From positions 1-64,000 of IMG/VR virus record IMGVR_UViG_3300028883_000032: a DNA stretch of 64,000 nucleotides; one strand, written 5' to 3'. Position numbers and translations under genes: made by a program. The notes under the pieces were generated by a model that ran no database searches, was not told where the DNA came from, and saw only the letters and a list, made by a program, of their open reading frames with translations. Positions 1 through 64,000 of this stretch are shown piece by piece (the stretch's first letter is position 1; each line of letters opens with the position of its first letter).

Positions 1-214
1 GGTTCCCCCCCCCCATCACCTCAGAGCACTCTACTTTACATGAATTTTTCAAAGGAGAGCGTCATGTCTAGAATTAAAGAGGCCATTAGCGGAATTATTG
101 AAGACATCGAACCAGATTTTGTTTTAATTGACGTTAGCCCAAAAGATCTTTGGGAAGAAATAGAGAACCGATTTTTTGAAGACAACTATGACCTATACTT
201 AGGAGATATAGCCG

Positions 215-763
215 ATGGGGAAGCCTGCTAAAAATCCAACAGTGCTATTCGATCAACATGGTTTTAGGGTAGCACAAAATCCCGAAAAACCCGCGGAAGT
301 GTATCACGACGGGGCGGATATATTAATTATTGCCCCGGTTACAACTGCTCGCGGGGAACCGCGCTTAATTGTGGAAAAAACAAAGAGACAGGCTTACACA
401 CATTGGGGAGTATACGAAGAATACTATACTCCAATATGGGATAATATTTATAATGATGCACTAACTACCGCAGAGGAAGCAATAGTTATTTTTGAAAGAA
501 TAACTGGAATTCGCTTAACGAGCTACAATGTTAACCCCTTTGCACAAAGTATCCCAATTTTTTGTGGAACTAATGTCAGGGTATCAGTTGTTGCCATAGA
601 TATAAATACTTGCAAGTTAGATAAAGGTAAAATAAGTGAAAACCTTGAATTTCTAACTCGTGCAAAATACGTGGAAGCTATAAAAGATAACAGAGTTGAC
701 TTGTTATTGTTTTCATTGTATAATATAGCTACTAAACTTATTGAGACTAAAACAAAAAAATAG
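215..763 (+). CDS. hypothetical protein
   Basis: 182-aa ORF overlapping the upstream 63-aa ORF; no recognisable motif. Confidence 0.6.
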   Translation: MGKPAKNPTVLFDQHGFRVAQNPEKPAEVYHDGADILIIAPVTTARGEPRLIVEKTKRQAYTHWGVYEEYYTPIWDNIYNDALTTAEEAIVIFERITGIRLTSYNVNPFAQSIPIFCGTNVRVSVVAIDINTCKLDKGKISENLEFLTRAKYVEAIKDNRVDLLLFSLYNIATKLIETKTKK

Positions 764-769
764 TTAAGG

Positions 770-845
770 GCTCTTGTAGCTCAATTGGTAGAGCAACGCA
801 CTTGTAATGCGTAGGTTTGGGGTTCGACTCCCTACAGGAGCTCCA
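770..845 (+). tRNA. tRNA-Thr(UGU)
   Basis: Cloverleaf GCTCTTG..CAGGAGC, anticodon loop CT-TGT-AA, T-loop TTCGACT, encoded CCA. Confidence 0.95.
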
Positions 846-870
846 CGGAGTTAACGTTAACGGAGATAAT

Positions 871-2316
871 ATGAAAAGAAGACGCGGGAACATCATGATC
901 AATGCGTTGATCATTACGTTCTTCCTTGTGATGACCGGAACCGCATACATGATGTGGGCCGTTGGTGAAAATCATCAGGGGAGGATGGATTTAGCGAGAA
1001 CTCAAGCATACTATGTTGCACAGTATGGGGTTTTGAATAGAGGGCTAACCGAGTTAAGAACTCGTCAGATTGAAACTTTGCCCCCTGATAGGGAACACCT
1101 ACCGTCAGGTAAATTTTATTCAGGCCGCCAAGATGAATTAGGGGTATATACGGACACCTATATTGAGCGTGTGAGCGGCATTGATCAAGATATTTATATG
1201 CAGCAATTAGAATATAAAGTATGGTCTACAGGGCACGTTGAATTAAAAGACCAAGGTATGGTTCGAGATGTGACAAGAACTATAAATATGGTTTTTAGAC
1301 TTAGGTCCTATTCTGCATATATGTACCTTACCAATTATGAAATGACCATGTTTGATGAGATCATTTGGTTTTATACAGACGACACTTTACATGGAAGAGT
1401 TCATAGTAACTCCCAAATAGGAATAAAACAGAGACCGGTATTTTATGGACCGGTAAGTACATGTGCCGACGACTTTATACATGGGCCAGGATATAATCCT
1501 TATTTTGCCCACGAGCCACAATTCAATGCACAAAAAGTATTTTTCCCAACAACTGCCGAAAAAATACGGACTGGAGCAAGCTCTGGGGGATGTTTTTTCG
1601 ATAATGACAACGGGAGACTTCAATCAAGACTAACTGGACAAAACGGAGCTTGGGTTTTAGAGCAATGGACTCAAGGAACCCCATATAATGAACAGCACAT
1701 CGCAGTTTTTCAAACCATTGGAATGCCCGCTAATATATTTATAGAGGGCGATGTCGAACTAAGTGGTACCGTGACAGGAATTCAGACGATAGGTTGCTCT
1801 GGAGATCTGAGATTAATTGACAATATCTATTATGCTGACGTATCTCCCAACAATCCAGGTGGTTCTGATCGCTGGTTAAGTTATAACGGCTCTTCGCATC
1901 TACTAGGTTTAATCAGTGAGCAACGTATAGTCATCCAAGATACCAATGAAAATGGTCACGGTAATAGTATGAACGGTTCAGATATTACTATTACCGCCGC
2001 ACTTGTAGCACTGGGCGAATCCTTCACTTTTCAGCACCAGAATGACGAATGGGATACTTACCAATGGTGTGCCGATGGAATAAACGGCCAAGACGAACGT
2101 GGTGACATAAGATTAAGAGGTTCTGTTACACAGGTGCGTCGTGGATATGTCCATCGCTCTAATTGTGGTGGTACCGGGTATTGGAAAGACTATCTTTACG
2201 ATAGACGATTAGACAGAACTCCTCCCCCGTGCTACTTAGACGCGGTTGATGAGGAGGGATATGCTTTGTTTGATCCCATTTATTGGGCTGAAGATGCCTC
2301 ATTCATAGTAAACTAA
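871..2316 (+). CDS. PilX-like minor pilin / pilus assembly protein (DUF4900-like C-terminal region)
   Basis: Start moved to ATG 871 after GGAG (817 lies inside the tRNA); N-terminus MKRRRG/NIMINALIITFFLV then hydrophobic helix and QAYYVAQYG, typical of PilX N-terminal domains; GRVHSN and GYWKDYLYDRRL motifs. Confidence 0.7.
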   Translation: MKRRRGNIMINALIITFFLVMTGTAYMMWAVGENHQGRMDLARTQAYYVAQYGVLNRGLTELRTRQIETLPPDREHLPSGKFYSGRQDELGVYTDTYIERVSGIDQDIYMQQLEYKVWSTGHVELKDQGMVRDVTRTINMVFRLRSYSAYMYLTNYEMTMFDEIIWFYTDDTLHGRVHSNSQIGIKQRPVFYGPVSTCADDFIHGPGYNPYFAHEPQFNAQKVFFPTTAEKIRTGASSGGCFFDNDNGRLQSRLTGQNGAWVLEQWTQGTPYNEQHIAVFQTIGMPANIFIEGDVELSGTVTGIQTIGCSGDLRLIDNIYYADVSPNNPGGSDRWLSYNGSSHLLGLISEQRIVIQDTNENGHGNSMNGSDITITAALVALGESFTFQHQNDEWDTYQWCADGINGQDERGDIRLRGSVTQVRRGYVHRSNCGGTGYWKDYLYDRRLDRTPPPCYLDAVDEEGYALFDPIYWAEDASFIVN

Positions 2317-2982
2317 ACATTTCCACGGGGTATAAAGATGACACCAAAATCGGACACACTCGATAAATTACAAGAATGGTATGACCAACTTATACCAACG
2401 GAAAAAGTTGGCTTCTACATTGTATCTTTTTTTATAATGGCAATTGCAGTAATGATGTGCATCAGTTTCGTGGCCTTGCTAATCCAACTTCCTAAAGTAG
2501 TAATATCAATAACTATACTACTTATAATACATCGTGTGTTATTTAGGTGGTTATTCAAAGGGGGGTTAAAAAAGAGAATACAAAAGGATTAAATTGTTAT
2601 TCTCTACAGGAAGGAAATAGTGATAAAATGAAACCGACAAAAAGAACACCTGTTTTACAAAACTTTCTTGAAACTTTGGGTTCTACTATTTATGGAAGAA
2701 GTTTACAAGAAAGTATAAAAAAGAGGATTTGCGTAGCGTGCGGAAAACCGGCATTAACTTTCGTAGATGCAAAATCGAAAGAAGAGTATTATATTAGTGG
2801 TTTTTGCCAAAAATGCCAAGATAGGACTTTTACGGACTTACAAACACTTTTAATTGGTTCAGCATGAAAGGACAAAGGACATGAAACACACATAGGTATT
2901 TTACCTAATTCCTCCTTAACCATTCAATTAATTTAATTAGTTCCATGAATGTTACATTAAATTTAATTGAAAGGTTATAAAA

Positions 2983-3264
2983 ATGAATGTAGTGCGTTTT
3001 AACGATATTAAGGAATTCAAACAATTCCTTAAAGACCTGGTTGTAGAAATCAGGCAAGAGAAAAAAGACCATGGGTATTCCGAAAGAAAGCACCGACTTT
3101 CTTGGAAGTACCGGCACTATCACATTGCGTATTGTCTGCTTCGCGGTAGAGAGTATGTAGAAATTGAACAAATAGTACAGGAAGGCAATGAACCCAATAT
3201 GCTATTTGTTCGGAATATAATGGATTCATTTCACAATGAAACGCTTATACGTGATAGTGCGTGA
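2983..3264 (+). CDS. conserved phage hypothetical protein
   Basis: RHYHIAYCLLRGREY motif; overlaps the PTH2-like gene. Confidence 0.55.
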   Translation: MNVVRFNDIKEFKQFLKDLVVEIRQEKKDHGYSERKHRLSWKYRHYHIAYCLLRGREYVEIEQIVQEGNEPNMLFVRNIMDSFHNETLIRDSA

Positions 3265-3565
3265 GGACTTAAACTCACCAAATACTCACCAAACAGATGG
3301 TGGATTTAAAGCAGCCCAAGCATGCCACGCAGTTGCTGAATTGATTGGAAAATTCCAAACAGACAAGCGCTGGGATAAGTACATGATACTATTAGGTGTA
3401 CCTGATAAGGGGACGCTTTTAGATTGGGCAGACTTTAGATTACTTAAGAAAAAAGTTCATGAGTATGTTGTGTTTTATGAACCCGACATAGGAAATGAAC
3501 CTACTTCAATTGCATTTTTTGCTGAACCAAAAAAGATAAGGGGTTTAGAGCTTTTAAAGCTCTAA
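3236..3565 (+). CDS. peptidyl-tRNA hydrolase PTH2-like protein
   Basis: LYVIVREDL, G.KAAQACHAV and FYEPDIGNEPTSIA motifs. Confidence 0.75.
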   Translation: MKRLYVIVREDLNSPNTHQTDGGFKAAQACHAVAELIGKFQTDKRWDKYMILLGVPDKGTLLDWADFRLLKKKVHEYVVFYEPDIGNEPTSIAFFAEPKKIRGLELLKL

Positions 3566-3794
3566 CCCCTTTTCCCACTTAAAGGAAAAAAGACATGAAA
3601 GCACTACTGATATTGATTATCATTTGGGCATTACTGGCAGTACTTTCTTGGGTATTGAGAAAAGTATCCCAAGAACTTATCATGATCATAGGAATAAGAA
3701 CGGCATTTTTATGCCAAATTGCTGCTTACGTTTTATGGATAGTTTCACCCATGTATTTGGTATTTAAAGTACAACCTCAACAAATGCTGAAAAA

Positions 3795-4211
3795 ATGAAA
3801 ACAGAACATTTACAGCAATTACTTGTGTCCGGACAGTTTATAGGATCTCACATGTGCCTTGCCAAAGACATAGGATCAAACGGAAATCTCTTTGGGGGTA
3901 ACATGCTAGCTTGGGCAGACGAAATGGGTGCTATTTTTGCTAAAAAGTTTACTGGAGAACCAAAGCTCGTAACTGTTCAAATGGACGCGGTTGAATTCAC
4001 TGTTCCAGTACATGAAGGCGAAATAGTTGATTTCTATGCCGCTAACCCCAAACCCGGCCATACCAGTTTAACGTTCACTCTTGTTGTTGCCAAACCGAAC
4101 AATGCCGACGGGGTAAGACAAATTGTATTTACAACGCGATTTGTTTTCGTGGCTGTCGGCGATGATGGGCACTCCAAACCAATTGAAAGGTTTGCAGAAA
4201 AGCGCCCATAG
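3795..4211 (+). CDS. acyl-CoA thioesterase (hotdog fold)
   Basis: NGNLFGGNMLAWADE motif, VTVQMDAVEF, GHTS, FVFVAV; 3' end overlaps the tRNA. Confidence 0.85.
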   Translation: MKTEHLQQLLVSGQFIGSHMCLAKDIGSNGNLFGGNMLAWADEMGAIFAKKFTGEPKLVTVQMDAVEFTVPVHEGEIVDFYAANPKPGHTSLTFTLVVAKPNNADGVRQIVFTTRFVFVAVGDDGHSKPIERFAEKRP

Positions 4212-4274
4212 TTCAGTGGTTAGAACAGCGGACTCTAAATCCGTGTGTCCTCGGTTCAAGTCCGAGTGGGCGCA
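4202..4274 (+). tRNA. amber suppressor tRNA (CUA anticodon)
   Basis: GCGCCCA/TGGGCGC acceptor, anticodon stem GCGGA/TCCGT with loop CT-CTA-AA, T-loop TTCAAGT. Confidence 0.85.
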
Positions 4275-4287
4275 CAAAGGAGACCTA

Positions 4288-4692
4288 ATGGAAAACGTGA
4301 TTAAAGGCCTAATGCTTACTATCAGGTTTATTGTTGTATTTCTAAAAGTGTTCACAAAACACATCTTTGCTAGTGTGGTTATTCCCTTAGACATAGCTTT
4401 CAACAGACGGGGCATTTGGTTAGGAGAGATTTTTTGGTCCACGCTAAAAAATTTTAAAAACACATTAGGTTGTGAAGATGGGCCCTACCCCATAGTTAAC
4501 TCTCTGGCTGGTTTATTTAGCAGTATCATTGCAATACTCCTTGTTGTTGGGTTTCTTGGTTTATGGTATAGTGCACTAGCCTTTGTAGTATGCGTCGGTT
4601 TTAGCTTCCGAATACTACATTTTGTTGTTTTGTTTATAGCTGTTCACTCTATAATTGCAGCCCGCCGAGCAGTTAAAGGAGGCCAAAATTGA
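4288..4692 (+). CDS. hypothetical membrane protein
   Basis: ATG 4288 after AAGGAG; hydrophobic segments. Confidence 0.6.
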   Translation: MENVIKGLMLTIRFIVVFLKVFTKHIFASVVIPLDIAFNRRGIWLGEIFWSTLKNFKNTLGCEDGPYPIVNSLAGLFSSIIAILLVVGFLGLWYSALAFVVCVGFSFRILHFVVLFIAVHSIIAARRAVKGGQN

Positions 4693-5234
4693 AATTTGTT
4701 AAGTTAGCCGCACTAAACTTTATTGGACTGTTTCTAGTTTTCCTTTTTACCACCTTTACTTGGATTTTCAGAAAACTTGTTTGCAACGAAAATATAGGAA
4801 TAGCCGGCTTATTTAATGAAGCGGAAACGAGCACAGAAACATTAGATGAAACTGCTGAAGGGTTATTCCAAACATTTATAATACTAACTGTAGGTTTAAT
4901 CTACTTAGCAGCCATAGTGGGATACTATGCGGTAATCTTATACTTTCTAATAGCTTGGTATAATGTCACCATACCATTAATATTCGTGGCACTAGTGGCT
5001 GCAACGTTTACACTAAAAAGTTATTGGTATGATCCCAACGAGGCAGAAAACCATCAAGCCCAAGGCTCGGAGTCAAAAATGAAAAAACTCAAATACGAAG
5101 TTGTCCTTTTACAGACAGTTTGGGCACACGACCCCGACGACGCATGCTCACATCTGCTCTACGGCGATGACATCAAAATACTAGACATTAAAGATGTTAC
5201 TTTACTAGATGAGGCAAGATTTGAGGAGAGATAA
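4689..5234 (+). CDS. hypothetical membrane protein
   Basis: Several hydrophobic helices; overlaps neighbours at both ends. Confidence 0.55.
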   Translation: MKFVKLAALNFIGLFLVFLFTTFTWIFRKLVCNENIGIAGLFNEAETSTETLDETAEGLFQTFIILTVGLIYLAAIVGYYAVILYFLIAWYNVTIPLIFVALVAATFTLKSYWYDPNEAENHQAQGSESKMKKLKYEVVLLQTVWAHDPDDACSHLLYGDDIKILDIKDVTLLDEARFEER

Positions 5235-5680
5235 TGGATGCTTCTTTGGCGACTGCAAATAACCTTGTAAAGGCCTTAAGGATAGCTCTTGATGCCCATA
5301 AAGATCAAGTTGATAGGTTAGGCCATCCGTATATTCTCCACCCAATCAAAGTTATGACCATGGTCGGGGATGATAGGGTGCTGCAAATAATAGCACTACT
5401 ACACGACGTGGTGGAAGATAGCGATTGGACTCTTGAAGAATTAGGTTCTGAAGGATTTTGTGAACGTGTGATAAATGGTGTGGATTCTATGACCCGCAGA
5501 CATGGAGAAACTTATACTGAATTCATAGAGAGGAACAAGCATAATGAGGATGGAAGGAAAGTTAAGATAGAAGACATACGCCACAATTCCAGCTTCGAAA
5601 GATTGTCCCACTTACCTGTGGATGTTGCCACGCGGCTAGCAGTCAAATACGCAAAAGCCCTTATTATTTTAGGAAGATAG
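5234..5680 (+). CDS. HD-domain protein, (p)ppGpp hydrolase-like small RSH homologue
   Basis: AHKDQVDR.GHPYILHP, ALLHDVVEDS, VKIEDIRHN motifs. Confidence 0.85.
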   Translation: MDASLATANNLVKALRIALDAHKDQVDRLGHPYILHPIKVMTMVGDDRVLQIIALLHDVVEDSDWTLEELGSEGFCERVINGVDSMTRRHGETYTEFIERNKHNEDGRKVKIEDIRHNSSFERLSHLPVDVATRLAVKYAKALIILGR

Positions 5681-5787
5681 ACGTAGTCCCAGATAGTAGC
5701 TTTGTTACTATCTGGGTATTTTTATCCCAATGTAAGCATAACTTAATGGCATAAGAAAGAGTGAAGTTTAACCATGCGGAGGTAAGA

Positions 5788-7026
5788 ATGCTAAAGAAGA
5801 TTCTTGTTGTCATGTTGCTTTTGAGTACCACGGTGGTATTCGGGCAAAGTTTTGAGGAAGTATCTACCGTCAGTATGGACGGTAGAAAATCGGATGCATT
5901 CCTGGTTAATAATAGTATTTTGTGTTTCTCATGTAGAGACACGGTGTATTATTACGACACCGGGGACTTTTCCCGAATGGGAGAAGTGTACGTTGACGGT
6001 GAAGTTTCCTCGCTTGAGTATAATTGGATTTATACTTATGCGAGTACAAATCGAGGCTTTGTCATCATTGACTGTGAAGACGTCTTTGATGGCAGGGCGC
6101 CGTATAATCCACGTTTTGTGGATAGAGTAAATCTTGGTGGTATAACAAACCTCTCAGTAACAAGTCGTGATTCTCTCCACGTATATGCCTCCGGTGGTCC
6201 TAACGGGGTCTTTAGGATTAATATCCAACAAGATACTAATCCGTATGTTACGGACCATCTCAGTACGCCCGGCTACGCAAACGATCTTTGCGTAGTAGAC
6301 GGTTTCGTCTACACGGCCTGCTGGGGACCGATCCACAAGCACCGGTTGGCCACGGACTCTACATACGGGGTGTGGTCTATCGAAGGACAGAACGTCAAAC
6401 GTATTGGAGATTTGAACGACGGAGTCGGAGTATGGTGGGCGTCCGATTATCAAATCGGGGCCCTTGACATTTGGGGAAACTTAACAACTTGGAGGTATTA
6501 CCCAAACTCCAATGCTGTTAAGGATGTTTTCGCCAGTGACGGCTATACTGCAGTACTTGGCGATTCGGCCGAGTATTGGATATGGGGATCAGAAGAATTT
6601 GATGATCCCGATATAAACTGGAGCTACCCGGATGGAGAACATCCTAACCGGGTGGTTGTATGGAGGAATGAAGGTGAGATATTCTCTGCAGTATTAACAC
6701 AGGAGAATATACACTTCCTCCAGTTTGTGGAAGAAAACAAAGTTTCTGACAAGGGAGAACTCCCCCAGAAGTACGAGGTGAGTGTCTACCCGAACCCGTT
6801 CAACCCGACAACCTCCATCGGCTTCAGCCTTGCACGCCAGGGGCGTGTGACGCTCGCGGTGTACGATGTGCTGGGACGCCAGGTTGCCACACTGATCGAC
6901 CGTACGATGAACAACGGTCATCACACGGTATTCTTCGATGGAAGTAACCTCTCGGCAGGAGCTTACTTCTTAAAAATACGGACCAAGGACTCGGTGCATA
7001 CCCAAAAGCTTGTATTGTTGAAATAG
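5788..7026 (+). CDS. secreted beta-propeller-like (LVIVD-like) protein with T9SS type A C-terminal sorting domain
   Basis: Signal peptide MLKKILVVMLLLSTTVVFG after GGAGG; C-terminus YPNPFNPTTSIGFSL..AVYDVLGRQVATL..G.YF..TQKLVLLK. Confidence 0.8.
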   Translation: MLKKILVVMLLLSTTVVFGQSFEEVSTVSMDGRKSDAFLVNNSILCFSCRDTVYYYDTGDFSRMGEVYVDGEVSSLEYNWIYTYASTNRGFVIIDCEDVFDGRAPYNPRFVDRVNLGGITNLSVTSRDSLHVYASGGPNGVFRINIQQDTNPYVTDHLSTPGYANDLCVVDGFVYTACWGPIHKHRLATDSTYGVWSIEGQNVKRIGDLNDGVGVWWASDYQIGALDIWGNLTTWRYYPNSNAVKDVFASDGYTAVLGDSAEYWIWGSEEFDDPDINWSYPDGEHPNRVVVWRNEGEIFSAVLTQENIHFLQFVEENKVSDKGELPQKYEVSVYPNPFNPTTSIGFSLARQGRVTLAVYDVLGRQVATLIDRTMNNGHHTVFFDGSNLSAGAYFLKIRTKDSVHTQKLVLLK

Positions 7027-7044
7027 CCGAGTTTGGGTTTTATC

Positions 7045-7072
7045 AAGGAGGATCAGTTCGATCCTCCTTTTT
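7045..7072 (+). terminator. rho-independent terminator
   Basis: AAGGAGGATC-agttc-GATCCTCCTT followed by T run. Confidence 0.8.
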
Positions 7073-7081
7073 ACATTGGTA

Positions 7082-7110
7082 TTGATTTCTATTAAATAAA
7101 GTTGTATAAT
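7082..7110 (+). promoter_or_regulatory. sigma70-type promoter for tRNA-Leu cluster
   Basis: TTGATT-N17-TATAAT just upstream of tRNA-Leu(UAA). Confidence 0.7.
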
Positions 7111-7117
7111 ACAATAA

Positions 7118-7202
7118 GCCGGGGTGGTGGAATTGGCAGACACACGAGACTTAAAATCTCGTGGAGCTTAGCTCCGTGCGGGTTCAATTCCCGCCCTCGG
7201 TA
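7118..7202 (+). tRNA. tRNA-Leu(UAA)
   Basis: Cloverleaf with long variable arm, anticodon loop CT-TAA-AA. Confidence 0.95.
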
Positions 7203-7224
7203 CAACATTATAATTGGTGCGATT

Positions 7225-7599
7225 ATGGGTACAAGTAACTATGAATCGTTTCTTATAGAATGGCAGAAAAAACTCCGATTAATGGATTGGAATATAGCCC
7301 TTAATGTGTGCACTAAACGAGAAATTTCTGATTCAATGGCAACTGCCGAAGTTACCATATCCAATCACACCAAAGAAGCAATAATTGATCTACTAAATGA
7401 AAAAGATTTCAATGTTGGTGACTATGGGGGATTTCATTCCTTAATAGGAGAGAATAGGTGTAAATTTGACATACTCCACGAACTGGCAGAGATACGCTTA
7501 CAAGCTTGGGAACCACAAAACGATAGTGAACTTTTGCAAAAGGAACAAGCCTGTAATATGTTTGCGTGGGCACTTTTACATGCCACAAACCACAATTAA
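7225..7599 (+). CDS. hypothetical protein, possible zincin-like (HELxE)
   Basis: Start moved downstream of the tRNA; WQKKLRLMDWNI and ILHELAEI motifs. Confidence 0.5.
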   Translation: MGTSNYESFLIEWQKKLRLMDWNIALNVCTKREISDSMATAEVTISNHTKEAIIDLLNEKDFNVGDYGGFHSLIGENRCKFDILHELAEIRLQAWEPQNDSELLQKEQACNMFAWALLHATNHN

Positions 7600-7601
7600 C
7601 T

Positions 7602-7874
7602 ATGCCTCAAATTTATAGTAGTTACAAACTTAATAGTTTTACCAAAAGAGAGCTTATAGAGATAATACAAGAATGGCAATCAGAAGACAGGGCTCCTATT
7701 GATGAACCACAGGAAATCACCGAGGACATCATAAATTCAATATCAGAAATATTGGATAACTGGCGTAATCAGCTGGGTGCAGTCCGGGTTGCTGGAGTAG
7801 CGCCAAGGCCAGCCGAGTCAATCATGGCAACAACTAAACGTATAACCAAAGTAATAAAACATGGAATCAAATGA
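7602..7874 (+). CDS. hypothetical protein
   Basis: ATG 7602 preceded by AACCA at -14. Confidence 0.55.
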   Translation: MPQIYSSYKLNSFTKRELIEIIQEWQSEDRAPIDEPQEITEDIINSISEILDNWRNQLGAVRVAGVAPRPAESIMATTKRITKVIKHGIK

Positions 7875-8244
7875 AACTCGCGTTACTCCTTATAATGAGG
7901 ATAAATTTAAGGAATGGTGCAAAGTACTAGATGTTACAAAATTAGCTATTCAGGAAAAATTTCCTGATGAAGCTTATGCGCTCAACGTACATTTGGACCA
8001 AATAAAAGAATATTTGGAAGAAGTTATAAGTTCCCCAAATGATAGGGTAGTTGCTGCTAAAGATGGCTCTCTTGCAAGTTTATTATCTAATATAGGAATA
8101 TCGCAAGTAGAAAAAAAAGAAGAAGATCGCCCGCTAGACCCAAGATTCAAATTCTTACGTAATGCAAATAAAAACACGGATATTACAGAGGGCGCAGTTG
8201 TATATAACCCCCTAAAGCCGCATAAAGGGCTTAAAGGGTCATAA
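7861..8244 (+). CDS. hypothetical protein
   Basis: 127-aa ORF overlapping the previous gene. Confidence 0.6.
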   Translation: MESNETRVTPYNEDKFKEWCKVLDVTKLAIQEKFPDEAYALNVHLDQIKEYLEEVISSPNDRVVAAKDGSLASLLSNIGISQVEKKEEDRPLDPRFKFLRNANKNTDITEGAVVYNPLKPHKGLKGS

Positions 8245-8330
8245 ACCGGGATGGCGGAACTGGCATACGCGGGGGCCTCAAAAGCCCCTGTCTTTTTATA
8301 GGCGTGAGGGTTCAACCCCCTCTCCCGGTA
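8245..8330 (+). tRNA. tRNA-Leu(CAA)
   Basis: ACCGGGA/TCCCGGT acceptor, loop CT-CAA-AA, long variable arm. Confidence 0.93.
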
Positions 8331-8334
8331 CTTT

Positions 8335-8420
8335 GCCGGATTACCCGAATTGGCACAGGGGCTGGATTGAGATTCCAGTGGCCGACTTTGGTCGTATAGG
8401 TTCGAGTCCTATATCCGGTA
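8335..8420 (+). tRNA. tRNA-Leu(GAG)
   Basis: GCCGGAT/ATCCGGT acceptor, loop TT-GAG-AT, long variable arm. Confidence 0.9.
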
Positions 8421-8474
8421 CAATAAACCAATAAAAATTGGTAAAAGATTTGTAGAGCAAGTAACACAAAGTAT

Positions 8475-8780
8475 TTGTACACAGAAGACGATCAACAAAT
8501 AGTGTGTCGCAATAGTTAGCGAATCCTTAACGGCTGGATATAATGGACCAGCTGGGAGCGGCGAGTGGGTGACGAATCGGAAGTCCCACCAAATACTTAT
8601 TATGGCATAAGAAGATGAGATAGCTGACCGAAACCTCTTGGGATTCATGTGTACACTCCTACAACACGTGAAAGTAGGAAGCTGTCTTTTCAGAGATTTA
8701 TGCGAGGTCCATACTGATGTAGCCACCGTGTCAGTGTATCTTTGTGTAGATCGAGGAGTGTTATAGCTAACGGTGGCTTT
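8475..8780 (+). ncRNA. candidate structured ncRNA (unassigned)
   Basis: No + strand ORF; stems GAATCC/GGATTC, GCTGG/CCAGC, TCCTAC/GTAGGA, AGCCACCGT/ACGGTGGCT; shares TGGG..GTGGGTGA..CCCACC with RNAs at 35.6 and 37.7 kb. Confidence 0.45.
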
Positions 8781-8821
8781 GTTTTTTTGGCGGAGTGGCG
8801 GAATTGGCAGACGCGCTAGAC

Positions 8822-9358
8822 TTAACTCAAAGAATTTAGAATGTCATAAGCATTCTTTACTACATCACGAACTAGTGTTTTACCACCAGAGTAAACCCTT
8901 ACGATTGCGTTTTTTCTATTTACGTCCTTTTGAAATTTAGCGTTAGGGTAAATATCTAAGAAACCCTTAGCATCGCTTTTAGATTTTGCCAACACAACCA
9001 ATCTTATACTTTTGGCGCTATATACTTCAGTCAGCATTGAAGTTATTAAGTCTATTAAGTTTGGATCTTGGTTGCAAAATTGAAATATATTAGCTTTTTC
9101 TGTACGATACCCTTCACACAGATAAGCAATATGGCCTGCTATGCTAAGGTTAGTCTTTAATAAAGATTGATCCGGGTTTTGATGACTTACTCTGGGAAGA
9201 TAATTATATTCAGATGCACTACGCATAGAAATATTGTGAAATTTTAAATACTTACGAACTGTTTTGTGATCACATTTTAAAAGCATTCCAATTTCATAAG
9301 GATTTAATTTATCTTCTAAGTAGAGTTTTTCTAGTTCATGTTTAGTAAAATTCTTCAT
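8822..9358 (-). CDS. intron-encoded HTH + degenerate LAGLIDADG-like putative homing endonuclease
   Basis: 178 aa from MKNFTKHELEK; HTH (LYLEDKLNPYEIGMLLKCDHKTVRKYL) then IAYLCEG..FQFCNQDPNLI; antisense to the intron. Confidence 0.6.
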   Translation of the reverse strand: MKNFTKHELEKLYLEDKLNPYEIGMLLKCDHKTVRKYLKFHNISMRSASEYNYLPRVSHQNPDQSLLKTNLSIAGHIAYLCEGYRTEKANIFQFCNQDPNLIDLITSMLTEVYSAKSIRLVVLAKSKSDAKGFLDIYPNAKFQKDVNRKNAIVRVYSGGKTLVRDVVKNAYDILNSLS

Positions 9359-9626
9359 CCTGAGCCTTTGGTTAGAAATAACTAATTGAATTCGGCTATA
9401 TGCGGGAAACTCATAAAGCCTACAGTACCATACGTATACCAATAGTATACTAAATTGGAAATACGTTGTCAAGTAAAAATCTGTAGGATGTACAATTGAC
9501 AATCCGCAGGGAAGCCTGTAATGGCCCCTCAGAGACTAAACGCCGAACCCTTAACAGGTAATGCTGAAGGAGATGATATAGTCCAGACCACAACAGAATA
9601 TGGCTTGTGAAAGCAAGTGTGGTAAG
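8824..9626 (+). mobile_element. group I self-splicing intron (~803 nt) in the tRNA anticodon loop
   Basis: Core elements ATGCGGGAAACTC (P), AATCCGCAGGGAAG (Q), TCAGAGACTA (R), GATATAGTCC (S); ends in G; splice point +/-1 nt uncertain. Confidence 0.88.
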
Positions 9627-9723
9627 AGGATCTAGTGTCTTCGGACGTGTGGGTTCGAGTCCCACCTCTGCTACCATTAAGATAAACTCATATGAGACAT
9701 ATGCAAAGCGACATAAAAACAAT

Positions 9724-9752
9724 TTGCATTTGGCGTTCATATTTTGTATAAT
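9724..9752 (+). promoter_or_regulatory. sigma70-type promoter for glycan cluster
   Basis: TTGCAT-N17-TATAAT. Confidence 0.65.
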
Positions 9753-9784
9753 ATAGTACGCCATTTTTTTAGCCATTTGAAGTA

Positions 9785-10777
9785 ATGAATATCATAGTGA
9801 ATTCTCTGATAAACGACAGAAGTTCATTTGGAAGAGTCGGCTATAATTTAGTTTTAGCTATGACTAAACTTGGTCATAAAGTTAAAACTGTTGCATGGCC
9901 GGAAAGTAATTTTGATATTGTAGAAACTCTACCAAAACCTGACTTTGCTAGCCCTGATTTATGGGTAAGGCTGTCGCATCCAGATGGCCCAGTAAGCCAT
10001 CCAGACTGTGAACACGCTGGGTTACTGACTGTATTTGAATCCACAGGACTATATAAGCACACAAAAATAGGTAACCTCAAACCCCTTGATTTCATCGCTA
10101 CTCCTAGCGAATGGTGTTCCAATATCTTAAGGAATATCAAGAAAGATATCCCAATCTTTACTTGGAATCACGGGTACAATCCAATCCTTCCTTTTAAAAC
10201 AAACATTAATGATCAAGTAACTACCCTACTAACTGTTGGGTGTATGGATGATCGTAAGCACATCTACAATTTTCTTAAATTATTTGAAGACAATTTTAGG
10301 AATTCAAATGAAATTAAGTTAATAGTAAAATCTCAAAAAGGATTTAATCCTAGGTATTGTCTTGATTGTAAAAACGTAAAATTTGTAGATAAAGAGCTTA
10401 ATAAATTAGAACTAGAAAAGCTTTATTTAAGTGCCAGCGCCTATGTTATGCCATCAAGGGGTGAAGCCTTTGGTTTAACCGCTTTGGAAGCCGCCATGAT
10501 GGGTATACCTATAATGGTCACTAATTTTAGTGGGCCAGTAGATTATTTAGACGATTGCGCATCCATTAAATTAGACTATGACCTAGTAGATACTCCAAAT
10601 AGCGGACCTTGGGCAGGAAAATGGGCAAAACCAACAGACGATGCCATCCTTACGGGAATTGAAGAGTTAGTGACTAACAATAAATTGGGTATAAAAGCAG
10701 TAGATGTGGCACAAAATGTTAGAGACAAGTGGTCATGGGAAATAACTACTGAAAGGTTTTTAAATAGTATACAATGA
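9785..10777 (+). CDS. glycosyltransferase family 4
   Basis: YVMPSRGEAFGLTALEAA (E-x7-E) motif. Confidence 0.9.
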   Translation: MNIIVNSLINDRSSFGRVGYNLVLAMTKLGHKVKTVAWPESNFDIVETLPKPDFASPDLWVRLSHPDGPVSHPDCEHAGLLTVFESTGLYKHTKIGNLKPLDFIATPSEWCSNILRNIKKDIPIFTWNHGYNPILPFKTNINDQVTTLLTVGCMDDRKHIYNFLKLFEDNFRNSNEIKLIVKSQKGFNPRYCLDCKNVKFVDKELNKLELEKLYLSASAYVMPSRGEAFGLTALEAAMMGIPIMVTNFSGPVDYLDDCASIKLDYDLVDTPNSGPWAGKWAKPTDDAILTGIEELVTNNKLGIKAVDVAQNVRDKWSWEITTERFLNSIQ

Positions 10778-12417
10778 AAATTCCTTTATTTGTATCAACA
10801 TTCAATAGAATAGAGACTGTAAAACAATCATTGACAAGTCTTGCAAACTCAAACTTACCAGACTATGTCCAAGTAATCATTAGTGACGATGGATCAAGCG
10901 ATCCAGTTGTTCCACAAATTAAAAGGTTATATGGAAAGTTAGGTTGGGAAATACATGCGAACCATCATAGGGAGTTCCCCGAAGGAAAGTTGGCCCCTAT
11001 ACGAGAACATTTAGACAGGTTTCCAGATGCCCCATACTTTCTAGTTTCTGATTCTGATATGTTATACACCAAAAACTGGGTACAGGCTTTAGAAAAGATA
11101 TATCGTGACACTAAAAAGGATGGTGTAAATCCGGCCGTTATAACTGGTTTTGATACGGAGTGGAATCAACATAGAATAGTAGAAAGACATGGATATTGGG
11201 GATTTAAGGGAACTGTTGGTGGTGCAAACCTATTAGCAGATAGAGAATTTTACAATAAGTGGCAATGGAATGGAATGCATTGGGATTGGGGAATATGTTC
11301 AAAAGCAGGAGAATTTGATTACAAGCTCGTTAGCAGTTGTCCATCTTTAACTGAACATATTGGGAAACATGGTAAATTTTCAAAACCGGGTAAATATGAC
11401 GTAGCGGTTCATTTTGAAGGTGAAGATTTCGATGCCATGGAAATTTTTAATCCGGAGTATAAATACTTGAGTGAAACAGCACTAGTAACAGCAGGACAAG
11501 GGGTAGGAAACATAGTAATGGCTACTCCATTAATAGAAGCTCTGCACGATTTAGGATATATAGTAGATTTTATGGTTGGATGTAACTGGCCTAAAAGCAA
11601 AGAGTTGTTTTTTGAAAACCCACATTGTAGAAATGTTGCTTGGAGTAATGAGCATATAGATGGTTTCTATAATATAGTTGTTGAAACTGCTTGGAGTTTT
11701 TCTTCTTGGGAAGGAAAATATGCTACCAATAGGTTGGCACGACACGATCGCCACGTAAAAGTGGACAAATCAGTAGTTGACCACCAATACCGTAATCATG
11801 AAATCCACCATAACCTAACTCCAGCAATTCAGCTTGGTATGGATGAATCCAAGATGAACAGCTACAAGCCTTTTGTTAACACCCTAATGCCCCACAACTA
11901 TAATACTGATTCAAAGGTTATAGGAATTCATGCAGGGTGTAATCCAAGACCCGAATGGGAAGGTAAAAAATATCCGTACTATCAAGAGCTTGTTTACTTA
12001 TTAAAAAGAGACGGATATAAAATTGCACTATTTGGCACTGATACGGACCAACATTTAAAGGATGTTGATTATGACTTTATAGGAGCAACTAATGTCCAAG
12101 GAGCAGCAGAACGCATCGCTGGCTGTGATATATTTATTTCTAACGATTCTGGATTAATGCATTGTGCAGGCGCCAGCCAAATACCACAAATAGCTATATT
12201 TGGGGGCGAAGGTTACAAGAAAATGGTTAAAAACGACCCTCGACTATATAATGATAAGGCTATTGTAATTGGCGCGGAAGACTTAAGCACTATTTCTCCG
12301 GAACAGGTGATGGATACTCTCAAGTATGGTAAGTTCTCTAAAAATAAGTATCAAGGTAGTGTAGATATTCCAATTAAACCAAAAGTGAAGCGTAAAACAA
12401 CCACTAAAAAGAAATGA
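10774..12417 (+). CDS. bifunctional glycosyltransferase, GT2 (N-term) + GT9-like (C-term)
   Basis: IISDDGSSD/SDSD N-terminal; GVGNIVMATP and FISNDSGLMHCAGA..IAIFG C-terminal. Confidence 0.85.
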   Translation: MKIPLFVSTFNRIETVKQSLTSLANSNLPDYVQVIISDDGSSDPVVPQIKRLYGKLGWEIHANHHREFPEGKLAPIREHLDRFPDAPYFLVSDSDMLYTKNWVQALEKIYRDTKKDGVNPAVITGFDTEWNQHRIVERHGYWGFKGTVGGANLLADREFYNKWQWNGMHWDWGICSKAGEFDYKLVSSCPSLTEHIGKHGKFSKPGKYDVAVHFEGEDFDAMEIFNPEYKYLSETALVTAGQGVGNIVMATPLIEALHDLGYIVDFMVGCNWPKSKELFFENPHCRNVAWSNEHIDGFYNIVVETAWSFSSWEGKYATNRLARHDRHVKVDKSVVDHQYRNHEIHHNLTPAIQLGMDESKMNSYKPFVNTLMPHNYNTDSKVIGIHAGCNPRPEWEGKKYPYYQELVYLLKRDGYKIALFGTDTDQHLKDVDYDFIGATNVQGAAERIAGCDIFISNDSGLMHCAGASQIPQIAIFGGEGYKKMVKNDPRLYNDKAIVIGAEDLSTISPEQVMDTLKYGKFSKNKYQGSVDIPIKPKVKRKTTTKKK

Positions 12418-13313
12418 GAGTCCTACTAGGGTTCCCACAGCAAGATCAGCAAACTGGTGTTTATATTAAACGTGCCTTTGAGGAACTTGGACATGAAATA
12501 GTTGATATCCATGACCCAAAAATTCAGGATCGCGAACTATTTCTGTCAATGGCTAAACAACATCGTCCAGATTTAGCGTTTATGAGTAGAAGTGAGCCCT
12601 ATTGTCATGTTATTGAACGTTTGCGAGATGTATGTTTAACATCATTTTGGAATGTAGATGTTAGAGCAGACATAGGACCTTGGGCCAACCTCGGCGCGCT
12701 TATGCAATATACCCACTTCTGGTTCACCATAGCAAAAAGCCAGATACCAGATTTTAAGAAGGAGTATGGTAACAAAAATGTGTATTGGCTTTCAGAAGGA
12801 TGCGACAGTATCCATTCCATCCGTCCCGGAGGCCGTACTGAAGAATTTGACGTGTTCTTTGCCGGAAGTATCGATCAGTTTCACGAGGACTGCGGTAACA
12901 GAGTATCAGTATTAAACGCTATTCAAAATCACGGATTTACGTGTCAGTATTCTCATGGGCTTAAATTGGTAAATGAATATCATAATGATTATGTTGGTAG
13001 ATCTCAAGTATGTTTAGGAAACAGCGCTTTTCCGCAGGTTGAGCTTAGCATGTCTGCTAGAGATTACCGCATCATGGGAGCAGGAGGATTTCTTTTAACA
13101 AATAATGTGAAGGGAATAGAAAACTGGTTTAAAATTGGCAAAGAATGCGAAACCTATTCTTCCCCCGAGGAAGCTGTTGAAAAAGTAGAATACTACTGTA
13201 TTCATAAGGAAGAGCGTATAAAAATAGCAGATACTGGATACAAAGCAGCCCACGAAAAACACAGGTTTAAAAACAGAATTGAAGAAGTAATAAAAATTGC
13301 GAAAAGTTTCTAA
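12414..13313 (+). CDS. CgeB-like glycosyltransferase
   Basis: SARDYRIMGAGGFLLTN..YSSPEEAVEKVEYY..RIKIA..GY motif. Confidence 0.85.
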   Translation: MRVLLGFPQQDQQTGVYIKRAFEELGHEIVDIHDPKIQDRELFLSMAKQHRPDLAFMSRSEPYCHVIERLRDVCLTSFWNVDVRADIGPWANLGALMQYTHFWFTIAKSQIPDFKKEYGNKNVYWLSEGCDSIHSIRPGGRTEEFDVFFAGSIDQFHEDCGNRVSVLNAIQNHGFTCQYSHGLKLVNEYHNDYVGRSQVCLGNSAFPQVELSMSARDYRIMGAGGFLLTNNVKGIENWFKIGKECETYSSPEEAVEKVEYYCIHKEERIKIADTGYKAAHEKHRFKNRIEEVIKIAKSF

Positions 13314-13315
13314 TA

Positions 13316-14047
13316 ATGCAAAAAAATTTATATCTTATATATGCTATGCAGCGTTCTGGGCAACATGCCATTATCAATTGGATGGGAAACCAGCTTGGTA
13401 ATTGTAAATTTATTAATAATGCGGGCTGGTCTACTGTTGTTAGAGAGTTTGGAAGTAGATATGGTGGAACAGAGGATGAAGGTAAATGTTATGGAAACGC
13501 CACGGAAGATAAGTTTGATAATCTGATTGTAAGCTTTGAAAATTTTTCCCCAAAAGATGTTCTTGACGAAAGGCTTACAGACATAATGGCCCAAGTACAT
13601 AAAAAATACAATAATGTATATAGCGTGATAATTCTTCGCGACCCACTAAATTGGTTAGCAAGTATGATGAAAATGCATTGGAGGTTTGCAGAGTATTTTA
13701 AAAACCACTATCTAGCAGATGTATATATAAAACAAGCAGAAGAGTATTTCGGCAATACAAAGTATTTATCAAATTTAGTAAAAATTAATTATAATACATG
13801 GTGTACAGATACGACATATAGACATGAATTGTCAGTTAAATTAAATTTTAATGAATTTACTGATGAGGGAATTTATACTCCAAGTTTTACAGGTAGTAGT
13901 TTTGATAATGAAATAAAGTTTCCAAACTTTCAAATATTTAGTCGCTACAAGGAATACGAGGGAAATTTACAGTTTGAGGAAATTTTGCAAATATACCCAA
14001 GATTGCTAAGTATAGCAAAAGATGAATTTAACATTGAAAAAGAATAA
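13316..14047 (+). CDS. sulfotransferase-like protein
   Basis: AMQRSGQHAIINW (5'-PSB-like) and ILRDPLNWLAS (3'-PB-like). Confidence 0.65.
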   Translation: MQKNLYLIYAMQRSGQHAIINWMGNQLGNCKFINNAGWSTVVREFGSRYGGTEDEGKCYGNATEDKFDNLIVSFENFSPKDVLDERLTDIMAQVHKKYNNVYSVIILRDPLNWLASMMKMHWRFAEYFKNHYLADVYIKQAEEYFGNTKYLSNLVKINYNTWCTDTTYRHELSVKLNFNEFTDEGIYTPSFTGSSFDNEIKFPNFQIFSRYKEYEGNLQFEEILQIYPRLLSIAKDEFNIEKE

Positions 14048-14052
14048 ATAAT

Positions 14053-15033
14053 ATGTTTAGAAAACCTAAATTAGAGCTTGAACATTACGGAACTAAACCT
14101 TTAAGGAAGGAAGATTGGGTTTCTAGGGGAGTAAAGTTTGAGCCAACTGGCGAAGAATATGATTTGGCTGTAAGTTTAGTGACATATAATACCGCAAATA
14201 GTTTAAAAGACGTGGCGGAATATTTAGAAACTACAGCCCCTGATATAAAAAAGAAGTATATTTTTGTTAACTCCGGAAGTATAGATCACTCGGCGGAACT
14301 ACTCCCATTGTTACCTTTTGATAAAGTGGTTGTTAGCCACACTTATGATGAAGCAATTGAACATAGGTATAGTTTGGCTTCAGCACTAAATGATGCGTTT
14401 GCAATAGCACATAAACTTGGTATAAAATATTTGTTAGTGCATGACATAGATGCCTACGTGGAAGAGGAAGGGTTGTATCAAATGTTTAATGTGCTAAAAA
14501 AAGCCCCTAAAGACGTGATAGCAGTTACGTGTCCTCCAACAGGAGGATATGAGCATAGGGTAGAAGGCAGGAAAGATGAGGCGACAGTATTAAGTTGGGG
14601 GAGTGGATGGACTGCGGCAATAACAAAAGTGGAAGAACATATAAAACATTGGGGATGGTGGAGTGAGGCGCTTATGCCCTGTTTAGGAATTGATAGCGAC
14701 TTAAATAGGCGCATTAATGAGACACCCTATAAGCGACTAATGGATAAAAATTATTTTCACGACCATTACGGAAATATCGGATTAAAGACCACGGCACAGA
14801 TAGGGGGAATTCCTGTAGATAGGCCCGATGGAATTGGTTGGGAAGACGCCTACCGAAGAATTTGGGGAGGCCCCACCGGTAAAGAAAAATTCCAATATCC
14901 ATTAAACAGGCAAGATTGCTTAAGGGGGGTATCCTACAATTTTACACCTATACAGGATAATAGGATATATAGAAGAGTAGATTCGTATAATTTAGAGGGA
15001 GTACCAAAGCTATGCTTACCCACGGAAGCGTAA
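14053..15033 (+). CDS. GT2-like glycosyltransferase
   Basis: VSLVTYN, VNSGSID, VHDIDA (DxD). Confidence 0.65.
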   Translation: MFRKPKLELEHYGTKPLRKEDWVSRGVKFEPTGEEYDLAVSLVTYNTANSLKDVAEYLETTAPDIKKKYIFVNSGSIDHSAELLPLLPFDKVVVSHTYDEAIEHRYSLASALNDAFAIAHKLGIKYLLVHDIDAYVEEEGLYQMFNVLKKAPKDVIAVTCPPTGGYEHRVEGRKDEATVLSWGSGWTAAITKVEEHIKHWGWWSEALMPCLGIDSDLNRRINETPYKRLMDKNYFHDHYGNIGLKTTAQIGGIPVDRPDGIGWEDAYRRIWGGPTGKEKFQYPLNRQDCLRGVSYNFTPIQDNRIYRRVDSYNLEGVPKLCLPTEA

Positions 15034-15647
15034 CGGGGGCTGCAACAATGCCATCACAGGCCGTAATTAGAAGTTGGGAAAAAACCTCAAACATGTCACA
15101 GTTGGCTCCTATTTACTATTTTATCGGCATCGGCGAAAATTGGAAAAATATTTTAGAATTGGGGACAGGTTTTGGGGTGTCTACAACTACCCTTACCGAA
15201 ATAGCTAAAGTAAATGGGGGATTGGTAATTACGGTAGACAGAGAAGACATGAGAGATAAAATAAAAAATTTGACAAACTACAAATTTATCCAAACACATA
15301 CTGGCGACACTTATAGAATAAAAAATGTTTTAAAAAATAACAATATAGAGGAATTAGATTGTTTGTTTATAGATGCCGATCATCACGCAGATTCAATACG
15401 TGAGGACTTCCACAGGTATAAATACTTGGTAAAACCTGGAGGTTTTGTTATTTTTCACGATGTGGTTTTAGTGGACGAGGAGTGTGAAGGTTCCGAATTC
15501 TGGTTCAATGAGGACTTTGGAGAAGGTTTTGAAAAACTAACATTAAGTTTTTGCAATGGGCTGGGAATACTAAGGAAGATAGATTATGGAAAAGATCTCA
15601 GTAATGATTCCAACAATGAATCTGGATCTAGTAGAATACTCGATTAA
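15012..15647 (+). CDS. class I SAM-dependent methyltransferase (Methyltransf_24-like)
   Basis: ILELGTGFGVST, LFIDADH, VKPGGFVIFHD. Confidence 0.88.
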   Translation: MLTHGSVTGAATMPSQAVIRSWEKTSNMSQLAPIYYFIGIGENWKNILELGTGFGVSTTTLTEIAKVNGGLVITVDREDMRDKIKNLTNYKFIQTHTGDTYRIKNVLKNNNIEELDCLFIDADHHADSIREDFHRYKYLVKPGGFVIFHDVVLVDEECEGSEFWFNEDFGEGFEKLTLSFCNGLGILRKIDYGKDLSNDSNNESGSSRILD

Positions 15648-16380
15648 AAGTTTATTACAAAATTCAACTTATGAACCAGAAATACTAGTTTGGGACAACC
15701 GTGTAGAGCCTGAAGAAGGGCATCTCGGGGTAGCTCAGGAAACACATGAGCTGTGGCTAAAATTTGATGGGAAAATTAGGGTATTTGGGGATTTAGGAAA
15801 TATAGGCATCCCAGCCGCCTACAATCGAATGGCTAAAAAGGCGTCAAACGGTATTCTGTGGGCGGCTGACGATGACTATTACTACCCTAGGGGATGGGAT
15901 GAACCACTTATAGAAATAATGGAAAGAGACAGATTGAGTTCTGTTACTCCACACATCTCGAGACATCCAATAATGATAGAGCCTCTAGACGGCAACCCTA
16001 ACACTATATATAAGGATTTTGGAAGAGCTCCAGATGTATTTAGAAAAGATGAGTTTGACAAATTCGCCAACGAACAATTACCGTGGCCAGGCTTCAAAGA
16101 AGAAAGAGTAAACCCTAATTGCCCATGTGCAGTATGGAAAGATACTTGGGCAGCTCTGGATGGGTGGGATGAAGACTATTTCCCCGGATTTGGAGCTGAT
16201 CCTGACTTCCTTATAAGATTGCGAAACATGGGTGGAAAAATGTTAAGTGCCCCAAATTGTTATTTTTACCATTTTTCAGGAACAACATCTAGTGGAATGC
16301 CTAGGAACGAATCTCGTGAAATGTTTCTAAAAAAACATGGAATTGCAATTAAACAATTTGTGGAAAGCATGAGAAAGTAG
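15586..16380 (+). CDS. glycosyltransferase family 2
   Basis: SVMIPT, NIGIPAAYN, ADDD, GWDEDYFPGFGADPD. Confidence 0.85.
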   Translation: MEKISVMIPTMNLDLVEYSIKSLLQNSTYEPEILVWDNRVEPEEGHLGVAQETHELWLKFDGKIRVFGDLGNIGIPAAYNRMAKKASNGILWAADDDYYYPRGWDEPLIEIMERDRLSSVTPHISRHPIMIEPLDGNPNTIYKDFGRAPDVFRKDEFDKFANEQLPWPGFKEERVNPNCPCAVWKDTWAALDGWDEDYFPGFGADPDFLIRLRNMGGKMLSAPNCYFYHFSGTTSSGMPRNESREMFLKKHGIAIKQFVESMRK

Positions 16381-16430
16381 CACCGACGCATATAAAATTA
16401 TACCAGCGTTTTTGAAAGCGCATTTAAAGC

Positions 16431-16979
16431 ATGAAAAAAATAAATTTGGGATGTGGCAGGTTTCCTATGAAAGGCTATATTAATATAGACCTTCATAGCA
16501 ATAAAGCTGATGTTAACACTGACTTACTTGAATACCTAATTGGCGAAGAGGAAGGTTCTATTGATGAAGTATTTGCAGATCATGTATTGGAGCACCTTGA
16601 TTTCATAGAGGAACGTTCTTTTTTTATACAATCAAAAAGAGTCCTTAAACCTGGTGGAGAATTACATATAAAGGTTCCTGATTTTGAATTTGCATGTAAG
16701 ACATTTTTATTAGGGAGAGAGAACGACTATAATTGGTATAGATTGGATTCCGACGACCACTACTTTGGATCGGGGTTTGACCTATCTAAACGTTGGGGGT
16801 ATATTACAACCACCTTCTTTGGAAACCAATCAAATACCGGGGAAGTACATAAAAATGCCTACACATTTGAAAAATTACAGTCGATAGCAAGACTTATAAA
16901 TATGAAATTAACCCACTCAGAATACTATACACGCAAGGGTGTAGTTTGTATATATGTGGTTTTAACCAAGAGAGATTAA
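16431..16979 (+). CDS. class I SAM-dependent methyltransferase
   Basis: INLGCG, DHVLEHL, RVLKPGG..VPD. Confidence 0.88.
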   Translation: MKKINLGCGRFPMKGYINIDLHSNKADVNTDLLEYLIGEEEGSIDEVFADHVLEHLDFIEERSFFIQSKRVLKPGGELHIKVPDFEFACKTFLLGRENDYNWYRLDSDDHYFGSGFDLSKRWGYITTTFFGNQSNTGEVHKNAYTFEKLQSIARLINMKLTHSEYYTRKGVVCIYVVLTKRD

Positions 16980-17347
16980 TGGCAAATTTAGACAGAGTTT
17001 ACGCAGGAAATGTTAATTCATTCGGACATCTACTGGACAGGCTGGTGGTGGAAAATATAAAGCTCACAAACTTCCTGAAAAGAATGGAAGCCGAACAAAG
17101 AAAAGAAAAACCGGATTCTGATTTAATAGTAAGATTAGATTTGGGACATCGCAAATCTAATGAAGCGCGCTCTGTAATAAAAAATGAGATAGACAGGCTT
17201 CTTAGTGATGTAATGGCCGCTGGGGAATACAGAATCATTGAGGAAACACGTACTTGGACTACCCCAAATGATCCACAAGATGCTTCAGTGGAAGAAGACG
17301 CATCTGGTGATAAATTAGAACTTAAAAAATACATGGAAAATAAATAA
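16979..17347 (+). CDS. small helical protein, DUF4254-like
   Basis: SFGHLLDRLVVENIKL..SNEARSVIKNEID pattern; within glycan cluster. Confidence 0.45.
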   Translation: MANLDRVYAGNVNSFGHLLDRLVVENIKLTNFLKRMEAEQRKEKPDSDLIVRLDLGHRKSNEARSVIKNEIDRLLSDVMAAGEYRIIEETRTWTTPNDPQDASVEEDASGDKLELKKYMENK

Positions 17348-18525
17348 TGGTACACGAATTTTTGGATTTAGGAATGCAGCCATTGGCAAATGGCTTTAGA
17401 GACCCCAACGACCCATCAGAGGAGTATAGACACCCGCTACGTGTGGGTGCCGACGACGAAACTTACTTGATTTCATTGATAGACCCAGTTCCAAAAGAAA
17501 AGATGTTTAACCAGGCATATCCTTTTTTAACTGGTTCGTCAGAAAAAATGAAAGACTATTTTGCACGTATGGCATTAAACATAAGTGCTTTTTGTAACAG
17601 CAAAAACAAAAATAAACGTAAAAATGTTATGGAAATAGGTTGTAATGATGGTACTTTTTTAACTGCTTTAGACGACGACATAAATAAAATTGGCATAGAG
17701 CCTTGTGAAAACATAGCAGAAGTGTGTGCGGAAAAGGGCATAGAAGTGTACCCCGAATACTTTACAAGGGATTTAGCAAATAGAATAGTTACCAAGCATG
17801 GTAAATTTTTAGCAATATATGCTGCAAATACTATTTGCCACATTGAAGACCTAGACGAAGTGTTTGAAGCCGTAAAAATACTTCTTGACCCTGAAGGCCA
17901 ATTTGTTTTTGAGGACCCGTGGTTTGGGGCCATACTCGCTAAAGGCACCTACGATCAAATTTATGATGAACACATACACTACTTTACTGTATTGGCTGTG
18001 GAACGTCTAGCGAAAAAACACGGATTAAAACTTTATTCCGCTTTACCCACACAAGTACACGGTGGGGGGATGCGATACTACATTTATTTTCCAGAACATG
18101 TCGGAGAAGAGTATGATTATTCAGTTACAACAATGAAGGCCTTGGAGCATACTTTGGGGGTTTATGATATGAAAGAGCTAAAGCGCTTTGCCTCCAGAGT
18201 GTATACCAATATTAGCCTATTTAAGGAACTAGTCCAAGCTGTTAAAAAGCCAATCTGGGCGTACGGGGCAACAAGTAAATCAACAGTAATCTATAATGCT
18301 TGTGGAATAGGTAATGATAAAATTAAGTATGTAACTGATACAACCCCATATAAAATAGGAAAATTACTACCGGGAACAAAAATACCTATTATACATCCAG
18401 ATGAAAGAAGCGATGAAGACACGGTAGCTTTTTTAGCAGCATGGAATCATAAAGAAGAAATTTTTAAAAAGGAAAAAAGTTGGATTGAATCCGGCGGGCG
18501 GTTTATAACCCACCTACTAATATAG
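17347..18525 (+). CDS. NDP-hexose C-methyltransferase
   Basis: LDLGMQPLAN, EIGCNDG, YDQIYDEHIHYF, HGG, YGATSKS, LAAWNH. Confidence 0.9.
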   Translation: MVHEFLDLGMQPLANGFRDPNDPSEEYRHPLRVGADDETYLISLIDPVPKEKMFNQAYPFLTGSSEKMKDYFARMALNISAFCNSKNKNKRKNVMEIGCNDGTFLTALDDDINKIGIEPCENIAEVCAEKGIEVYPEYFTRDLANRIVTKHGKFLAIYAANTICHIEDLDEVFEAVKILLDPEGQFVFEDPWFGAILAKGTYDQIYDEHIHYFTVLAVERLAKKHGLKLYSALPTQVHGGGMRYYIYFPEHVGEEYDYSVTTMKALEHTLGVYDMKELKRFASRVYTNISLFKELVQAVKKPIWAYGATSKSTVIYNACGIGNDKIKYVTDTTPYKIGKLLPGTKIPIIHPDERSDEDTVAFLAAWNHKEEIFKKEKSWIESGGRFITHLLI

Positions 18526-18535
18526 GAGTAATAGA

Positions 18536-19372
18536 ATGAAAAAGTTGGCAGTATGCATTACAACACATATAACGGGCCCTAATGGAGACGCCGGGAGACA
18601 CGGAAGAGAATTCAGGGAGAACCTCTTTGCGTACTATAAAAAAATGATAGATAGGTATATAGACCTTAAAGCCGGATTAAAAGACGACGACTGGGATCTA
18701 TATATTATGGATACAGGCTGTGATGTTGATTTTCAGGCGTGGGCTAAAGAAACAGAAATATACAACGAAAATTTTTATCACATTGGTGTCCCAAATAATT
18801 GTGGATTTGCGGCAGGTTTAAAGCATGTAATGCATGGAAATAATGACCTAAAAAGTAAGTACGAGTACTACTTTTTTCATGTTGACGACGGTGTGGAACC
18901 ACAAGCTGATAACTGGGCAACGTCGCTAATATCATCCTATAAAAAAGGGTGTGAGTTGGGAATTATGGGACGGGAACTTATTACAATTAAACTTGGCCCA
19001 AACGGTTTAACGGATCACCACGGCTGGTGTAAGCACGTTGCTAAAATGTGGAATATGAATGAGGAAAAGCAAATACCGCACTTACATGCTGACTGGTGGT
19101 TCATGAATAAAGCCACACTAAATAAGTTGGCTGACGTGTGGTATGAGCCGCAATACTCGGAAGCTGCAATGCAGTATCAAAAACAGTGGGAAAATACGGA
19201 TTTTATTGCTTTGCAGGATCTGAATGATGGAAGAAAAACTCTTGACAACATACACGTTGGTAGAGAAGTGGATACTCCACTTAGGGTAGAACTGTTTGGT
19301 GGAAAGGTGTTCGCTTATAAAGGCACAAAAATAAACGCTGTTCAAATACACCACCGGGGATTTAAGATATAA
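18536..19372 (+). CDS. putative glycosyltransferase (GT-A-like)
   Basis: FFHVDD DxD-like motif; cluster context. Confidence 0.45.
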   Translation: MKKLAVCITTHITGPNGDAGRHGREFRENLFAYYKKMIDRYIDLKAGLKDDDWDLYIMDTGCDVDFQAWAKETEIYNENFYHIGVPNNCGFAAGLKHVMHGNNDLKSKYEYYFFHVDDGVEPQADNWATSLISSYKKGCELGIMGRELITIKLGPNGLTDHHGWCKHVAKMWNMNEEKQIPHLHADWWFMNKATLNKLADVWYEPQYSEAAMQYQKQWENTDFIALQDLNDGRKTLDNIHVGREVDTPLRVELFGGKVFAYKGTKINAVQIHHRGFKI

Positions 19373-20151
19373 TGTTTTATTCCGACAAATGGGCGTATTT
19401 TAGATTCCAAAGAACTGGATCAAAAATAATTGCTTGGATTCTAATTGAATTAGAAAATGGAGTTGAAAAAAAGGAAGAGCTGTTTACTACAGTAAGGGAA
19501 CCTGAAGCTCTTCGACATAAAGGAAAAGTTTGGATATCAAGTGTAAGACACCCACTCCCATGGAATCATTCTCATTATGACGATTATATATTTGGGCTTC
19601 AGAACCATGTAAGCAGGATATATAATTACCTTGAACCTGTATTTTATACGCCAACCGATCACCGCAATTTTGTAAATTTTGGTCAACATTTAGACTTACT
19701 TTATTCATGTGATCTTGATGAAGAATGGGTAACAGGTCACGGACATCACATAAACCCATATATAATGAATAGCCTAGGCATAGGAGTACAAACATATAAG
19801 TTTCTAGATATGTATTCTAAGTATCATCCGAGGCATTTTTTAGACTTGGGCTACACAATTGATGATTTGCTTGAAGACTATGATAACTATATGGCTATTG
19901 ACGACTTTATCATACACAGTGATGTAGAATTATTTGAGAACACTATGAGTACCCTTACTAGGTGTGGAATTAATTATTCAAATGAAGCTGTGCAGAGAGC
20001 AAAAAAAATGGTTAGAGATAACCCAAAGAGAGTAATTTCATATAAAAAACTATACACACCACAAACAGAAAAACTAGTTTTAGAAAAAGAGCAGTTTATT
20101 ATAAAGAAATTTTTTAAAAATGGATCACGAATTCGCACCCAAAATTATTAA
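19372..20151 (+). CDS. sulfotransferase family 2-like protein
   Basis: YFRFQRTGS and SSVRHP..W..S.Y motifs. Confidence 0.6.
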   Translation: MFYSDKWAYFRFQRTGSKIIAWILIELENGVEKKEELFTTVREPEALRHKGKVWISSVRHPLPWNHSHYDDYIFGLQNHVSRIYNYLEPVFYTPTDHRNFVNFGQHLDLLYSCDLDEEWVTGHGHHINPYIMNSLGIGVQTYKFLDMYSKYHPRHFLDLGYTIDDLLEDYDNYMAIDDFIIHSDVELFENTMSTLTRCGINYSNEAVQRAKKMVRDNPKRVISYKKLYTPQTEKLVLEKEQFIIKKFFKNGSRIRTQNY

Positions 20152-20557
20152 GATTCACAAGAACAAGGACAACAGGGGATTTTTTCAAGAAATACTGAAA
20201 ACCTCTCAAGTACCAGAAAAAATTGAGCAGATTTCTATCTCTGAAACTTATCCGGGAGTTATTAAGGCATTTCATAAACACGAACACCAATGGGATTATT
20301 GGTACTTGATATCGGGAAACATAGAGGCGAAGTTAGTTCATGAAAAGCACCAAATTCCCCTATCATACTATTTATCCGGGGACGACGATGTAATACTAGT
20401 AATACCCCCTTATTGGTACCACGGATACAAAGTTTTAGGTAACACTCCGGCAAAAATGCTATATATGGTTAGCACAGAATATAACCCTGATAGCCCAGAT
20501 GAAGAAAAGATATCTCCGTATTCTTATGGAGTTACGTGGGATACAGAAAACCGATGA
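20120..20557 (+). CDS. dTDP-4-dehydrorhamnose 3,5-epimerase-like cupin
   Basis: DNRGFFQEI, PGVIKAFHKH..QWD, IPP..YHG. Confidence 0.88.
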   Translation: MDHEFAPKIIKIHKNKDNRGFFQEILKTSQVPEKIEQISISETYPGVIKAFHKHEHQWDYWYLISGNIEAKLVHEKHQIPLSYYLSGDDDVILVIPPYWYHGYKVLGNTPAKMLYMVSTEYNPDSPDEEKISPYSYGVTWDTENR

Positions 20558-21318
20558 ATACTAAAATAAAAGATTTTTGGAATACAAGGTCTCTTGGTAA
20601 AAATCCGGGATCTGATGACTATCATATAAAAAATTTGGAGCTTAAAGCACTAATTAAAACTATACGCAGTATAGAAAACTCCCACAGCAATATCGCAGAT
20701 GTTGGGTGTGGAAACGGAGAAACACTTAACAAGCTGTGTGAGGTACTTAATTGTGCGGGTTTTGGGATAGATTATTCCAAAGGAATGGTTGATTCCGCAA
20801 ATAAGTTTGGCGGAGAAATGTTTGTAGAGGACGACATATCCGAAGACTTACAAAAGGACTATTTAGAGTCAAGTGTGGTTTATACGGAAAGATGCTTAAT
20901 AAACATATCACCAGAAAAAAGAAAAAAAGCTTTAGAGAATATTTATAAATTAGTAAAACCTAATGGATTTTATTTAATGATTGAAAGTTTTATCGAACCA
21001 TTAAATAGAATAAATGTAATAAGAGAAAAACTTAATCTGTATAGAATTGAACCTCCGTGGCATAACAGCTTTCTAAAAAGAGACGAAATAGTCAAATTAG
21101 CGACAGATTCGGGTTTTTCATTAATCGGAGAATACACATTCACAAGTTCCTACTACTTTTTGAGTAGAGTTGCTAATGCAAAGCTTTCAAATTTATTTGG
21201 CAGAACTCCCAAATACAACGACTTCTTAAATAATATAGGAGAGCACTTACCGTCTGTTGGGGATTTTGGTCCAGTAAAAATGTTAATTTGGGAGAAAGGT
21301 TGTCTTGAGAACAATTAA
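20554..21318 (+). CDS. class I SAM-dependent methyltransferase
   Basis: ADVGCGNG, GIDYSKGM, TERCLIN. Confidence 0.85.
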   Translation: MNTKIKDFWNTRSLGKNPGSDDYHIKNLELKALIKTIRSIENSHSNIADVGCGNGETLNKLCEVLNCAGFGIDYSKGMVDSANKFGGEMFVEDDISEDLQKDYLESSVVYTERCLINISPEKRKKALENIYKLVKPNGFYLMIESFIEPLNRINVIREKLNLYRIEPPWHNSFLKRDEIVKLATDSGFSLIGEYTFTSSYYFLSRVANAKLSNLFGRTPKYNDFLNNIGEHLPSVGDFGPVKMLIWEKGCLENN

Positions 21319-22405
21319 TTTATATAATCCAAACCTACAACTCCAAGATAAATTAGCAGTAATGGAAGCCCTTAATCTAGATTGGAGTTCTGGACAATAC
21401 TATAAACCGATAGAGCAGTTTGAAGCCGCTTTTGCAAATCGTGTGGGTCGCAAGTATGCGCTAATGACACCAAATTGTACAATAGCAATTGAACTTGCTT
21501 TACGAGCTCGCGGTATAAAAAAAGACAATTTGGTGGCCGTCCCAAACAATACATGGATAGGAAGCACAGCAGGGATACACACTGTTGGAGCTTCTCAAGT
21601 TGTGTGTGATGTTGGGCAACGAAGTTGGTGTTTAGAGGTAACTAATCTTATAGAAGCTGATTATAGATTAAACGCAGTGGTGGTTGTAGATTTATTTGGA
21701 CAAATGCCGGACTATAATTCATTATTAAATTATACAGAAAAACACGGCATATTCGTAATTGAAGACGCTGCGGAAGCATTAGGTTCAACATATAATGGAA
21801 AACCCGCTGGCTCTTTTGGGGATGTTAGTGTCTTCAGTTTTCATCGTTCAAAAACCATCGCTTGTGGAGAAGGTGGAATGGTAGTAACAGATAACGACAA
21901 ACTTTACGAGATGATGTGGACACTGCGCGATCAAGGCAGACCAAAAAGTTGCGAAACCTATAAAAATGAATACCTAGCACATAAATTTATTCCATCAAAT
22001 ATGCAGGCAGCTCTAGGATTAAGCCAGCTTATGAGGTTAGACAGCATTCTAGAACATAAGAGAAGGGTATTTAGGTGGTACCATAAACACATCAATATGG
22101 ACGACAAGTCTCTAACTCCTGATATCCCAGGAGTAAGTAATTCATATTGGGTACCTATTTTAGTATTTAAGGATAACACAATTAATACTGATTTTGTAAT
22201 TAACACATTAGCGAAAAATGGAATTTACACCAGGCGGTGTTTCTACCAACTATCAGAATTACCAGCATACTCAAGAATAGGGTTTTTTAGAAATAATACG
22301 CCTAATTGTAAATGGTTACAAGACCATGCCATTAATTTACCATCTCCGATGGATTTAACAGAAGAAGATGTCGAAAGGATAGCAGGAGTAATCAATATAT
22401 TATGA
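21305..22405 (+). CDS. DegT/DnrJ/EryC1/StrS sugar aminotransferase (perosamine synthase-like)
   Basis: IEDAAEALGS, SFHRSKTIACGEGG. Confidence 0.92.
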   Translation: MRTINLYNPNLQLQDKLAVMEALNLDWSSGQYYKPIEQFEAAFANRVGRKYALMTPNCTIAIELALRARGIKKDNLVAVPNNTWIGSTAGIHTVGASQVVCDVGQRSWCLEVTNLIEADYRLNAVVVVDLFGQMPDYNSLLNYTEKHGIFVIEDAAEALGSTYNGKPAGSFGDVSVFSFHRSKTIACGEGGMVVTDNDKLYEMMWTLRDQGRPKSCETYKNEYLAHKFIPSNMQAALGLSQLMRLDSILEHKRRVFRWYHKHINMDDKSLTPDIPGVSNSYWVPILVFKDNTINTDFVINTLAKNGIYTRRCFYQLSELPAYSRIGFFRNNTPNCKWLQDHAINLPSPMDLTEEDVERIAGVINIL

Positions 22406-22977
22406 AAGTTCAGCTAGGGGCGGGCGATGACCCCAAGAGGGGTTATACAAACGTAGATTTATATGAAACAATCCCAGATGGAGATTATACATACATCTCT
22501 AAAGATATTTTTGAATTTTTGGAAGAAACACCTGATAATTCACTAGATGAAATTTATGCTAAATGGTTATTTGAACACATCGCTTTTCCTGATGAGGAGC
22601 GTTTGTGGAGAGAATGTTACAGAACTCTTAAGCCGGGAGGGAAATTACAAATATATGTACCAGATTTTGAATTTTTATGTGAGCGCTTTCTCAAGGCTAA
22701 AGAAGGATTTAAGGGGTTCTATAAACTGACTACACCGGACGACCCAGCTTACGGTTTTGGGTTTGGCTACGATCGTGAAATAGAAAATAGGTGGGGTACT
22801 CTTATGGTATTTATGTTTGGAGTTCAAACCAACCCAGGACAATTTCACAGGAATGCCTATACAGAACAAAGAGTAATAGATATATTTAATTACATTGGAT
22901 TCACTAATATTGAAACCAACCTTGTAATGGAACGAAATATTAGAAACGTAGATGCAATAGGAATTAAACCGGAATAA
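22402..22977 (+). CDS. class I SAM-dependent methyltransferase (paralogue of 16431-16979)
   Basis: QLGAG, FEHI, RTLKPGG..VPDFEF; shares RWG..FG.Q.N.G..H.NAYT with 16431. Confidence 0.85.
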   Translation: MKVQLGAGDDPKRGYTNVDLYETIPDGDYTYISKDIFEFLEETPDNSLDEIYAKWLFEHIAFPDEERLWRECYRTLKPGGKLQIYVPDFEFLCERFLKAKEGFKGFYKLTTPDDPAYGFGFGYDREIENRWGTLMVFMFGVQTNPGQFHRNAYTEQRVIDIFNYIGFTNIETNLVMERNIRNVDAIGIKPE

Positions 22978-22992
22978 CAGATTAGTAATACT

Positions 22993-23424
22993 ATGGAAAA
23001 GCCAACTACTATTAAGGACGTAAAACTAATTGAGTTTAATCAAATCAAAGAGAATAACGGAACTCTAGTACCAATAGAGGACTTTGAGCTTCCATTTGAA
23101 ATTAAACGCACATTTTACGTCTATAAAGTAGACTCAAACGACCTTAGAGGACAGCATGCTCACAAACAAGGAGAGCAAGTTCTAATATGTTTGGGAGGCA
23201 CTTTAGTATGTATGGTAGACGACGGGGTGGATAGAAAACATTTTGTTTTGGATTCACCAACGCAAGGTTTGTACATTCCAAAAATGATATGGGATGAACA
23301 GATATACATATCCAAAGACACTTTAATGCTATCGTTAGCAAACAACAACTACGACTCCGAGGACTACATACTAAACTATAAAGAATTCCGACAATTAAAA
23401 ACAGAAAATAATGAAAATGGCTGA
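22993..23424 (+). CDS. FdtA/QdtA-family sugar 3,4-ketoisomerase
   Basis: PFEIKRTFYVY, RGQHAHK, GLYIP.MIW. Confidence 0.9.
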   Translation: MEKPTTIKDVKLIEFNQIKENNGTLVPIEDFELPFEIKRTFYVYKVDSNDLRGQHAHKQGEQVLICLGGTLVCMVDDGVDRKHFVLDSPTQGLYIPKMIWDEQIYISKDTLMLSLANNNYDSEDYILNYKEFRQLKTENNENG

Positions 23425-24265
23425 ACAAACAACAGTTTTGGTGCTAGGAAGCAAAGGCTACATAGGATCCAGAATATTACAACAACTAAAAAAAGAACAG
23501 TCTGCTTTTAAAGTTGTTGAAGATGGTCGTGAATACGACCTCTTGGAATTGCAGCAGGTACAAAAGCTGTATGATAAACAACACATCGATGAGGTTATTG
23601 TAGCAGCTGGAGTAGGAAACCGAGCTTCAGACAGAGATTCTATGTGGGCTATGATGGAAAACATACAAATTACAGCCAATGTTCTTTACACCTTTGGCGG
23701 AAATTGTAATATTGTATACCTAGGAACAGGATTAGACGACAAGTATGAGGGTTCTTATTATCAAAGAGTAAAGCACATATGCAGACTAATGACTGCTGAC
23801 TTGTGTAAGAACGAAGGTTTGGGGGATGTTACCCATGTGAGGCTATTCCATGTATACGGGCCAAACGAGCCAAAATACAGATTAATACCCTTTATAGTTA
23901 ACCAAATAAATACTAAAGGCGTTGTTAACTTGGAGCGTAATATTTGTATAGACCCGCTACATGTAGATGAAATATGCAAAACTATATGTAATTACGTCCG
24001 TCGCGGACACGACAAAGTACAAAATGTATGGAATGTGGGTACAGGGACCGGAACATTAATTAGTGATCTAGCAAAACAAATTGCTGTAATTATGGGAAAA
24101 CCCGAAACGCCTATAATCTGTAACCCGTACTGTGTATCACACCATAATTATGTTCCCGAGGGACCCTACTTAAATCAAAGGGAACTACAACCAGAAGAGC
24201 ACATTTGGCTAGAGGAAGCATTGCCAGAAATTGTGACATCATATACCAAAACATACCATGAGTAA
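23411..24265 (+). CDS. NAD-dependent epimerase/dehydratase
   Basis: GSKGYIG, YxxxK, RLFHVYGP. Confidence 0.82.
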   Translation: MKMAEQTTVLVLGSKGYIGSRILQQLKKEQSAFKVVEDGREYDLLELQQVQKLYDKQHIDEVIVAAGVGNRASDRDSMWAMMENIQITANVLYTFGGNCNIVYLGTGLDDKYEGSYYQRVKHICRLMTADLCKNEGLGDVTHVRLFHVYGPNEPKYRLIPFIVNQINTKGVVNLERNICIDPLHVDEICKTICNYVRRGHDKVQNVWNVGTGTGTLISDLAKQIAVIMGKPETPIICNPYCVSHHNYVPEGPYLNQRELQPEEHIWLEEALPEIVTSYTKTYHE

Positions 24266-25217
24266 ATTAGTAATAACCGGAGGATTGGGCCACATAGGAT
24301 CTGTAATATTAGCTAAACTATCCAATTTACGCGATTCCGGTAGAGGCTTTAGCGAAATAGTCATTATTGATGCATGTTTACAAAGACAAGAAACAGTATT
24401 CTTTGATAGTAATATCCCGTTGAGAAATTTTAAATTAATACAAAAAGTATTACCAACAGACAATATAGATGATGTGGTGGAAGTGCTGGATGGGGCGGAT
24501 GCCGTTATACATTTAGCAGCTGTTACTGATGCCCCAAGCACCTTTGAAAGACCCGAATATACGAGGATAACAAATGTTGATTCCACAAAACAACTTGTAA
24601 ATGCATGTGAAAAGGTGGGAGTGAAAAAATTTGTGTTTGCGTCGTCTACAAGTATATACGGGCCCTCCAAGAAAGTAAACTTAGAAAACGATGCATGCAT
24701 AAACCCACAAACCCCGTATGCCAGATCAAAGTTAGCCGCGGAGGATTTAGTATCCAAAACTGATATGAACTACGCAACATTCAGAATGGGTACAATATAT
24801 GGCTACACTCCCGGTATGCGTTTTCATACCGCTGTAAATAGGTTTATTTGGCAAGCTATAACCAAACAGCCAATCACCATCTGGTCAGGGGCAGCGGACA
24901 GTGTTAGGCCATATTGCCACGTGTATGCAGCATGTGAGGCTATGCTTCGATTTGTGTCACCAGTAAAGGATACCAAATCTGGAATCTATAATATAGTCTC
25001 TGATCACTATACCCCCAACTCCATAATTGAAGTTATCAAACAGGAGATCCCAAACGTAGAAGTGATAACAACCCCAACAAGAATACTTAACCAAGATTCT
25101 TATTTTGCACCTAATGATAAAGCCAATCAAGCCGGTTTATTGAAACAAGAATATGTGGGAAATACTGACCACTTATTAGATTACATTCGCTACATCAAAA
25201 CCAAGTTTGAAGGATGA
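24258..25217 (+). CDS. NAD-dependent epimerase/dehydratase
   Basis: TGGLGHIGS, HLAA, SSTSIYG, YARSK. Confidence 0.9.
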   Translation: MSKLVITGGLGHIGSVILAKLSNLRDSGRGFSEIVIIDACLQRQETVFFDSNIPLRNFKLIQKVLPTDNIDDVVEVLDGADAVIHLAAVTDAPSTFERPEYTRITNVDSTKQLVNACEKVGVKKFVFASSTSIYGPSKKVNLENDACINPQTPYARSKLAAEDLVSKTDMNYATFRMGTIYGYTPGMRFHTAVNRFIWQAITKQPITIWSGAADSVRPYCHVYAACEAMLRFVSPVKDTKSGIYNIVSDHYTPNSIIEVIKQEIPNVEVITTPTRILNQDSYFAPNDKANQAGLLKQEYVGNTDHLLDYIRYIKTKFEG

Positions 25218-26308
25218 TATTAACAAGTAGGCCTTGTATAGGCAAAGAAGAACAAGATGCGGCTATGAGGGTTTTAAAAAGTGGATGGTATATACACGGT
25301 CAAGAACTAGAATCATTTGAAAAAGAATTCGGAGAATATCACTCAACACATTGGTGGGGTAAAGAAGCCGTTGGAGTAAGTAATGGCACAGCCGCGCTAT
25401 TTTTAACTTTGCAGGCATACGGTGTTGGTCCGGGTGACGAGGTTATAGTACCTGAAGTGACTGCATTTCCTACAGCAGAAGCTGTCTGGCAATGTGGAGC
25501 GACTCCCGTTCCTGCCGCCGTTCATCCACATTCAAAATTACTTGACTTTCGTACAATAAAAGATTATACTACAAGTAGAACTAAAGCAATTATAGGTGTA
25601 CATTTATATGGGCAACCTTTACAAACAGTTGACTTTTATCAATTTGCACGTTCAGAAAATCTAATTTTTATTGAAGATTGTGCACAAGCTTTTGGAGCAA
25701 AATTAAACGATTTTCCCGTTGGTCTTTGTAGCGATGCCTCGTGCTTTTCTTTCTATCCTACCAAAAATATTACAGCTGCAGGGGATGGAGGAGCGGTTAT
25801 TTGCACACCAAAAATCGCTGACAAAATTAAGAAGTTAAGAAACCACGGAATAGTAAATTGTACTTGGGACCACACTGAAGTTGGTTGGAACTTCAGGATG
25901 AGTGAGCTGTCTGCGGCTATTTTAAGAGAACAGCTAAAAAAAGTAGACTGGTTTATTGAAGAACGCAGGAAACTAGCATTTAATTACATTGATTTGTTAT
26001 CTACGTTTCAACCATACAATAATGGGTCGAAAGCGGACAGATATATAATCCCCAAAACTTATACTCCGGGAGCCAAACACTCTTATCACTTATTTGTGAT
26101 TCAAGCAAGAAACATACGCGATTTAATGTGTACGGAAGATAATTTCAGCCTTATTGATGTAAAACCCGGGTATCATTATCCGTATACTATTACATCAAAT
26201 CGAGATAAACCAATTCAAAGTATAGACAACTTTAATTGTATTAGCCTTCCTTTGTATGTAGGCTTAACAGAAAAAGAGCAAGAACTAATAGTAAACCACA
26301 TATTTTAA
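25214..26308 (+). CDS. DegT/DnrJ/EryC1/StrS sugar aminotransferase
   Basis: SNGTAAL, IEDCAQAFG, SFYPTKNITAAGDGG. Confidence 0.92.
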   Translation: MILTSRPCIGKEEQDAAMRVLKSGWYIHGQELESFEKEFGEYHSTHWWGKEAVGVSNGTAALFLTLQAYGVGPGDEVIVPEVTAFPTAEAVWQCGATPVPAAVHPHSKLLDFRTIKDYTTSRTKAIIGVHLYGQPLQTVDFYQFARSENLIFIEDCAQAFGAKLNDFPVGLCSDASCFSFYPTKNITAAGDGGAVICTPKIADKIKKLRNHGIVNCTWDHTEVGWNFRMSELSAAILREQLKKVDWFIEERRKLAFNYIDLLSTFQPYNNGSKADRYIIPKTYTPGAKHSYHLFVIQARNIRDLMCTEDNFSLIDVKPGYHYPYTITSNRDKPIQSIDNFNCISLPLYVGLTEKEQELIVNHIF

Positions 26309-26634
26309 TGATTTATACAACATACTTTGGTAGTGGAAAATCTCATGGAGACAAGATCTCCATTGCTAGGACACATCCAGAGGGTAAGTATGAAGAATTC
26401 CCCTCGTTATTTCCCAGTTGGGAAATGATACGTGAGCACAAAAGCGGAGGAATGGACGACGAGGAGTACACTTGGTTATATAACGAGGTTTTACAAAGTC
26501 TAGATGTGATAGAGTTAGCAGAGTACTTTGATGAAAAAACACTAATGTGCTGGTGTAAGCGTGGTAAATTCTGTCATAGACATCTTGTAGCAAAGTGGTT
26601 TAAAGATGCCGGATATGATGTAGCAGAGCTGTAA
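26308..26634 (+). CDS. DUF488-family protein
   Basis: IYTTYF, SIART.P, LFPSW, LMCWC..FCHRHLV. Confidence 0.75.
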   Translation: MIYTTYFGSGKSHGDKISIARTHPEGKYEEFPSLFPSWEMIREHKSGGMDDEEYTWLYNEVLQSLDVIELAEYFDEKTLMCWCKRGKFCHRHLVAKWFKDAGYDVAEL

Positions 26635-27128
26635 TGCGTAAGAAATCTAATAAGCGGGGACAACGAGGTAAATACCTAGAATCATTTGTTAATAAGGTGA
26701 ATATGAAGTATCGGCGAGAGAAATTAGCAATGATTAGAAGGATAGATGTGCCCATACGCATGACTAACTTTGGTTATCAGCGTACTTTATCTACTGTAGA
26801 CTTTGAAGGAGTTGTTAAGAAAAACAATGTTGGTATTGCTGTAGCTTTTGATGCAAAACAGACTACCAGCAAAACATCGTTTCCATTAAGTAATATACAC
26901 CAGCATCAGCTGGACTACTTACTATTGGTAGAAGAACTTTGTGGAATTGCTTTTTTCTTAATAATGTTTACAGAAGTAGATGATCAAAAGGCTTATAAGG
27001 TTTCTCCAAAAGTAGTAAAAAAATATTGGGATGCTTGGAAAGATAATAAAGGAAGAGCGAGTATTCCGATAAGCAAGTTAAAAAAGGAATGGTTAGTTCC
27101 AGTAACTGACTATTTAACCATATTATAA
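26634..27128 (+). CDS. recU: RecU-like Holliday junction resolvase
   Basis: RGKYLE, STVDFEG, FDAKQT, FPLSNIHQHQLDYL. Confidence 0.85.
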   Translation: MRKKSNKRGQRGKYLESFVNKVNMKYRREKLAMIRRIDVPIRMTNFGYQRTLSTVDFEGVVKKNNVGIAVAFDAKQTTSKTSFPLSNIHQHQLDYLLLVEELCGIAFFLIMFTEVDDQKAYKVSPKVVKKYWDAWKDNKGRASIPISKLKKEWLVPVTDYLTIL

Positions 27129-27129
27129 A

Positions 27130-27411
27130 ATGTTCAAAGAACAGTATTACAGAGACAAGGTGTTGGGGATAGGTACTACCTCTGGGGTTATTTTGTTGTG
27201 TAGAATGGTTAACAGGGGAGTATCTAAAGAGGAAAAAGATATAGTTTCTCTATCCCCATTAAAGCCATCAGAAATAGAACAAATGATGAAAATAGAAGAG
27301 ATACAACCACTATTACCGGTTAAGTTCCCAATGGATATGAGAGAATCACTAATTACAAATGTGGCGTTATTAGAACTTCCGCCTGAAGAAAAAGAAAAGA
27401 AAAAGAAATGA
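27130..27411 (+). CDS. hypothetical protein
   Basis: 93-aa ORF between recU and dut. Confidence 0.6.
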   Translation: MFKEQYYRDKVLGIGTTSGVILLCRMVNRGVSKEEKDIVSLSPLKPSEIEQMMKIEEIQPLLPVKFPMDMRESLITNVALLELPPEEKEKKKK

Positions 27412-27866
27412 ATGCAAAATTAATTGTAGCCTATAAATTAACAAACACCATGGCTATAGCTCCAACAAAGAAATCACATGGGGACGACGAGGCCTATACC
27501 GCAGGATTTGATCTATATGTTCCAAAAAATATCAAATGCCGCGTTAATACAAACTCACATACAAGGATAGACATTGGCGTTGCGTTTAGCATTCCAAAAG
27601 GATACATGGGATTAGTAAAACTAAGATCTGGTTTTGCAAATAGAACAGGTTGCGTACAACCTGCTGGGGTAATAGATGCTAATTATAGGGGAAACATTAT
27701 AATTCCTATTGTAAATCCCACTAATCACATAGTTGACATAAAACCTGGTGAAGGTTTTGCACAAATGATTATTTTCCCAATACCTGAGATACATCTAGTT
27801 GAAGTAGACGATTTAGACGCCACCAACAGAGGATCTCAAGGTTTTGGTTCAACAGATAAGGATTAA
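27408..27866 (+). CDS. dut: dUTP diphosphatase (trimeric)
   Basis: AGFDLY, RSG, GVIDANYRG, AQM, RGSQGFGST. Confidence 0.95.
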   Translation: MNAKLIVAYKLTNTMAIAPTKKSHGDDEAYTAGFDLYVPKNIKCRVNTNSHTRIDIGVAFSIPKGYMGLVKLRSGFANRTGCVQPAGVIDANYRGNIIIPIVNPTNHIVDIKPGEGFAQMIIFPIPEIHLVEVDDLDATNRGSQGFGSTDKD

Positions 27867-27872
27867 TTAGTA

Positions 27873-29726
27873 ATGAATCTTGCCAGTCAAATTTTATCAG
27901 ACATTACGGTGCATATGAAATATGCGCGATACATCCCAGAACTTAATCGCAGGGAAACCTGGGATGAGATCGTAACACGAAATAAAAATATGCATCTTAA
28001 GAAATTTCCAGACTTGGCAGACGAAATCGAGGAAGCTTATACTTTCGTATACGACAAAAAAATACTACCATCTATGCGATCACTACAATTTGGTGGTAAA
28101 CCTATTGAAATAAGCCCTAACAGAATTTATAATTGCAGTTTTGCTCCAATTGATGATTGGCGTGTATTTCATGAAATAATGTTTCTCTTATTAGGTGGGA
28201 CGGGAGTTGGTATTTCTGTACAAAGACACCATGTGGAACAGCTACCTGAAATTGTTAAACCCAACCCACAACGTAAACGCAGATTTCTAATAGGAGATAG
28301 CATAGAGGGGTGGGCTGACGCAGTAAAGGTTTTAATGAAATCGTATTTTTTTGGTGGAAGTACTATTATATTTGATTTTGACGACATTAGACCAAAAGGG
28401 GCTAGATTGGTAACCAGTGGAGGAAAGGCGCCAGGACCACAACCTCTAAAAGAGTGCTTGGTTAAAATAAGAGGCATTCTTGATGAAAAAAATGCTGGGG
28501 ATCAATTAAAACCAATTGAAGCATATGATATAGTTTGTCATATTGCAGACGCCGTATTAGCTGGAGGGATACGCAGAGCAGCATTAATAACACTATTTAG
28601 TGCAACTGATATCGAAATGCTTACAGCTAAAAGTGGTAACTGGAGTGAAAGAAATCCACAAAGAGCCAGATCAAATAATTCCGCAGTATTACTGAGGAGT
28701 TTAATTACTAAAAAATTCTTTGATGCAGTTTGGGACCGTATCATACATAGTGGTTCTGGGGAACCCGGAGTATATTTTACAAACGATAAAGAATGGGGAG
28801 CAAATCCTTGTGTAGAAATAGGTCTGAGGCCTTTTCAGTTTTGTAACTTAGTAACTATAAATTCTAGTAGCTTAGAGTCACAAATTGATTTTAATGACAG
28901 AGCAAGAGCCGCAGCATTTATTGCTACACTTCAGGCATCATATACAGATTTTCACTATCTAAGACCGGTATGGCAACGTACAACAGAAAAAGAAGCTCTA
29001 ATAGGGGTGTCGTTAACCGGAATAGCAGATAAAACAGTATACAGATTTAATAAAGAAGAAGCAGCGATAGTAGTAAAGTCCGAAAATTCAAGAACAGCAA
29101 AGCTAATCGGGATAAATACCGCCGCAAGAACCACCTGTGGTAAACCGGAAGGAACATCTTCTCTAGTCCTAGGTAGTTCTAGCGGATGGGGACGTAGGTC
29201 AGCAAAGAGGTATATCAGAAGATTAAGAATTGGTAAAAATGAAAGCTTATACCCATATTTGTTAGAAAACCACCCAGAATTGGTTGAGGATGAATATTTT
29301 TCTCCACACGACACCGCAGTAATATCAGTACCTCAAGAATCACCATGGGGAGCAATTACTGAAGAAACTGCTTTAGAGTTTATGGAGAGAATAAAAGAGG
29401 GCTATCTGACATGGGTTAAACCAGGACACAGATCTGGATTAAATACCAACAACATTTCTGCCACAGTATTCGTAAAGCCCAAGGAATGGGAATCTGTCGG
29501 TAATTGGATGTGGGAAAATAGGGAGTACTACTGTGGACTCACAGTTCTTCCTCACGACGGCGGGACTTATAAACAAATGCCATTCGAAGAATGTGACAAA
29601 GATACCTATGATAAAATGTTCTCCGTATTACAGGAAATCGATTTAACTAAAATAGTGGAACTATCTGATAATACTGACCTAAAAGGAGAAATTGCTTGTT
29701 CGGGAGGTTCATGCGAATTGGTATGA
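27873..29726 (+). CDS. nrdJ: class II (B12-dependent) ribonucleotide reductase
   Basis: RRETWDE, LPSMRSL, YNCSF, GGIRRAA, NPCVEI, KPEGTSS, C-terminal CSGGSC. Confidence 0.92.
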   Translation: MNLASQILSDITVHMKYARYIPELNRRETWDEIVTRNKNMHLKKFPDLADEIEEAYTFVYDKKILPSMRSLQFGGKPIEISPNRIYNCSFAPIDDWRVFHEIMFLLLGGTGVGISVQRHHVEQLPEIVKPNPQRKRRFLIGDSIEGWADAVKVLMKSYFFGGSTIIFDFDDIRPKGARLVTSGGKAPGPQPLKECLVKIRGILDEKNAGDQLKPIEAYDIVCHIADAVLAGGIRRAALITLFSATDIEMLTAKSGNWSERNPQRARSNNSAVLLRSLITKKFFDAVWDRIIHSGSGEPGVYFTNDKEWGANPCVEIGLRPFQFCNLVTINSSSLESQIDFNDRARAAAFIATLQASYTDFHYLRPVWQRTTEKEALIGVSLTGIADKTVYRFNKEEAAIVVKSENSRTAKLIGINTAARTTCGKPEGTSSLVLGSSSGWGRRSAKRYIRRLRIGKNESLYPYLLENHPELVEDEYFSPHDTAVISVPQESPWGAITEETALEFMERIKEGYLTWVKPGHRSGLNTNNISATVFVKPKEWESVGNWMWENREYYCGLTVLPHDGGTYKQMPFEECDKDTYDKMFSVLQEIDLTKIVELSDNTDLKGEIACSGGSCELV

Positions 29727-29935
29727 ACTGGAAACTAAGTGGCAAAGAAGGTTTTGGTATATTAATAAGTTGTCCAAAATGCCGGTCAATAAGTAAAATG
29801 ACACAAACAAGGTATGATGACACATATGAAATTAAGCACCAAAGGACATGCCCTGGTTGTAAAACCACATTTAATGAAATGCACTCACCTATCATGGAGT
29901 CATACCCACAATCTACATGGATAAGAAAAACCTAA
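29723..29935 (+). CDS. small zinc-ribbon protein
   Basis: CPKC..CPGC pairs. Confidence 0.5.
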   Translation: MNWKLSGKEGFGILISCPKCRSISKMTQTRYDDTYEIKHQRTCPGCKTTFNEMHSPIMESYPQSTWIRKT

Positions 29936-30055
29936 ACAGGAGATTTAATATCCAAACACCTTGATCTCCGTCAAGGGGAACATATTAGTACAATCCTGGT
30001 AAATATGGAATAAGATTATGCCAACGGTTCTATATTATTATAACCAACATTACAA

Positions 30056-30445
30056 ATGACAGACATACTGAAACAGCAAGTTGGGGGTAGAACTAAATTT
30101 TTAGAAGTGGTTGATGTACAGATTAACAAGGAAACGTCAAGGGAAGGCGTGGAAGGTGAAAAAGCTGCGTTAATCTGCAATTTTAATGGAACCCATAGAT
30201 TCAAGGTAGATGAAATGTTGTTACATGATAGAAATGGGAATCTTCATGCAACAGGTTTATGGGTAAACACAAACGCAGACGGAAGCCACAAAGATACATC
30301 AGCTATCGCAAGAATACTGCGATACTACGGCGCTCCTACACTAGAGGATTTAGTCGGCAAAACAGTTAGGACACTGCCCAAAAAAAGCAATTACCTGGCT
30401 CTTGCCGCAAACGATGAAGTAACAGAAGAAGCCTTACCTTGGTAA
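30056..30445 (+). CDS. hypothetical protein, possible ssDNA-binding protein
   Basis: Beta-rich body with acidic tail ending EEALPW, reminiscent of SSB tails. Confidence 0.4.
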   Translation: MTDILKQQVGGRTKFLEVVDVQINKETSREGVEGEKAALICNFNGTHRFKVDEMLLHDRNGNLHATGLWVNTNADGSHKDTSAIARILRYYGAPTLEDLVGKTVRTLPKKSNYLALAANDEVTEEALPW

Positions 30446-30475
30446 GGCTTCCCCGCACTACAAACCAAATAGACT

Positions 30476-32785
30476 ATGTCGACTTATGACGTTAATTTTA
30501 GAATACTAAAGCTAAGAAACGAATTAAACGGACTCGGATTATCAAAAAACGCACTTGATCAAACACTTTACAATTGGGTCCAATTTAACAATAAAATAGC
30601 AAACTATTCGTTAAAATTCGGCGGATTGACTCTTATTAAAAAATTGGAATTACCACAGCAGGCTCCAGTATTTAAGAACCTATCCATAGCTTTAAAATGG
30701 GAGACACCGACAGCATTATATTCAGCTGACAGTGCCCAAGATGTAAATATATACATTTTATCAGATAGCTCTAACTTTGGTATCATCCCCACCAACAAAA
30801 TACTAATTATTCCGCCCAAACGAGATTATCACTTTTATAGTCTAACTGAGGCTGTTACAGTTGATGAGGAAAACATTGAAGAGGGGTTTCTTCAGGTTGT
30901 AGATTTTATTAATGGTATTAAAGATGATCTGCTAATTCCTTACAACATGACAAACCTGCTACCAAGCAAAGTACAAACTGAAGTAAGTTTAAGAAAGCAT
31001 TATTACGAAAACGGCCTACCCTTGGTAGACTTTAATAAGATGTGTGAGTATAGTAAAGAGCAACGAGATGAAATTGTAAACAAATGGTGTGAGCTTACTC
31101 TTCATTCCACATTTGAAAAAGCTTTTCCGAATGTATACTCTTACTACAATGATATCAAAAACTATAAATACGAAAACCCAATGTATGGAAGAATAGTAGA
31201 CGTTGCCGAACACAAAGATAATGGTGACAGATACTATATTATCGCTCTCCCAGAAAGAAAGAAGTTGGGGTTGGAAAAAATAGTAATAGAGGGAGTAAAG
31301 AATCTAAAACTAACTTCCGGTAAGATAACATCAAAATCGGAATACTGGCCATACATTGATGTTGGTAGGTATTTGTATTATCGGGTGCCTGAGATAGTAA
31401 TTAACCGTATAAAAGGAGACAGTCCTGGGGATAGGGCCATTAGGACCTATTATTACCATAACGATTATTATAGGACTGGTACACGAGACCCCTTATCAGA
31501 GATTTGGGGGATGTTCATAGACGAAAACCCCCTTCTACCTCAAAACCCAATACCTTTACAAAATCATTTAAATGACGATCACAGAAGAGTACAGGAACAA
31601 AATTTTGTAACCTTGCTAGATAATAGGCAGGTTAAAAGATTAGTTAAACAGCATGAGCAAATTCAGGATCGGCTAAAAAAAGAAGAAAAGCTGGAAAAGC
31701 TTTTAAAAACAAAGTGGGAACATAAATTTGAAATACTCAACGAAGACCCGTCGGCTTCCATACAATTAGATGACATAATATTCACAGGTAAAAGGGCGAT
31801 ATTTAGACCGCCAAACGTAGATGACCCTGAGCAGCCTATTGAATGTTCTGCCATAAAAGTAACCGACGTATTAAGAAGTCTTCTTTCTAAGCATTCTCCT
31901 GATCAAATATCGTTTCTTATGTATTTAGAGAATCTTTCTGCACATATTATTAAAAAAGTAGTAGAAGAGGGTAAAACTAATAATGTTACGGGAGTAATAG
32001 GAAACATTTCCTATAAATTACATTTTACCGAGACAGAAACAAAAACTGGCAGTTGCATGAGAAGGTACTTTATAAATGGGTATCGTGTAAACAAAGATGA
32101 AATGGCTCAAATACTAGATGCAGGGCTTTGTTTCAGAAGTACTCCAGAGTTTAATTCTTGGTTAAAAACCGTATCTAGATATTCGTTAAGAATACACGGA
32201 TTGATACAAAGAGGACTTGAGGCATCAGTTACGGATTCTTTAGCCTTTGACAACAACAAAAAATTCAATATAAAACTAACCTTGGAAAGACACGGTAGTA
32301 GGAATTATATTAAAAATGAAACCGATCTTTTTCAGATTCACGATATAAATAGGTTAGAAACAATCCAACGAGCGCGTCAGATGGATCATATAATATCCAT
32401 ACTTACCGATCCAAAAATATCAGATATTGGATACGAACATGTTACAAAAATACTCAAGGATGCCAGAAAGTACTACGAAGATGCTATTGAAAAAAGTCAA
32501 GCACTGCTTAATAAAACAATAGAGAAATATGGAGTTGTTAAAGATACAAAAAATGGCATGAATGGGTATGTAGTACAAGGAAAATTAAGATCGTATTTCA
32601 TAGAGCACAGTAGCAACGCAACCGTTTATTCATTGCCTAAAATGAGGCCTCTTTGCATAGTTGAAAAAACAGGCCACGGCAGAGATCCAAATGACCAAGT
32701 TGGCATGGATAAAATATATAATAGAATAATGATGCTGCGAAATGACCATCTTGTATTAGATAAAGTTCACACTTTAAACTTTTAA
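30476..32785 (+). CDS. large hypothetical protein heading the Ubl/JAB/E1 module 1
   Basis: 769 aa; coiled-coil segments; C-terminal VQGKLRSY.I..LCIV..D..ND domain with a single Cys. Confidence 0.7.
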   Translation: MSTYDVNFRILKLRNELNGLGLSKNALDQTLYNWVQFNNKIANYSLKFGGLTLIKKLELPQQAPVFKNLSIALKWETPTALYSADSAQDVNIYILSDSSNFGIIPTNKILIIPPKRDYHFYSLTEAVTVDEENIEEGFLQVVDFINGIKDDLLIPYNMTNLLPSKVQTEVSLRKHYYENGLPLVDFNKMCEYSKEQRDEIVNKWCELTLHSTFEKAFPNVYSYYNDIKNYKYENPMYGRIVDVAEHKDNGDRYYIIALPERKKLGLEKIVIEGVKNLKLTSGKITSKSEYWPYIDVGRYLYYRVPEIVINRIKGDSPGDRAIRTYYYHNDYYRTGTRDPLSEIWGMFIDENPLLPQNPIPLQNHLNDDHRRVQEQNFVTLLDNRQVKRLVKQHEQIQDRLKKEEKLEKLLKTKWEHKFEILNEDPSASIQLDDIIFTGKRAIFRPPNVDDPEQPIECSAIKVTDVLRSLLSKHSPDQISFLMYLENLSAHIIKKVVEEGKTNNVTGVIGNISYKLHFTETETKTGSCMRRYFINGYRVNKDEMAQILDAGLCFRSTPEFNSWLKTVSRYSLRIHGLIQRGLEASVTDSLAFDNNKKFNIKLTLERHGSRNYIKNETDLFQIHDINRLETIQRARQMDHIISILTDPKISDIGYEHVTKILKDARKYYEDAIEKSQALLNKTIEKYGVVKDTKNGMNGYVVQGKLRSYFIEHSSNATVYSLPKMRPLCIVEKTGHGRDPNDQVGMDKIYNRIMMLRNDHLVLDKVHTLNF

Positions 32786-32797
32786 CCATTATTAGTA

Positions 32798-33619
32798 ATG
32801 TACAAACACGACGAACCACAGAAAATCAAATTTAGTGTTGTATCCGTAAATGGGGACGATGAATTTGAAATGTTTCCAGCGGATGCTTTGGAAGAAATGA
32901 AACGTCTAGTAAATAACCATGGAAAATGGTTATATGAAGACGGTGACATAGTAAATGTAATGGATCTTACTCCTGGAGATCTAAACCCGAATAGAGATTA
33001 CGAACTTGGAAATCTGTTAAAGGGCGGTGTAGCCATAGATGAATCATGTCGGGAGACAGAAAGCGATGGGTGCTGTTGTGAACCAGAAGGTCGCTGTGAT
33101 GAGACTTCAAAACAATTAGAACTTGGAGATCCACAAAAGTATTTTTACTCCACACAACTTAATACAGTGGATAATCAGGAATTTGATTTTATGATCTGGG
33201 TCAATGATGAAAAGAAAGAAATTACTGGCCAACTACGTAAGGATCGCGGAAGATTTTATGTAGCTAATAGAGACGACATCGCAGAGATACTATATTCTGT
33301 ACTACACAATCTGAGTGTTGTGGAGACTCGAAAAATAGCAGAACCATTGAACGTGCCGTCATATGAATTTCAATTCCGTAATACTCGTACACGTATTGCT
33401 GAAGGATACAACTTCTTTTTTGATGTTTCTGGTGATCCAATGATAACCTTAAACTACGACATTAAAGATAACATACTGACCGTTGGGATTAATAACAACT
33501 TAAGGTTTAGAGCCATGAAGCATCAACGAGAACTAAAAGCTTTTGTTGGTAAGCAAATGGTAGCATTCGGACAACAGTATGTACAGGACATGGCGAAGCT
33601 AACAGGCCTTCGCGGCTAA
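32798..33619 (+). CDS. putative ubiquitin-like (beta-grasp) domain ending in GG, fused to C-terminal domain
   Basis: 77-aa N-terminal unit ending ELGNLLKGG, Cys-rich acidic linker, ~190-aa C-domain; adjacent to JAB and E1. Confidence 0.55.
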   Translation: MYKHDEPQKIKFSVVSVNGDDEFEMFPADALEEMKRLVNNHGKWLYEDGDIVNVMDLTPGDLNPNRDYELGNLLKGGVAIDESCRETESDGCCCEPEGRCDETSKQLELGDPQKYFYSTQLNTVDNQEFDFMIWVNDEKKEITGQLRKDRGRFYVANRDDIAEILYSVLHNLSVVETRKIAEPLNVPSYEFQFRNTRTRIAEGYNFFFDVSGDPMITLNYDIKDNILTVGINNNLRFRAMKHQRELKAFVGKQMVAFGQQYVQDMAKLTGLRG

Positions 33620-33644
33620 TAATATTACCATTTAACGGGAGTGT

Positions 33645-33679
33645 GGTGGGTTAGATTAAGCTCTAACCCACCTTTTTTT
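33645..33679 (+). terminator. rho-independent terminator
   Basis: GGTGGGTTAGA-ttaagc-TCTAACCCACC + T7. Confidence 0.75.
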
Positions 33680-33685
33680 AATGTT

Positions 33686-34117
33686 ATGAAAAGACAAATT
33701 TACATAAAAAACAACTTAATAGAGCACTTTGATGTATTAGGAAGAGCATACTACCCACAAGAAATTTGTGGCATATTAACTGGGCGAAACTTAAATGGAT
33801 TGTATACAGTACGTAATTTTCACTGGATAGATAACATCAGTAAGGAGCCCGGTAAATGGGATTTTACAATGGATCCCGAACAATATATGGATGTAGTAAG
33901 GGCCTTTATTAGTTCCAAATTCTCGGAAGTAGTGGGTATTTTTCACACTCACCCCAATGGTCCAAGTGTTCCTTCACTTATAGACACGAAGTATGCAACC
34001 CAAGCAGGAGATAAGATACCGTGGGTAATATATTCTGTAAGAGATAAACAGACTCAATCTTGGTACTATAATGGTAAAGAATTTGAACTTATGGATGTAG
34101 AGGAAATATATGAGTAA
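33686..34117 (+). CDS. JAB/MPN (Mov34) metalloprotease
   Basis: PQEICGIL..HTHPNGPSVPSLID (E..HxH..S..D). Confidence 0.92.
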   Translation: MKRQIYIKNNLIEHFDVLGRAYYPQEICGILTGRNLNGLYTVRNFHWIDNISKEPGKWDFTMDPEQYMDVVRAFISSKFSEVVGIFHTHPNGPSVPSLIDTKYATQAGDKIPWVIYSVRDKQTQSWYYNGKEFELMDVEEIYE

Positions 34118-34733
34118 AGTAAAAGTAGCTATTGTTGGTCTTGGGGGCATTGGTTCTTGGCTAGTCAACCATATTAATTGGTTGGTAAATAGGGGCCAAA
34201 TAGACACGTCATTAATTGAATTTCATGGATATGATGATGATGAAGTGGAAGACAAAAATACACGCTATCAATGTTTTGAGCCAGAAGATATATTTGACTC
34301 TAAAGCAGCTGCTCTTGAAATTAGATTCTTACCCGTTAGTGGAGAACACTGGTTTTTTGGACACGAAGAAAGAATTACAAATGTGGGAAAACAGCTTGGA
34401 GATGCAAACCTTATTATCTCGGCTGTCGATAACCTCAAGTTTAGAAAGGCTCTTTTTGAGTTCTGCTTGGATAAAGAGATCCACTGGTTTGATTTTCGTT
34501 CAGAAGGACGAGCTATAATGGCTCTAACCAAACACCCCTCCAACAATGTTGAAAAGCTTGAAATGTTTACTGCTGGAGATCAAGAAGAGAACGGATCATG
34601 TCAATTAGCAGCCGATTTGGAAAAAGGTTTAGTGCAACTTGGCAATCAAATTATTGCTCAAATAGGGGCTCAATACCTGCTAAACTGGTGGAGAGACATC
34701 CCTAATCCAGCACAATTTATAAGGAAGTTTTAA
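34110..34733 (+). CDS. ThiF/E1-like adenylating enzyme
   Basis: GLGGIGSW, DDDEVEDKNTRYQ, K, AVDNLKFR, D.RSEG, candidate catalytic Cys GSCQ. Confidence 0.9.
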   Translation: MSKVKVAIVGLGGIGSWLVNHINWLVNRGQIDTSLIEFHGYDDDEVEDKNTRYQCFEPEDIFDSKAAALEIRFLPVSGEHWFFGHEERITNVGKQLGDANLIISAVDNLKFRKALFEFCLDKEIHWFDFRSEGRAIMALTKHPSNNVEKLEMFTAGDQEENGSCQLAADLEKGLVQLGNQIIAQIGAQYLLNWWRDIPNPAQFIRKF

Positions 34734-34970
34734 ATATGTCAATGTTTAGCGACATCTCCGATGAATTCTGGGCAAAGAGAATCTCAGAAGTTTTAATCGA
34801 AGTATACAAGTCTGGAAACGAAGAGCATAAGCAATTTTGTAAAGCTAAAATACTACCTCTTCTAGACTATAGCAACTCCTTTGAAGTCGTAAAAGAAGAA
34901 GAGGAAGCTAGAAAATTATATAAGGAAGTACCGTGAAAGTTTATGATGTATGGATGGAGAGTTTTGGATA

Positions 34971-35531
34971 ATGGCAATTTTTGTAACTTCAGATACCCAC
35001 TTCAACCATGAAAAGATTATTGGGTATTGCAATCGTCCATTTTCGGACGCAAAGGAGATGAACGAGGTTCTTATCAATAATTGGAATGAAACAGTGGGTC
35101 CCGAAGATACAGTCTACCATCTTGGGGATTTTGCCATGGGAGGACCGGCCAGGATATGTCCAATTTTTGATCAATTAAATGGTTATAAAATCCTAATAAG
35201 AGGTAATCATGACTACCTTGACAGGATTACAAAAGTTGGGTTTCCTCAAATAATATGTCATGGGATCATTCTCCCATTAACAGATAATCTACAAGTCGAG
35301 ATGGTTCACCGACCAATACAAAGTTTAACGTCTTTGCCTACACTATGTGGACATGTACACGACTTGTGGAAAAGTATAAAGCCTGGTGATAAACCAATTG
35401 TTTTACACTTTAAAGATGAACATGTGCCAGCTGTTTATAGCAAGAAAAATCATTGGTACATTAATGTCGGTGTAGACAATTGGGGGTTTAAACCAGTAAA
35501 CATACAAACAATCATTGAATTGTTGACTTGA
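34971..35531 (+). CDS. calcineurin-like metallophosphoesterase
   Basis: SDTHFNH, HLGDF, RGNHD, GHVH, NVGVD. Confidence 0.92.
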   Translation: MAIFVTSDTHFNHEKIIGYCNRPFSDAKEMNEVLINNWNETVGPEDTVYHLGDFAMGGPARICPIFDQLNGYKILIRGNHDYLDRITKVGFPQIICHGIILPLTDNLQVEMVHRPIQSLTSLPTLCGHVHDLWKSIKPGDKPIVLHFKDEHVPAVYSKKNHWYINVGVDNWGFKPVNIQTIIELLT

Positions 35532-35556
35532 CAAACAAATTATAATTGTATATATT
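35528..35556 (+). promoter_or_regulatory. sigma70-type promoter
   Basis: TTGACA-N17-TATATT immediately before the ncRNA candidate. Confidence 0.75.
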
Positions 35557-35564
35557 AGTAAGTA

Positions 35565-35774
35565 GCGCCTATTGAGTGCTGGAACAGGGTAGCCTGGAAT
35601 CACTACTTCACGCATGGGGCGTATGCGTAAATTACGTAATCCCCAATGTATGGCGGCATACGGGATGGCCAAAGTGTTGACGGTGGACTAGGACAGCACC
35701 CGGGTCCCACCTATAACCCCTGACTGTATTATTGAGCGGTTAAGTTGGCGCGTAGTGAACCCCGATGTAGGCGC
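35565..35774 (+). ncRNA. candidate structured ncRNA (family paralogue A)
   Basis: Ends pair (GCGCCTA/TAGGCGC); GC-rich, no + strand ORF; own promoter; motifs shared with 37633-37820. Confidence 0.6.
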
Positions 35775-35796
35775 GATGTTATAACCAACAAAAAAT

Positions 35797-36393
35797 GTGA
35801 CTAAAGTAATACTATCCCTGTTTGATTATACAGGAGAGTGGCCTCGTCCTTATAAAGAAGCAGGGTACCATGTAATACAAATTGACATAAAGCACGGTAT
35901 TGATATTTTAAGTGATGATAAGTACCACGTTTTAGACGGGTTACCAAAGAATTCAAGAGTTGTCGGAATTATGATGGCCCCGCCATGCACGGATTTCGCG
36001 GGCTCTGGAGCACGGTGGTGGCCAGAGAAAGATGCCAACGGTACGACAGTAGCATCTGTTCAACTAGTCCGTGAAGGGCTTAAAACTGTGATCTTTTACA
36101 AGCCTGATTGGTGGGTACTAGAAAACCCTGTTGGCAGACTGCCAAAACTTGTACCAGAGTTAGGCCAACCAACAATGTATTTTCAGCCTTGTGATTTCGG
36201 GGACCCATATACAAAGAAAACAGGTCTTTGGGGAACATTTAACATTCCTAAAAAGAACCCCGTTAAACCAACAGAAGGTAGTAAGATGTGGAGACGGTAC
36301 GGTGGTAAATCTGAACGTACTAAAGAGTTGAGATCTATTACTCCTGCCGGTTTTGCAAAAGCCTTTTATAGAGCAAATAGTATGAGCTGTTGA
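35797..36393 (+). CDS. DNA cytosine-5 methyltransferase (short type)
   Basis: LSLFD, MAPPCTDF (PC), VLENPVG (ENV-like). Confidence 0.85.
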   Translation: MTKVILSLFDYTGEWPRPYKEAGYHVIQIDIKHGIDILSDDKYHVLDGLPKNSRVVGIMMAPPCTDFAGSGARWWPEKDANGTTVASVQLVREGLKTVIFYKPDWWVLENPVGRLPKLVPELGQPTMYFQPCDFGDPYTKKTGLWGTFNIPKKNPVKPTEGSKMWRRYGGKSERTKELRSITPAGFAKAFYRANSMSC

Positions 36394-36439
36394 TGAAGTT
36401 GAAATGGTCTAAAACTAGTAAGCCGCTTAAGCGGCATAT

Positions 36440-36514
36440 CCAGGTGTAGCTCAGTCCGGCCAGAGCTCTCGGTTTGGGGCCGAGGGGCCGCAGGTTCGAA
36501 TCCTGCTACCTGGA
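36440..36514 (+). tRNA. tRNA-Pro(UGG)
   Basis: CCAGGTG/TACCTGG, loop TT-TGG-GG. Confidence 0.93.
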
Positions 36515-36517
36515 CAA

Positions 36518-37079
36518 TGGCAGACTTCCCCCATTAATTTACTACCAAAAAGGAGTATGATTATGACTAATCTACCAGTAGAAAAATGGGGATTTGATGA
36601 CATTTTTGCATCATTCGGTGGTTTTTTCGATAGTATGTTTAAACCCAGTAGTCTCGTTAGACAGGGGTTTTGTAAAACTCCAGACCAGTCTTTTCCTAAA
36701 TTTGATTTGAACTACCTTACAAATCAGAACGGAGACAATACAGGTGTAGTAATGCATTGTACAGTGCCAGGATGGGATAATGGTGGGCTGTCAGTGAAAG
36801 TTGAGGAAATTAACAGTAACATAGGAGTACTTGTTGTTTCCGGGGATAAACAAAATCGGCAGGAAGGTGAAAAAGCACAATTTAGCGGAATAAAACGAAG
36901 TAAGTTCCGTCGCTTCTTTGTGCTAAAACCTCTTGAAAAATATAATTTAGATGCGTTAGTAGCAAAATTAGAAAAAGGCATTTTAACAATAGAACTACCG
37001 TATAATGCGGAGTTTGATGTTGAGCAGGAAATAAAAGTTCGTAACATAGAAATCAATTAAATTGTGGGGAAGTCTGCCA
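36518..37079. repeat. 14-bp inverted repeat pair flanking the Hsp20 gene
   Basis: TGGCAGACTTCCCC at 36518-36531; GGGGAAGTCTGCCA at 37066-37079. Confidence 0.85.
36557..37060 (+). CDS. small heat shock protein Hsp20
   Basis: FP.FDL, VPGW, SGIKRSKFRRFF, AKLEKGILTIEL, C-terminal IEI. Confidence 0.85.
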   Translation: MIMTNLPVEKWGFDDIFASFGGFFDSMFKPSSLVRQGFCKTPDQSFPKFDLNYLTNQNGDNTGVVMHCTVPGWDNGGLSVKVEEINSNIGVLVVSGDKQNRQEGEKAQFSGIKRSKFRRFFVLKPLEKYNLDALVAKLEKGILTIELPYNAEFDVEQEIKVRNIEIN

Positions 37080-37532
37080 CTAAATTAACCAATTAAAACA
37101 ATGGAACAAGAGCAGGATGGCACAATCACAAGCATGCAAATACTTGGTTTGAGATATGATGTATTTATGAAACTACTGTCGTTTCATTTAGATCACATTG
37201 ATTCCGTAGAAATGAAAAGCCATATCCAAATAGCCGAACAAGCTAATAAAATCGTTAGTAAATTAATGGAATAAGAGAACGGAGAGTTAATCTACTATGT
37301 CATTAACCAAAAAGAATTATGACGTCCAGCAACAAGATGAAAAATAAAATCTTGGAGACAATTAATGGTCTCGATAGCGACTTATTCGAGCAGGCAGACG
37401 AATCGATTGCTGGAGCAGTGTTAACAGCACTAACTTATGGTGCAACATTTTTAACAGACATAGTAAGAGACTTAAAAGTTACAACAACTCTTAAACAGAG
37501 ATTAGTAGATATACTTTCTAAATAGACAACGT

Positions 37533-37609
37533 TGCGGGGTGGTCTAGACGGGTAGGACGCCGGGCTCATAACCCGGAGGTCGCGGGTTCGAATCCCGCCC
37601 CCGCTACCA
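37533..37609 (+). tRNA. tRNA-fMet(CAU), initiator
   Basis: 1:72 mismatch, GGG/CCC anticodon stem, loop CT-CAT-AA, CCA. Confidence 0.93.
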
Positions 37610-37632
37610 ACGACAAACATGACTAATCGATT

Positions 37633-37820
37633 ATGTAGCGGTCAACAGATTGCACATAAAAAGCACAGGGTCTCCGATATCCGCCGCTCATGGGGATTAA
37701 ACAGTGGTGATCAGGGCGTAGCGGACCCACCCATTACCCTGTAGCTTATTTTTTATCACGTGGCAACGTGTGAAGCGGGTTACGCCGGAATGTGGTCAAA
37801 TACTCGACCCCTCGCTATAT
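37633..37820 (+). ncRNA. candidate structured ncRNA (family paralogue B)
   Basis: Ends pair (ATGTAGCG/CGCTATAT); CAGGGT/ACCCTG stem; motif order shared with 35565-35774. Confidence 0.6.
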
Positions 37821-37840
37821 TAAATCAATCCGGCCCCCAT

Positions 37841-37940
37841 GTACCGGTAGTTCAAATGGTTTAGAACCTGCGTAAGTAGGGCAAGATCGCTGCCCGAAAA
37901 ACGCGGAGATGGAGGATTCGAAGACCTCCCCGGTATGCCA
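37841..37940 (+). ncRNA. tRNA-like RNA with hairpin inserted in the anticodon loop
   Basis: GTACCGG/CCGGTAT acceptor + GCCA, GTTC/GAAC D arm, 27-nt anticodon loop containing GGGCA/TGCCC hairpin, 9-nt T-loop. Confidence 0.75.
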
Positions 37941-37944
37941 TTTA

Positions 37945-38013
37945 AGCAGGGCGTGTAAGCGGATCCGCGGCTAAGCAAGCGTTTAGCTAGAATGTTCGAG
38001 CCATTCTCCTGCT
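37945..38013 (+). ncRNA. compact tRNA-like element
   Basis: AGCAGG/CCTGCT closing stem, GCGG/CCGC hairpin, GCTAAGC/GTTTAGC hairpin, AGAATG-TTCGAGC-CATTCT T arm. Confidence 0.5.
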
Positions 38014-38058
38014 GCGATTACAAGTTTTCGGAAAACGTTCCATAGGTAAAATAGGACT

Positions 38059-38856
38059 ATGCAGCGGTTTCCCAGAATGAAAGGAAATAACATAATGTTA
38101 TTAAACAGCCATGGTAGTGAGGTAGCACGCGTTTCAATAGAGAGAAACGGTGATCCTCTACGAGAGACTGCTGTAGGCAGTCAAAAATTAGTACATGTCC
38201 CTGATGGGGCAGAGTATGGTATTATGATTAAGAATCTAAACTACTCACAGATTCTTGCGGATGTGTGGATGGATGGCATCAAACTAACCTCCGAAAACCA
38301 ACTTTTACTTGATGGGTATCAAACGCTTCATTTGGAGCGGTTTCTTGATACAGACCGAAAGTTTAAGTTTGTACGATATGAGGGCAGTGGACAAGAAAAC
38401 AGCGTAGAAGAAAGAAACGCTGGAATAATTAGAGTGCGAATTTGGCACAATGTTGGGTATAGGCCAAAGCCATTTATTACTCAACCAACAATGTGGTGGC
38501 AAAACTATTCCTATCCAAGCATGTTCGCAAACCCAGCTCCGTATTCACAACAGTGCCGTAGTTCTTTCAATATGGAAATTGGAAACCAAAGTGTAATGTG
38601 TTGTTCTGATGCTAACTTGGTTTCAAGGTCGATTGGAGAGGAAGAAATAGGAACAACAGTGGAAGGCAGCAAATCTGATCAATCATTCCATGAGGTAACT
38701 ACTACTCAAAGGTTTCCTTATTGGGAAGAAATTATATTTAAGCTGGTTGTAGCAGACGAGCCAACTGCTGTTGCCCATAATTCAAAATTCTGCCCCAAGT
38801 GTGGAACTCGTAACAAAAATTACTCTTACTGTCCTGAATGTGGACAAAAGCTGTAA
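38059..38856 (+). CDS. hypothetical protein with C-terminal double zinc ribbon
   Basis: LERFLD..RKFKF core; CPKCG..CPECG. Confidence 0.75.
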   Translation: MQRFPRMKGNNIMLLNSHGSEVARVSIERNGDPLRETAVGSQKLVHVPDGAEYGIMIKNLNYSQILADVWMDGIKLTSENQLLLDGYQTLHLERFLDTDRKFKFVRYEGSGQENSVEERNAGIIRVRIWHNVGYRPKPFITQPTMWWQNYSYPSMFANPAPYSQQCRSSFNMEIGNQSVMCCSDANLVSRSIGEEEIGTTVEGSKSDQSFHEVTTTQRFPYWEEIIFKLVVADEPTAVAHNSKFCPKCGTRNKNYSYCPECGQKL

Positions 38857-38877
38857 AGACACGAAAGCAAACAACAC

Positions 38878-38903
38878 GGGGCTCGAAATCGGGCCCCTTT
38901 TTT
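38878..38903 (+). terminator. rho-independent terminator
   Basis: GGGGCTCG-aaat-CGGGCCCC + T run. Confidence 0.75.
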
Positions 38904-38920
38904 ATTATTTTGGAGTTATT

Positions 38921-39629
38921 ATGCTCGACCCGTTAGGTGATAGAATGAAATCTTACGAACGTGTAACTAGTTCGGTGATTGTTCCCAGAACCCCGGTTAT
39001 CTTAAGGCTTGATGGGAGATCGTTTCATACTTTTACAAAAAAAACTTGATAAACCATTTGACGAGCGAATGAGACAAGCGATGTATGCAGCAATGGAATC
39101 GCTAATGTCTAGTATATCGGGAGCCGAAATTGGATTCACACAATCCGACGAAATAAGTATTTTTGTAAAAACTTATAATAAGTTTGAAACACAAGCTTGG
39201 CATGGTGGAAAAATACAAAAAATGATATCTTCTGCTGCAAGTATTGCAACAGCGTCTTTTATACAATACTTGAGTATGTTTGAAGCCCTTCAAAAACACG
39301 CATTTACAGCAACTTTTGATTGTCGTATATTCAACTTACCATTGGAGGAAGTCGCCAATTACTTCCTATGGAGAGGAAAAGATTGTTTTCGTAACGCAGT
39401 TATGGCTTACTATTTATCACTCAACTCGCATAAATCTGCGCAAAATAAAAGCACTTCAGAACTATTGGAGTTAATTCCAAAACACAACTGGAATACTGTT
39501 GCAGATGAGTCAAAATTTGGTATTTTACTATTTAAAGACAGTGATACAACTAAACGTTCTTACTCATGCCCGATAGGAGACATGTTAAAGAACGTAAACG
39601 ATGTAGTAAATCACAGAGAAGACCAATAG
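38921..39629 (+). pseudogene. tRNA-His guanylyltransferase Thg1-like, frameshifted at an A8 run (39037-39044)
   Basis: LGDRMKSYE..ILRLDGRSFHTFT in one frame continues KKLDKPFD..TQSDEIS..FDCR..NYFLWR in the next; A7 would restore the frame. Confidence 0.85.
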
Positions 39630-39700
39630 GGTCGTAGCTCAATTGGCAGAGCGCTGGTCTCCAAAACCAGAAGTTAGGGGTTCGAGTCCTCTCGGCCCTG
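39628..39700 (+). tRNA. tRNA-Trp(CCA)
   Basis: Cloverleaf, loop CT-CCA-AA. Confidence 0.95.
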
Positions 39701-39879
39701 CACAGGAGGTAGAAAATGCATGTTTTTATTGCAATACTGTTGTTTTTCATAGTTTCGCTTCTTTTTGGTGATGGGGCGGGGCTTGTGCTATGGGTATGCC
39801 TAGCTGTTTTTGGATATATAAGTTGGTTTGCTTTCTTTGTGAGTTTAACAGCATACATAGTTGTAGCAATAATACTAGT

Positions 39880-39954
39880 GGGCGATTAGCTCAGTTTGGT
39901 TAGAGCGCTGCCCTTACAAGGCAGAAGTCGTTAGTTCGAACCTAACATTGCCCA
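39880..39954 (+). tRNA. tRNA-Val(UAC)
   Basis: Cloverleaf, loop CT-TAC-AA. Confidence 0.95.
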
Positions 39955-39957
39955 CAA

Positions 39958-40164
39958 TCTTCGTCGTTGGCGCTAATGTTTATTTTAGCACACATAATCG
40001 TAGGGGGCGTACCGCCCCGCCCACTATAAATACTTTTATGTGAAAAAATTCGTTACTCTTAATTCTTAAGAAGTAACACGCGAATTTATTGGGCTCGCCA
40101 TGCTCGCCCAAAATTCAAACCAAAAATTTTTACATGAAATGTAAAAATTTAGCGGCGATGAAGA
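39958..40164 (+). ncRNA. candidate multi-hairpin ncRNA
   Basis: 11-bp end pairing TCTTCGTCGTT/GGCGATGAAGA enclosing several hairpins; no ORF. Confidence 0.5.
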
Positions 40165-40233
40165 TTCGGCCCGAAGAGGGTAAATCTATCGGGGCGCCAG
40201 GCAAGTGGGCCCCGCCCCCGATAGTAATTTTAT

Positions 40234-40311
40234 GCTAGTGTAGCTCAGTTTGGAAAGAGCGCTCGACTGTGGATCGAGAGGTCATGGGTTCGACCCCCAT
40301 CGCTAGTTCCA
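40234..40311 (+). tRNA. tRNA-His(GUG), no encoded G-1, U73
   Basis: GCTAGTG/CGCTAGT-T-CCA, loop CT-GTG-GA; preceding base is T. Confidence 0.9.
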
Positions 40312-40336
40312 CACAACCTAGGGGCACTAAATATGA

Positions 40337-40410
<74 letters not shown>

Positions 40411-40607
40411 CATACAAAAGAGGTACTAAAATGAAGCTGCATTTCACAGTGATGCCCGCATGCCTATTCGGGATACAGCACCAAAAGGGCCATACTAGAG
40501 AATTTTTTTCATTGTGGCTAATTTGCTTCAGGATATCTTTATCAATCCCTAAAGCACTAACCGACTATCCTCTTCTGAACGAATTTGAATGTTGTTAGGA
40601 GATTATT

Positions 40608-40817
40608 ATGCCTAAAGTAGTTATCGTACATCATTGTAGCAAATGTCCATATGGAAATTCCAGTTATCAAGAACCAGATGCTTGCTTTGCTGCTACGGAT
40701 AAGGATCACAAGCATTTTCGAATTTTTGGCGAACCGGGTGACCGCAACTACGGCACTTATCCAAAAGAGATACCAGATTGGTGTCCGTTGCCCGATACAG
40801 AGGAGTCGTTGTCATGA
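40608..40817 (+). CDS. small Cys-rich phage protein
   Basis: CSKCPY..IPDWCPL; AGGAG RBS. Confidence 0.6.
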   Translation: MPKVVIVHHCSKCPYGNSSYQEPDACFAATDKDHKHFRIFGEPGDRNYGTYPKEIPDWCPLPDTEESLS

Positions 40818-41178
40818 ATATTACAATACAAGTATGGCGTATTCCTGGACCTATTCATAAGTTAACCATTCCTGGGAGGGGGGGATGTGCTTAAAATACA
40901 TTTTAGATCAGCATGACATTAAGCGCCCCCACAAATGTAATGCTGTATTAGATAATCCTTATAGCCGTAAATACCGTGTAAGCTTGAATGGTGTACGCGA
41001 CTGTATAGACGAGGAGTATATACCGAAGAATGGTGATGAGATAATATTGTTATCGCCTTTGCATGGTAATGGGCCGTGGCCACCTTGGGGATTTGGTCCA
41101 AGGTGGAGAAGGGTATCCTTGTTAACTCGCCATAAAGGGTTAACAATAAAGGCCCCACATGGGTTAATGAAGTTTTAA

Positions 41179-41263
41179 GGGTCGGTGGCCGAGTGGTTAA
41201 AGGCGCCAGACTGTAAATCTGGTCCTCGAAAGAGGTTCGCTGGTTCAAATCCAGCTCGGCCCA
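41179..41263 (+). tRNA. tRNA-Tyr(GUA)
   Basis: Long variable arm, loop CT-GTA-AA. Confidence 0.95.
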
Positions 41264-41295
41264 CTAAATTAGGACATAATAAGGACAATGAGGAC

Positions 41296-41715
41296 ATGAT
41301 GAGACTAGTTAGACGTAAAATGAAGATTTACACTACCTATGACAACGTGTACGAAATGCACATACTGTGCAACCACAACACCCCTAAAAAGGAAATAGCA
41401 CAATGGTTTTTTACAAATGGTGTAAGGGAATCTCATAGAGTAGTCGTAAATAATGCGCTTAAAGCACTCCGAATTTATCCCGGAAAAACAATCTCTGGAA
41501 ATGATGTTGAATTCTTTGAAATAGTGATAAAGTATAAAAGTGGGACAGACGCTAGGGGAATGATAGAAGTCCCAGCAAAATTAATACAATCTGAACTGGA
41601 AGGATACATCAAACGTGAAGGTATAAAAATTCGCAGCAGTATCGTTGCTACCACGGATTATCTGGTAGAGGCTTCCCTCATCAGAGACATTACTTTGACC
41701 ATACCAGAGGTATGA
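41296..41715 (+). CDS. hypothetical protein
   Basis: Start moved downstream of tRNA-Tyr, GAGG RBS. Confidence 0.55.
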   Translation: MMRLVRRKMKIYTTYDNVYEMHILCNHNTPKKEIAQWFFTNGVRESHRVVVNNALKALRIYPGKTISGNDVEFFEIVIKYKSGTDARGMIEVPAKLIQSELEGYIKREGIKIRSSIVATTDYLVEASLIRDITLTIPEV

Positions 41716-41716
41716 C

Positions 41717-42559
41717 ATGAAGTTTACCTTTTTAGGCGTTGGGGGCATGTTCGCAAAAACTCTCGGCCATACCAACATACTAGTAGAGTTTACAAGCGGG
41801 TATAAGTTACTAATTGACTGTGGAAATAGAGCACCGCTTGAACTATACCAGCGAGGATTATACCCACAAGACATTAACGGGTATTATATATCCCACCTGC
41901 ATGACGACCATGTTGGAGGAATACAAGAATTGGGGCTGTTTGCATATTTCCACCCCAATTGCCATTTCAAGCCTGATTTGTTTATTGCCCAACAACTTCG
42001 TGGGGAAATTTGGAATAACTGTTTAATGGCCGGAATGTCCAGTATTGAAGGCAGTGTTATGTCCCTAGAAGATTACTTCAATGTTGTGTCTATTCCCCCT
42101 AATGGTTCTTTTGGCGTAGTAAAAGACCGCAGAGACGACTCTGAAAGCAGCGTCTTGGCCATTGATGCTAGGTTTGATGGTTGGAAATTATCCCCCGTTC
42201 AAACAGCACATTTCATGAATGGAAGAATAATTGTTCCATCCTTTGGGTTATTGTTTGAAAAAGGGGACGACAAACCAACCATTTTCATTACAACTGATAC
42301 CCAATTCGCACCCCATCAGATACAAGTGTTTTACGAAAAAGCTGATGTCATTTTCCAAGACTGCGAAGCGGCACCATATAAAAGCGGAGTTCACGCTCAT
42401 TTTGATGAGCTTGTCACTCTACCAGAAAAAATACGTAGGAAAATGTGGTTTGTACATTATCCTGATACTGTTCTCGAAGATATAAACACTTGGAAAATGA
42501 AGGCAAATGGAAGCGGGTTCCTTGGGTTTGTAAAAAAAGGACAAGAATTCGAGTTTTAA
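41717..42559 (+). CDS. MBL-fold metallo-hydrolase (RNase Z-like)
   Basis: FLGVGG, LIDCG, SHLHDDHVGG, TTDT, HAH, VHY. Confidence 0.88.
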   Translation: MKFTFLGVGGMFAKTLGHTNILVEFTSGYKLLIDCGNRAPLELYQRGLYPQDINGYYISHLHDDHVGGIQELGLFAYFHPNCHFKPDLFIAQQLRGEIWNNCLMAGMSSIEGSVMSLEDYFNVVSIPPNGSFGVVKDRRDDSESSVLAIDARFDGWKLSPVQTAHFMNGRIIVPSFGLLFEKGDDKPTIFITTDTQFAPHQIQVFYEKADVIFQDCEAAPYKSGVHAHFDELVTLPEKIRRKMWFVHYPDTVLEDINTWKMKANGSGFLGFVKKGQEFEF

Positions 42560-42560
42560 C

Positions 42561-43307
42561 ATGAACGAAAACGAAGCAAAGACTCAACTGATCTTGAAGG
42601 GGTATGGTGGGTCCATTGCTTACGGAACAAATACCCCATCAAGTGACGTTGATTTAAGGGGGGTATTTATTCCTCCAAAGGAGTACTGGGTCGGGTTAAA
42701 GAGTGTGGATCAAATAAATTTTTCCGCAGAAGACACGACTTTCTACTCTTTACAAAAATTCTTTATGTTGGCTATAAAAGCTAACCCAAACATCCTTGAA
42801 CTATTATGGTTACGAGATAATCATTACATTTGGAAAGACGTACCAAAAGATTTCCGTAGCCTAGGAAGAAAATTGATAAGTAATAGGAATCTTTTTCTTT
42901 CAAAAAACATAAAACACACATATACCGGCTATGCCTATTCTCAACTTCATAGAATGGATAAGTTAAACAAGAACGTAGCACAAAATGCAGACCGTACAGC
43001 TCGCGTAGAGAAATTCGGGTATGATACTAAAAATGCTATGCATTTGATACGGCTACTACGTACTGGTCTGGAGATTCTTACGGAAGGCGAATTACATGTA
43101 TTTCGAGAAGATGCCCGAGACCTTTTAGCCATCAAGGATGGGAAGTATACTTACGATGAGTTGGTGGAAAAAGCCCAGCGTTACGACGAACTCATTGAAG
43201 AGGCATATGTTCGCAGCCCATTGCCACATAAACCGGATTTTAATGCTATTCAGAATCTACACATGGAGATGGTGGAAGAAGCTCTATCCATTTTAAACAA
43301 AAGGTAA
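42561..43307 (+). CDS. predicted nucleotidyltransferase (pol beta-like superfamily)
   Basis: GSIAYGTNTPSSDVDLRGVF, NPNILE, GYDTKNAMHLIRLL. Confidence 0.85.
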   Translation: MNENEAKTQLILKGYGGSIAYGTNTPSSDVDLRGVFIPPKEYWVGLKSVDQINFSAEDTTFYSLQKFFMLAIKANPNILELLWLRDNHYIWKDVPKDFRSLGRKLISNRNLFLSKNIKHTYTGYAYSQLHRMDKLNKNVAQNADRTARVEKFGYDTKNAMHLIRLLRTGLEILTEGELHVFREDARDLLAIKDGKYTYDELVEKAQRYDELIEEAYVRSPLPHKPDFNAIQNLHMEMVEEALSILNKR

Positions 43308-43559
43308 ACAAAGATGAATAAAATTTTTGGTGGAATTATGACTATGCTGGTCTCCATACCAATCATGATTGTGAGTACTTTAGGATCAGCATTGGCTTTT
43401 GGTTTGCTGGTATGGTGGTTGTGGAACGCCACCATAGCTATCGCAATCGTTGGAATAGGGACTATTGGATACTGGCAAGCTGTTGGTTTGTGCCTATTAT
43501 GTTGGATACTATTTAAAGGAAGATCAAAGAGTTAGTATAGCGGGCATAAGCCCGCATTT

Positions 43560-43635
43560 GGGGCCCTAGCTCAGTTGGGAGAGCGCCGGCTTTGCAAGCC
43601 GGAGGTCATCGGTTCGATCCCGATGGGCTCCACCA
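43560..43635 (+). tRNA. tRNA-Ala(UGC)
   Basis: G3:U70, loop TT-TGC-AA, CCA. Confidence 0.95.
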
Positions 43636-43681
43636 AAAACAAGAGACGGCTGGGCATCTGATCACTTTTCAGGAGAGCGTC

Positions 43682-43957
43682 ATGGGTTTATACGTTGAGG
43701 GCGTTAACAAAAACACTTGGCTAGACCGGGTGGGCATTGAAGTATCTATGAATGTCGTGCTTTCTCATGAATTTGATGACGATGTATTCCCCGTAGTTTG
43801 GATAAACAACGGGCCTTTCATTGCCATTGGCGTTGGGTTTTCTCCAACAGAGGTCAAAGCCTTTTGCCAGCCTACCGATCATCGCCAAAAAAGGTTTTAT
43901 TTGGTAGAGGCAAGCAAGTTAAAGCCTGTTTGTCCACAGTGGGACAGTTATTTGTAA
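43682..43957 (+). CDS. hypothetical protein
   Basis: ATG after AGGAG; NNGPF.AIGV.FS..E..AF..D.R motif. Confidence 0.6.
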   Translation: MGLYVEGVNKNTWLDRVGIEVSMNVVLSHEFDDDVFPVVWINNGPFIAIGVGFSPTEVKAFCQPTDHRQKRFYLVEASKLKPVCPQWDSYL

Positions 43958-44028
43958 ACATACATAGCATCGAGTTCGCCGGAGGAGGATGAAATAGACT
44001 CCCTCGATTAATAAAGAATCCGGCTCCT

Positions 44029-44102
44029 GGGCCCATAGCTCAGTTGGTTAGAGCCGCCGACTCATAATCGGCTGGTCCCAGGTTCGAGTCCTGGTGGGCC
44101 CA
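44029..44102 (+). tRNA. tRNA with CAU anticodon (likely Ile2; elongator Met possible)
   Basis: GGGCCCA/TGGGCCC acceptor, loop CT-CAT-AA. Confidence 0.88.
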
Positions 44103-44112
44103 CAGAGACTAA

Positions 44113-44185
44113 TCCGGGGTAGCTCAATTGGTAGAGCACTCGGCTGTTAACCGAGGGGTTGTGGGTTCGAGTCCCTCCCCCGGAG
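44113..44185 (+). tRNA. tRNA-Asn(GUU)
   Basis: Cloverleaf, loop CT-GTT-AA, G73. Confidence 0.93.
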
Positions 44186-44203
44186 CCTATAAAGGAGACA
44201 AAA

Positions 44204-44623
44204 ATGTTTGAAGCGATCTATGGAATTTTCATAGTAGTTTTTATTCTTTCGTATTTTTATTTCAAAGCCATTACAACAGTAACGATTTGGTCAAGCGTTA
44301 ACCGCAATACAACTATACACAACGAACGACACCACATGGAGCGTCTGTCAGAAGAAGCTAGTCTCATTACTAGTTACATTGCCTTAGCAATTGTGCAGAT
44401 TCCGGTGATATTAAAAATATCTATAATAGTGGGGTCTGTATTAATTGGTTCTGTTATATACAAAAAAATTTTGGGTACGATCGGGGAAGACAAGTTAGTT
44501 AATCCCAACCTAGTAGGATTAAACCTCTTTGGCAAAAAGATAGTAATTGTACGCCCCAAATGGTTTACGACAATACAACTCATACTCGGTATAACTTTAG
44601 TGTTGTTACGATTTCTTTATTAA
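44204..44623 (+). CDS. hypothetical membrane protein
   Basis: ATG after AAGGAG; hydrophobic segments. Confidence 0.55.
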   Translation: MFEAIYGIFIVVFILSYFYFKAITTVTIWSSVNRNTTIHNERHHMERLSEEASLITSYIALAIVQIPVILKISIIVGSVLIGSVIYKKILGTIGEDKLVNPNLVGLNLFGKKIVIVRPKWFTTIQLILGITLVLLRFLY

Positions 44624-44666
44624 TAACTACTTATAATATGGAAAAAGAACGAGTAGTGCTTCCTTT

Positions 44667-44738
44667 GGCGCGATCGTCCAGTGGTCAGGACATCGGTTTT
44701 TCATGCCGGGAACCGGGGTTCAATTCCCCGTCGCGCTA
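44667..44738 (+). tRNA. tRNA-Glu(UUC)
   Basis: Cloverleaf, loop TT-TTC-AT. Confidence 0.92.
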
Positions 44739-44764
44739 CTATTTAATTTGGAAGACAAAGAGAA

Positions 44765-46372
44765 ATGAATCCAGAAGACGAAAGAAATACTACTTATACT
44801 CTTGGAAATATCGATCAATTTAGGTTCCAAATTGAACCTAACTTCACTGTTCGAGATGTAGAGCGGGCGAGACAACAAATAAATGCACTCGCTGCCCAAC
44901 ATTGGGGTGAAAGGTTACGTACACGACAAGAAGAGATTTTTGCACAATATCTAAACAGGCCAAATACCGAAGCACCTCAACAAGAGCTGCAAGCAGACCT
45001 GATTGGAGAGCTACGTCGCAATATGGAACACCAACAAACCGTACGTGACGATATGGCAGATGCTGCCCGTTGGGCATATGACGTGGGGGTTAGAGCAGGG
45101 CAGCTTGCTCAAGAAGAACAAATTGAAGAACAAGCCGTCGATAACCCAAATTATTTTGCTACAGAAGAAGAGTATACAAGGTATTTAGAAGAGCTGGATA
45201 CGGATACGCCTCCCTTGGTTGTGGAGGCCCCAAACCCAGAATTAATAAATATAACAAATGCCCCTGAAAAAGGAGAAACGACAACGATGGCAATAAATGT
45301 GGAAATACGCACAGCGAATAAATTTTCAGATCTTCAAAGACAAAAGATCAGAGAAATCGCTTCTGACGTGTTGGCGCCAGTAGTTGGTAAAAAAATTGTG
45401 ATAGCGCACAGAGGTAAAACTCAAAAACCAATCGAAGACGGGTGTTTCCATATTCATTGTTGGTCCTCCGTAAGAGGTAGACGAGTATATACTCCGCCCA
45501 GTGAATTATGGATATTTACTGTACAAGATCGATCAAAATCTTACAAACCGTCTGGAGACGGTTTAGCACTTAAAGCTGGACGATGGTCACACAGTGAGTT
45601 GGTAGGAAATAACCTCTACATTCATCACAATATATTTGCTGATCCCAATCGCCCATCGACGTATGATCTTGAATTGTTTAAGAAAATACTTGATGCCGTT
45701 ACACGCGCATACACAGACACTACCCCAGAATTGGATGAACTGGCAAAAACGAATTATGTAAATTTCTGCTTAAAGAGGAAAGACGATTCCATTAAACAGC
45801 TGGAAGACCGTAACGCTAAGGCACGTCAAGCTTTACAAAGTTCGGTACAAGCATCTCTACAGAAAATACGTTTGGCCAAACAGTCTCAATTTGATTTAAC
45901 TCAAGCACTGAACTCCAAACCGGCAGATATGCGTAAAAAATTTGAAATTGAGTTTGAACGTTTGTTGGAACATCCAAAAATTGTAAAAGTTAGAGTAACT
46001 AGCGGCAAGTTCATGGTTGACACGGAAACTTTATACTGTACAGATCCGCGTAGTAAGAAAGTACACGAAATCGGTAAGTTTTGCATCGAAATCAATCCGA
46101 ATACAGGTTCAATACGGTGGGATAATTTAACCCGTAAAGTGGACGGTATGCGTCGCAATATGAACGGTCCACATATTTGGGCAGATGGTCAGGCATGTAT
46201 GGGAAATACAAGTAGTTCGTTTCATTCACTTATCGCTAACTACGAACTAGCAATTGCCGCCCACCTTGCCATCGAATTTGTGGAAAGTGTAAATGTCAAC
46301 GACGGGGCCGGGGAACGTATTAATAATTGGCCTTTAGCCCCCGAAAAAATGCAAGCTAAAAAGGGTAAATAA
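44765..46372 (+). CDS. coiled-coil + prokaryotic E2-like conjugating enzyme (active Cys)
   Basis: C-terminal GPHIWADGQACMGN (PH..G..C.G; Cys478) followed by N.ND..G...WP; possible second start at 45287. Confidence 0.75.
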   Translation: MNPEDERNTTYTLGNIDQFRFQIEPNFTVRDVERARQQINALAAQHWGERLRTRQEEIFAQYLNRPNTEAPQQELQADLIGELRRNMEHQQTVRDDMADAARWAYDVGVRAGQLAQEEQIEEQAVDNPNYFATEEEYTRYLEELDTDTPPLVVEAPNPELINITNAPEKGETTTMAINVEIRTANKFSDLQRQKIREIASDVLAPVVGKKIVIAHRGKTQKPIEDGCFHIHCWSSVRGRRVYTPPSELWIFTVQDRSKSYKPSGDGLALKAGRWSHSELVGNNLYIHHNIFADPNRPSTYDLELFKKILDAVTRAYTDTTPELDELAKTNYVNFCLKRKDDSIKQLEDRNAKARQALQSSVQASLQKIRLAKQSQFDLTQALNSKPADMRKKFEIEFERLLEHPKIVKVRVTSGKFMVDTETLYCTDPRSKKVHEIGKFCIEINPNTGSIRWDNLTRKVDGMRRNMNGPHIWADGQACMGNTSSSFHSLIANYELAIAAHLAIEFVESVNVNDGAGERINNWPLAPEKMQAKKGK

Positions 46373-47734
46373 ATGTTTGATTTTACCGCACCTATATCCC
46401 CGGGTAGTGTATTTTGTTTTTTGTCTAATTTGTCAAAAAAACAACTAGATAAATTGGACAGCATGGGTGCTACTCCAATGCCTTTTGATCTTGATGGTGA
46501 ATCCGGGATTATTGTTGATGGCTCACAGATGGGTGATATAATACGTGAATTAGACCTAGACATCCTGACAACTGATGCTACTACCTATGATGGTGTATAC
46601 AACATTTTGTGGAGACCAAAAAAAGACGGTAGAGGAAAGGCAGAAGGAAACTCAAGAATTATTTTTGAGAATTCTGAAGTTTGTAGGTGGAATGGAAAAC
46701 TTCCAACCGCTGTCATGGAAAGCTCTATTGAAAGGTTTCTTCTTCCATCTTTAAGTAAAGACGTAAAGGTTCACCTATATGTTCCGCACGGGAGTAACCA
46801 TGGCTTAATAAATAATGGGGAATTTAACATATTTATTTGGTCGGGATTGGGACGAAAGGCAGCACTGACACCGAAGAAAATGTGGGGAATACCCGTTGAC
46901 TGTAAAGATAAACCGTTTGATTATTCAGGAAGCGGGTTAGCCATTTATGAATCAGGTGGAAACATCGTAGGCGAGTTAGTACAAAACAACCTCTACATTT
47001 TTCACGATCTTGTACACATGGGTACTCAGCGCGAAAAACAAATCTTCGAGCACATACTGGAAGAAGTTGTGTATCTAACACAAAACCCAGAAGCCGGTAT
47101 TGATAGGCAGGCTCAGCATTTAGCAGAAGTATTGGCCGCTGAATATCAAAATACTTATAAAGTGAGGGAACAGCAGTTAACCACAATTGAGGATGATATT
47201 CAAAGATATAAAGCCGTGCTAGTTGAGAAGATTAGAGCAGCGGATTCTGCTAAAATGATGGTTTTGGGAGCTGAAGAAGCTCTACGAGATATTCGAAGTG
47301 TGGCCAAGGAACAATTTCTGATACTGCGCAGCAACGACAAAATTGAACGTATTGAACCGTCTGGAGATTGTGTAACAATTTACACCAAACGGTTAATTTG
47401 TACTCACCCCGTAAGTCAAAAACAATACGGCATTGGAAACTTTAAAATTATTATTCATTTAACCGGTCATCCAACTATGGTTGAATGGCACAACTTGACT
47501 AGACAGAGTGATTGCCAAGCACCCCATGTTGAACTATCAGGTTATCCCGTAGCGGGAATGACGGAAGAGATGTTCTTGGAGTTACTCGGAAATTATCAAA
47601 TAGGAATAATCGGAAACTTAGCAATTCAGTTTATAGAAACGGTAGATCCTACCCATCCAACAGCTGAACGCTTGAAAAAGTTTCCCCTTCTTAAGGAATC
47701 GATAGAAACTGATGGCAAAGAAAAAACCAAATAA
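46373..47734 (+). CDS. paralogous coiled-coil + E2-like protein lacking the catalytic Cys (UEV-like)
   Basis: Aligns with the previous gene (ELVQNNLYIFH vs ELVGNNLYIHH; WHNLTR vs WDNLTR); APHVELSGYPVAG has Val at the Cys position. Confidence 0.7.
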   Translation: MFDFTAPISPGSVFCFLSNLSKKQLDKLDSMGATPMPFDLDGESGIIVDGSQMGDIIRELDLDILTTDATTYDGVYNILWRPKKDGRGKAEGNSRIIFENSEVCRWNGKLPTAVMESSIERFLLPSLSKDVKVHLYVPHGSNHGLINNGEFNIFIWSGLGRKAALTPKKMWGIPVDCKDKPFDYSGSGLAIYESGGNIVGELVQNNLYIFHDLVHMGTQREKQIFEHILEEVVYLTQNPEAGIDRQAQHLAEVLAAEYQNTYKVREQQLTTIEDDIQRYKAVLVEKIRAADSAKMMVLGAEEALRDIRSVAKEQFLILRSNDKIERIEPSGDCVTIYTKRLICTHPVSQKQYGIGNFKIIIHLTGHPTMVEWHNLTRQSDCQAPHVELSGYPVAGMTEEMFLELLGNYQIGIIGNLAIQFIETVDPTHPTAERLKKFPLLKESIETDGKEKTK

Positions 47735-48605
47735 AAAAAGAGCTGCCCAGTACTTTATACCTCACGATTTTAAAGAAGAGGTAGAAGTGCTTAACCAGTC
47801 TTCTTACTGTATATGGATGACCCCGCTAGCCTTTCAAAAAATGTGGCATTTTGTCGATATTTGTAGTCAAGAAGTTGGCTGGCTTGGATCGGTTGAACGA
47901 GAGGGAAGAAATTTCATTATAACCGATGTTTTCATGTTTGAGCAAGAAGTTACAGGGACTACAACATCTCTCGATGAAGCTGGCCAGACTAAACTTATGG
48001 AAAATTTTCTGGCACAAGAGAATGGTACAGAGCTTTATAACTCTATAAGGTTCTGGGGACATAGTCATGTTAACATGGGAACAACTCCAAGTGGTCAAGA
48101 TGAAACCACAATGAAGGAATTCGAAGAAAATGGCTGTGCGTGGTTTATAAGAGGCATATTCAACAAAAGAGGACGAGCACAGTTTGATATATTTTTATAC
48201 GACGAAGGTGTACGAGTAAACGATGTTCGTTGGGCAATTCTTGTTGAAATGCCGGAATTTGATATCCGCAAAGAGTTGGAAACTGAAATACAAAAGAAGG
48301 TTACCACAAAAAAGTATGTATATCCTTCGTACGCAGGTGGATGGGGAGGAGGAAATGGCTATGACCCTACCAAGAGGACTGGGAATGGTACTGTTAACCA
48401 CTCAGTCCACCCTACTGTAGGTCAAGGGAACCGCTCATCGTCACAGCAGGGAAATGTCTGGGACGAATTTTATACGGCAAATCCAAGCGGAACTCTTGAC
48501 CTAGATGAAGACGACGAAGGAACAACCTTTTTCAACAATAATGGAGTTGTTGAAGAACTAAAACCAGAAACTAAAAAAGAGACAAAAAAGGACAAAACTA
48601 AATGA
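47712..48605 (+). CDS. JAB/MPN-family metalloprotease
   Basis: QEVGWLG..EQEVTG..WGHSHVNMGTTPSGQD; low-complexity tail. Confidence 0.88.
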   Translation: MAKKKPNKKRAAQYFIPHDFKEEVEVLNQSSYCIWMTPLAFQKMWHFVDICSQEVGWLGSVEREGRNFIITDVFMFEQEVTGTTTSLDEAGQTKLMENFLAQENGTELYNSIRFWGHSHVNMGTTPSGQDETTMKEFEENGCAWFIRGIFNKRGRAQFDIFLYDEGVRVNDVRWAILVEMPEFDIRKELETEIQKKVTTKKYVYPSYAGGWGGGNGYDPTKRTGNGTVNHSVHPTVGQGNRSSSQQGNVWDEFYTANPSGTLDLDEDDEGTTFFNNNGVVEELKPETKKETKKDKTK

Positions 48606-49294
48606 TCGATCCTTTACGTCACTTGGCTATTTTTGATCCTGATGCCTTTGGTCCCCGACGAGTTGATGTAATAGGTGTGGGTGCAACTGGATCAAAAGTT
48701 GTGTTGGAACTTGCAAAACTCGGCATAGTTAACATTCACGTATGGGATTATGACAAAGTCGAAGAACACAATGTTCCCAACCAAGTTTTTGGAAATGATC
48801 ATGTTGGGATGTTCAAAGTTGACGCCATATCAAAAATTGTCAAGGCACAAACTGGTATTGACTTAGTAACTCATAACGAAGAAGTAGACGGTACTCAAAC
48901 TTTTGGTGATATAGTATTCTTGCTAACCGACACCATGAAAAGCCGTAAATCAATCTTTGAGAGGGGCATTAAATATAAATTTAATGTCAAATTAATGATT
49001 GAAACGCGGATGGGAAAAGACAGCGGGCAGATATACTCCATCATTCCGACAAAACCGGATCACATCAAAAATTGGGAAAATTCCCTGTTTAGCGATGATG
49101 ACAAAGATACTGAAGTATCTCTATGTGGAAGTACAATAACTGTTGGGTCAACTGCCGGAATAATTTCGGGCCTAGCGGTTTGGAAAGTCATTGAATGGCT
49201 TCAACACGAAACCGGCAAACTGGAAAATGGAATTGCTAACGAAACAATGATTGATATTTCCCCCAAGTTAGCAGTTTATCAAAACAAATATTAA
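48602..49294 (+). CDS. ThiF/E1-like activating enzyme
   Basis: GVGATGS, WDYDKVEEHNVPNQ, KV, TDTMKSR, ETRMG, candidate catalytic Cys SLCG. Confidence 0.92.
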   Translation: MIDPLRHLAIFDPDAFGPRRVDVIGVGATGSKVVLELAKLGIVNIHVWDYDKVEEHNVPNQVFGNDHVGMFKVDAISKIVKAQTGIDLVTHNEEVDGTQTFGDIVFLLTDTMKSRKSIFERGIKYKFNVKLMIETRMGKDSGQIYSIIPTKPDHIKNWENSLFSDDDKDTEVSLCGSTITVGSTAGIISGLAVWKVIEWLQHETGKLENGIANETMIDISPKLAVYQNKY

Positions 49295-49314
49295 CTCAGG
49301 AGTAGAATTTCAAG

Positions 49315-49524
49315 ATGGAACCTATTCAAGTACGTGTAGGAACAATTCCTGGTGGAGTCTCCGAATTTGCAATCATAGATGCAACAGTTCGTGGAGCACT
49401 TACAGCAGCAGGCCTTGAGGCGGACGGTTACAAAATCAATGTAAACGGCGTGGCAGCTAACTTAGACACACCGTTACGAGATGGTGATAATGTTCTTCGT
49501 GTTCGCAAGGTTGTTGGTAACTAA
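49315..49524 (+). CDS. ubiquitin-like (ThiS/MoaD-fold) protein ending GN
   Basis: 69 aa; ATVRGAL..INVNG..LDTPLRDGDNV..KVVGN. Confidence 0.85.
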   Translation: MEPIQVRVGTIPGGVSEFAIIDATVRGALTAAGLEADGYKINVNGVAANLDTPLRDGDNVLRVRKVVGN

Positions 49525-49531
49525 TGTTACT

Positions 49532-49566
49532 AGAAGAGCGGAAATATTTATATACCGCTCTTTTTT
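49532..49566 (+). terminator. rho-independent terminator
   Basis: AAGAGCGG..CCGCTCTT + T run after the Ubl gene. Confidence 0.75.
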
Positions 49567-49639
49567 ACCCCAAAATGGAATAAGAATATAGCAGGGACTC
49601 TTAAGGTAGAGGCCCGTAAAGCTAAATTGGGAGGATAGC

Positions 49640-50431
49640 ATGAAGCTACTTGAGTGGACCATAGCTGGAGGATTAGACGCCCCCATGGTCTTGTGTGAGG
49701 CTAATGCAGTGTTCGGGTCGCTGAATGTCAAACGACCAATGTGGGCAAGAGTTGTAACATCAATGGGTCACGAAATACCCCCATATCTTAAAAGCTGTAT
49801 GCATGGGTTAGATGGGCTTTTAACTGAAGCTACACTACTTATCAATCGAGCTATTCTCCCAGGAATGGGAGAACAGGCAATGGTAAACATGCCGGAATCT
49901 CCAGCAGGAGAAACCAGAATAGAGTTTCTAACTCCTGGAGGAGTGAAGTTTAGCATAACCAAACATTTAGAACTTTCTTCCCTCAATGTTGCATGGAGAT
50001 TTGGAAGAAATAGTCACTACGCAGCCAATAGGGTACTTCAAGGGTTACTGACTTGTGCGCCAACAAGAGAAACAGCCTTAATACTTGACCATCTATCTGA
50101 CTTAATAAGGAGTTGGAAGATCGAGGTAGGGGGTAATGGACCAACCTCTAATTTCAAAATTGGCCAATGCTTTTCATATCCGAATAACTATGGAAGCTGG
50201 CTTTATATAACAACCACTAAAGAGGCGTGCTATGCTGTAGCAAAAGTGACAGCTCCTGAAACCAATCTTGGGTTGGGGGTATTGGGAAAAGATTTAGACC
50301 CAACATCCCCCAAAAACCAGTGGCTAAATCATGTAGCAGTAGTTGTGGGGAGGGATGAAAGGGGAACTATCGCCGCTTACCACTCTGATTTCCATTACTA
50401 CTTCTTGCACCTTCAAAGAAAATACAGATAG
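49640..50431 (+). CDS. hypothetical protein
   Basis: 263 aa, GGAGG RBS, flanked by terminators. Confidence 0.65.
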   Translation: MKLLEWTIAGGLDAPMVLCEANAVFGSLNVKRPMWARVVTSMGHEIPPYLKSCMHGLDGLLTEATLLINRAILPGMGEQAMVNMPESPAGETRIEFLTPGGVKFSITKHLELSSLNVAWRFGRNSHYAANRVLQGLLTCAPTRETALILDHLSDLIRSWKIEVGGNGPTSNFKIGQCFSYPNNYGSWLYITTTKEACYAVAKVTAPETNLGLGVLGKDLDPTSPKNQWLNHVAVVVGRDERGTIAAYHSDFHYYFLHLQRKYR

Positions 50432-50473
50432 TTGCGGGGATGCGACCAAGATAACAACCAGTGTTATCTTGAG

Positions 50474-50500
50474 AAGAGGCCAGCATGTTGGCCTCTTTTT
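50474..50500 (+). terminator. rho-independent terminator
   Basis: AAGAGGCC-agcatgtt-GGCCTCTT + TTT. Confidence 0.75.
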
Positions 50501-50569
50501 AAACATTTATGTAAATTTAGAATTTTTATGGTATAAGATTTTATCGTCGCGCTTTAGGCTTGCTTAAAG

Positions 50570-51345
50570 TACGACATCGGCCGCATGGGTCGTTAGACAT
50601 AAACCTTGAAAGAGGTGGATAGGGGCGTTGGCAACGTCCGGTCGTAGACAGTCAAAATGCAATCCGTTCCTCCTTCCTTAAAATTCCCGAGGGCAACGCT
50701 GTAGGCGAACCAACTGGAAGGACTCGAAACGAGACAACCAAAACTGGTGTGGACAAGTAACACGTGGTGGTGACTTGGAAACGTACCAACCAATTAATGG
50801 TGAATCGGACGGAAAGGTGGTGTGGTTAGATCGGCTCCTGTTAGAGTCGGTGTGGCTATCTACCATTCAAGGAATTTCTAGACCAGAAATCTAGAAAAAC
50901 TGCGAATCGGGGGACCAACAGGCCTCTGTGATGGAGTAGAGTATTTCGTTGCTCAAAAGGTAACGAAGCTCAAATCCCAGCGCTTCATCAGCCGAGAATT
51001 TTTAACAGATTCGCTCGGGTACGAGCACTTACTATCAATAAGTGAGATCATTTAAAGCACAAGACTGGGACGTGCTGAAACCTAAAGATGCCTCCGCCTT
51101 TAGTGGCCCTTAATTACTCGCAAGGTAATTAAGTTGTGTCGGAAACTAACTTTGCCCCGGCCAGGGTAAAGGGAGTGGTAAGATGCAGAAAGGTTCAGCT
51201 GGAAGACATGTGAAACCAATCTCGGGTTCACGGCATTTCCTACATACGTAAAGACATTTGCGTGGACACACCCTAAACCCAAATATTATGGGAATGTGGG
51301 GGTAAAAGTGTAGGATCAAATAGTCACGTCTAAACTATTTGATTT
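50570..51345 (+). ncRNA. large structured ncRNA, GOLLD-like candidate
   Basis: ~770 nt without a + strand ORF, many hairpins (CTCGAAACGAG, TTTCTAGA..TCTAGAAA, TTCGTTGCTCAAAAGGTAACGAA, TTAATTACTCGCAAGGTAATTAA); tRNA-rich phage context; terminal hairpin + T run. Confidence 0.6.
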
Positions 51346-51382
51346 TTTTAGCCTAAAATGGAATAAGAGTGTATACAAACTC

Positions 51383-51745
51383 TTGGGAGGAAAAGTGAAA
51401 AAGTTGGTGCTTTTACTGCTGCTTGTGATGGTAACGGGATGTTGCCATCACCCATTAGGGCTGTGGAGATCGGAATCCACCCTGTATGAGCTTCAATGGA
51501 GCTTTGAGAACCAGCATATTTATTGGGGAAGAGCAGTAATAAGCTACGACTCCGTATGGACTATTGTTGGAGAGCCAGAAGTAGGCCTAGCCGTTATAAG
51601 AGGGGATACTCTAAATTTGTATATAGACAAGGAGTTGAAATACAGCCTTTTGGTTAAAAACGAAAAATACATACAGATATATCCGGAATATATGCTTCTG
51701 ACCGGCAGTTGGATAAACCGGGAGGACAGTCCAATGGGCAAGTAA
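51383..51745 (+). CDS. putative lipoprotein
   Basis: KKLVLLLLLVMVTG-C lipobox-like N-terminus (start probably GTG 51395). Confidence 0.55.
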   Translation: MGGKVKKLVLLLLLVMVTGCCHHPLGLWRSESTLYELQWSFENQHIYWGRAVISYDSVWTIVGEPEVGLAVIRGDTLNLYIDKELKYSLLVKNEKYIQIYPEYMLLTGSWINREDSPMGK

Positions 51746-51748
51746 AGT

Positions 51749-51797
51749 CAATGGGGAGTCTTGAGATCGGGCTGAGCGACTCGACTCCCCATTTTTT
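51749..51797 (+). terminator. rho-independent terminator
   Basis: AATGGGGAGTC..GACTCCCCATT + T run. Confidence 0.7.
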
Positions 51798-52061
51798 AGA
51801 CTAGTATTTTTATGGAATAAGATTCCAGAAGAGCATCATGATGTCTAACCAACTTAAGTACATGGAAAAGGGAAATATAACGCCGCAAAATGGCGGTTGC
51901 TGGTATTGTCATAAAACCGATTATCCGCTTGTTTTTAGCATTGAATTCGATACTTTTGTGCACCTTGACTGTATAAAAGAAATGTTGAAACTAAACGATA
52001 CAAATGATAAAGAAATAACTTTTTTAGCAAAAGAATTTAATTTGCTGTAACCATAACTTAC

Positions 52062-52901
52062 ATGAACATTTTACTAAATGATGGGGATTTTGTCGTATTA
52101 GCCCATACTACACCAACAAATTTTGAAACAGATGATTTGATGGAAATAGTCAAAAAAGCGGCTACTACTTGTTACCAGAGCGAACAAAAGACACATAAAA
52201 ACCCGCAAGAATTTGCAAAAATGCTTTTGGGACGTGGGCACATGAGCATGTTTGATCATGTCCATGTTACAGTGCTATTTAAAAATGTGTCCCGTGGGTT
52301 TACCCACGAATTGGTGAGGCACAGAATAGCAGCCTACGCCCAAGAAAGCACACGATACGTTGATCCTGGTAATATTAAAGTTGTAGGACCGCCCCATAGA
52401 AATTTAGATGAACAAATAACTATCGAAACTAATTTAGATGATGGATCAATAGCGTATAAAGAAATAACATTTAGAGAGATGGTAAAAGAAGTAGAAAGAT
52501 TTTATCGCGGTTTACGCAATAGTGGGTGGTCTCAAGAAGATGCCCGTCAAATCTTACCCATAGGTATTAAATCTGAAATAGTTATGACGGCAGATTTAAC
52601 GGAGTGGAGACACACATTTCGTTTGCGCACGCAGAAAGCGGCACATTGGGAAATACGCGGGGTAATGAATAAATTATTAAAGCACTTTAAAGAAGTGTTT
52701 CCCCCGGTATTTGATGATTTTATCATAGCCGGTAAGGATGAAAACGAATTAGAATACTACAAAATAAAAGGATACGTTGGCGACATAACGAAAATGGTAA
52801 ACCAAGCATTAGAGCAATATGTGGCAGAAAATACTTTGGGAAATGACCAAGCAAGTCATTTTGCCAACTATCTCAATAGTTATTACAACCAAAATTACTA
52901 A
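52062..52901 (+). CDS. thyX: FAD-dependent thymidylate synthase
   Basis: GHMSMFDH, SRGFTHELVRHR..AQESTRY, EDARQILP, LRTQKAAHWEIR. Confidence 0.95.
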   Translation: MNILLNDGDFVVLAHTTPTNFETDDLMEIVKKAATTCYQSEQKTHKNPQEFAKMLLGRGHMSMFDHVHVTVLFKNVSRGFTHELVRHRIAAYAQESTRYVDPGNIKVVGPPHRNLDEQITIETNLDDGSIAYKEITFREMVKEVERFYRGLRNSGWSQEDARQILPIGIKSEIVMTADLTEWRHTFRLRTQKAAHWEIRGVMNKLLKHFKEVFPPVFDDFIIAGKDENELEYYKIKGYVGDITKMVNQALEQYVAENTLGNDQASHFANYLNSYYNQNY

Positions 52902-53492
52902 ATGGCTTACACAGGACTAAGAAAGCCAAGAACAGACGATCTAGAAAACTGGAAAACTTATTTTAGTGTTAATCCTGAAAAGAAGGATGACTTTCCAGAG
53001 ATGTTTGTTAAATGTTTTAACCGTGATGAACCTAAGAATGACAAAAAGGTTAGAAAGGTTAAAAAGGCCAAAACAAAAAAAGAAAAGAAGGCCATCGAGG
53101 AAGTGGAGGCCATTGTAGTAAAAAAAGAAGTACCGGAGGTAAAAGTTAAAGATGACAAACAAGAGATTTTTATTAATTCCGGTGACACTTTTTGGGCAGA
53201 TACCCTGCAAAAACAAATAACGATTTGGGACATGGACCCGGAATCGGGATTAGTGGCATTCAGAATTTCTGGCTATGATATTCTTCCTTTAGATGAGTTA
53301 ATTAATCTCGGCCTTCGAAAATTTAATGAAAATTATATAGACCACAATAAAGAAAAGCTGAGCTATTCCGATGGTTCTAGAAAAAGAGTAAGTAAGAAAG
53401 GTACCAAAATTACTATTCAAGGAAAGGCTACTTTAAATAAAGTTCATTGGTCAAAGATGGTAGATGACCTTACTAAAAAAGCAAAAATATAA
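52902..53492 (+). CDS. hypothetical Lys-rich protein
   Basis: 196-aa ORF directly after thyX. Confidence 0.6.
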   Translation: MAYTGLRKPRTDDLENWKTYFSVNPEKKDDFPEMFVKCFNRDEPKNDKKVRKVKKAKTKKEKKAIEEVEAIVVKKEVPEVKVKDDKQEIFINSGDTFWADTLQKQITIWDMDPESGLVAFRISGYDILPLDELINLGLRKFNENYIDHNKEKLSYSDGSRKRVSKKGTKITIQGKATLNKVHWSKMVDDLTKKAKI

Positions 53493-53504
53493 CCAATTGA
53501 AATA

Positions 53505-53774
53505 ATGGGTAGTTTAACAGACCAAGTTGCTCCTAAAGAAAAATTAAAAAATAAAGAGACAGGAGAAACAGGTAAACCGGTAATTGTTATACTTAAAACA
53601 GAAAGCGGACAGTTGGGAGTCCAGTGGGATCAAGACAACATGAACAAGGCAGACGTATTTCAAGCATTAGTCGCGTCGGCCGGTATTTTGGAACGTAAAA
53701 TAATGGAAGAAGTGGAAGCATTTAAAAAAGATGTTAAAGCTATTGATGTGCCACCAACTATAAAGGAAAAATAA
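53505..53774 (+). CDS. hypothetical protein
   Basis: 89-aa ORF, AACCA at -14. Confidence 0.55.
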   Translation: MGSLTDQVAPKEKLKNKETGETGKPVIVILKTESGQLGVQWDQDNMNKADVFQALVASAGILERKIMEEVEAFKKDVKAIDVPPTIKEK

Positions 53775-54184
53775 TGTTGCGTAAAGTGTGCGTAATTGTA
53801 CGCGGGTTGCCCGGTTCAGGAAAAACTGAATTTACAAATTTCTTGAACACGCTGTCTATGGATGGTATTAATATTTTCACAACCGACGATTTTTTCACGC
53901 GTCGGGGACAATATAAGTTTGATGGCTCAAAACTTGCCGAAGCCCATAAATGGAATTTTAAACGTTTTTGCGCTACAGTAAAAGCGGGAGCAACTTACGT
54001 GGCAGTAGCTAACACAGCTACCCGCGAGGAAGAATTTCGTTCTTACAAGGAATTTGCAGAAAAACACGGTTACAAAGTATATGTAATTACTGTGGAAAAC
54101 TGGCACGGTAATAAAAATGTACACGGAGTTCCAGACGAGAATCTGGACAAAATGGACGAACGCTACGAGTTGCGTTTGCGTTAG
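53774..54184 (+). CDS. P-loop kinase (AAA_33 / polynucleotide kinase-like)
   Basis: RGLPGSGKT, TDDFF, AHKW, VANT, NVHGVP. Confidence 0.85.
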   Translation: MLRKVCVIVRGLPGSGKTEFTNFLNTLSMDGINIFTTDDFFTRRGQYKFDGSKLAEAHKWNFKRFCATVKAGATYVAVANTATREEEFRSYKEFAEKHGYKVYVITVENWHGNKNVHGVPDENLDKMDERYELRLR

Positions 54185-54198
54185 ATTTTATGTATATT
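54170..54198 (+). promoter_or_regulatory. sigma70-type promoter
   Basis: TTGCGT-N17-TATATT before the Y-RNA-like element. Confidence 0.55.
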
Positions 54199-54200
54199 AT

Positions 54201-54338
54201 AGTAACCTACCATAGAACGCAGTTCGAATCTGCGAATTCGTGTGAGCCATGACCGTCAATACCAATGGTATTAGGTTCAGTCTGCTAACGATGGCACTGT
54301 CACGATATGGAGTAATGGCAACTCGATGGTAGGTTACT
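54201..54338 (+). ncRNA. YrlA/Y RNA-like permuted tRNA mimic
   Basis: 13-bp terminal stem AGTAACCTACCAT/ATGGTAGGTTACT; T arm CGCAG-TTCGAAT-CTGCG precedes D arm GAGT-AATGGCA-ACTC. Confidence 0.65.
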
Positions 54339-54341
54339 TAC

Positions 54342-54416
54342 AGGGTCGTAGCTCAGCTTGGTTAGAGTGCCGGCCTGTCACGCCGGAAGTCACGGGTTCG
54401 AATCCCGTCGGTCCTG
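54342..54416 (+). tRNA. tRNA-Asp(GUC)
   Basis: Cloverleaf, loop CT-GTC-AC, G73. Confidence 0.93.
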
Positions 54417-54418
54417 CA

Positions 54419-54500
54419 AAGTCTGTGTCAAGAGTCTTGGAGACGTCATCTGCAGGTGACATGGGTTCGAATCCCGTCTTGAAGTTGCAACCACAGACTT
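54419..54500 (+). ncRNA. compact tRNA-like element with extended closing stem
   Basis: AAGTCTGTG/CACAGACTT outer stem, TCAAG/CTTGA, GTCT/AGAC hairpin, GTCAT-CTGCAG-GTGAC, ATGGG-TTCGAAT-CCCGT. Confidence 0.5.
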
Positions 54501-54760
54501 GACTTTTGAGGATTAAAGTGTTATATTATGAAGATTGGGGCACCACAGCCTGCGAGATTTTTAAGGAATGGAACAAGACAGTCGTGAAGAAATGTAAGAA
54601 GAAATCTGCAAACAAACGATTTACAGCTATTTCCGCTAAAACCCGGAAAGAGGTTGCCGAGGTACGCCCTAATCAAAAAGAACGAACCTAACGTTCATAA
54701 TTTAATTGGTTGGAGCCTAAACTTCGGTTTAGGCTTTTTTATTTTAAATAAGGACTTAAC

Positions 54761-55159
54761 ATGACAAAAACTGAATTTCGAGAATTGTGGAAAGCTGCAG
54801 AAGAAAGCGGATTAGATAGATTCACTGTTATCTACTTAAGTTCCGGAGCCAAACACAATGGGCTGCTAGGAGAAATACTATTCAAACAGAATAGTATAGG
54901 AAACTCATACCCGAGTGTATTTTTTTCAGGAACGGGGCAAAGAATTACTACCTCCCTCGACAAATTAGTTGCAACGGAACAAAATTTTATTCGAACTCCA
55001 AAGGAACTGCAACCTGGATTAGAAATCTTGGTTATGGCTAATGAAGGTTCATTAGATATTGTTAATGAATCAGAAGCAATAAAGAAATTACAAAAAGATC
55101 CCAAAACAAAAATATTTACGTGTTTAATACGAAAGCAAGTTGAATTAAGACTTGTGTAA
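54761..55159 (+). CDS. hypothetical protein
   Basis: 132 aa, AAGGA RBS. Confidence 0.6.
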   Translation: MTKTEFRELWKAAEESGLDRFTVIYLSSGAKHNGLLGEILFKQNSIGNSYPSVFFSGTGQRITTSLDKLVATEQNFIRTPKELQPGLEILVMANEGSLDIVNESEAIKKLQKDPKTKIFTCLIRKQVELRLV

Positions 55160-56093
55160 TCAAGGAGATAAAAATGCTGGGAGCTCTACGGGCCTAATGG
55201 CCCCCCACAAAGTTATTGATGTAGTACAAGAAGAGTTTTATAAAGTAAATTTAACTTTAGACAATAATTTTAGATTGTCACCCCCAGACAAAACAACAAA
55301 TTTTACAACGGCAGGAATGCAGTGGTTTAAGAACCGCTTTAATAATCCGGACGGGACAAGATGTGGTAGCAGACAATCTTGTTTACGTACAAACGATTTG
55401 TCCTTAATTGGGGACGGGACACATTTAACCTATTTTGAAATGCTGGGAAATTTTTCATTTGGAAATAACGATTATGAACAATCGGTAGAATTGTGGCACA
55501 ATATTGTTTCTCAATTAAAAATCCCAGTTACATATGTTACGGTACACCCGTCACAAAAATACCATAAGAGAGTTTGGGAGAGGTTGCATTACCCCATAAA
55601 AGAAGACGAAAGCTGCGTGTGGTCAGACGGTAATATCGGAGGATACTGTTGTGAAATGTTTGTTAATGACCTCGAAATCGGGAATCTGGTAAATACTTCT
55701 GGAGTTTCAACAGATGTGGGTTTTGGTTTTGAGAGGTTAGTACAAGTTTATGAAAACCAAACAAATATTCATGACACAACTTTGTTTGATTGCTCTTTAC
55801 CTCCTTTTGTCAGAGACCACGTTCGCGCCTTGAATGCGTTATATCTTAACGGTATAAAACCGGGAGCAAGTGGACCAAATTACTCCGCCAAACTAATACT
55901 CAGAAGAGTACTATCTCATCTTGACCCAAAATGTTATAAGTTTGGGCACTGGTTAGAACAAGAAAAACTAATTAGTGAAGATGGTAAGTACAGAGCTAAA
56001 AAACACTTTAACCGCTATGGTATTAAAGACTATGACTTTGTTAAAGCCACATTTGGTTTAACAGCCGAAGAATATGAGGAAGTACTATCGTGA
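55152..56093 (+). CDS. truncated alanyl-tRNA synthetase-like protein (catalytic core only)
   Basis: DKTTNFTTAGMQ.FK, QSCLRTNDL..IGDGTHLTYFEMLGNFSF, EIGNLV, DVGFGFERL, RDHVRA..G.KP...GPNY...LILRR. Confidence 0.85.
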   Translation: MCNQGDKNAGSSTGLMAPHKVIDVVQEEFYKVNLTLDNNFRLSPPDKTTNFTTAGMQWFKNRFNNPDGTRCGSRQSCLRTNDLSLIGDGTHLTYFEMLGNFSFGNNDYEQSVELWHNIVSQLKIPVTYVTVHPSQKYHKRVWERLHYPIKEDESCVWSDGNIGGYCCEMFVNDLEIGNLVNTSGVSTDVGFGFERLVQVYENQTNIHDTTLFDCSLPPFVRDHVRALNALYLNGIKPGASGPNYSAKLILRRVLSHLDPKCYKFGHWLEQEKLISEDGKYRAKKHFNRYGIKDYDFVKATFGLTAEEYEEVLS

Positions 56094-56151
56094 TGAATAA
56101 TAAATCTAGAAAAGGGGCCGTATACTAGTATACTTAACAGGAGACTAGTAT

Positions 56152-56691
56152 ATGTCTGGATTCAAAGAAGTTATGGATTCTACGTCCAACTCAAGCGTTT
56201 ACAAAAAAGCACGTAAACTATATCTTGACCATACCGGGGAAATTAGTTGTTCTCGTTGTGCATACCACTGTAGAGATAATTCCGGAAAACGTGCGCGTGG
56301 TTATAGAGACTGGAAAGCACGTAAAAACCAACGTTACCAGTGGCAAAAAGGTAAGAAGACTCCCTGGGGAAAAGAAATAGAAACTTGGGATATGGATATA
56401 TTAGCCAAAGGTAGAGCCTACAGTAGCTGGGAAAAGAAACGTATGTACCCAGGTGCAAGAAAAGACAGGGCTAACCGCAGGAGAGTATATAATGCCATAT
56501 GGGCTGCAGAATGGTATTGGAGACAAGAACAGGGCCCTTGGTGGTTTCTGATAACTAACCACCCAAACTTTTATGACCCTAAAATATATAGCCCATATTT
56601 AGCACCAGATCCCGACGAGGAAATAGATTGGGAATATTTCCCAGGAGAAAGTAAGGGTTTTATAAATAAACCGCAGATTGCATGCAAATAA
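56152..56691 (+). CDS. hypothetical basic protein
   Basis: CSRCAYHC motif; AGGAG RBS. Confidence 0.55.
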   Translation: MSGFKEVMDSTSNSSVYKKARKLYLDHTGEISCSRCAYHCRDNSGKRARGYRDWKARKNQRYQWQKGKKTPWGKEIETWDMDILAKGRAYSSWEKKRMYPGARKDRANRRRVYNAIWAAEWYWRQEQGPWWFLITNHPNFYDPKIYSPYLAPDPDEEIDWEYFPGESKGFINKPQIACK

Positions 56692-56695
56692 TATT

Positions 56696-56785
56696 GGCTG
56701 GTAGATGGGTATTCTAGATACTCTATGTTGGACACAAGCTCGGCTGATCACTGAGAAGAGCGGGTTCGACTCCCGCCACCTGCCA
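56696..56785 (+). ncRNA. tRNA-Ile(GAU)-like RNA with expanded D region
   Basis: CTCGG-CTGATCA-CTGAG anticodon arm and GCGGG-TTCGACT-CCCGC T arm; D region contains GGGTAT/ATACTC hairpin. Confidence 0.55.
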
Positions 56786-57058
56786 ACACTACGGAGATGT
56801 AATGAAAGACTATTTTGAAACTAAACTCAAAGCTGGAGATATAATTGTAAGGGCAAGTTTCTCCGGATATAGTAGAGGACTATTCTTGGGGATAGTTACA
56901 GAGCCGGAACAAAACAGAGTTTTGGGGTATTGGGTGGATAACAAGAGATGGAACGAAAGACAATCAAAGTGGCAATGGGGCTTTTTAAAACTGTCTTTGG
57001 ATGTATTACCTATTAATTTAAGAAACGAGTTTAAAGAAAAATTATCCACATTGAAACT

Positions 57059-57132
57059 ATCCTCGTAGCTCAATTGGATAGAGCGCTGCGCTACGAACGC
57101 AGAGGTTGGGGGTTCGATCCCCTCCGAGGGTA
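57059..57132 (+). tRNA. tRNA-Arg(ACG)
   Basis: Cloverleaf, A20, loop CT-ACG-AA. Confidence 0.95.
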
Positions 57133-57225
57133 CAAACAAAAGGAGAAATTGTAGGATTTCTAGCAATTAGCTTAGCAGGAGATAAGAGCTGTAGTTATAG
57201 GGACTATTCAAACCAAACAAAAATA

Positions 57226-57984
57226 GTGGGATACACAACAGATTTTGAAGGATCGTTTAGTATCGATCCTCCGTTAAATGAAGAAACTAAAACATTTCTT
57301 AATAAGTTCAATCAAACGCGTAGAATGGCTCGCAATGTTGATGCCAAGTATGGTATCGAAGGAGAATTCTATGTGGATGGAACAGGAGATTATGGTCAAG
57401 CACATGAAGCCAATATTATTGACTTCAACCGACCACCAAGCACACAACCCGGATTATGGTGTCAATGGACACCAAACGAAAATGGGACAGAGTTAATATG
57501 GGATGGGGGCGAGAAGTTTTACAGTTATATAGATTGGCTAAAATACCTGATCAAAAACATCTTTGAACCAAGAGGCTACACACTTAACGGTGCTGTGAAT
57601 TGGTATGGCGAAGACCGAGAAGACACGGGAGTTATTAATGTAGTCGATAACAAAGTAACATCAAACAAGTCTCTTCCAGGTTCGGGGGAACGTGTAAAAA
57701 TAGGTATTGTTGGAGTGGATAGCGGCCAACTAATGATTATGGATCCGTGCTATGCAATTGGAGATAGTGGTTTTGGTACACAAGAGGACTACAAAAAAGC
57801 CTGTGAAGTATCACACCCTGTCGGAGGCCAATTAAAATATAAAATGGGGCATGACGGTCTCGGAGTAGTGTTTTCTTCTGGATTTGGAGATGGCACCTAC
57901 GATGTTTATGCTACCATTAAAGACTGTGGAACTTGGGGAAAACGAGTCACAAAAGTTGAAGTTATTCTTATAGACGAGGACTAG
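57226..57984 (+). CDS. two-domain hypothetical protein (phage MGYTTDF-type domain + DUF4241-like domain)
   Basis: GYTTDFEG..WCQW..WDGGEKFY..GED; then GVDSGQLMIMDPCY..SGFGDGTYDV. Confidence 0.6.
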   Translation: MGYTTDFEGSFSIDPPLNEETKTFLNKFNQTRRMARNVDAKYGIEGEFYVDGTGDYGQAHEANIIDFNRPPSTQPGLWCQWTPNENGTELIWDGGEKFYSYIDWLKYLIKNIFEPRGYTLNGAVNWYGEDREDTGVINVVDNKVTSNKSLPGSGERVKIGIVGVDSGQLMIMDPCYAIGDSGFGTQEDYKKACEVSHPVGGQLKYKMGHDGLGVVFSSGFGDGTYDVYATIKDCGTWGKRVTKVEVILIDED

Positions 57985-58138
57985 GGTTTCTAATGAAAAC
58001 AATGCGCATAGGCAAAACACAAGTTTGTATACGAGTTCCTGATAACCAAGTGGAACACTGGAAAAAAGAAGGTTTTCACCTCTGCTCAAAATCCATTTGG
58101 AAAAAATTTGTAAGAAATAAGAAGTAAAAATAAAGCAC

Positions 58139-58285
58139 GGGTGATTGGCGAAATGGTACACGTCGCGGCTAACTTCCAAAAAATATTAAATCTATGGAGA
58201 AGGTAAACCGCTGGGGTATTAATTCTGTTAGATTTAAAACGGTTTTATGCAATTCCCCTTCCAAGTTCAAGTCTTGGATCGCTCT
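58139..58285 (+). ncRNA. tRNA-like RNA with enlarged anticodon and variable arms
   Basis: GGGTGAT/ATCGCTC acceptor, D loop AAATGGTA, GCGG/CCGC stem with ~38-nt insert, GGGG/CCCC long arm, CCAAG-TTCAAGT-CTTGG T arm. Confidence 0.7.
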
Positions 58286-58290
58286 GTATT

Positions 58291-58363
58291 GGGCCGGTAG
58301 CTCAGTTGGCAGAGCAGCGGACTTTTAATCCGAAGATCGACGGTTCGATCCCGTCTCGGCTCA
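58291..58363 (+). tRNA. tRNA-Lys(UUU)
   Basis: Cloverleaf, loop CT-TTT-AA. Confidence 0.93.
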
Positions 58364-58638
58364 CGAAATAGTGGAAATTGTATAATATGGCAAAATATGA
58401 CAAAGTAAATTTAGAAGAATACTTAAGAGCTGACGCTGATGGTATGCCTATATTTAGAAGATGCTTCGATCATGAAATTTTAATGTCCTTCATTAATGAT
58501 TTGGGAGCAGAGGCATTTGATAGCTGGTGGTATGAGGAAGGGGCTGAATTATTTAATAATTGGCTTAAGGACCACCCAGATTTTCATACCGAATACTGTA
58601 AACCTTTTTATAAGTAACACAGGAGAAGTTTTCCGATA

Positions 58639-58711
58639 GCCCGTATAGCTCAGCTGGCAGAGCAGCCGGCTCTTAACCGGCAGGCCCTAGGTTCGAAACC
58701 TAGTACGGGCA
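58639..58711 (+). tRNA. tRNA-Lys(CUU)
   Basis: Cloverleaf, loop CT-CTT-AA. Confidence 0.93.
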
Positions 58712-58733
58712 CTGCCAACGACAAGGAGACACC

Positions 58734-59093
58734 ATGTTTAAGGATTGGGCAATCATACTATTACAGTTGGGTGATGAAGACATCATAACAGGAGAACCCC
58801 AATTTAGATACGTATGTTTGGGGGCCATCTTTGACGAACCAGATATAACCAAAGCAGCCGAACAAACGGAAGCACTTTTGAATAGTATTGGGTATCAGGT
58901 AGAAAATCGGGAGTATAAAATCGGAGAACCTGATTTTGAGGGACCTGACTGTGACAAACACGAGGGAATTGACTACACAATTTATGATGAAACTATTGGG
59001 AACGCTGTGGTTATGCTCAATAGTTATTCTCCTGAAAAAGTCAAGGAAATTTACGATACCCTATACTACAAAAACGTCCATAACCGGGAGTAA
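58734..59093 (+). CDS. hypothetical acidic protein
   Basis: AAGGAG RBS, 119 aa. Confidence 0.6.
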   Translation: MFKDWAIILLQLGDEDIITGEPQFRYVCLGAIFDEPDITKAAEQTEALLNSIGYQVENREYKIGEPDFEGPDCDKHEGIDYTIYDETIGNAVVMLNSYSPEKVKEIYDTLYYKNVHNRE

Positions 59094-59096
59094 GCC

Positions 59097-59699
59097 ATGC
59101 TGAAGCACATCATCACTACAAAATGCCCAAGAGGGTGTGAGTATTGCATTTCAAAAAACTTGCGTGTTTCAAGTGAGTTAAGTGCCCACCAAGCCATCGA
59201 TTACTGGAAAAAATGGCTTGAGGCGTGTCATTTAGAGAAAGGCAGCGACATAAACTTAACCGGTGGAGAACCTGGAATGCACCCAGAGTTCGATGATTTT
59301 GTGTTTAATGCATGCCAATATTTTGTAAATGTTAATGTGACAACTTCATTAATATCTCTCATTAACTTTGATTATTCACATACAACAGTATTCTCTCTCC
59401 ATGGAAGAATACCATCATACGACATGGTGGTTGTGCCCGGCTGCACTGTTTATGCCTCCATATTGTCAAACGAATACTATGTTGGTATTGTTGACGATCT
59501 CGCAGATCTGGGGTTTAGAGGACTAACAATAAACGAGGACCACAGAGGTGGGGGTGTTAAAATATCTAATTTAAGTTTACCAAAAAGTCCCGAAGGTTTT
59601 AGCATAAAATGCAACTACGAGGGTTACTGTGTTAACGACGACACCCCGATTATGCTTCCGGATGGTTCAATAATTAAAGGATTTTTACCATACCTATGA
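59097..59699 (+). CDS. short radical SAM protein
   Basis: CPRGCEYC (CxxxCxxC), LTGGEP. Confidence 0.8.
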   Translation: MLKHIITTKCPRGCEYCISKNLRVSSELSAHQAIDYWKKWLEACHLEKGSDINLTGGEPGMHPEFDDFVFNACQYFVNVNVTTSLISLINFDYSHTTVFSLHGRIPSYDMVVVPGCTVYASILSNEYYVGIVDDLADLGFRGLTINEDHRGGGVKISNLSLPKSPEGFSIKCNYEGYCVNDDTPIMLPDGSIIKGFLPYL

Positions 59700-60043
59700 A
59701 CACTACAACAAGGCCAAGTGTATCAGAAGAGGTTAAAACATTGGGCCATAAACTGTTCGACCACCAGTTAACGCGCCGACTAAAAGAAAAGGGACCTCTC
59801 GCGTTTGCTGGAAGACATGAATCCTACGGCATACTTGCCGAAGAATTTAATAAAGAGCTTTTAGATGCTTTACACAGCAATGACCTATTAGACTTTGTAT
59901 GGGAATCGTTAGACGTGGCTGTAGGAGCTTTTTGGGCCGCAGTTTCGGCTATACAAGAATATGAGGATAGCTTAGATGATCATAATAGAGGGAAAACTTG
60001 GGAAGACCAATTTAATAAAAAACTTGGCGACGGTAGCTCTTGA
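59696..60043 (+). CDS. MazG-like helical protein
   Basis: HESYGILAEEF.KE..ESLDVA acidic pattern. Confidence 0.45.
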   Translation: MNTTTRPSVSEEVKTLGHKLFDHQLTRRLKEKGPLAFAGRHESYGILAEEFNKELLDALHSNDLLDFVWESLDVAVGAFWAAVSAIQEYEDSLDDHNRGKTWEDQFNKKLGDGSS

Positions 60044-60337
60044 ACAAGGCAAAAAAGTGTTGTTGGTTGATGCCGTAGACGTTTTACACATTGTTCCCTG
60101 TACATTATGCACAAGGCTGGTAAACAAATGTGACGACTCAAAAATACGAGCCAGCATAGGTATTGTGAAGGAGCATTTCCACGAGTTTGGGTTAATTGTA
60201 CTAGCACTAAATCTACCTGTTTCCCGCAAAGAAGAACTAACCAACGTTTTAAGTAAACACAAAAACGTGGTTGTTACTATACAAAATAATAGTAAAGACA
60301 CTCTGGAACAATACGAAAGCTAACCAAAATATATGAG

Positions 60338-61462
60338 GTGAAAAGATCAACAACAAAGGAATTTAAGGAAAAAGCTAACGTAGTTCACGGAAATAACTAT
60401 ATTTACGATAAAGTTGAATATGTAAATACCTATACTCAAGTAACTATCATGTGCCCAGAACATGGAGAGTTTACACAAACCCCCAATTGCCATTTAAGTG
60501 GGAGTGGTTGCCCTAAATGTGCCGGTAAATTCATGGATCGAGACTATTTTATTGAGAAAGCCAATGTAGTTCATGGAAATAATTATATTTACGATAAAGT
60601 TGAATATGTAAATACCGATACTAAAGTAACTATCATATGCCCCGAACATGGGGAGTTTACACAAATCCCCCATAACCATTTAAGTGGGAAAGGTTGCCCT
60701 AAATGTGCCGGTACATTCATGGATCGAGACTATTTTATTGAGAAAGCTAATGTAGTTCATGGAAATAAATATATTTATGATAAAGTTGAATATGTAAATA
60801 CCCATACTAAAGTAACTATCATATGTCCTGAACATGGTGAGTTTGCACAAACCCCACGTGATCATTTAAGTGGGAAAGGTTGCCCTAAATGTGCCGGTAC
60901 ATTCATGGATCGAGACTACTTTATTGAGAAAGCTAACGTAGTTCACGGAAATAAATATATTTATGATAAAGTTGAATATGTAAATACCCATATTAAAGTA
61001 ACTATCATATGCCCTGAACATGGAGAGTTTACACAAACCCCTAGTAACCATTTAAATGGGAAAGGTTGCCCTAAATGTAATTATTCCCATGGTGAACGCT
61101 ATTTTTATGAACAACTGGAATTATCTAACATAAAGTATGATCCACAAAAAACATACGACGACTTAAAGGGTTTAGGAGATGGTTTGTTGTCCTATGATTT
61201 TTATTTGCCAGAATATAATACTTTAGTAGAGATAGACGGAGTGCAACATTATAATGAAAAGTGTGGGTGGCACCAAAAAGAAGAGGATTGGACTATAAGA
61301 CAGATACACGATGAGGCTAAAAACGAATACGCCGAAAATAATAGAATTGAATTAATACGAATTCCTTATTTGAATGGTGTAAACGACGAGTTTAAAGTGC
61401 AGGTTCAACAGACTATTGACCAAATAAAAAATGCCGCCGTAGCTCAGTTGGTAGAGCGGTAG
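60338..61462 (+). CDS. putative free-standing homing endonuclease with 4 Zn-binding repeats and C-terminal PD-(D/E)XK-like domain
   Basis: 4x VHGN.YIYDKVEYVN..KVTIICPEHGEF.Q.P..HL.G.GCPKC; C-term YDFYLP..LVEIDGVQH..D..KN..LIRIPY. Confidence 0.8.
   Translation: MKRSTTKEFKEKANVVHGNNYIYDKVEYVNTYTQVTIMCPEHGEFTQTPNCHLSGSGCPKCAGKFMDRDYFIEKANVVHGNNYIYDKVEYVNTDTKVTIICPEHGEFTQIPHNHLSGKGCPKCAGTFMDRDYFIEKANVVHGNKYIYDKVEYVNTHTKVTIICPEHGEFAQTPRDHLSGKGCPKCAGTFMDRDYFIEKANVVHGNKYIYDKVEYVNTHIKVTIICPEHGEFTQTPSNHLNGKGCPKCNYSHGERYFYEQLELSNIKYDPQKTYDDLKGLGDGLLSYDFYLPEYNTLVEIDGVQHYNEKCGWHQKEEDWTIRQIHDEAKNEYAENNRIELIRIPYLNGVNDEFKVQVQQTIDQIKNAAVAQLVER
60371..61078 (+). repeat. tandem 186-bp coding repeats (~4 copies)
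   Basis: Unit starts at 60371, 60557, 60743, 60929. Confidence 0.95.
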
Positions 61463-61505
61463 ACTGAAAATCTGCGCGTCGGTGGTTCAAGTCCGCCCGG
61501 TGGCA
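61433..61505 (+). tRNA. tRNA-Phe(GAA)
   Basis: Cloverleaf, loop CT-GAA-AA. Confidence 0.95.
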
Positions 61506-61507
61506 CA

Positions 61508-61610
61508 TGGAGATTAAGTGTGGGGGTTCGAATCCCCTTTAATGGGTGGCTTCCTACATTATTTGGAACTCGTTGCGCAACGTGGGCCGGATCGAAGCCG
61601 GTAATCTCCA
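61508..61610 (+). ncRNA. candidate T-loop-containing structured RNA
   Basis: TGGAGATTA/TAATCTCCA closing stem; GGGG-TTCGAAT-CCCC near 5' end; CCGG-ATCGAAG-CCGG near 3' end. Confidence 0.45.
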
Positions 61611-61656
61611 CCTTAAAAATGGAATATGAAATAAAGACACAACTAACCATAAAGTA

Positions 61657-62805
61657 TTGTTGAAAAAATTTACACCGCTTTTTTCAGAAGATTCCAAAGG
61701 TAATATTAAACAGTGGACCATTACGGCCATTGACTGTGATGACGGTACAGCACAAATTGTAACCGAGCATGGACAGTTGGATGGCAAAATCGTCACAAGA
61801 ACAAAAAATATTACCGTTGGCAAAAACATTGGTAAATCTAATGAGACGAATCCGTACGAACAGGCGATACTCGAAGCTCAAAGTTCGTGGACCAAAAAAA
61901 GGGACCAAGAGGATTATTTTGAATCTGTAAAAGAAGCCCAAGGTCACGAAAGTAAGCTTCCAATGCTTGCTCAACCTTATGACAAGAGAAAGCATTATAT
62001 CGTATTTCCAGCATTTGTACAACCAAAGCTAGATGGAGTTCGTTGCCTTTCTTTTTGCGATAAAAACAACAAAATAAAGTTGTTATCGAGGAAAGTAAAG
62101 GACTACACAAGTATTGTTGGACGAAACGAATTCATCATCAATTCTCTTACTAAATTGATGTCACCGGGAGATGTGTTAGATGGTGAATTGTATGTCCATG
62201 GGTGGAGTTTGCAACGCATAAACTCTGCCGTAAAAAAGTATCGAGATGATACGCTGTTGCTGCAATATTGGGTATACGACTTTCCCAGTATTGCCGATAC
62301 TTTCGAAAGTCGGATAAATCGTTTAAAAGAAGTGTTTGGGAATACACGGCATCCTCAAATAGTATTGACGGAAACTGAACCAATCGATTCTGAACAAACG
62401 ATGGTTGAGTACCATAAGCGCTTTGTAAATAGAGGTTTTGAGGGTGCTATAATTCGCAATTCAAGTGGGTTATACTCTTGGGGAAACAGGAGTAATGATC
62501 TGCAAAAGTACAAGCATTTTAAAGACGACGAATTCAAAATTGTAGGGAGTTATAGTGAACAACAACAAACAAACGGAAAAGAATATACCTGCATCGTATT
62601 CATCTGTGAAACCGATGATGGCACAACTTTTCACTGTCGCCCAAAAGGGACTCTCGAAGATCGCCAGCAAGCTTGGGGAAATCGAGAAAAGTTCATTGGA
62701 AAGTATCTCACAGTCCGATACTTCACCCTCACAGATTCAGATCAAGGAAGCGGAAGAGGCGTTCCCCAGTTCCCTGTCGGAATCACCGTCAGAGATTATG
62801 AATGA
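61657..62805 (+). CDS. ATP-dependent DNA ligase
   Basis: PMLA, QPKLDGVRC, LDGELY, YDF, GFEGAIIR, RSNDLQKYK, PQFPV..RDYE. Confidence 0.93.
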   Translation: MLKKFTPLFSEDSKGNIKQWTITAIDCDDGTAQIVTEHGQLDGKIVTRTKNITVGKNIGKSNETNPYEQAILEAQSSWTKKRDQEDYFESVKEAQGHESKLPMLAQPYDKRKHYIVFPAFVQPKLDGVRCLSFCDKNNKIKLLSRKVKDYTSIVGRNEFIINSLTKLMSPGDVLDGELYVHGWSLQRINSAVKKYRDDTLLLQYWVYDFPSIADTFESRINRLKEVFGNTRHPQIVLTETEPIDSEQTMVEYHKRFVNRGFEGAIIRNSSGLYSWGNRSNDLQKYKHFKDDEFKIVGSYSEQQQTNGKEYTCIVFICETDDGTTFHCRPKGTLEDRQQAWGNREKFIGKYLTVRYFTLTDSDQGSGRGVPQFPVGITVRDYE

Positions 62806-62861
62806 CAGTGAACCCGAAATTGGACTAATGCATGGAAGGCCTGTAAGTGATGATTTGATCG

Positions 62862-63308
62862 TTGCAAAGACCGAACGATATGTTAGTAAACATTGAGCCG
62901 CATGACGCGGTAAAAGTGCAGGCTTTTCTTACTCTGGATATTTTGGGAATCCCCGTAAGTGACACGGGGATTCTCTATCCAGAAGTTTTAGATAAGTGGC
63001 CAAACCTAAAAGAAGTATGGGAGGGCCTGTTAAAAAGTCACCGACAGATAGATCTAACAGGGAAAGTACTGTTAGTAAATGGTTTAAACAATTCTACAAA
63101 ATTTAAGGTTGCCTTTATATTTACTCATAAAGGCAACAGCCCAAAGAAAGAGTGGTTAGAAAGCGCCCTAACCAAACTTCTTAAAAGGGCAGAAGAACTT
63201 GACATGGACATTCATATGCCTTATATTGAGGAAGCGCTGTGGTTTTTAAAGGGGTATGAATCTCCAATAAGTTTTGTCATGTACAAACCGGAGAACAAGG
63301 ATGAGTAA
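62862..63308 (+). CDS. hypothetical protein, possibly degenerate macro domain
   Basis: KWPNL..GKVLLV..AFIFT..EWLESAL.KL..IHMPYI pattern. Confidence 0.4.
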   Translation: MQRPNDMLVNIEPHDAVKVQAFLTLDILGIPVSDTGILYPEVLDKWPNLKEVWEGLLKSHRQIDLTGKVLLVNGLNNSTKFKVAFIFTHKGNSPKKEWLESALTKLLKRAEELDMDIHMPYIEEALWFLKGYESPISFVMYKPENKDE

Positions 63309-63720
63309 TTTCTTACTTATTAAGTACCGTCATGGAATTAATCATGGCGACGAATCAGTGGAACATGGAGTTGTGGGTATTCCCGCGGGAAGTCACATTT
63401 CTGGATCAAAGGCTTTTCAAGAAACAAGCCCACACAATAAGCTGTATGGCGCAATTTATGATGTAAACCAAAGAGCCATTGTCAGCTTGTTTACCAGTTT
63501 AGGAAACCCATATTTTACCGATGAGAGGGGAACTTTTAGACCCGATACTCGTGTACCTGGTGAAAATTGGGGAAGGCGGATTAATGTAATGATTCATAAA
63601 ACCAATAGAATCGTACCCCGCAATCAGTTTATAGAGTGGGGAGGAACCATTACAAAAGGTTCCGCAAATTACATGACGGAAGTTATGTGGAACAGGCTTC
63701 GCGACCACATGACGGCATAA
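63301..63720 (+). CDS. hypothetical protein
   Basis: ATG after AAGG, overlapping the previous gene. Confidence 0.55.
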   Translation: MSNFLLIKYRHGINHGDESVEHGVVGIPAGSHISGSKAFQETSPHNKLYGAIYDVNQRAIVSLFTSLGNPYFTDERGTFRPDTRVPGENWGRRINVMIHKTNRIVPRNQFIEWGGTITKGSANYMTEVMWNRLRDHMTA

Positions 63721-64000
63721 TGCAGGCTTTTTATCGTCACCCTAGCTTTAACAAGTCTGCGGGGATTATTGATTTCCGCGGACTTGGTAAGCAGCGGGTA
63801 GGGCCTTACCAAATTTTAAACATGTTGTAAAATGGGAGAAGTATGGTTATAGATGTAGAGAGATTAAAAAGAGAGATGGCGGAGGAAGCGAAACAACTTG
63901 AAAACTTTACTAGCCATTCTCTAGGCTACCCAGCATTTATTTTAAGACAGGCTTTAGAGTACATAACAATACTAGAGACAAAATTACAAAAGGACAGTTA

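Follow-up and report, generated by a model that had tools for sequence, protein, structure and literature searches.

Ubiquitin-like conjugation in bacteria (CBASS Cap2, Bil, Bub) has only recently been shown to exist and to act in phage defence. The Bil (BilABCD) ISG15-like antiphage operons encode a Ubl, an E2, a JAB peptidase and a multidomain IAD-AAD-CYS E1; there is no E3 and the E2 is presumed to choose targets, the Ubl needs C-terminal trimming, tandem beta-grasp Ubls occur, and the type II E2 carries a CEHH motif (PMC11601596, bioRxiv 10.1101/2023.09.26.559546). Type II CBASS (Cap2/Cap3) has an E2-E1 fusion protein next to a CD-NTase and an effector. Cys-less E2/RWD-like domains were predicted in bacterial operon type 6e in 2006 (PMC1779556), and that operon family, since renamed Bub (Ubl-E2 or E2-E1 fusion, JAB-E1 fusion, DUF6527 serine protease), was later shown to have a functional E2, its only one, that works through Ser-His chemistry and serine oxyesters (PMC11601596). 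Operon type 6d of Iyer, Burroughs and Aravind combines separate Ubl, JAB, E1-like and E2-like genes with an alpha-helical protein in one mobile cassette, its E2-like protein lacking the His before the Cys and having one after it (PMC1779556). ThiS/MoaD sulfur carriers end in Gly-Gly and act with a ThiG, ThiH or MoaE-type partner and no E2. In eukaryotes, Ubc13-Mms2/Uev1a pairs an active E2 with a Cys-less variant (UEV) of the same fold, which is maintained by selection and binds the acceptor non-covalently to direct chain linkage.

Here we examine a ubiquitin-like tagging cassette of a huge phage from marine sediment, in which the probable tagging enzyme lies next to a paralogue that has lost the active-site cysteine. 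An earlier note had described the pair as a tandem active E2 and Cys-less E2 variant sharing an N-domain and a coiled coil, and had proposed a coiled-coil heterodimer in which the dead copy positions the acceptor or substrate, a role it did not recognise from prokaryotic systems.

Results

The window, a 64,000-nucleotide stretch of the phage sequence, contains the following features of the cassette.

44765..46372, + strand: gene A, 535 aa, with a helical N-terminal extension, one N-domain, a helical stalk and an E2-like C-domain with the catalytic-type Cys
44765..45289, + strand: A residues 1-175, a lineage-specific helical extension replacing the family's usual N-terminal domain (NTD)
45290..45658, + strand: A N-domain (residues ~176-298), an alpha/beta module of unknown fold
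45659..45970, + strand: A helical, coiled-coil-like stalk (residues ~299-402)
45971..46369, + strand: A C-domain (residues 403-535), a probable diverged E2/UBC-like catalytic domain
46196..46198, + strand: Cys478 codon of A, the putative Ubl-thioester site
46373..47734, + strand: gene B, 453 aa, with NTD, one N-domain, helical stalk and a Cys-less C-domain
46415..46642, + strand: B NTD (residues 15-90), family-typical, of unknown fold, absent from A
46652..47020, + strand: B N-domain (residues ~94-216)
47021..47332, + strand: B helical stalk (residues ~217-320), the same length as that of A
47333..47731, + strand: B C-domain (residues 321-453), a degenerate E2-like domain
47549..47551, + strand: Val393 codon of B at the catalytic-Cys column
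47712..48605, + strand: JAB/JAMM metallopeptidase, 297 aa, overlapping the end of B by 23 nt
48602..49294, + strand: minimal single-domain ThiF-type E1, 230 aa
49315..49524, + strand: ThiS-like ubiquitin-like protein, 69 aa, ending RKVVGN
49640..50431, + strand: orphan 263-aa gene, possibly co-transcribed, of uncertain membership
50469..50502, + strand: terminator-like hairpin (15 pairs plus a T run), the likely operon end

The observation made in the earlier note is confirmed. Both ORFs are real and adjacent, and the motifs it had cited are present. BLASTP of A against B gave 28% identity over 367 aligned residues (E 5e-33), covering the N-domain, the stalk (A 299-402, with only small gaps) and the C-domain, which is far beyond chance. 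A has the motif PH-x7-C-MGN, with the Cys codon within PHIWADGQACMGN, whereas the aligned codon of B, within PHVELSGYPVAGM, is Val. One correction was required, because the shared part starts only at about residue 176 of A: the preceding extension has no counterpart in B, and the NTD of B is lacking in A. A contig produced by an independent assembler from the probable source run covers 44700-49600 with no differences at a word depth of 44; only that run holds the sequence among the reads, and therefore there is no independent sample and no RNA evidence. A read-through fusion of A and B was rejected, since the TAA stop of A is followed directly by the ATG of B and all three stop codons end long ORFs in the window. 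The gene junctions are of 0 nt or overlapping, and a consensus scan found no + strand terminator-like site between 44765 and 50431, the only such hairpin lying after the 263-aa gene.

The AlphaFold2 model of A, built with an 80-sequence alignment, had a mean pLDDT of 80.9, with most of the N-domain and C-domain above 90 (the N-domain from residue ~190, lower at its N-terminal edge; the C-domain at 97). The extension contains helices 29-63, 72-126 and 134-144 at low to medium pLDDT, and the stalk helices 299-317, 321-383 and 386-402. An NTD profile matched B at E 1.5e-16 but gave no hit to A even at E 10, and found no Pfam match and only weak, unrelated PDB hits. The N-domain, of which B has one profile hit, gave no PDB hit. 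We considered whether it might be a second degenerate E2 domain, but hhalign against the C-domain gave a probability of 0.3% and ESM Atlas feature scores of 0.42-0.47 are too low to use. A metalloenzyme was also rejected, as the HHD..H consensus string is not conserved, only one Glu is nearly invariant, and A and B both deviate from the string.

A and B belong to a large family, with 3,146 representative clusters (50% identity) at E<=1e-3 and 895 at E<=1e-30, for which Pfam, NCBIfam, PHROGs and PADLOC contain no matching model. Pfam on 80 full-length members gave only coiled-coil noise, and the only PDB hits of the full-length profile were coiled coils such as keratin, BAP31 and TPR, at E 0.2-9. 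The usual layout is an NTD, 0-5 N-domains, a ~100-aa helical stalk and a 130-aa C-domain. The family protein normally sits in a cassette with a JAB peptidase, a minimal ThiF-type E1 and a Ubl ending Gly-Asn, and by our count these four occur together in about 40 distinct loci, from Saccharibacteria, Parcubacteria, Obscuribacterales, Flavobacteriaceae, Thermoanaerobaculia and Gammaproteobacteria MAGs, two huge phage contigs and many metagenome contigs. The collection of cultured phages gave no DNA or protein match for the cassette, B or the 263-aa gene, and one weak hit for A. A viral structure library returned only uncharacterised phage proteins, and a word-index search with the C-domain profile for short standalone E2-like relatives gave one unrelated hit.

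The genes following A and B fit a conjugation cassette. The JAB peptidase matched PADLOC JAB models at E 1.8e-4, and E54, H117-x-H119, S127 and D130 are conserved at 98-100% in 53 homologues. The E1 matched Pfam ThiF at E 5e-22, over residues 20-209, and GxGxxG, D49/D51, R115, R136 and S173-x-C175-G are conserved at 97-100% in 42 homologues. The Ubl matched Pfam ThiS at E 0.0033, below the curated cut-off; homologous Ubls are found in the other cassettes, and 32 of 35 readable tails are GN or GN plus one residue. The 263-aa gene had no family, PDB or phage match and is absent from every other cassette, and we therefore rejected it as a conserved fifth component.

Comparison with described systems

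All four part types of Bil are present, the E2 part being an inference, and here too there is no E3, tandem beta-grasp Ubls occur, and the Ubl is inferred to need C-terminal trimming. However, the E1 is a single ThiF domain and not the multidomain protein defined for Bil (PMC11601596), the family carries N...PH-x7-C-LGN on a long multidomain protein rather than CEHH, the Ubl tail is a conserved Gly-Asn, and this copy is phage-encoded. In NCBIfam and PADLOC the E1 gave only ThiF-type and CBASS-type hits and A and B gave none; whether those libraries hold Bil models was not examined. The CBASS type II arrangement was not found: the E1 is a separate protein whose adenylation region alone is matched by PADLOC E1-E2 models, and no CD-NTase occurred among the neighbouring genes scanned. 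As in Bub, there are Cys-less E2-like domains with JAB and E1 parts, but the genes are separate, no DUF6527 hit was found in the six cassette proteins, a Cys-bearing copy is present alongside, and the dead copies share no substitute nucleophile. Like operon type 6d, the cassette has separate Ubl, JAB, E1-like and E2-like genes, but the family has an invariant His 8 residues before the Cys, no Pfam model (including the Prok-E2 families, which cover such prokaryotic E2s) matches it, and no separate alpha-helical protein is present. The cassette does not have the features of a ThiS/MoaD sulfur-carrier system, given the GN tails and the absence of ThiG, ThiH, MoaE or TtuA-type partners from the Pfam-annotated cassette neighbourhoods. 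A Cys-bearing E2-like gene was found to be always present, although one locus (L007; L numbers denote individual loci of the family) has a lone family copy with Tyr at the Cys column.

One of the closest parallels is Ubc13-Mms2/Uev1a. Ubc13-containing entries (5ait, 1j7d, 4nrg, 6jky) are among the best structural matches of A, and dead copies of this family are maintained by selection as well. In contrast, both partners here are multidomain proteins, pairing is proposed through the stalk rather than the E2-UEV face, dead copies arose several times independently and are sometimes fused to the active domain, and no sequence-level membership in UQ_con or UEV was found.

Evidence for an E2-like C-domain

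The E2 assignment rests on convergent but individually weak evidence. No curated E2 profile (UQ_con, Prok-E2_A-E, E2-CBASS, UFC1) matched A or B, and among 80 C-domains only one touched UQ_con, at E 0.058. A UBC fold has an N-terminal helix, an antiparallel beta-meander, an active-site loop and then two to four helices. The AF2 model has a helix at 386-402, six strands at 406-454, a loop at 455-481 and four helices, and seven of the eight best Foldseek PDB hits for full-length A are E2 chains (UBE2H, Ubc13, UbcH7, Ube2W), with probability up to 0.87. However, these lie at E 0.04-0.3, none reaching E 0.001, with TM-scores normalised by target of 0.39-0.45, and the C-domain model cut off from the preceding helix finds only UbcH7, at E 0.089; the fold comparison does not settle whether this is a UBC fold. 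A catalytic-type Cys does lie at the distance expected of an E2, in the loop about 8-10 residues after a conserved His-containing motif: P469 and H470 are invariant and C478 is conserved at 90% or more across 80 members. HMMER aligns UBE2W HPHVYSNGHICL to the family's aPHVfsdGkaCLGn, although this is not significant on its own (E 1.5). All named ESM Atlas neighbours of residues 384-535 are E2 families, with a structural TM of 0.50 to a bacterial UQ_con cluster. Thioester formation was not assayed and is supported only by the adjacent E1, Ubl and JAB genes.

Recurrence of dead copies

The C-domain of B matches the family profile at E 5e-38 and by our count keeps 12 of 17 invariant or nearly invariant columns, but has lost the Cys and most of the SVNxxDxaG...W motif. 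It has an E2-type fold lacking the catalytic Cys, as a UEV-type inactive variant does, conditional on the fold assignment above. The earlier note had asked whether the loss of the Cys is conserved in homologues, or whether these retain the Cys or decay as pseudogenes. Cys-less or His-less copies accompany an active copy, usually lying between it and JAB, in L008, L017, L039, L048/L050, L059, L071 and L073, while L041 has the same arrangement but keeps the Cys and has lost the His. Active and dead C-domains are fused in one protein in L015, L016, L037, L049 and six of the top 150 representatives. Eleven dead domains form one clade and their eleven active partners another, which indicates co-divergence; the L008 pair is a separate recent duplication and B is not in the old clade, so there are at least three origins. 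The dN/dS of dead C-domains is 0.08-0.17, against 0.08-0.18 for active ones. B itself has no close relative and selection on it could not be measured, and its branch, the longest in the tree, is four times that of A (2.13 against 0.51 substitutions per site), which also fits relaxed constraint. Pairing with a dead copy is optional, as some cassettes have two active copies (L033, L057) and L007 has only the Tyr copy. The domain loss in our pair is complementary, since A has lost the NTD and B keeps it, and in old-clade pairs the NTD is strong in the dead copy and weak in the active one.

Discussion

We propose, with moderate confidence, that A and B are tandem paralogues of a family forming the conjugating (E2-like) component of a compact ubiquitin-like modification cassette. 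In this view the JAB peptidase would trim the Ubl precursor, removing the terminal Asn or trailing residues or separating tandem Ubls, and the E1 would adenylate the exposed C-terminus and probably hold it on its conserved SxCG cysteine. The Ubl would then pass to Cys478 of A, in a diverged UBC-like domain with the motif PH-x7-C-LGN, and A would transfer it to a target recognised by the non-catalytic modules (N-domains, NTD), because the cassette has no E3. B cannot carry the Ubl at the equivalent site, and the neighbouring conserved loop is also degenerate. It is proposed to be a non-catalytic partner that pairs with A through the equal-length stalks and contributes the NTD plus an inert E2-like domain, amounting to a division of labour between two descendants of an ancestral homo-oligomer. 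The paralogy, the conservation of the cassette and its active sites, the recurrence, fusion and purifying selection of dead domains elsewhere and the complementary domain loss are results of our analyses, whereas all steps of the mechanism are inferred. No interaction between A and B was modelled or measured, and the evidence for a stable complex is only indirect, from the tandem genes, the fused active-plus-dead proteins, the co-divergence and the complementary NTD loss. Neither the target nor the role in the phage was identified. The precedent of Bub also shows that bacterial E2-like domains that seem inactive can be catalytic through another nucleophile.

The interpretation in the earlier note is partly supported. 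The paralogy, the shared N-domain and stalk, the loss of the Cys in B and the operon context fit, and cooperation of the dead copy with the live one gains strong indirect support from recurrence, fusion, purifying selection and complementary NTD loss. The E2 label is plausible but not proven, and nothing tested here supports the idea that the pair builds chains or positions an acceptor as Mms2 does, binding of an acceptor Ubl not having been assayed. The claim of no prokaryotic precedent needs qualifying in view of operon type 6e, and Cys-less does not automatically mean dead.

Other explanations seem unlikely, but were considered. B might be a regulator or decoy, titrating the E1-Ubl intermediate, the Ubl, the target or A itself in a dominant-negative way, and so limiting or timing conjugation during infection. 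This would be consistent with its retention of fold-defining residues and NTD without the catalytic apparatus, its translation directly after A, and the fact that cassettes work without a dead copy in most loci, which makes it an add-on. However, fusion of active and dead domains fixes a 1:1 stoichiometry, which is odd for an inhibitor, and co-divergence and equal purifying selection fit a constitutive partner at least as well.

Slightly more doubtful is that the C-domain is not an E2 at all, but perhaps a cysteine-based sulfur-relay or other transferase serving a ThiS-type carrier. All of the E2 evidence is sub-threshold, the E1 is of the minimal ThiF/MoeB type, the Ubl is ThiS-like, and tRNA-related genes are nearby in the window and in locus L002. 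On the other hand, four independent weak signals all point to E2 and to nothing else, the Ubl ends in GN, tandem or extended Ubl precursors need a peptidase, and no sulfur-carrier partner was seen in the annotated neighbourhoods.

It is less likely still that B is a recent duplicate drifting towards loss. Its long branch, its lost motifs and our failure to find an orthologue of B are in favour of this. Against it, B is an intact 453-codon frame with perfect gene junctions, most of the conserved C-domain columns and a strong NTD match, it is the only source of the NTD in this cassette, and analogous dead copies elsewhere are under purifying selection. Finally, catalysis by B through another nucleophile, as suggested by Bub (PMC1779556, PMC11601596) and by the retained His of the PH motif with Ser389 and Thr397 nearby, is the least likely. 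Against it, the residue at the Cys column is Val in B and D, Y, M, F, L, V or S in other degenerate copies, with no common nucleophile, and the adjacent loop is lost in B.

A broader possibility, which we put forward only tentatively, is that this is one instance of a widespread, undescribed conjugation system of candidate-phyla bacteria, Melainabacteria, other MAGs and huge phages, with more than 3,000 protein clusters, a new multidomain E2 class, a minimal E1 and a Ubl ending Gly-Asn. Within it, dead E2 paralogues would have evolved repeatedly as obligate partner subunits, by complementary domain loss and even by fusion, a prokaryotic and viral parallel to Ubc13-UEV that arose independently of eukaryotes.

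The cassette would be a fourth type beside CBASS Cap2, Bil and Bub, abundant and without a model in the four libraries searched, and because its conjugating protein carries its own putative recognition modules it would add a new E2 architecture. All of its parts are small and soluble-looking, and the conserved Gly-Asn tail is an unexplained biochemical signature. The family offers natural experiments on how E2-pseudo-E2 pairs arise at every stage, from single gene to tandem pair, fused pair and arrays of three or four, and the presence of a complete cassette in a phage raises the question of whether phages use Ubl tagging on host or phage proteins.

Genomic setting of the two genes

The region under study is part of a 206,856-bp viral contig (IMGVR_UViG_3300028883_000032, also Ga0272443_10000067) from a marine-sediment metagenome. 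Nearly all long ORFs are on the + strand and there are 21 tRNA genes in this window alone, which gives the look of a huge phage. One of these tRNAs (4202-4275, called tRNA-Pyl by ARAGORN) has a CUA anticodon and could act as an amber suppressor, although TAG ends 9 of 55 long + strand frames and these counts left undecided whether TAG is recoded. A full-length group I intron match (Rfam RF00028, 71 bits, E 5e-16) was found at 9345-9604. Closer to the genes of interest, an Apyc1-like anti-Pycsar metallo-beta-lactamase-fold gene (Pfam E 4e-24) is followed by an RlaP-type nucleotidyltransferase (E 1e-22) at 41717-43307, just upstream of the cassette and separated from it by tRNA genes. A Thg1-like tRNA-His guanylyltransferase (39006-39629), a ThyX thymidylate synthase (52062-52901) and a short alanyl-tRNA-synthetase-like gene (55149-56093) flank the region.

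The features considered here are the following.

44765-46372, gene A (535 aa)
46196-46198, Cys codon of A
46373-47734, gene B (453 aa)
47549-47551, Val codon of B aligned with the Cys codon of A
49315-49524, 69-aa ThiS-like protein
49640-50431, orphan 263-aa gene
50469-50502, strong terminator-like hairpin

The TAA stop of A is followed directly by the ATG of B. An independently assembled Logan contig of the probable source run covers 44700-49600 without a single difference. The earlier note had described A and B as tandem proteins that align throughout, with the cysteine of the first replaced in the second, and this observation is confirmed. A BLASTP comparison of A against B gave 28% identity over 367 columns (E 5e-33), collinear from A residue 178 and B residue 107 to the C-termini, and every motif cited in the note is present. 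One addition concerns the N-termini: A residues 1-175 are a helical extension with no counterpart in B, and B residues 15-90 are a domain that most family members have and A lacks.

B overlaps a 297-aa gene with the complete JAMM signature, E...HxH-x7-S-xx-D. This is followed by a 230-aa single-domain ThiF-type E1 (Pfam E 5e-22), the 69-aa ThiS-like protein (the Ubl), which ends RKVVGN, the orphan 263-aa gene, which has no match in any library searched or in any related locus, and the terminator-like hairpin. No + strand terminator-like site lies inside the operon. After the hairpin come about 880 bp (50503-51382) with no ORF of note and no Rfam match.

The protein family and its gene cassette

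A and B hit no model in Pfam, NCBIfam, PHROGs or PADLOC. A word-index search found only five relatives, whereas an exhaustive profile search of 1.84 billion representatives found 3,146 clusters at E<=1e-3 and 895 at E<=1e-30. None of 80 members examined carries a Pfam domain other than coiled-coil noise. The usual architecture is an N-terminal domain (NTD) of ~80 aa, 0-5 copies of a ~125-aa N-domain (one copy in 102 of the 154 proteins in hand and two in 40), a ~100-aa helical stalk and a ~130-aa C-domain. The C-domain has invariant G, N, P-H and P, and a nearly invariant PH-x7-C-LGN plus an SVNxxDxaG...WP segment. The N-domain and the NTD match nothing known.

To examine the genomic company of the family, we gathered 74 loci (numbered L001 and upwards) from assemblies, species-representative genomes, viral contigs and metagenomes, and annotated them with profiles built from the proteins of the window. 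The family protein sits with the same JAB, E1 and Ubl in about 40 distinct loci by our count, most often in the order family-JAB-E1-Ubl. Named sources include Saccharibacteria, Parcubacteria, Obscuribacterales, Flavobacteriaceae, Thermoanaerobaculia and Gammaproteobacteria MAGs; one lies on a 1.2-Mb contig, and some sit beside housekeeping genes. A second huge phage contig (L010 / L056, IMGVR_UViG_3300014204_000114, 187,794 bp) carries two cassettes a few kb apart, one of which has all four genes, while no Ubl was found after the second. Both of its family proteins are Cys-bearing and lack the N-domain.

Within the cassette, JAB residues E54, H117, H119, S127 and D130 are 98-100% conserved, and the nucleotide-binding and catalytic residues of the E1, together with an S-x-C-G loop, are 97-100% conserved. 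The Ubl tail is Gly-Asn, alone or with one extra residue, in 32 of 35 readable cases (many loci, among them the window at 49315-49524 and L001 at 11187-11606), and it is unexplained why the Asn is conserved if the peptidase merely exposes Gly. Some loci encode tandem di- or tri-Ubls, each ending GN, or Ubls with long C-terminal extensions, so a processing peptidase makes sense.

Probable relationship of the C-domain to E2 enzymes

AF2 with an 80-sequence alignment gave a confident model for both globular domains of A, most of each exceeding pLDDT 90, and the C-domain modelled alone reached pLDDT 97 and pTM 0.90. The predicted order of elements is a helix, a beta-meander, a long loop carrying P469-H470 and C478, and then four helices. 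With the full-length model, seven of the eight best PDB matches are E2 chains, namely UBE2H, Ubc13 (several entries), UbcH7 and Ube2W, although the scores are modest (E 0.04-0.3, probability up to 0.87, TM by target 0.39-0.45). The C-domain model, cut so that it lacks the preceding helix, keeps only UbcH7, at E 0.089. A family profile searched against PDB sequences places aPHVfsdGkaCLGn on HPHVYSNGHICL of UBE2W, which is Cys on Cys but at E 1.5, and one of 80 members touches Pfam UQ_con at E 0.058. In the ESM Atlas, every named neighbour of residues 384-535 is an E2 family (UQ_con, Prok-E2_D, UFC1, E2-CBASS) at score 0.69-0.74, and the best named structural neighbour is a bacterial UQ_con cluster at TM 0.50. 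None of these results is significant alone. However, all point the same way, and the cassette has an E1, a Ubl and a deconjugating or processing peptidase but no other E2 candidate. We consider the E2-like assignment likely.

Recurrence of copies with a degenerate active site

We aligned all C-domains from the loci to the profile and read the active-site columns. Separate dead second genes, each alongside a Cys-bearing copy, were found as listed below.

Table. Residues at the active-site columns of separate dead second genes
Locus; His column; Cys column; note
Window (B); H kept; V
L008; H kept; D
L017; Y; S
L039; N; Y
L041; N; C kept
L048, L050, L061; T; M
L059; Y; M
L064; N; V; contig is cut upstream, so the partner is not seen
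L071; N; Y; array: active, dead, active
L073, L074; C; L; array: three active, then one dead

Where there are two copies, the degenerate one is the one next to JAB. Some relatives carry arrays of three or four family paralogues before JAB-E1-Ubl (L073 966-10369, on a 224-kb contig; L074; L071 2774-11269), which suggests sets of alternative or co-assembling subunits. Active and dead C-domains lie in a single polypeptide in L015, L016, L037 and L049, and the same is true of six of the 150 best representatives. On the other hand, some loci have two active copies (L033, L057), and L051 has a lone copy with Asp at the His column but the Cys kept. L007 (2132-5259) has a lone copy with Tyr at the Cys column, in a cassette whose Ubl ends Gly-Gly instead of Gly-Asn; this could be a variant chemistry, a decaying cassette or a sequencing error.

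In the phylogeny of the C-domains, eleven dead domains form one clade (SH-aLRT 91) and their eleven active partners form another (SH-aLRT 90). This indicates an old duplication followed by co-divergence, with gene fusion in one branch. The L008 pair is its own recent clade (SH-aLRT 96). B is not in the old clade and sits on a very long branch (2.13 against 0.51 for A). An AU test does not reject A and B as sisters (p 0.41). The minimum number of state changes on the tree is 3-5.

The earlier note had stated that homologues decaying as pseudogenes would count against its reading. Nei-Gojobori dN/dS for dead C-domains between related loci is 0.08-0.17, the same range as for the active domains of the same loci (0.08-0.18). 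Some dS values exceed 1 and are near saturation. The cleanest pair, L048/L050, has dS 0.70 and dN/dS 0.084. The homologous dead copies therefore do not decay, which answers this condition of the earlier note.

The NTD profile matches B at E 1.5e-16 and does not match A at all. In four old-clade pairs the dead copy has the strong NTD match (about 6e-8 to 2.5e-12) and the active copy a weak one (0.076 to 8e-5). In this phage the catalytic Cys is therefore found only in A and the NTD only in B. Duplicated subunits of a homo-oligomer that have divided the ancestral functions would show this pattern, and it is the best argument here that A needs B. By our count from the alignment, B keeps 12 of the 17 invariant or nearly invariant C-domain columns, and those it has lost are the Cys and the N, D, G and W of the SVNxxDxaG...W segment. 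By inference, that segment may correspond to the loop after helix 2 of E2s that flanks the active site.

Proposed mechanism and alternative explanations

We propose that JAB trims the Ubl, that the E1 adenylates it, that the Ubl passes to Cys478 of A, and that A transfers it to a target selected by the N-domain and NTD modules of an A-B hetero-oligomer held together by the stalks, with B as a non-catalytic subunit. Each of these steps is inferred. What the computations themselves show is the paralogy of A and B, the conservation of the cassette and of its active sites, the recurrence, fusion and selection of dead domains, and the complementary domain content; they identified neither a target nor a role in infection, and gave no information on chain formation. 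The A-B relation works like Ubc13-Mms2, the eukaryotic pair cited in the earlier note, in outline only.

Other explanations can be considered. B might be a regulator or decoy, the C-domain might not be an E2 at all, or B might be a drifting duplicate. Perhaps B is instead catalytic through another nucleophile, a possibility for which the work on Bub matters: operon type 6e was described in 2006 as carrying inactive E2/RWD-like domains (PMC1779556), and the same operon family, renamed Bub, has a functional E2 that works through a Ser-His oxyester (PMC11601596). Here the residues at the Cys column (V, D, Y, M, F, L, S) offer no shared nucleophile, and we consider this explanation unlikely, although it is not excluded for B.

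By its list of parts the cassette is closest to Bil (Ubl, E2, JAB, E1, and no E3). However, it fails the defining multidomain E1 of Bil, and its E2-like protein has a different motif and architecture. It is not CBASS type II, Bub, or a sulfur-carrier system. A search of the full-text literature turned up no description of this family or of active/dead E2-like pairs in phages or bacteria, although a prior description elsewhere cannot be excluded. The interpretation given in the earlier note is supported in part, and in one respect it is strengthened, because dead copies turn out to be a selected, recurrent and sometimes fused feature.

What the first reader, a model, noticed from the sequence alone, without database searches (positions are those of the whole stretch)
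50570..51345. ~770-nt highly structured RNA (GOLLD-sized)
Seen: the longest stretch without a + strand ORF, bounded by an upstream terminator plus TGGTATAAG (-10-like) and a downstream hairpin with T run, and dense in hairpins. Known: GOLLD and ROOL are giant ncRNAs of unknown function often found in phages near tRNA genes. Assigning it to GOLLD is an inference from size, context and remembered motif resemblance.
Basis: partly seen in the sequence, partly recalled or inferred. Interest (0 to 1): 0.6.

Follow-up and report, generated by a model that had tools for sequence, protein, structure and literature searches.

The report
Divergent GOLLD RNA, jumbo phage

Summary
The region is a real, strand-specific, highly structured non-coding element, and it is a GOLLD RNA. 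Rfam's GOLLD model (RF02032, which covers the 3' domain only) matches 50929-51337 (+) over its full length at 126.7 bits, E ~1e-35. That is 23 bits under Rfam's curated 150-bit cut-off, which is why a default scan misses it. In 49 other viral records GOLLD scores run continuously from 340 down to 131 bits, so this copy sits at the divergent end of the family. A covariance model built only from the 5' domains of 31 other GOLLD loci hits the window once, at 50576-50802 (E ~2e-6). The distal 5' part (50803-50928) is not detectably like the common type. The copy lacks hairpin P21b, as does the solved 12-mer Streptococcus GOLLD. It keeps the L14, L20 and GNRA L24 loops and a palindromic L21 loop. 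It also keeps the L27-J24/26 tertiary pair through a compensatory change. Metatranscriptome contigs from two studies hold a ~94%-identical relative. Both start at 50558/9, carry no flanking gene, and replace the linker. Verdict: a new, divergent member of a known family; function unknown.

The parts
50469..50502 (+). Terminator-like hairpin with a U run that ends the upstream gene (ORF 49640-50431); marks the left edge of the transcription unit
   Evidence: Terminator scan; -20.3 kcal/mol, z -5.9
50529..50537 (+). Extended -10-like element TGGTATAAG; candidate promoter, with a predicted start near 50544 (inferred, not shown)
   Evidence: Sequence; no canonical two-hexamer promoter by the scan
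50558..51349 (+). Whole GOLLD RNA, about 790 nt. The 5' end is taken from where relatives' RNA contigs begin; the 3' end from the terminal hairpin plus U run
50576..50802 (+). Proximal 5' domain, homologous to the common GOLLD 5' domain. It contains a GAAA-loop hairpin (50604-50615), the helix UCCUUCC/GGAAGGA (50671-50677 with 50716-50722), and the conserved core mini-hairpin
   Evidence: Model R1, built from 31 other loci: the only significant hit in 64 kb, 28.8 bits, E 1.7e-6, model 1-217 of 217; nhmmer alignments
50687..50705 (+). 19-nt core CCGAGGGCAACGCTGTAGG, identical in many GOLLD loci; its inner GC-AAC-GC hairpin covaries across loci
   Evidence: 37 of 119 loci carry it with 3 or fewer mismatches, mostly ~265 nt upstream of their 3' domain; here 242 nt
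50803..50928 (+). Distal 5' part, three predicted hairpins, not detectably like the common GOLLD type
   Evidence: Model R2 of the common distal 5' domain gives no hit here; fold -45.4 kcal/mol, z -4.15; the relative's substitutions at 50819, 50832 and 50850 keep pairs, and its 1-nt deletion at 50841 falls in a predicted loop
50929..51337 (+). Conserved GOLLD 3' domain, full-length match to Rfam RF02032
   Evidence: 126.7 bits, E 9.4e-35, model 1-416 of 416; same hit in the genome-wide search
50929..50990 (+). First long hairpin of the 3' domain (P13/P14 in my mapping), with the conserved A-rich loop UCAAAAG at 50953-50959
   Evidence: CM alignment; coordinates
50991..51053 (+). Variable linker, the stretch that is disordered inside the cage in the solved structure; no tRNA is embedded here
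   Evidence: In the ~94%-identical relative, 50994-51053 is replaced by 66 unrelated letters; tRNA scan; linker described in PMC12286853
51054..51066 (+). Conserved junction motif AAAGCACAAGACU (consensus AAAGCAAAAGUCU); the relative's homology resumes exactly here
51109..51133 (+). P19/P20 hairpin with the conserved loop CUCGCAAGG (51117-51125), the L20 kissing-loop partner in the solved cages
   Evidence: PMC12286853, PMC12990946
51155..51166 (+). Single P21 hairpin with loop CGGCCA (palindrome GGCC), a candidate self-kissing loop joining the two half-shells; the second hairpin P21b is absent
   Evidence: CM alignment shows model positions 249-264 deleted; same architecture in L037 and L005, both above the cut-off; Sag GOLLD lacks P21b
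51246..51263 (+). P24 hairpin with GNRA tetraloop GACA (consensus GAAA)
51264..51267 (+). J24/26 GGAC, tertiary partner of L27 GUCU (51328-51331)
   Evidence: Covariation across loci: GGAU:AUCU 68, GGAA:UUCU 12, GGAC:GUCU 1. The window's C:G version was read by eye from the sequence because the script's regex missed it
51313..51349 (+). Terminal hairpin (P27 equivalent, extended to 12-13 bp) with the divergent loop CACGUCUAA (51325-51333) and a U run; probably doubles as the terminator

Best explanation
The stretch encodes a GOLLD RNA of a divergent lineage, carried by a 206.9-kb phage from a marine-sediment metagenome. It is transcribed on the + strand as its own unit of about 790 nt, between the upstream gene's terminator and a terminal hairpin with a U run. 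It folds into the two GOLLD domains. The 5' domain has a proximal part (50576-802) homologous to the common GOLLD 5' domain and a distal part (50803-928) that is not detectably like it. The 3' domain (50929-51337) has the family's helices, a replaceable 60-nt linker, and the loops that make inter-subunit contacts in the solved GOLLD cages: L14, L20, a GNRA L24 and a palindromic L21. By homology with the cryo-EM structures of env-38 (14-mer) and Streptococcus agalactiae GOLLD (12-mer, also without P21b), the most likely molecular behaviour is protein-free self-assembly into a closed dihedral RNA cage with the linker facing inward. Shown here: homology of both domains, strand-specific structure, the compensatory tertiary pair, and a discrete RNA-library contig of a close relative. 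Inferred: the promoter, the exact ends, cage formation and subunit number. The biological role is not known for any GOLLD. My best guess is a lytic-phase role tied to the phage's translation island, such as sequestering or scaffolding tRNAs or ribosome-related factors; I put that at about 0.3.
For: Full-length RF02032 match, 126.7 bits, E 9.4e-35 and 3.8e-36, and no other family in the region. Family scores in 49 other viral records are continuous from 340 to 131 bits, with 40 above the cut-off. 5'-domain model R1, built without the window, gives a unique full-length hit at 50576-50802, E 1.7e-6, next best 0.46. A 19-nt identical core and other blocks are shared with other loci. Only the + strand folds exceptionally, z -6.9 against -1.1. 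L27-J24/26 is kept by a C:G compensatory change that fits the family's covariation. The P21b-less, GGCC-loop architecture is shared with above-cut-off GOLLDs L037 and L005 and with the solved Sag GOLLD. RNA-library contigs from two studies are ~94% identical, both begin at 50558/9, the 747-nt one ends inside the element, neither holds a flanking gene, and the linker alone is swapped. Six of 7 substitutions at pairs with probability 0.8 or higher keep the pair. The relative's indels would frameshift the small - strand ORFs. The window holds 21 co-oriented tRNA genes.
Against: The score is 23 bits under Rfam's gathering cut-off. The L27 loop differs from the near-invariant GUAAUCUCA at about 5 of 9 positions, and hairpin P18 is truncated. 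The distal 5' domain shows no homology to the common type. No close relative was found in IMG/VR or JGI metagenomes, so covariation within this lineage rests on one relative. Contigs cannot prove transcription, strand or ends. No canonical two-hexamer promoter was found, and the 3' hairpin is AU-rich. tRNAs are not immediately adjacent: the nearest are 3.0 and 5.8 kb away.
Confidence: 0.9

Rival explanations
1. It is a GOLLD-related RNA that should count as a separate sister family. It shares an ancestral 3' core but has its own 5' module and altered tertiary loops, and possibly a different assembly or function.
For: Below Rfam's cut-off. No homology in the distal 5' part. Divergent L27 and truncated P18. 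R1 score of only 28.8 bits against 137-255 for typical loci. Not close to any of the 119 loci.
Against: The RF02032 alignment is end to end and keeps the family's signature loops and the covarying tertiary pair. Scores in the family form a continuum that already includes 131 and 149.6 bits. GOLLD is defined as having a variable 5' region. Other divergent 5' subtypes score 30-47 bits on R1 while having 3' domains above the cut-off.
Confidence: 0.06
2. It is a decaying, non-functional remnant of a GOLLD gene.
For: Low score, missing P21b, shortened P18, changed L27.
Against: A relative from a different habitat is ~94% identical, with mostly pair-preserving changes, and only the known variable linker is replaced. 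It appears as discrete contigs at depth 9 and 24 in RNA libraries of two studies. The compensatory C:G keeps a tertiary contact. The + strand structure signal is strong.
Confidence: 0.03
3. The region is protein-coding (small ORFs, mostly on the - strand), or it is another known large RNA such as ROOL, OLE or a group I/II intron.
For: - strand ORFs of 57-66 aa exist.
Against: No + strand ORF of 60 aa or more. The relative's 1-nt insertion after 50743 and 1-nt deletion at 50841 would frameshift the - strand ORFs. The - strand has no structure signal, and every other gene here is on the + strand. No Rfam family other than GOLLD scores better than E 0.039 in the region.
Confidence: 0.01

Closest known systems
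GOLLD RNA, env-38 type (Rfam RF02032; 833 nt; cryo-EM 14-mer D7 cage, PDB 9MEE; PMC12286853)
   Same: Two-domain layout. Full-length match to the 3'-domain model. L14 UCAAAAG, the junction motif AAAGCA.AAG.CU, L20 CUCGCAAGG, a GNRA L24 and the L27-J24/26 pair. A variable linker after the first 3'-domain hairpin. A proximal 5' domain with a GAAA-loop hairpin and the conserved core. A phage genome rich in tRNA genes.
   Different: About 40 nt shorter. No P21b, so one rather than two self-kissing loops between the half-shells. P18 truncated. The L27 loop is changed at about 5 of 9 positions. The distal 5' domain is not detectably homologous (126 nt against ~178). The score is below Rfam's cut-off.
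Streptococcus agalactiae GOLLD (700 nt; cryo-EM 12-mer, PDB 9L0R; reviewed in PMC12990946)
   Same: Lacks P21b and has a reduced 5' domain. A single L21-L21 kissing loop joins the two planes. Here the single P21 loop carries the palindrome GGCC, as it does in viral loci L037 and L005.
   Different: This copy is about 90 nt longer and comes from a jumbo phage of sediment or soil, not a Lactobacillales prophage. Which 5' helices are missing could not be matched to those missing in Sag.
ROOL RNA (phage or prophage, ~600 nt, 8-mer or 6-mer cages)
   Same: A large phage-borne non-coding RNA near tRNA islands that forms RNA-only cages, so it works in a similar way.
   Different: Unrelated sequence and fold. 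No ROOL match in the region at E up to 10.

Membership tests
GOLLD (RF02032) | Significant, full-length match of the conserved 3' domain to the family covariance model (Kretsch et al. retrieved members at cmsearch E of 1e-5 or less) | tested here: met
   Model 1-416 of 416 at 50929-51337 (+), 126.7 bits, E 9.4e-35 and 3.8e-36; retrieval criterion quoted
GOLLD (RF02032) | Score at or above Rfam's curated gathering cut-off of 150 bits. This is an operational annotation threshold, not a biological feature | tested here: not met
   126.7 bits; not listed in the gathering-mode scan. Other viral loci with full-length alignments also fall below it at 131 and 149.6 bits, within a continuum up to 340
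GOLLD (RF02032) | Signature 3'-domain loops and junctions: L14 UCAAAAG, AAAGCAAAAGUCU junction, L20 CUCGCAAGG, GNRA L24, helices P22-P27 | tested here: met
   All are present with minor changes (junction AAAGCACAAGACU; L24 GACA). About 9 non-canonical pairs are flagged in the alignment. P18 is truncated and L27 is divergent
GOLLD (RF02032) | Tertiary pairing of loop L27 with junction J24/26 | tested here: met
   Family covariation is GGAU:AUCU (68), GGAA:UUCU (12), GGAC:GUCU (1). The window has GGAC (51264-67) and GUCU (51328-31), read from the sequence
GOLLD (RF02032) | Variable linker after the first 3'-domain hairpin, sometimes holding tRNAs | tested here: met
   50994-51053 is replaced by 66 unrelated letters in a relative that is ~94% identical elsewhere. 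No tRNA lies in it here. 13 of 119 other loci have one
GOLLD (RF02032) | P21 arm with a palindromic self-kissing loop or loops (L21a and L21b in env-38; a single L21 in Sag) | tested here: met
   One hairpin at 51155-51166 with loop CGGCCA. P21b (model 249-264) is absent, as in L037, L005 and L007 and in Sag GOLLD
GOLLD (RF02032) | 5' domain of a GOLLD type (the family's less conserved half) | tested here: inconclusive
   Proximal part met: the R1 leave-one-out model hits 50576-50802, 28.8 bits, E 1.7e-6. Distal part not met: R2 gives no hit at 50803-50928
GOLLD (RF02032) | Size of about 700-830 nt or more, and phage or prophage context near tRNA genes | tested here: met
   About 790 nt. The virus record is 206,856 bp. 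The window has 21 tRNA genes, all on the same strand; the nearest are 3.0 and 5.8 kb away
GOLLD (RF02032) | Expressed as a discrete RNA | tested here: inconclusive
   Contigs of 486 and 747 nt from metatranscriptomes of two studies cover a close relative, start at 50558/9 and hold no flanking gene. Contigs cannot prove transcription, strand or ends, and they are not from this phage
GOLLD (RF02032) | Protein-free assembly into a closed dihedral homo-oligomeric cage | not testable with these tools
   Known for env-38 (14-mer) and Sag (12-mer). Here it is only inferred from retained contact loops
ROOL / OLE / group I or II introns | Match to the family covariance model | tested here: not met
   No such match at E up to 10 in 50300-51500

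The most novel reading that the evidence does not exclude
This element and its rhizosphere relative would found a distinct GOLLD subclass: below Rfam's cut-off, with a three-hairpin distal 5' cap module of its own, a single GGCC self-kissing L21 loop and a remodelled L27 hub. Its cage would differ in subunit number or geometry from the solved 12-mer and 14-mer. That would make it a natural test of how 5'-cap architecture sets RNA-cage stoichiometry.
Probability: 0.3. Interest if true: 0.5.

Novelty: new member of a known kind. Interest (0 to 1): 0.33.

Why it matters
GOLLD is one of very few natural RNAs known to build large protein-free cages, and its function is still open. This copy shows three things. 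First, real GOLLDs exist below Rfam's cut-off, so default annotation undercounts them. Second, the family reaches jumbo phages of sediment and soil. Third, a lineage with a different distal 5' module and a single L21 loop still keeps the core contact loops and a compensated tertiary pair. It would therefore be a useful additional data point for relating secondary-structure differences to cage stoichiometry. It does not by itself reveal the function.

Tried and rejected
- Default Rfam scan at gathering thresholds: no GOLLD reported. Only the E-value mode found it.
- blastn against GenBank phages: no match.
- nhmmer of both halves against 119 GOLLD-motif loci: only weak collinear hits and no close relative.
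- Sequence-only HMM of 32 other 5' domains: nothing with default filters. With filters off, only weak hits, though in the right place and order (E 0.014 and 2.3). This is why covariance models were built.
- Synteny searches with the upstream ORF and with ThyX: no syntenic relatives.
- Lineage-specific patterns: none in viral contigs. The single metagenome hit is the window's own contig.
- R2, the model of the common distal 5' domain: no hit in the element.
- Comparison with the divergent R1 group (L102, L101, L050, L006, L076, L057, L017): not similar to this element's distal part.
- Shared protein neighbours across GOLLD loci: none, apart from an AAA_33-like protein in L009 and L090, whose hits are identical.
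- TAG recoding as the reason for the CUA tRNA: no signal in long-ORF coverage.
- Weak SL1, SraG and other Rfam hits (E 0.04 or worse, far under their cut-offs) were treated as noise.
- My early idea that UGCGA at 50897-50901 is the L20 kissing partner was dropped. The literature places the partner in J13/15 or L15, and I could not map it.
- The original 2009 GOLLD paper could not be fetched under the id I tried.

Full report
**Observation**

The window is the first 64 kb of a 206,856-bp virus record that is rated complete. It is the same contig as a JGI metagenome record, and a marine-sediment run holds it at 100%.

Between the ORF ending at 50431 and the next gene (RBS plus GTG at about 51396), no + strand ORF of 60 aa or more occurs from 50568 to 51382.
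- A strong terminator-like hairpin at 50469-50502 (-20.3 kcal/mol, z -5.9).
- TGGTATAAG at 50529-50537.
- A 13-bp AU-rich hairpin with a U run at 51312-51349 (z -2.8).

The + strand of 50540-51350 folds far better than shuffles (z -6.9). The - strand does not (z -1.1).

One detail is wrong. This is the third-longest + strand ORF-free gap, not the longest. The two longer gaps are occupied by tRNA genes and an intron.

**Identity of the 3' half**

At gathering thresholds Rfam reports only tRNAs and a group I intron in the window. In E-value mode, GOLLD (RF02032) aligns over its whole length (1-416) to 50929-51337 (+) at 126.7 bits, E 9.4e-35. The whole-genome search gives 3.8e-36 and only this one copy. 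No other family in the region scores better than E 0.039.

To judge a sub-threshold score, I fetched viral loci carrying a generic GOLLD motif and scored 49 of their records. Forty exceed 150 bits. Scores fall continuously from 340 to 131 bits, and two other full-length matches lie below the cut-off. Kretsch et al. collected family members at E of 1e-5 or less (PMC12286853). So the 150-bit line is an annotation threshold, and this copy is a divergent homologue.

**Identity of the 5' half**

The Rfam model covers only the conserved 3' domain. Pairwise nhmmer showed that the upstream half shares blocks with the regions upstream of other GOLLD 3' domains. One is a 19-nt identical core (50687-50705). 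Another is a block containing a GAAA-loop hairpin near the 5' end. The core occurs in 37 of 119 loci at a fixed distance from the 3' domain, and its inner hairpin covaries.

A sequence-only profile was too weak to be convincing. I therefore built a covariance model, R1, from 31 other loci, without the window. It has 217 positions and 59 pairs. Searched with filters off over all 64 kb, it gives one significant, full-length hit at 50576-50802 (+): 28.8 bits, E 1.7e-6 (rough), with the next best at 0.46.

On 88 further loci, R1 scores fall into a close group (137-255 bits) and a divergent group (30-47 bits). This element belongs with the divergent group but is not similar to its members in the distal part.

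A second model, R2, of the common distal 5' domain finds nothing at 50803-50928. That 126-nt part folds into three hairpins (z -4.15) and is not detectably like the common type. [quoted passage not shown]

**Structural details**

The mapping of helix names to the Rfam model is my own inference from the papers' descriptions.

*Kept:*
- L14, UCAAAAG.
- The junction motif after the linker.
- L20, CUCGCAAGG.
- A GNRA L24 (GACA).
- P22-P27.

*P21:* it carries one hairpin with loop CGGCCA, and P21b is absent. L037 (206.5 bits) and L005 (192.7 bits) have the same single GGCC-loop hairpin, and L007 also lacks P21b. The solved Streptococcus agalactiae GOLLD lacks P21b as well and forms a 12-mer, whereas env-38 forms a 14-mer (PMC12990946).

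*L27:* the loop, near-invariant elsewhere, is changed here. However, its pairing with J24/26 covaries across loci (U:A 68, A:U 12, C:G 1). The window, read by eye because my regex missed it, has the C:G version: GGAC at 51264-67 and GUCU at 51328-31. That is a compensated tertiary contact.

**Relatives and expression**

No close relative was found in GenBank phages, IMG/VR or JGI metagenomes. However, contigs from two rhizosphere metatranscriptomes in different studies match the element:
- They match 50558/9-50993 with 22 mismatches and 2 gaps.
- In one run they also match 51054-51279, with 17 mismatches.
- The 60 nt at 50994-51053 are replaced by 66 unrelated letters, exactly where the family's variable linker lies.
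- Both contigs begin at the same position. The 747-nt contig ends inside the element. Neither includes a flanking gene.

This is what a discrete, abundant RNA would give. But these are contigs, from a relative rather than this phage, and they cannot show strand or true ends.

Of the listed substitutions at MFE-paired positions, 12 of 17 keep a canonical pair. At pairs with probability 0.8 or higher, 6 of 7 do. This is weak evidence, because the MFE structure is unvalidated. The relative's two 1-nt indels would frameshift the small - strand ORFs.

**Context**

- The window has 21 tRNA genes, all on the + strand, plus a split tRNA described under the passing observations.
- Neighbours of the element include a ThiF-like protein, a weakly ThiS-like ORF, ThyX, an AAA_33-like protein and an AlaRS-fragment-like protein.
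- None of these recurs near other GOLLD loci, apart from an AAA_33-like protein in two loci (L009, L090) whose hits are identical.
- tRNAs do recur: 45 of 119 loci have one within 1 kb and 13 have one inside the linker. ARAGORN placed every tRNA call on the GOLLD strand.

**Mechanism**

Shown:
- Homology of both domains.
- Strand-specific structure.
- Retained contact loops.
- One compensated tertiary pair.

Inferred:
- Transcription from the extended -10, starting near 50544.
- Termination at the P27-like hairpin.
- Self-assembly into a dihedral cage with the linker inside.

The function of GOLLD is unknown in the literature. I lean towards a lytic-phase, translation-linked role, with low confidence.

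**Verdict**

The element is a new, divergent member of a known family. It is of moderate interest, mainly as a natural variant for studying RNA-cage architecture and as a reminder that default Rfam thresholds miss such copies.

For the split tRNA noticed in passing, I did not build or search a joined (spliced) sequence; ARAGORN was run on the contiguous genomic stretch only.

Noticed in passing
window 8789-9676 (+): A class II tRNA gene split in its anticodon loop by a group I intron of about 800 nt (Rfam core 9345-9604, 71.1 bits). ARAGORN in intron mode finds the tRNA with a 790-nt intron but labels it SeC. By group I splice rules I read exon 1 as 8789-8823, the intron as 8824-9626 and exon 2 as 9627-9676. 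That gives the anticodon stem CUAGA/UCUAG and the anticodon UAG, so tRNA-Leu. It explains the largest + strand ORF-free gap. The first ~520 nt of the intron have no + strand ORF of 60 aa or more. A 226-aa - strand ORF (8822-9502) overlaps it and has no Pfam match.
   Followed up: partly
window 4202-4275 (+): A tRNA with anticodon CUA, which reads the TAG stop codon (ARAGORN labels it 'Pyl'; Rfam tRNA 71.8 bits). Long-ORF coverage across the whole 207-kb genome shows no TAG-recoding signal: 0.854 under code 11, 0.908 with TAG read through, 0.886 with TGA, 0.964 with TAA. It looks like a suppressor tRNA in a standard-code phage.
   Followed up: partly
window 48602-49524 (+): A ThiF-family (E1-like) protein (PF00899, E 5e-22) is followed directly by a 69-aa ORF with a weak, sub-threshold ThiS match (E 0.0033). 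This may be a small ubiquitin-like activation pair. It lies just upstream of GOLLD, after three unannotated ORFs of 535, 453 and 297 aa.
   Followed up: no
window 55152-56093 (+): A 313-aa ORF matches only the N-terminal catalytic part of class II alanyl-tRNA synthetase (PF01411, E 2e-20; profile positions 28-139 of 552). It sits among tRNA genes.
   Followed up: no
window 9785-12417 (+): Two glycosyltransferase genes lie just after the intron-bearing tRNA. One also matches the 'GT4 in conflict systems' family (PF20706, E 9e-12).
   Followed up: no
records behind L041 (G039) and L036 (G035): One viral record (G039) carries two full GOLLD copies, at 322 and 312 bits. A 424-kb record (G035) has one copy at 200 bits plus a weak second hit at 40 bits.
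   Followed up: no
119 GOLLD-motif loci (L002-L120): ARAGORN placed all 512 tRNA calls in these loci on the same strand as GOLLD. tRNAs are embedded in the GOLLD linker in 13 loci, for example L007, L044 and L017. The strand parsing was not independently checked.
   Followed up: no

What the first reader, a model, noticed from the sequence alone, without database searches (positions are those of the whole stretch)
55152..56093. Stand-alone mini alanyl-tRNA synthetase
Seen: ~300 aa with AlaRS class II motifs 1-3 and part of the tRNA-recognition helix, ending cleanly with no editing or C-Ala domain in adjacent ORFs. Known: full AlaRS is ~870 aa and needs editing to clear Ser/Gly. Inference: it may charge the phage tRNA-Ala, mischarge, act on the atypical tRNA-like RNAs nearby, or be a repurposed amino-acid ligase.
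Basis: partly seen in the sequence, partly recalled or inferred. Interest (0 to 1): 0.6.

Follow-up and report, generated by a model that had tools for sequence, protein, structure and literature searches.

The report
Ultra-compact phage alanyl-tRNA synthetase homologue
A 207-kb phage from marine sediment carries an intact, conserved gene for a one-third-size version of the enzyme that loads alanine onto tRNA; it belongs to a large, uncharacterised family found mostly in phages, and if active on tRNA it would be far smaller than any alanyl-tRNA synthetase tested so far.

Summary
Window 55152-56093 (+) is one open frame. Its likely start is ATG 55197, giving 298 aa. It is an AlaRS homologue with no editing or C-Ala domain in the protein or anywhere in the complete 206,856-bp phage genome.

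It is not a remnant. More than 500 homologues of 255-320 aa exist, with 39 loci on IMG/VR viral contigs. dN/dS is 0.04-0.16 in unsaturated pairs. All ATP- and alanine-pocket residues of AlaRS are invariant.

The AlphaFold2 model (pLDDT 92) aligns over all 298 residues to AlaRS aminoacylation fragments (Z 27.5). The protein is a shrunken catalytic core plus a shrunken tRNA-recognition domain. It is not a truncation.

The family sits in phage tRNA arrays in many genomes. It also occurs as a rare chromosomal paralogue beside full-length AlaRS in a few Planctomycetota MAGs.

In the window's copy both G3:U70-contact positions are Ala and the branch is long. The phage carries two G3:U70 acceptors, tRNA-Ala(UGC) and a tmRNA.

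Best reading: an editing-free minimal alanine-activating enzyme that alanylates acceptor stems. Adenylate formation is strongly supported. tRNA charging is inferred, so confidence in the whole statement is about 0.5. I rate it a new variant of a known kind, interest 0.6.

The parts
55197..56093 (+). Most likely coding sequence of the compact AlaRS homologue (298 aa plus stop). The open frame itself starts at TTG 55152.
   Evidence: ORF list and translation. Family and AlaRS N-termini align from this Met. GC 0.375 and GC3 0.321 are typical of the genome.
55197..55796 (+). Shrunken class II catalytic core (residues 1-200) with motifs 1-3. AlaRS residues R69, W170, E209, N212, V214, D235, G237 and the motif-3 Arg are all present.
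   Evidence: Alignment to Salmonella AlaRS. Invariant columns R64, W142, E160, N163, V165, D173, G175, E179, R180 in alignment A1. The same residues are unchanged in 49 loci. The model has an antiparallel sheet at pLDDT 92.
55374..55463 (+). Motif 2 region ('QSCLRT..NDL...FEMLGNFSFG'). The motif-2 loop lacks the four residues 'GGKH' that the five bacterial and phage-borne AlaRS references carry, including E. coli K73.
   Evidence: Alignments.
55707..55739 (+). Motif 3 ('STDVGFGFERL'). It holds the Asp that grips the amino group of alanine (E. coli D235) and the motif-3 Arg.
55803..56090 (+). Shrunken tRNA-recognition (acceptor-stem binding, 'ATL') domain of five helices. The positions equivalent to E. 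coli N303 and D400 are A224 (nt 55866-55868) and A284 (nt 56046-56048).
   Evidence: Profile-profile alignment, probability 100, aligns the family motif [FW]W[WY][ED]TFG with AlaRS LYDTYGFP. The structural alignment runs from model residue 1-298 to AlaRS 2-402/420.
55162..55197 (+). Possible translational coupling element. Shine-Dalgarno AAGGAG (55162-55167) is followed by a 7-codon mini-ORF, MLGALRA (ATG 55174). Its TAA overlaps the main ATG as TAATG. This part is inferred only.
   Evidence: Read directly from the sequence. Not tested in relatives.
43560..43635 (+). Phage tRNA-Ala(UGC) with G3:U70, A73 and an encoded CCA. It is the candidate cognate substrate.
   Evidence: ARAGORN structure. 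Rfam tRNA match at 68 bits.

Best explanation
The gene encodes a working, editing-free, ultra-compact alanine-activating enzyme. It consists of a trimmed class II AlaRS catalytic core fused to a trimmed acceptor-stem-binding domain.

Proposed mechanism:
- Step 1, strongly supported by sequence and fold: it binds ATP and L-alanine in an unchanged AlaRS pocket and forms alanyl-AMP.
- Step 2, inferred: it transfers alanine to the 3' end of an RNA acceptor stem using only the small helical domain. The likely acceptors are the phage's or host's tRNA-Ala and possibly the phage tmRNA. No contact is made with the tRNA elbow.

Because there is no editing domain, Ser and Gly mischarging would have to be cleared in trans by host AlaRS, AlaX or DTD. 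The likely benefit to the phage is a small, host-independent supply of Ala-tRNA during infection. The gene travels with phage tRNA gene arrays.
For: Homology and fold:
- PF01411 E 2.4e-20. PDB AlaRS fragments E 5e-14.
- AF2 model pLDDT 92.2, pTM 0.88.
- All 298 residues align to AlaRS aminoacylation fragments: Z 27.5, rmsd 3.3-4.0 A. GlyQ and HisRS reach only about Z 15-16.

Active site:
- R69, W170, E209, N212, V214, D235, G237 and the motif-3 Arg are invariant in 42 aligned homologues and unchanged in 49 loci from both subfamilies.

Selection:
- 521 homologues of 255-320 aa at about 50% identity.
- dN/dS 0.04-0.16 for pairs with dS 0.1-0.9.
- The gene's composition matches the genome.

tRNA-binding part retained:
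- The basic helix R306/R311/R312/R315/R316 is kept.
- An acidic residue sits at the D400-equivalent position in 86 of 120 members.
- Asn sits at the N303-equivalent position in 57 of 119 members.

Context:
- 23 of the 39 IMG/VR viral loci have tRNA genes within 6 kb. Several have 8-22 of them. In about ten loci a tRNA abuts the gene.
- The window gene lies between tRNA-Asp and tRNA-Arg.
- The phage carries tRNA-Ala(UGC) and a tmRNA, both with G3:U70 and A73.

Precedent:
- The 461-aa Tupanvirus mini-AlaRS lacks editing, C-Ala and both G3:U70-contact residues. It still charges tRNA-Ala and a microhelix specifically (PMC10036535).
Against: - No assay exists for any member.
- The motif-2 loop lacks 'GGKH', including K73. 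From my own knowledge, K73 lies near the tRNA 3' end in E. coli AlaRS.
- The window copy has Ala at both G3:U70-contact positions, and R306P and R312L in the basic helix.
- It deviates at 8 of 89 conserved columns, against a family median of 3. Its terminal branch is 0.78 against a median of 0.27.
- The family coexists with full-length AlaRS in Planctomycetota and Woesebacteria MAGs. That fits a specialised, non-housekeeping role.
- tRNA-Ala is not reliably the nearest tRNA. It is nearest in 3 of about 22 loci, and two of those belong to one clade.
- From my own knowledge of the 1980s Schimmel-laboratory fragment work, E. coli AlaRS fragments shorter than about 461 residues charge tRNA poorly. 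The N461 fragment binds tRNA weakly.
Confidence: 0.5

Rival explanations
1. It is an alanine (or similar small acid) adenylate-forming ligase whose acceptor is not tRNA. The acceptor could be a protein lysine, a carrier protein or a small molecule. Truncated aaRS paralogues such as amino acid:carrier-protein ligases, AsnA and EpmA work this way, as does the reported lysine-lactyltransferase activity of AlaRS.
For: - It is a paralogue beside full-length AlaRS on clearly chromosomal Planctomycetota contigs. Neighbours include topoisomerase I, a histidine kinase and an ECF sigma factor.
- The motif-2 loop deletion removes K73.
- The G3:U70-contact positions are variable, and both are Ala in the window copy.
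- It is the only aaRS-like gene found among the five Pfam families tested in this genome.
- AARS1-mediated lactylation appears in the titles returned. The details come from my own knowledge.
Against: - The whole acceptor-stem-binding domain is kept under selection, including its basic helix and the TFG motif.
- No conserved neighbouring gene, carrier protein or otherwise, was found in 55 loci.
- The family is strongly embedded in tRNA arrays in phages.
- No fused extra domains were found in longer members.
Confidence: 0.25
2. It is a deliberately error-prone or broadened charger. Without editing and with altered recognition residues, it would load Ser/Gly onto tRNA-Ala, or Ala onto non-cognate phage tRNAs. 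That would remodel translation during infection.
For: - No editing domain in the protein or the genome.
- The pocket is identical to that of AlaRS. From my own knowledge (Guo et al. 2009), that pocket inherently activates Ser and Gly.
- The window clade has lost both the Asn and the Asp equivalents.
Against: - Host AlaRS, AlaX and DTD can edit in trans (my own knowledge).
- TuAlaRS lacks the same residues and yet stays G3:U70-specific.
- The suppressor tRNA has G3:C70, and there is no sign of recoding in the genome.
Confidence: 0.12
3. It is a non-catalytic binder, decoy or regulator, or a decaying remnant of a captured alaS gene.
For: - The window copy has a long terminal branch and 8 deviations at conserved columns.
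- One relative, L056, carries an internal stop, and L045 is frameshifted.
Against: - Every catalytic residue is invariant.
- dN/dS is 0.04-0.16.
- The frame is intact and the codon composition is genome-typical.
- The fold is predicted with high confidence.
Confidence: 0.05

Closest known systems
Tupanvirus mini-AlaRS (TuAlaRS, 461 aa; PMC10036535) and the similar giant-virus proteins of Terrestrivirus (464 aa) and Yasminevirus (513 aa)
   Same: - It is virus-encoded and has only the aminoacylation part, with no editing or C-Ala domain.
- The window copy likewise lacks the conserved Asn and Asp that read G3:U70.
- These are the only clear AlaRS-like matches in the BFVD viral structure library (E 9e-15 and 5e-14).
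   Different: - TuAlaRS has full-size catalytic and tRNA-recognition domains and is related to its eukaryotic host's enzyme.
- The phage protein is 298 aa. It has at least five internal deletions: 'GGKH' in motif 2, about 15 aa near E. coli residue 150, 19 aa at 188-207, 12 aa at 216-227, and most of 325-350.
- It aligns better with bacterial and eukaryotic-type AlaRS than with archaeal AlaRS.
- It has not been assayed.
N-terminal aminoacylation fragments of bacterial AlaRS (E. coli N461, PDB 3hxu; A. aeolicus 1riq)
   Same: The fold is the same over all 298 residues (Z 27.0-27.4, 25-28% identity). The ATP and alanine pockets are identical.
   Different: It is about 140-160 residues shorter. 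It is a natural, selected stand-alone gene, not a laboratory truncation.
Bacterial GlyRS alpha subunit (GlyQ, about 300 aa)
   Same: It has a similar size and belongs to the same class II subclass. It is a stand-alone catalytic core followed by a helical region.
   Different: - It is a much weaker match: Z 15.7 over 174-179 residues, TMq about 0.47, and no PF02091 hit.
- GlyQ needs the beta subunit for tRNA binding. No partner gene is conserved next to the phage family.
'small-AlaRS' of CPR, DPANN and other lineages (about 600 aa; bioRxiv 10.1101/2023.05.29.542759; NCBIfam NF002436)
   Same: It is a reduced AlaRS that supports the idea of a functional catalytic + ATL core. NF002436 matches at 62.8 bits.
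   Different: small-AlaRS keeps the editing domain. The phage family does not, and it falls far below the NF002436 cut-off of 529 bits.
Split AlaRS of Nanoarchaeum equitans
   Same: Its catalytic piece is separated from the editing and C-Ala parts (described in PMC10036535).
   Different: A second subunit supplies the missing parts and the G3:U70 specificity. Here no such gene was found in the genome or conserved beside the family.

Membership tests
Alanyl-tRNA synthetase (AlaRS, TIGR00344 alaS equivalog) | Class II catalytic core of the AlaRS type (PF01411) with motifs 1-3 | tested here: met
   PF01411 at 73 bits against a cut-off of 30.3. PDB AlaRS E 5e-14. Structural Z 27.5.
Alanyl-tRNA synthetase (AlaRS, TIGR00344 alaS equivalog) | Alanine and ATP pocket residues (E. 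coli R69, W170, N212, V214, D235, G237, motif-3 Arg) | tested here: met
   All are present in the window copy and invariant in the family.
Alanyl-tRNA synthetase (AlaRS, TIGR00344 alaS equivalog) | tRNA-recognition domain with Asn (N303) and Asp (D400) that read G3:U70 | tested here: not met
   The domain is present in reduced form. The window copy has Ala at both positions. Across the family, Asn occurs in 57 of 119 members and Asp/Glu in 86 of 120.
Alanyl-tRNA synthetase (AlaRS, TIGR00344 alaS equivalog) | Editing domain (tRNA_SAD) and C-Ala domain | tested here: not met
   The protein ends at residue 298. There is no PF07973 match anywhere in the 206,856-bp genome, while the control found it in 14 of 14 genomes.
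Alanyl-tRNA synthetase (AlaRS, TIGR00344 alaS equivalog) | Score above the curated equivalog cut-off | tested here: not met
   79.2 bits against 457 for TIGR00344. 62.8 bits against 529 for NF002436.
Alanyl-tRNA synthetase (AlaRS, TIGR00344 alaS equivalog) | Alanylation of tRNA-Ala | not testable with these tools
   This needs ATP-PPi exchange and aminoacylation assays.
Viral mini-AlaRS of the Tupanvirus type | Virus-encoded, aminoacylation part only, no editing or C-Ala domain | tested here: met
   G000 is a virus record with CheckV completeness 100%.
Viral mini-AlaRS of the Tupanvirus type | Intact full-length catalytic and tRNA-recognition domains (about 460 aa) | tested here: not met
   The protein is 298 aa with multiple internal deletions relative to AlaRS residues 1-420.
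Bacterial GlyRS alpha subunit (GlyQ) | PF02091 signature and closest fold match to GlyQ | tested here: not met
   No PF02091 hit. Z 15.7 against 27.5 for AlaRS.
Amino acid:carrier-protein ligases and other aaRS-derived non-tRNA ligases | Conserved adjacent carrier protein or acceptor gene | tested here: not met
   No neighbour family is shared across the 55 loci beyond close relatives.

The most novel reading that the evidence does not exclude
This family is a natural minimal AlaRS of about 260-310 aa: a catalytic core plus a bare acceptor-stem latch. It would charge G3:U70 acceptor stems, meaning tRNA-Ala and perhaps phage tmRNA, with no elbow contact and no editing. That would make it much the smallest AlaRS shown to charge tRNA. 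It would also be a living counterpart of the proposed ancestral catalytic + ATL core, spread by phages and occasionally captured by bacteria.
Probability: 0.4. Interest if true: 0.8.

Novelty: new variant of a known kind. Interest (0 to 1): 0.6.

Why it matters
AlaRS is the textbook case of acceptor-stem-only tRNA recognition, and its domain plan is otherwise almost invariant across life. A selected 298-residue version, widespread in phages, would be useful in four ways.

- It would mark out the natural lower size limit for a specific aminoacyl-tRNA synthetase.
- It would test the idea that a catalytic domain plus an acceptor-stem 'latch' is a sufficient, ancestral unit.
- It would offer a very small scaffold for engineered or orthogonal translation.
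- It would show that phages with large tRNA sets supplement charging for one particular amino acid. Alanine is also the amino acid that loads tmRNA.

If the acceptor turns out not to be tRNA, the family would be a new aaRS-derived ligase used by phages.

Tried and rejected
- Conserved partner gene. An all-against-all comparison of ORFs in 55 loci found no neighbour shared beyond close relatives.
- tRNA-Ala adjacency. tRNA-Ala lies within 6 kb in 10 loci, but it is the nearest tRNA in only 3 of about 22, and two of those are in one clade. I do not claim enrichment.
- tmRNA co-occurrence. Rfam tmRNA scores above its cut-off in 4 of 37 records holding the gene. It lies within 2.5 kb of the gene in L010 and L047, but about 95 kb away in the window's genome. 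This is suggestive only, and no control set was run.
- Alternative genetic code. Making TAG a sense codon gains no more than doing the same for TGA or TAA, so the standard code holds.
- Suppressor tRNA as substrate. It has G3:C70.
- Other aaRS in the genome. PF00587, PF00152, PF00133 and PF00749 gave no match. The other aaRS Pfam families were not searched.
- Fusions. Members of 352-401 aa have only unannotated N-terminal extensions, probably miscalled starts.
- Expression data. The only run that holds the stretch is a DNA run from a marine sediment metagenome, probably the source sample.
- Literature. Searches for a phage mini-AlaRS found only the Tupanvirus paper and the 'small-AlaRS' preprint. 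PHROGs has only a full-length AlaRS family, phrog_28604.
- The large representative-protein search was not run. The word search already gave a deep family, and no claim here rests on absence of relatives.
- Complex prediction was not used, because no protein partner is proposed.

Full report
**What is there**

Window 55152-56093 (+) is a single open frame of 313 codons counted from TTG. The in-frame ATG at 55197 gives 298 aa. Both the relatives and AlaRS itself begin to align at that Met, so I take 55197-56093 as the gene.

The window is the first 64 kb of a 206,856-bp IMG/VR virus record with CheckV completeness 100%. The genome has:
- 27 tRNA genes and a tmRNA;
- a terminase-like gene at 94.1 kb;
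- ribonucleotide reductase, ThyX and a DNA ligase within the window.

The only public run that holds the stretch is a marine sediment metagenome.

**Is it an AlaRS homologue?**

Yes.
- Pfam PF01411 matches at E 2.4e-20.
- The best solved relatives by sequence are AlaRS catalytic fragments (1riq, E 5e-14).
- An AlphaFold2 model built on 42 homologues has mean pLDDT 92.2 and pTM 0.88.
- Foldseek ranks AlaRS aminoacylation fragments first (E about 2e-15, TMq 0.8).
- VIA-align places all 298 residues on AlaRS residues 2 to about 402-420, with Z 27.5 and rmsd 3.3-4.0 A. GlyQ and HisRS reach only about Z 15-16.

It is far below the curated AlaRS equivalog thresholds: 79 bits against 457, and 63 against 529.

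**Anatomy**

I aligned 120 family members with Salmonella and Acinetobacter AlaRS. The ATP and alanine pocket is fully kept. In mature E. coli numbering these are R69, W170, E209, N212, V214, D235, G237 and the motif-3 Glu-Arg. They are invariant in alignment A1 and unchanged in 49 loci from both subfamilies.

The protein is short because of internal deletions, not truncation:
- 'GGKH' in the motif-2 loop, which includes K73;
- about 15 residues near position 150;
- the 19-residue insertion at 188-207;
- 12 residues at 216-227;
- about 14 residues before the helical domain;
- most of 325-350.

A profile-profile alignment (probability 100) carries the family's C-terminal motif [FW]-W-[WY]-[ED]-T-F-G onto the AlaRS motif L-Y-D-T-Y-G-F-P. 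This agrees with the structural range. So the last 95 residues are a complete but reduced tRNA-recognition (acceptor-stem, 'ATL') domain.

At the two positions that read G3:U70 in E. coli AlaRS (N303 and D400; PMC10036535):
- the family has Asn in 57 of 119 members and Asp/Glu in 86 of 120;
- the window copy has Ala at both (A224 and A284 of the 298-aa protein);
- the window copy also has R306P, R311K and R312L in the basic helix.

**No missing parts elsewhere**
- There is no tRNA_SAD editing domain anywhere in the genome. The control found it in 14 of 14 genomes.
- There is no second PF01411 match.
- No member of four other major aaRS Pfam families was found.
- No neighbouring gene is conserved across 55 loci.

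**It is a family under selection**

The word-based protein search returned 521 homologues. All carry PF01411, and the 120 best range from 254 to 401 aa with a median of 290 aa and about 50% identity. A pattern scan of IMG/VR found 39 viral loci on contigs from 7 kb to 608 kb, with GC 0.24-0.59. Where a start could be called, the ORFs are 235-332 aa.

Nei-Gojobori dN/dS for unsaturated pairs (dS 0.1-0.9) is 0.04-0.16. The window gene has genome-typical GC and GC3. This rejects the pseudogene reading.

The window copy is nevertheless one of the more divergent members:
- 8 deviations at 89 conserved columns, against a family median of 3;
- a terminal branch of 0.78 against a median of 0.27;
- its whole small clade (window, L002, L009, L010, L016) has relaxed both G3:U70-contact positions.

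**Where the family lives**

A maximum-likelihood tree puts all compact proteins on one side of a 100%-supported branch against five full-length bacterial or phage-borne AlaRS. They split into two subfamilies. One is purely viral. The other mixes viral contigs with a clade from Planctomycetota MAGs.

In phages the gene typically sits inside tRNA arrays:
- 23 of the 39 IMG/VR loci have tRNA genes within 6 kb;
- several have 8-22 tRNAs;
- in about ten loci a tRNA abuts the gene.

In the window it lies between tRNA-Asp (54342-54417) and tRNA-Arg (57059-57133).

The bacterial copies are real chromosomal genes. Their neighbours include topoisomerase I, NfeD, a histidine kinase, an ECF sigma factor and a DUF1559 protein. 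Three of the four Planctomycetota MAGs searched also encode a full-length AlaRS of 907-961 codons; the search found none in the fourth (G002). The Woesebacteria MAG has a 620-codon one.

They are rare, though. In an even sample of 201 Planctomycetota genomes, only 2 had a compact-type match. The others matched only through their full-length AlaRS. The picture is a phage-centred gene that is sporadically present in cells. The direction of transfer is not resolved.

**Candidate substrates in this phage**
- tRNA-Ala(UGC) at 43560-43635 has G1:C72, G2:C71, G3:U70, A73 and an encoded CCA.
- The tmRNA at genome position 150804-151167 (tag GETPVLKAA) also has G3:U70 and A73.
- The suppressor tRNA(CUA) at 4202-4275 has G3:C70 and is not a canonical substrate.
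- tmRNA lies within 2.5 kb of the gene in two other phages. Overall it is above the Rfam cut-off in only 4 of 37 records, many of them fragments. I treat the tmRNA idea as a lead, not a finding.

**Mechanism**

Shown by sequence and fold: an intact AlaRS-type adenylation site and a retained acceptor-stem-binding domain.

Inferred:
- alanyl-AMP formation;
- transfer to A76 of a G3:U70 acceptor stem without elbow contact or editing;
- mischarged Ser- or Gly-tRNA-Ala being left to host trans-editing.

The Tupanvirus enzyme shows that an AlaRS without editing, C-Ala or the Asn/Asp pair can still be efficient and G3:U70-specific (PMC10036535). The 'small-AlaRS' preprint argues that catalytic plus ATL domains form a functional core.

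Three things argue against tRNA charging:
- the motif-2 loop deletion;
- the degenerate recognition helix in this copy;
- coexistence with full-length AlaRS in cells.

These keep a non-tRNA ligase role alive at about 0.25.

**Comparison and novelty**

Giant-virus mini-AlaRS proteins (461-513 aa) are the only clear AlaRS-like matches in the BFVD viral structure library. PHROGs holds only a full-length AlaRS family. Among deposited phage records, the only compact-type relative is an unannotated stretch of the 635-kb uncultured phage LR745206.1. Databases label family members automatically as 'alanine--tRNA ligase-related/family protein'. Literature searches found no study of them.

I therefore rate it a new variant of a known kind: a much smaller, internally deleted, phage-borne form of the viral mini-AlaRS idea, not yet assayed.

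**Limits**
- All functional statements are inferences from sequence, predicted structure and context.
- The residue-level equivalence of A284 with D400 rests on the profile alignment and motif match plus the range of the structural alignment. It does not rest on a residue-by-residue structural superposition.
- The statements about K73 and about E. coli N-terminal fragments come from my own knowledge of the 1980s Schimmel-laboratory work and were not re-read here.

Noticed in passing
window 55162-55197: A strong Shine-Dalgarno sequence (AAGGAG) serves a 7-codon mini-ORF, MLGALRA, and not the main ATG. The mini-ORF's TAA overlaps the main start as TAATG. This suggests termination-reinitiation coupling or a leader peptide with two Ala codons.
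   Followed up: no
G000 150804-151167 (outside the window): A phage-encoded tmRNA with tag GETPVLKAA and a G3:U70/A73 acceptor, so it is a second potential AlaRS substrate. tmRNA also lies within 2.5 kb downstream of the compact AlaRS gene in L010 and L047.
   Followed up: partly
window 4202-4275: An amber suppressor tRNA(CUA), which ARAGORN calls 'Pyl', with a G3:C70 acceptor. Stop-codon reassignment tests give no sign that TAG is a sense codon in this genome. Two such suppressor tRNAs also sit just upstream of the compact AlaRS gene in L012 and L014.
   Followed up: partly
window 9345-9604 (+): A group I catalytic intron (Rfam RF00028, 71 bits against a gathering score of 50). Its host gene was not examined.
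   Followed up: no
G000 162777-162851 (outside the window): ARAGORN calls a tRNA with a four-base anticodon 'ataa'. It may be a frameshift-suppressor-like tRNA or a miscalled one.
   Followed up: no
L002 (ENA ERZ27248692 k141_839137, 858,992 bp); L056 (802,945 bp); L003 (669,302 bp); L029 (607,744 bp): Family members lie on very long contigs. L002 has 17 tRNA genes within 6.5 kb upstream of the gene, which looks phage-like. If the 859-kb contig is one phage genome, it would exceed the 735-kb record cited in PMC7162821.
   Followed up: no
L035 4492-4579, L036 5287-5374, L044 5275-5362: An 88-nt tRNA-like call with anticodon AGC, U3:A70 and a long extra arm lies about 600 nt upstream of the compact AlaRS gene in three related phages. 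Its anticodon stem pairs poorly, so it may be a pseudo-tRNA or hold an intron.
   Followed up: partly
L061 2881-4680 (MT835476.1, 114-kb 'Bacteriophage sp.' contig): A 594-aa short AlaRS, apparently the small-AlaRS type with an editing part. It shows that phage-labelled contigs carry at least two different reduced AlaRS forms.
   Followed up: no
window 21305-22405 and 25214-26308; 48602-49294; 53774-54184: Two paralogous aminotransferase genes (phrog_3139), a ThiF-family E1-like gene and a small AAA_33 P-loop kinase-like gene lie among the tRNA genes. They may relate to nucleotide, sugar or RNA-repair functions.
   Followed up: no
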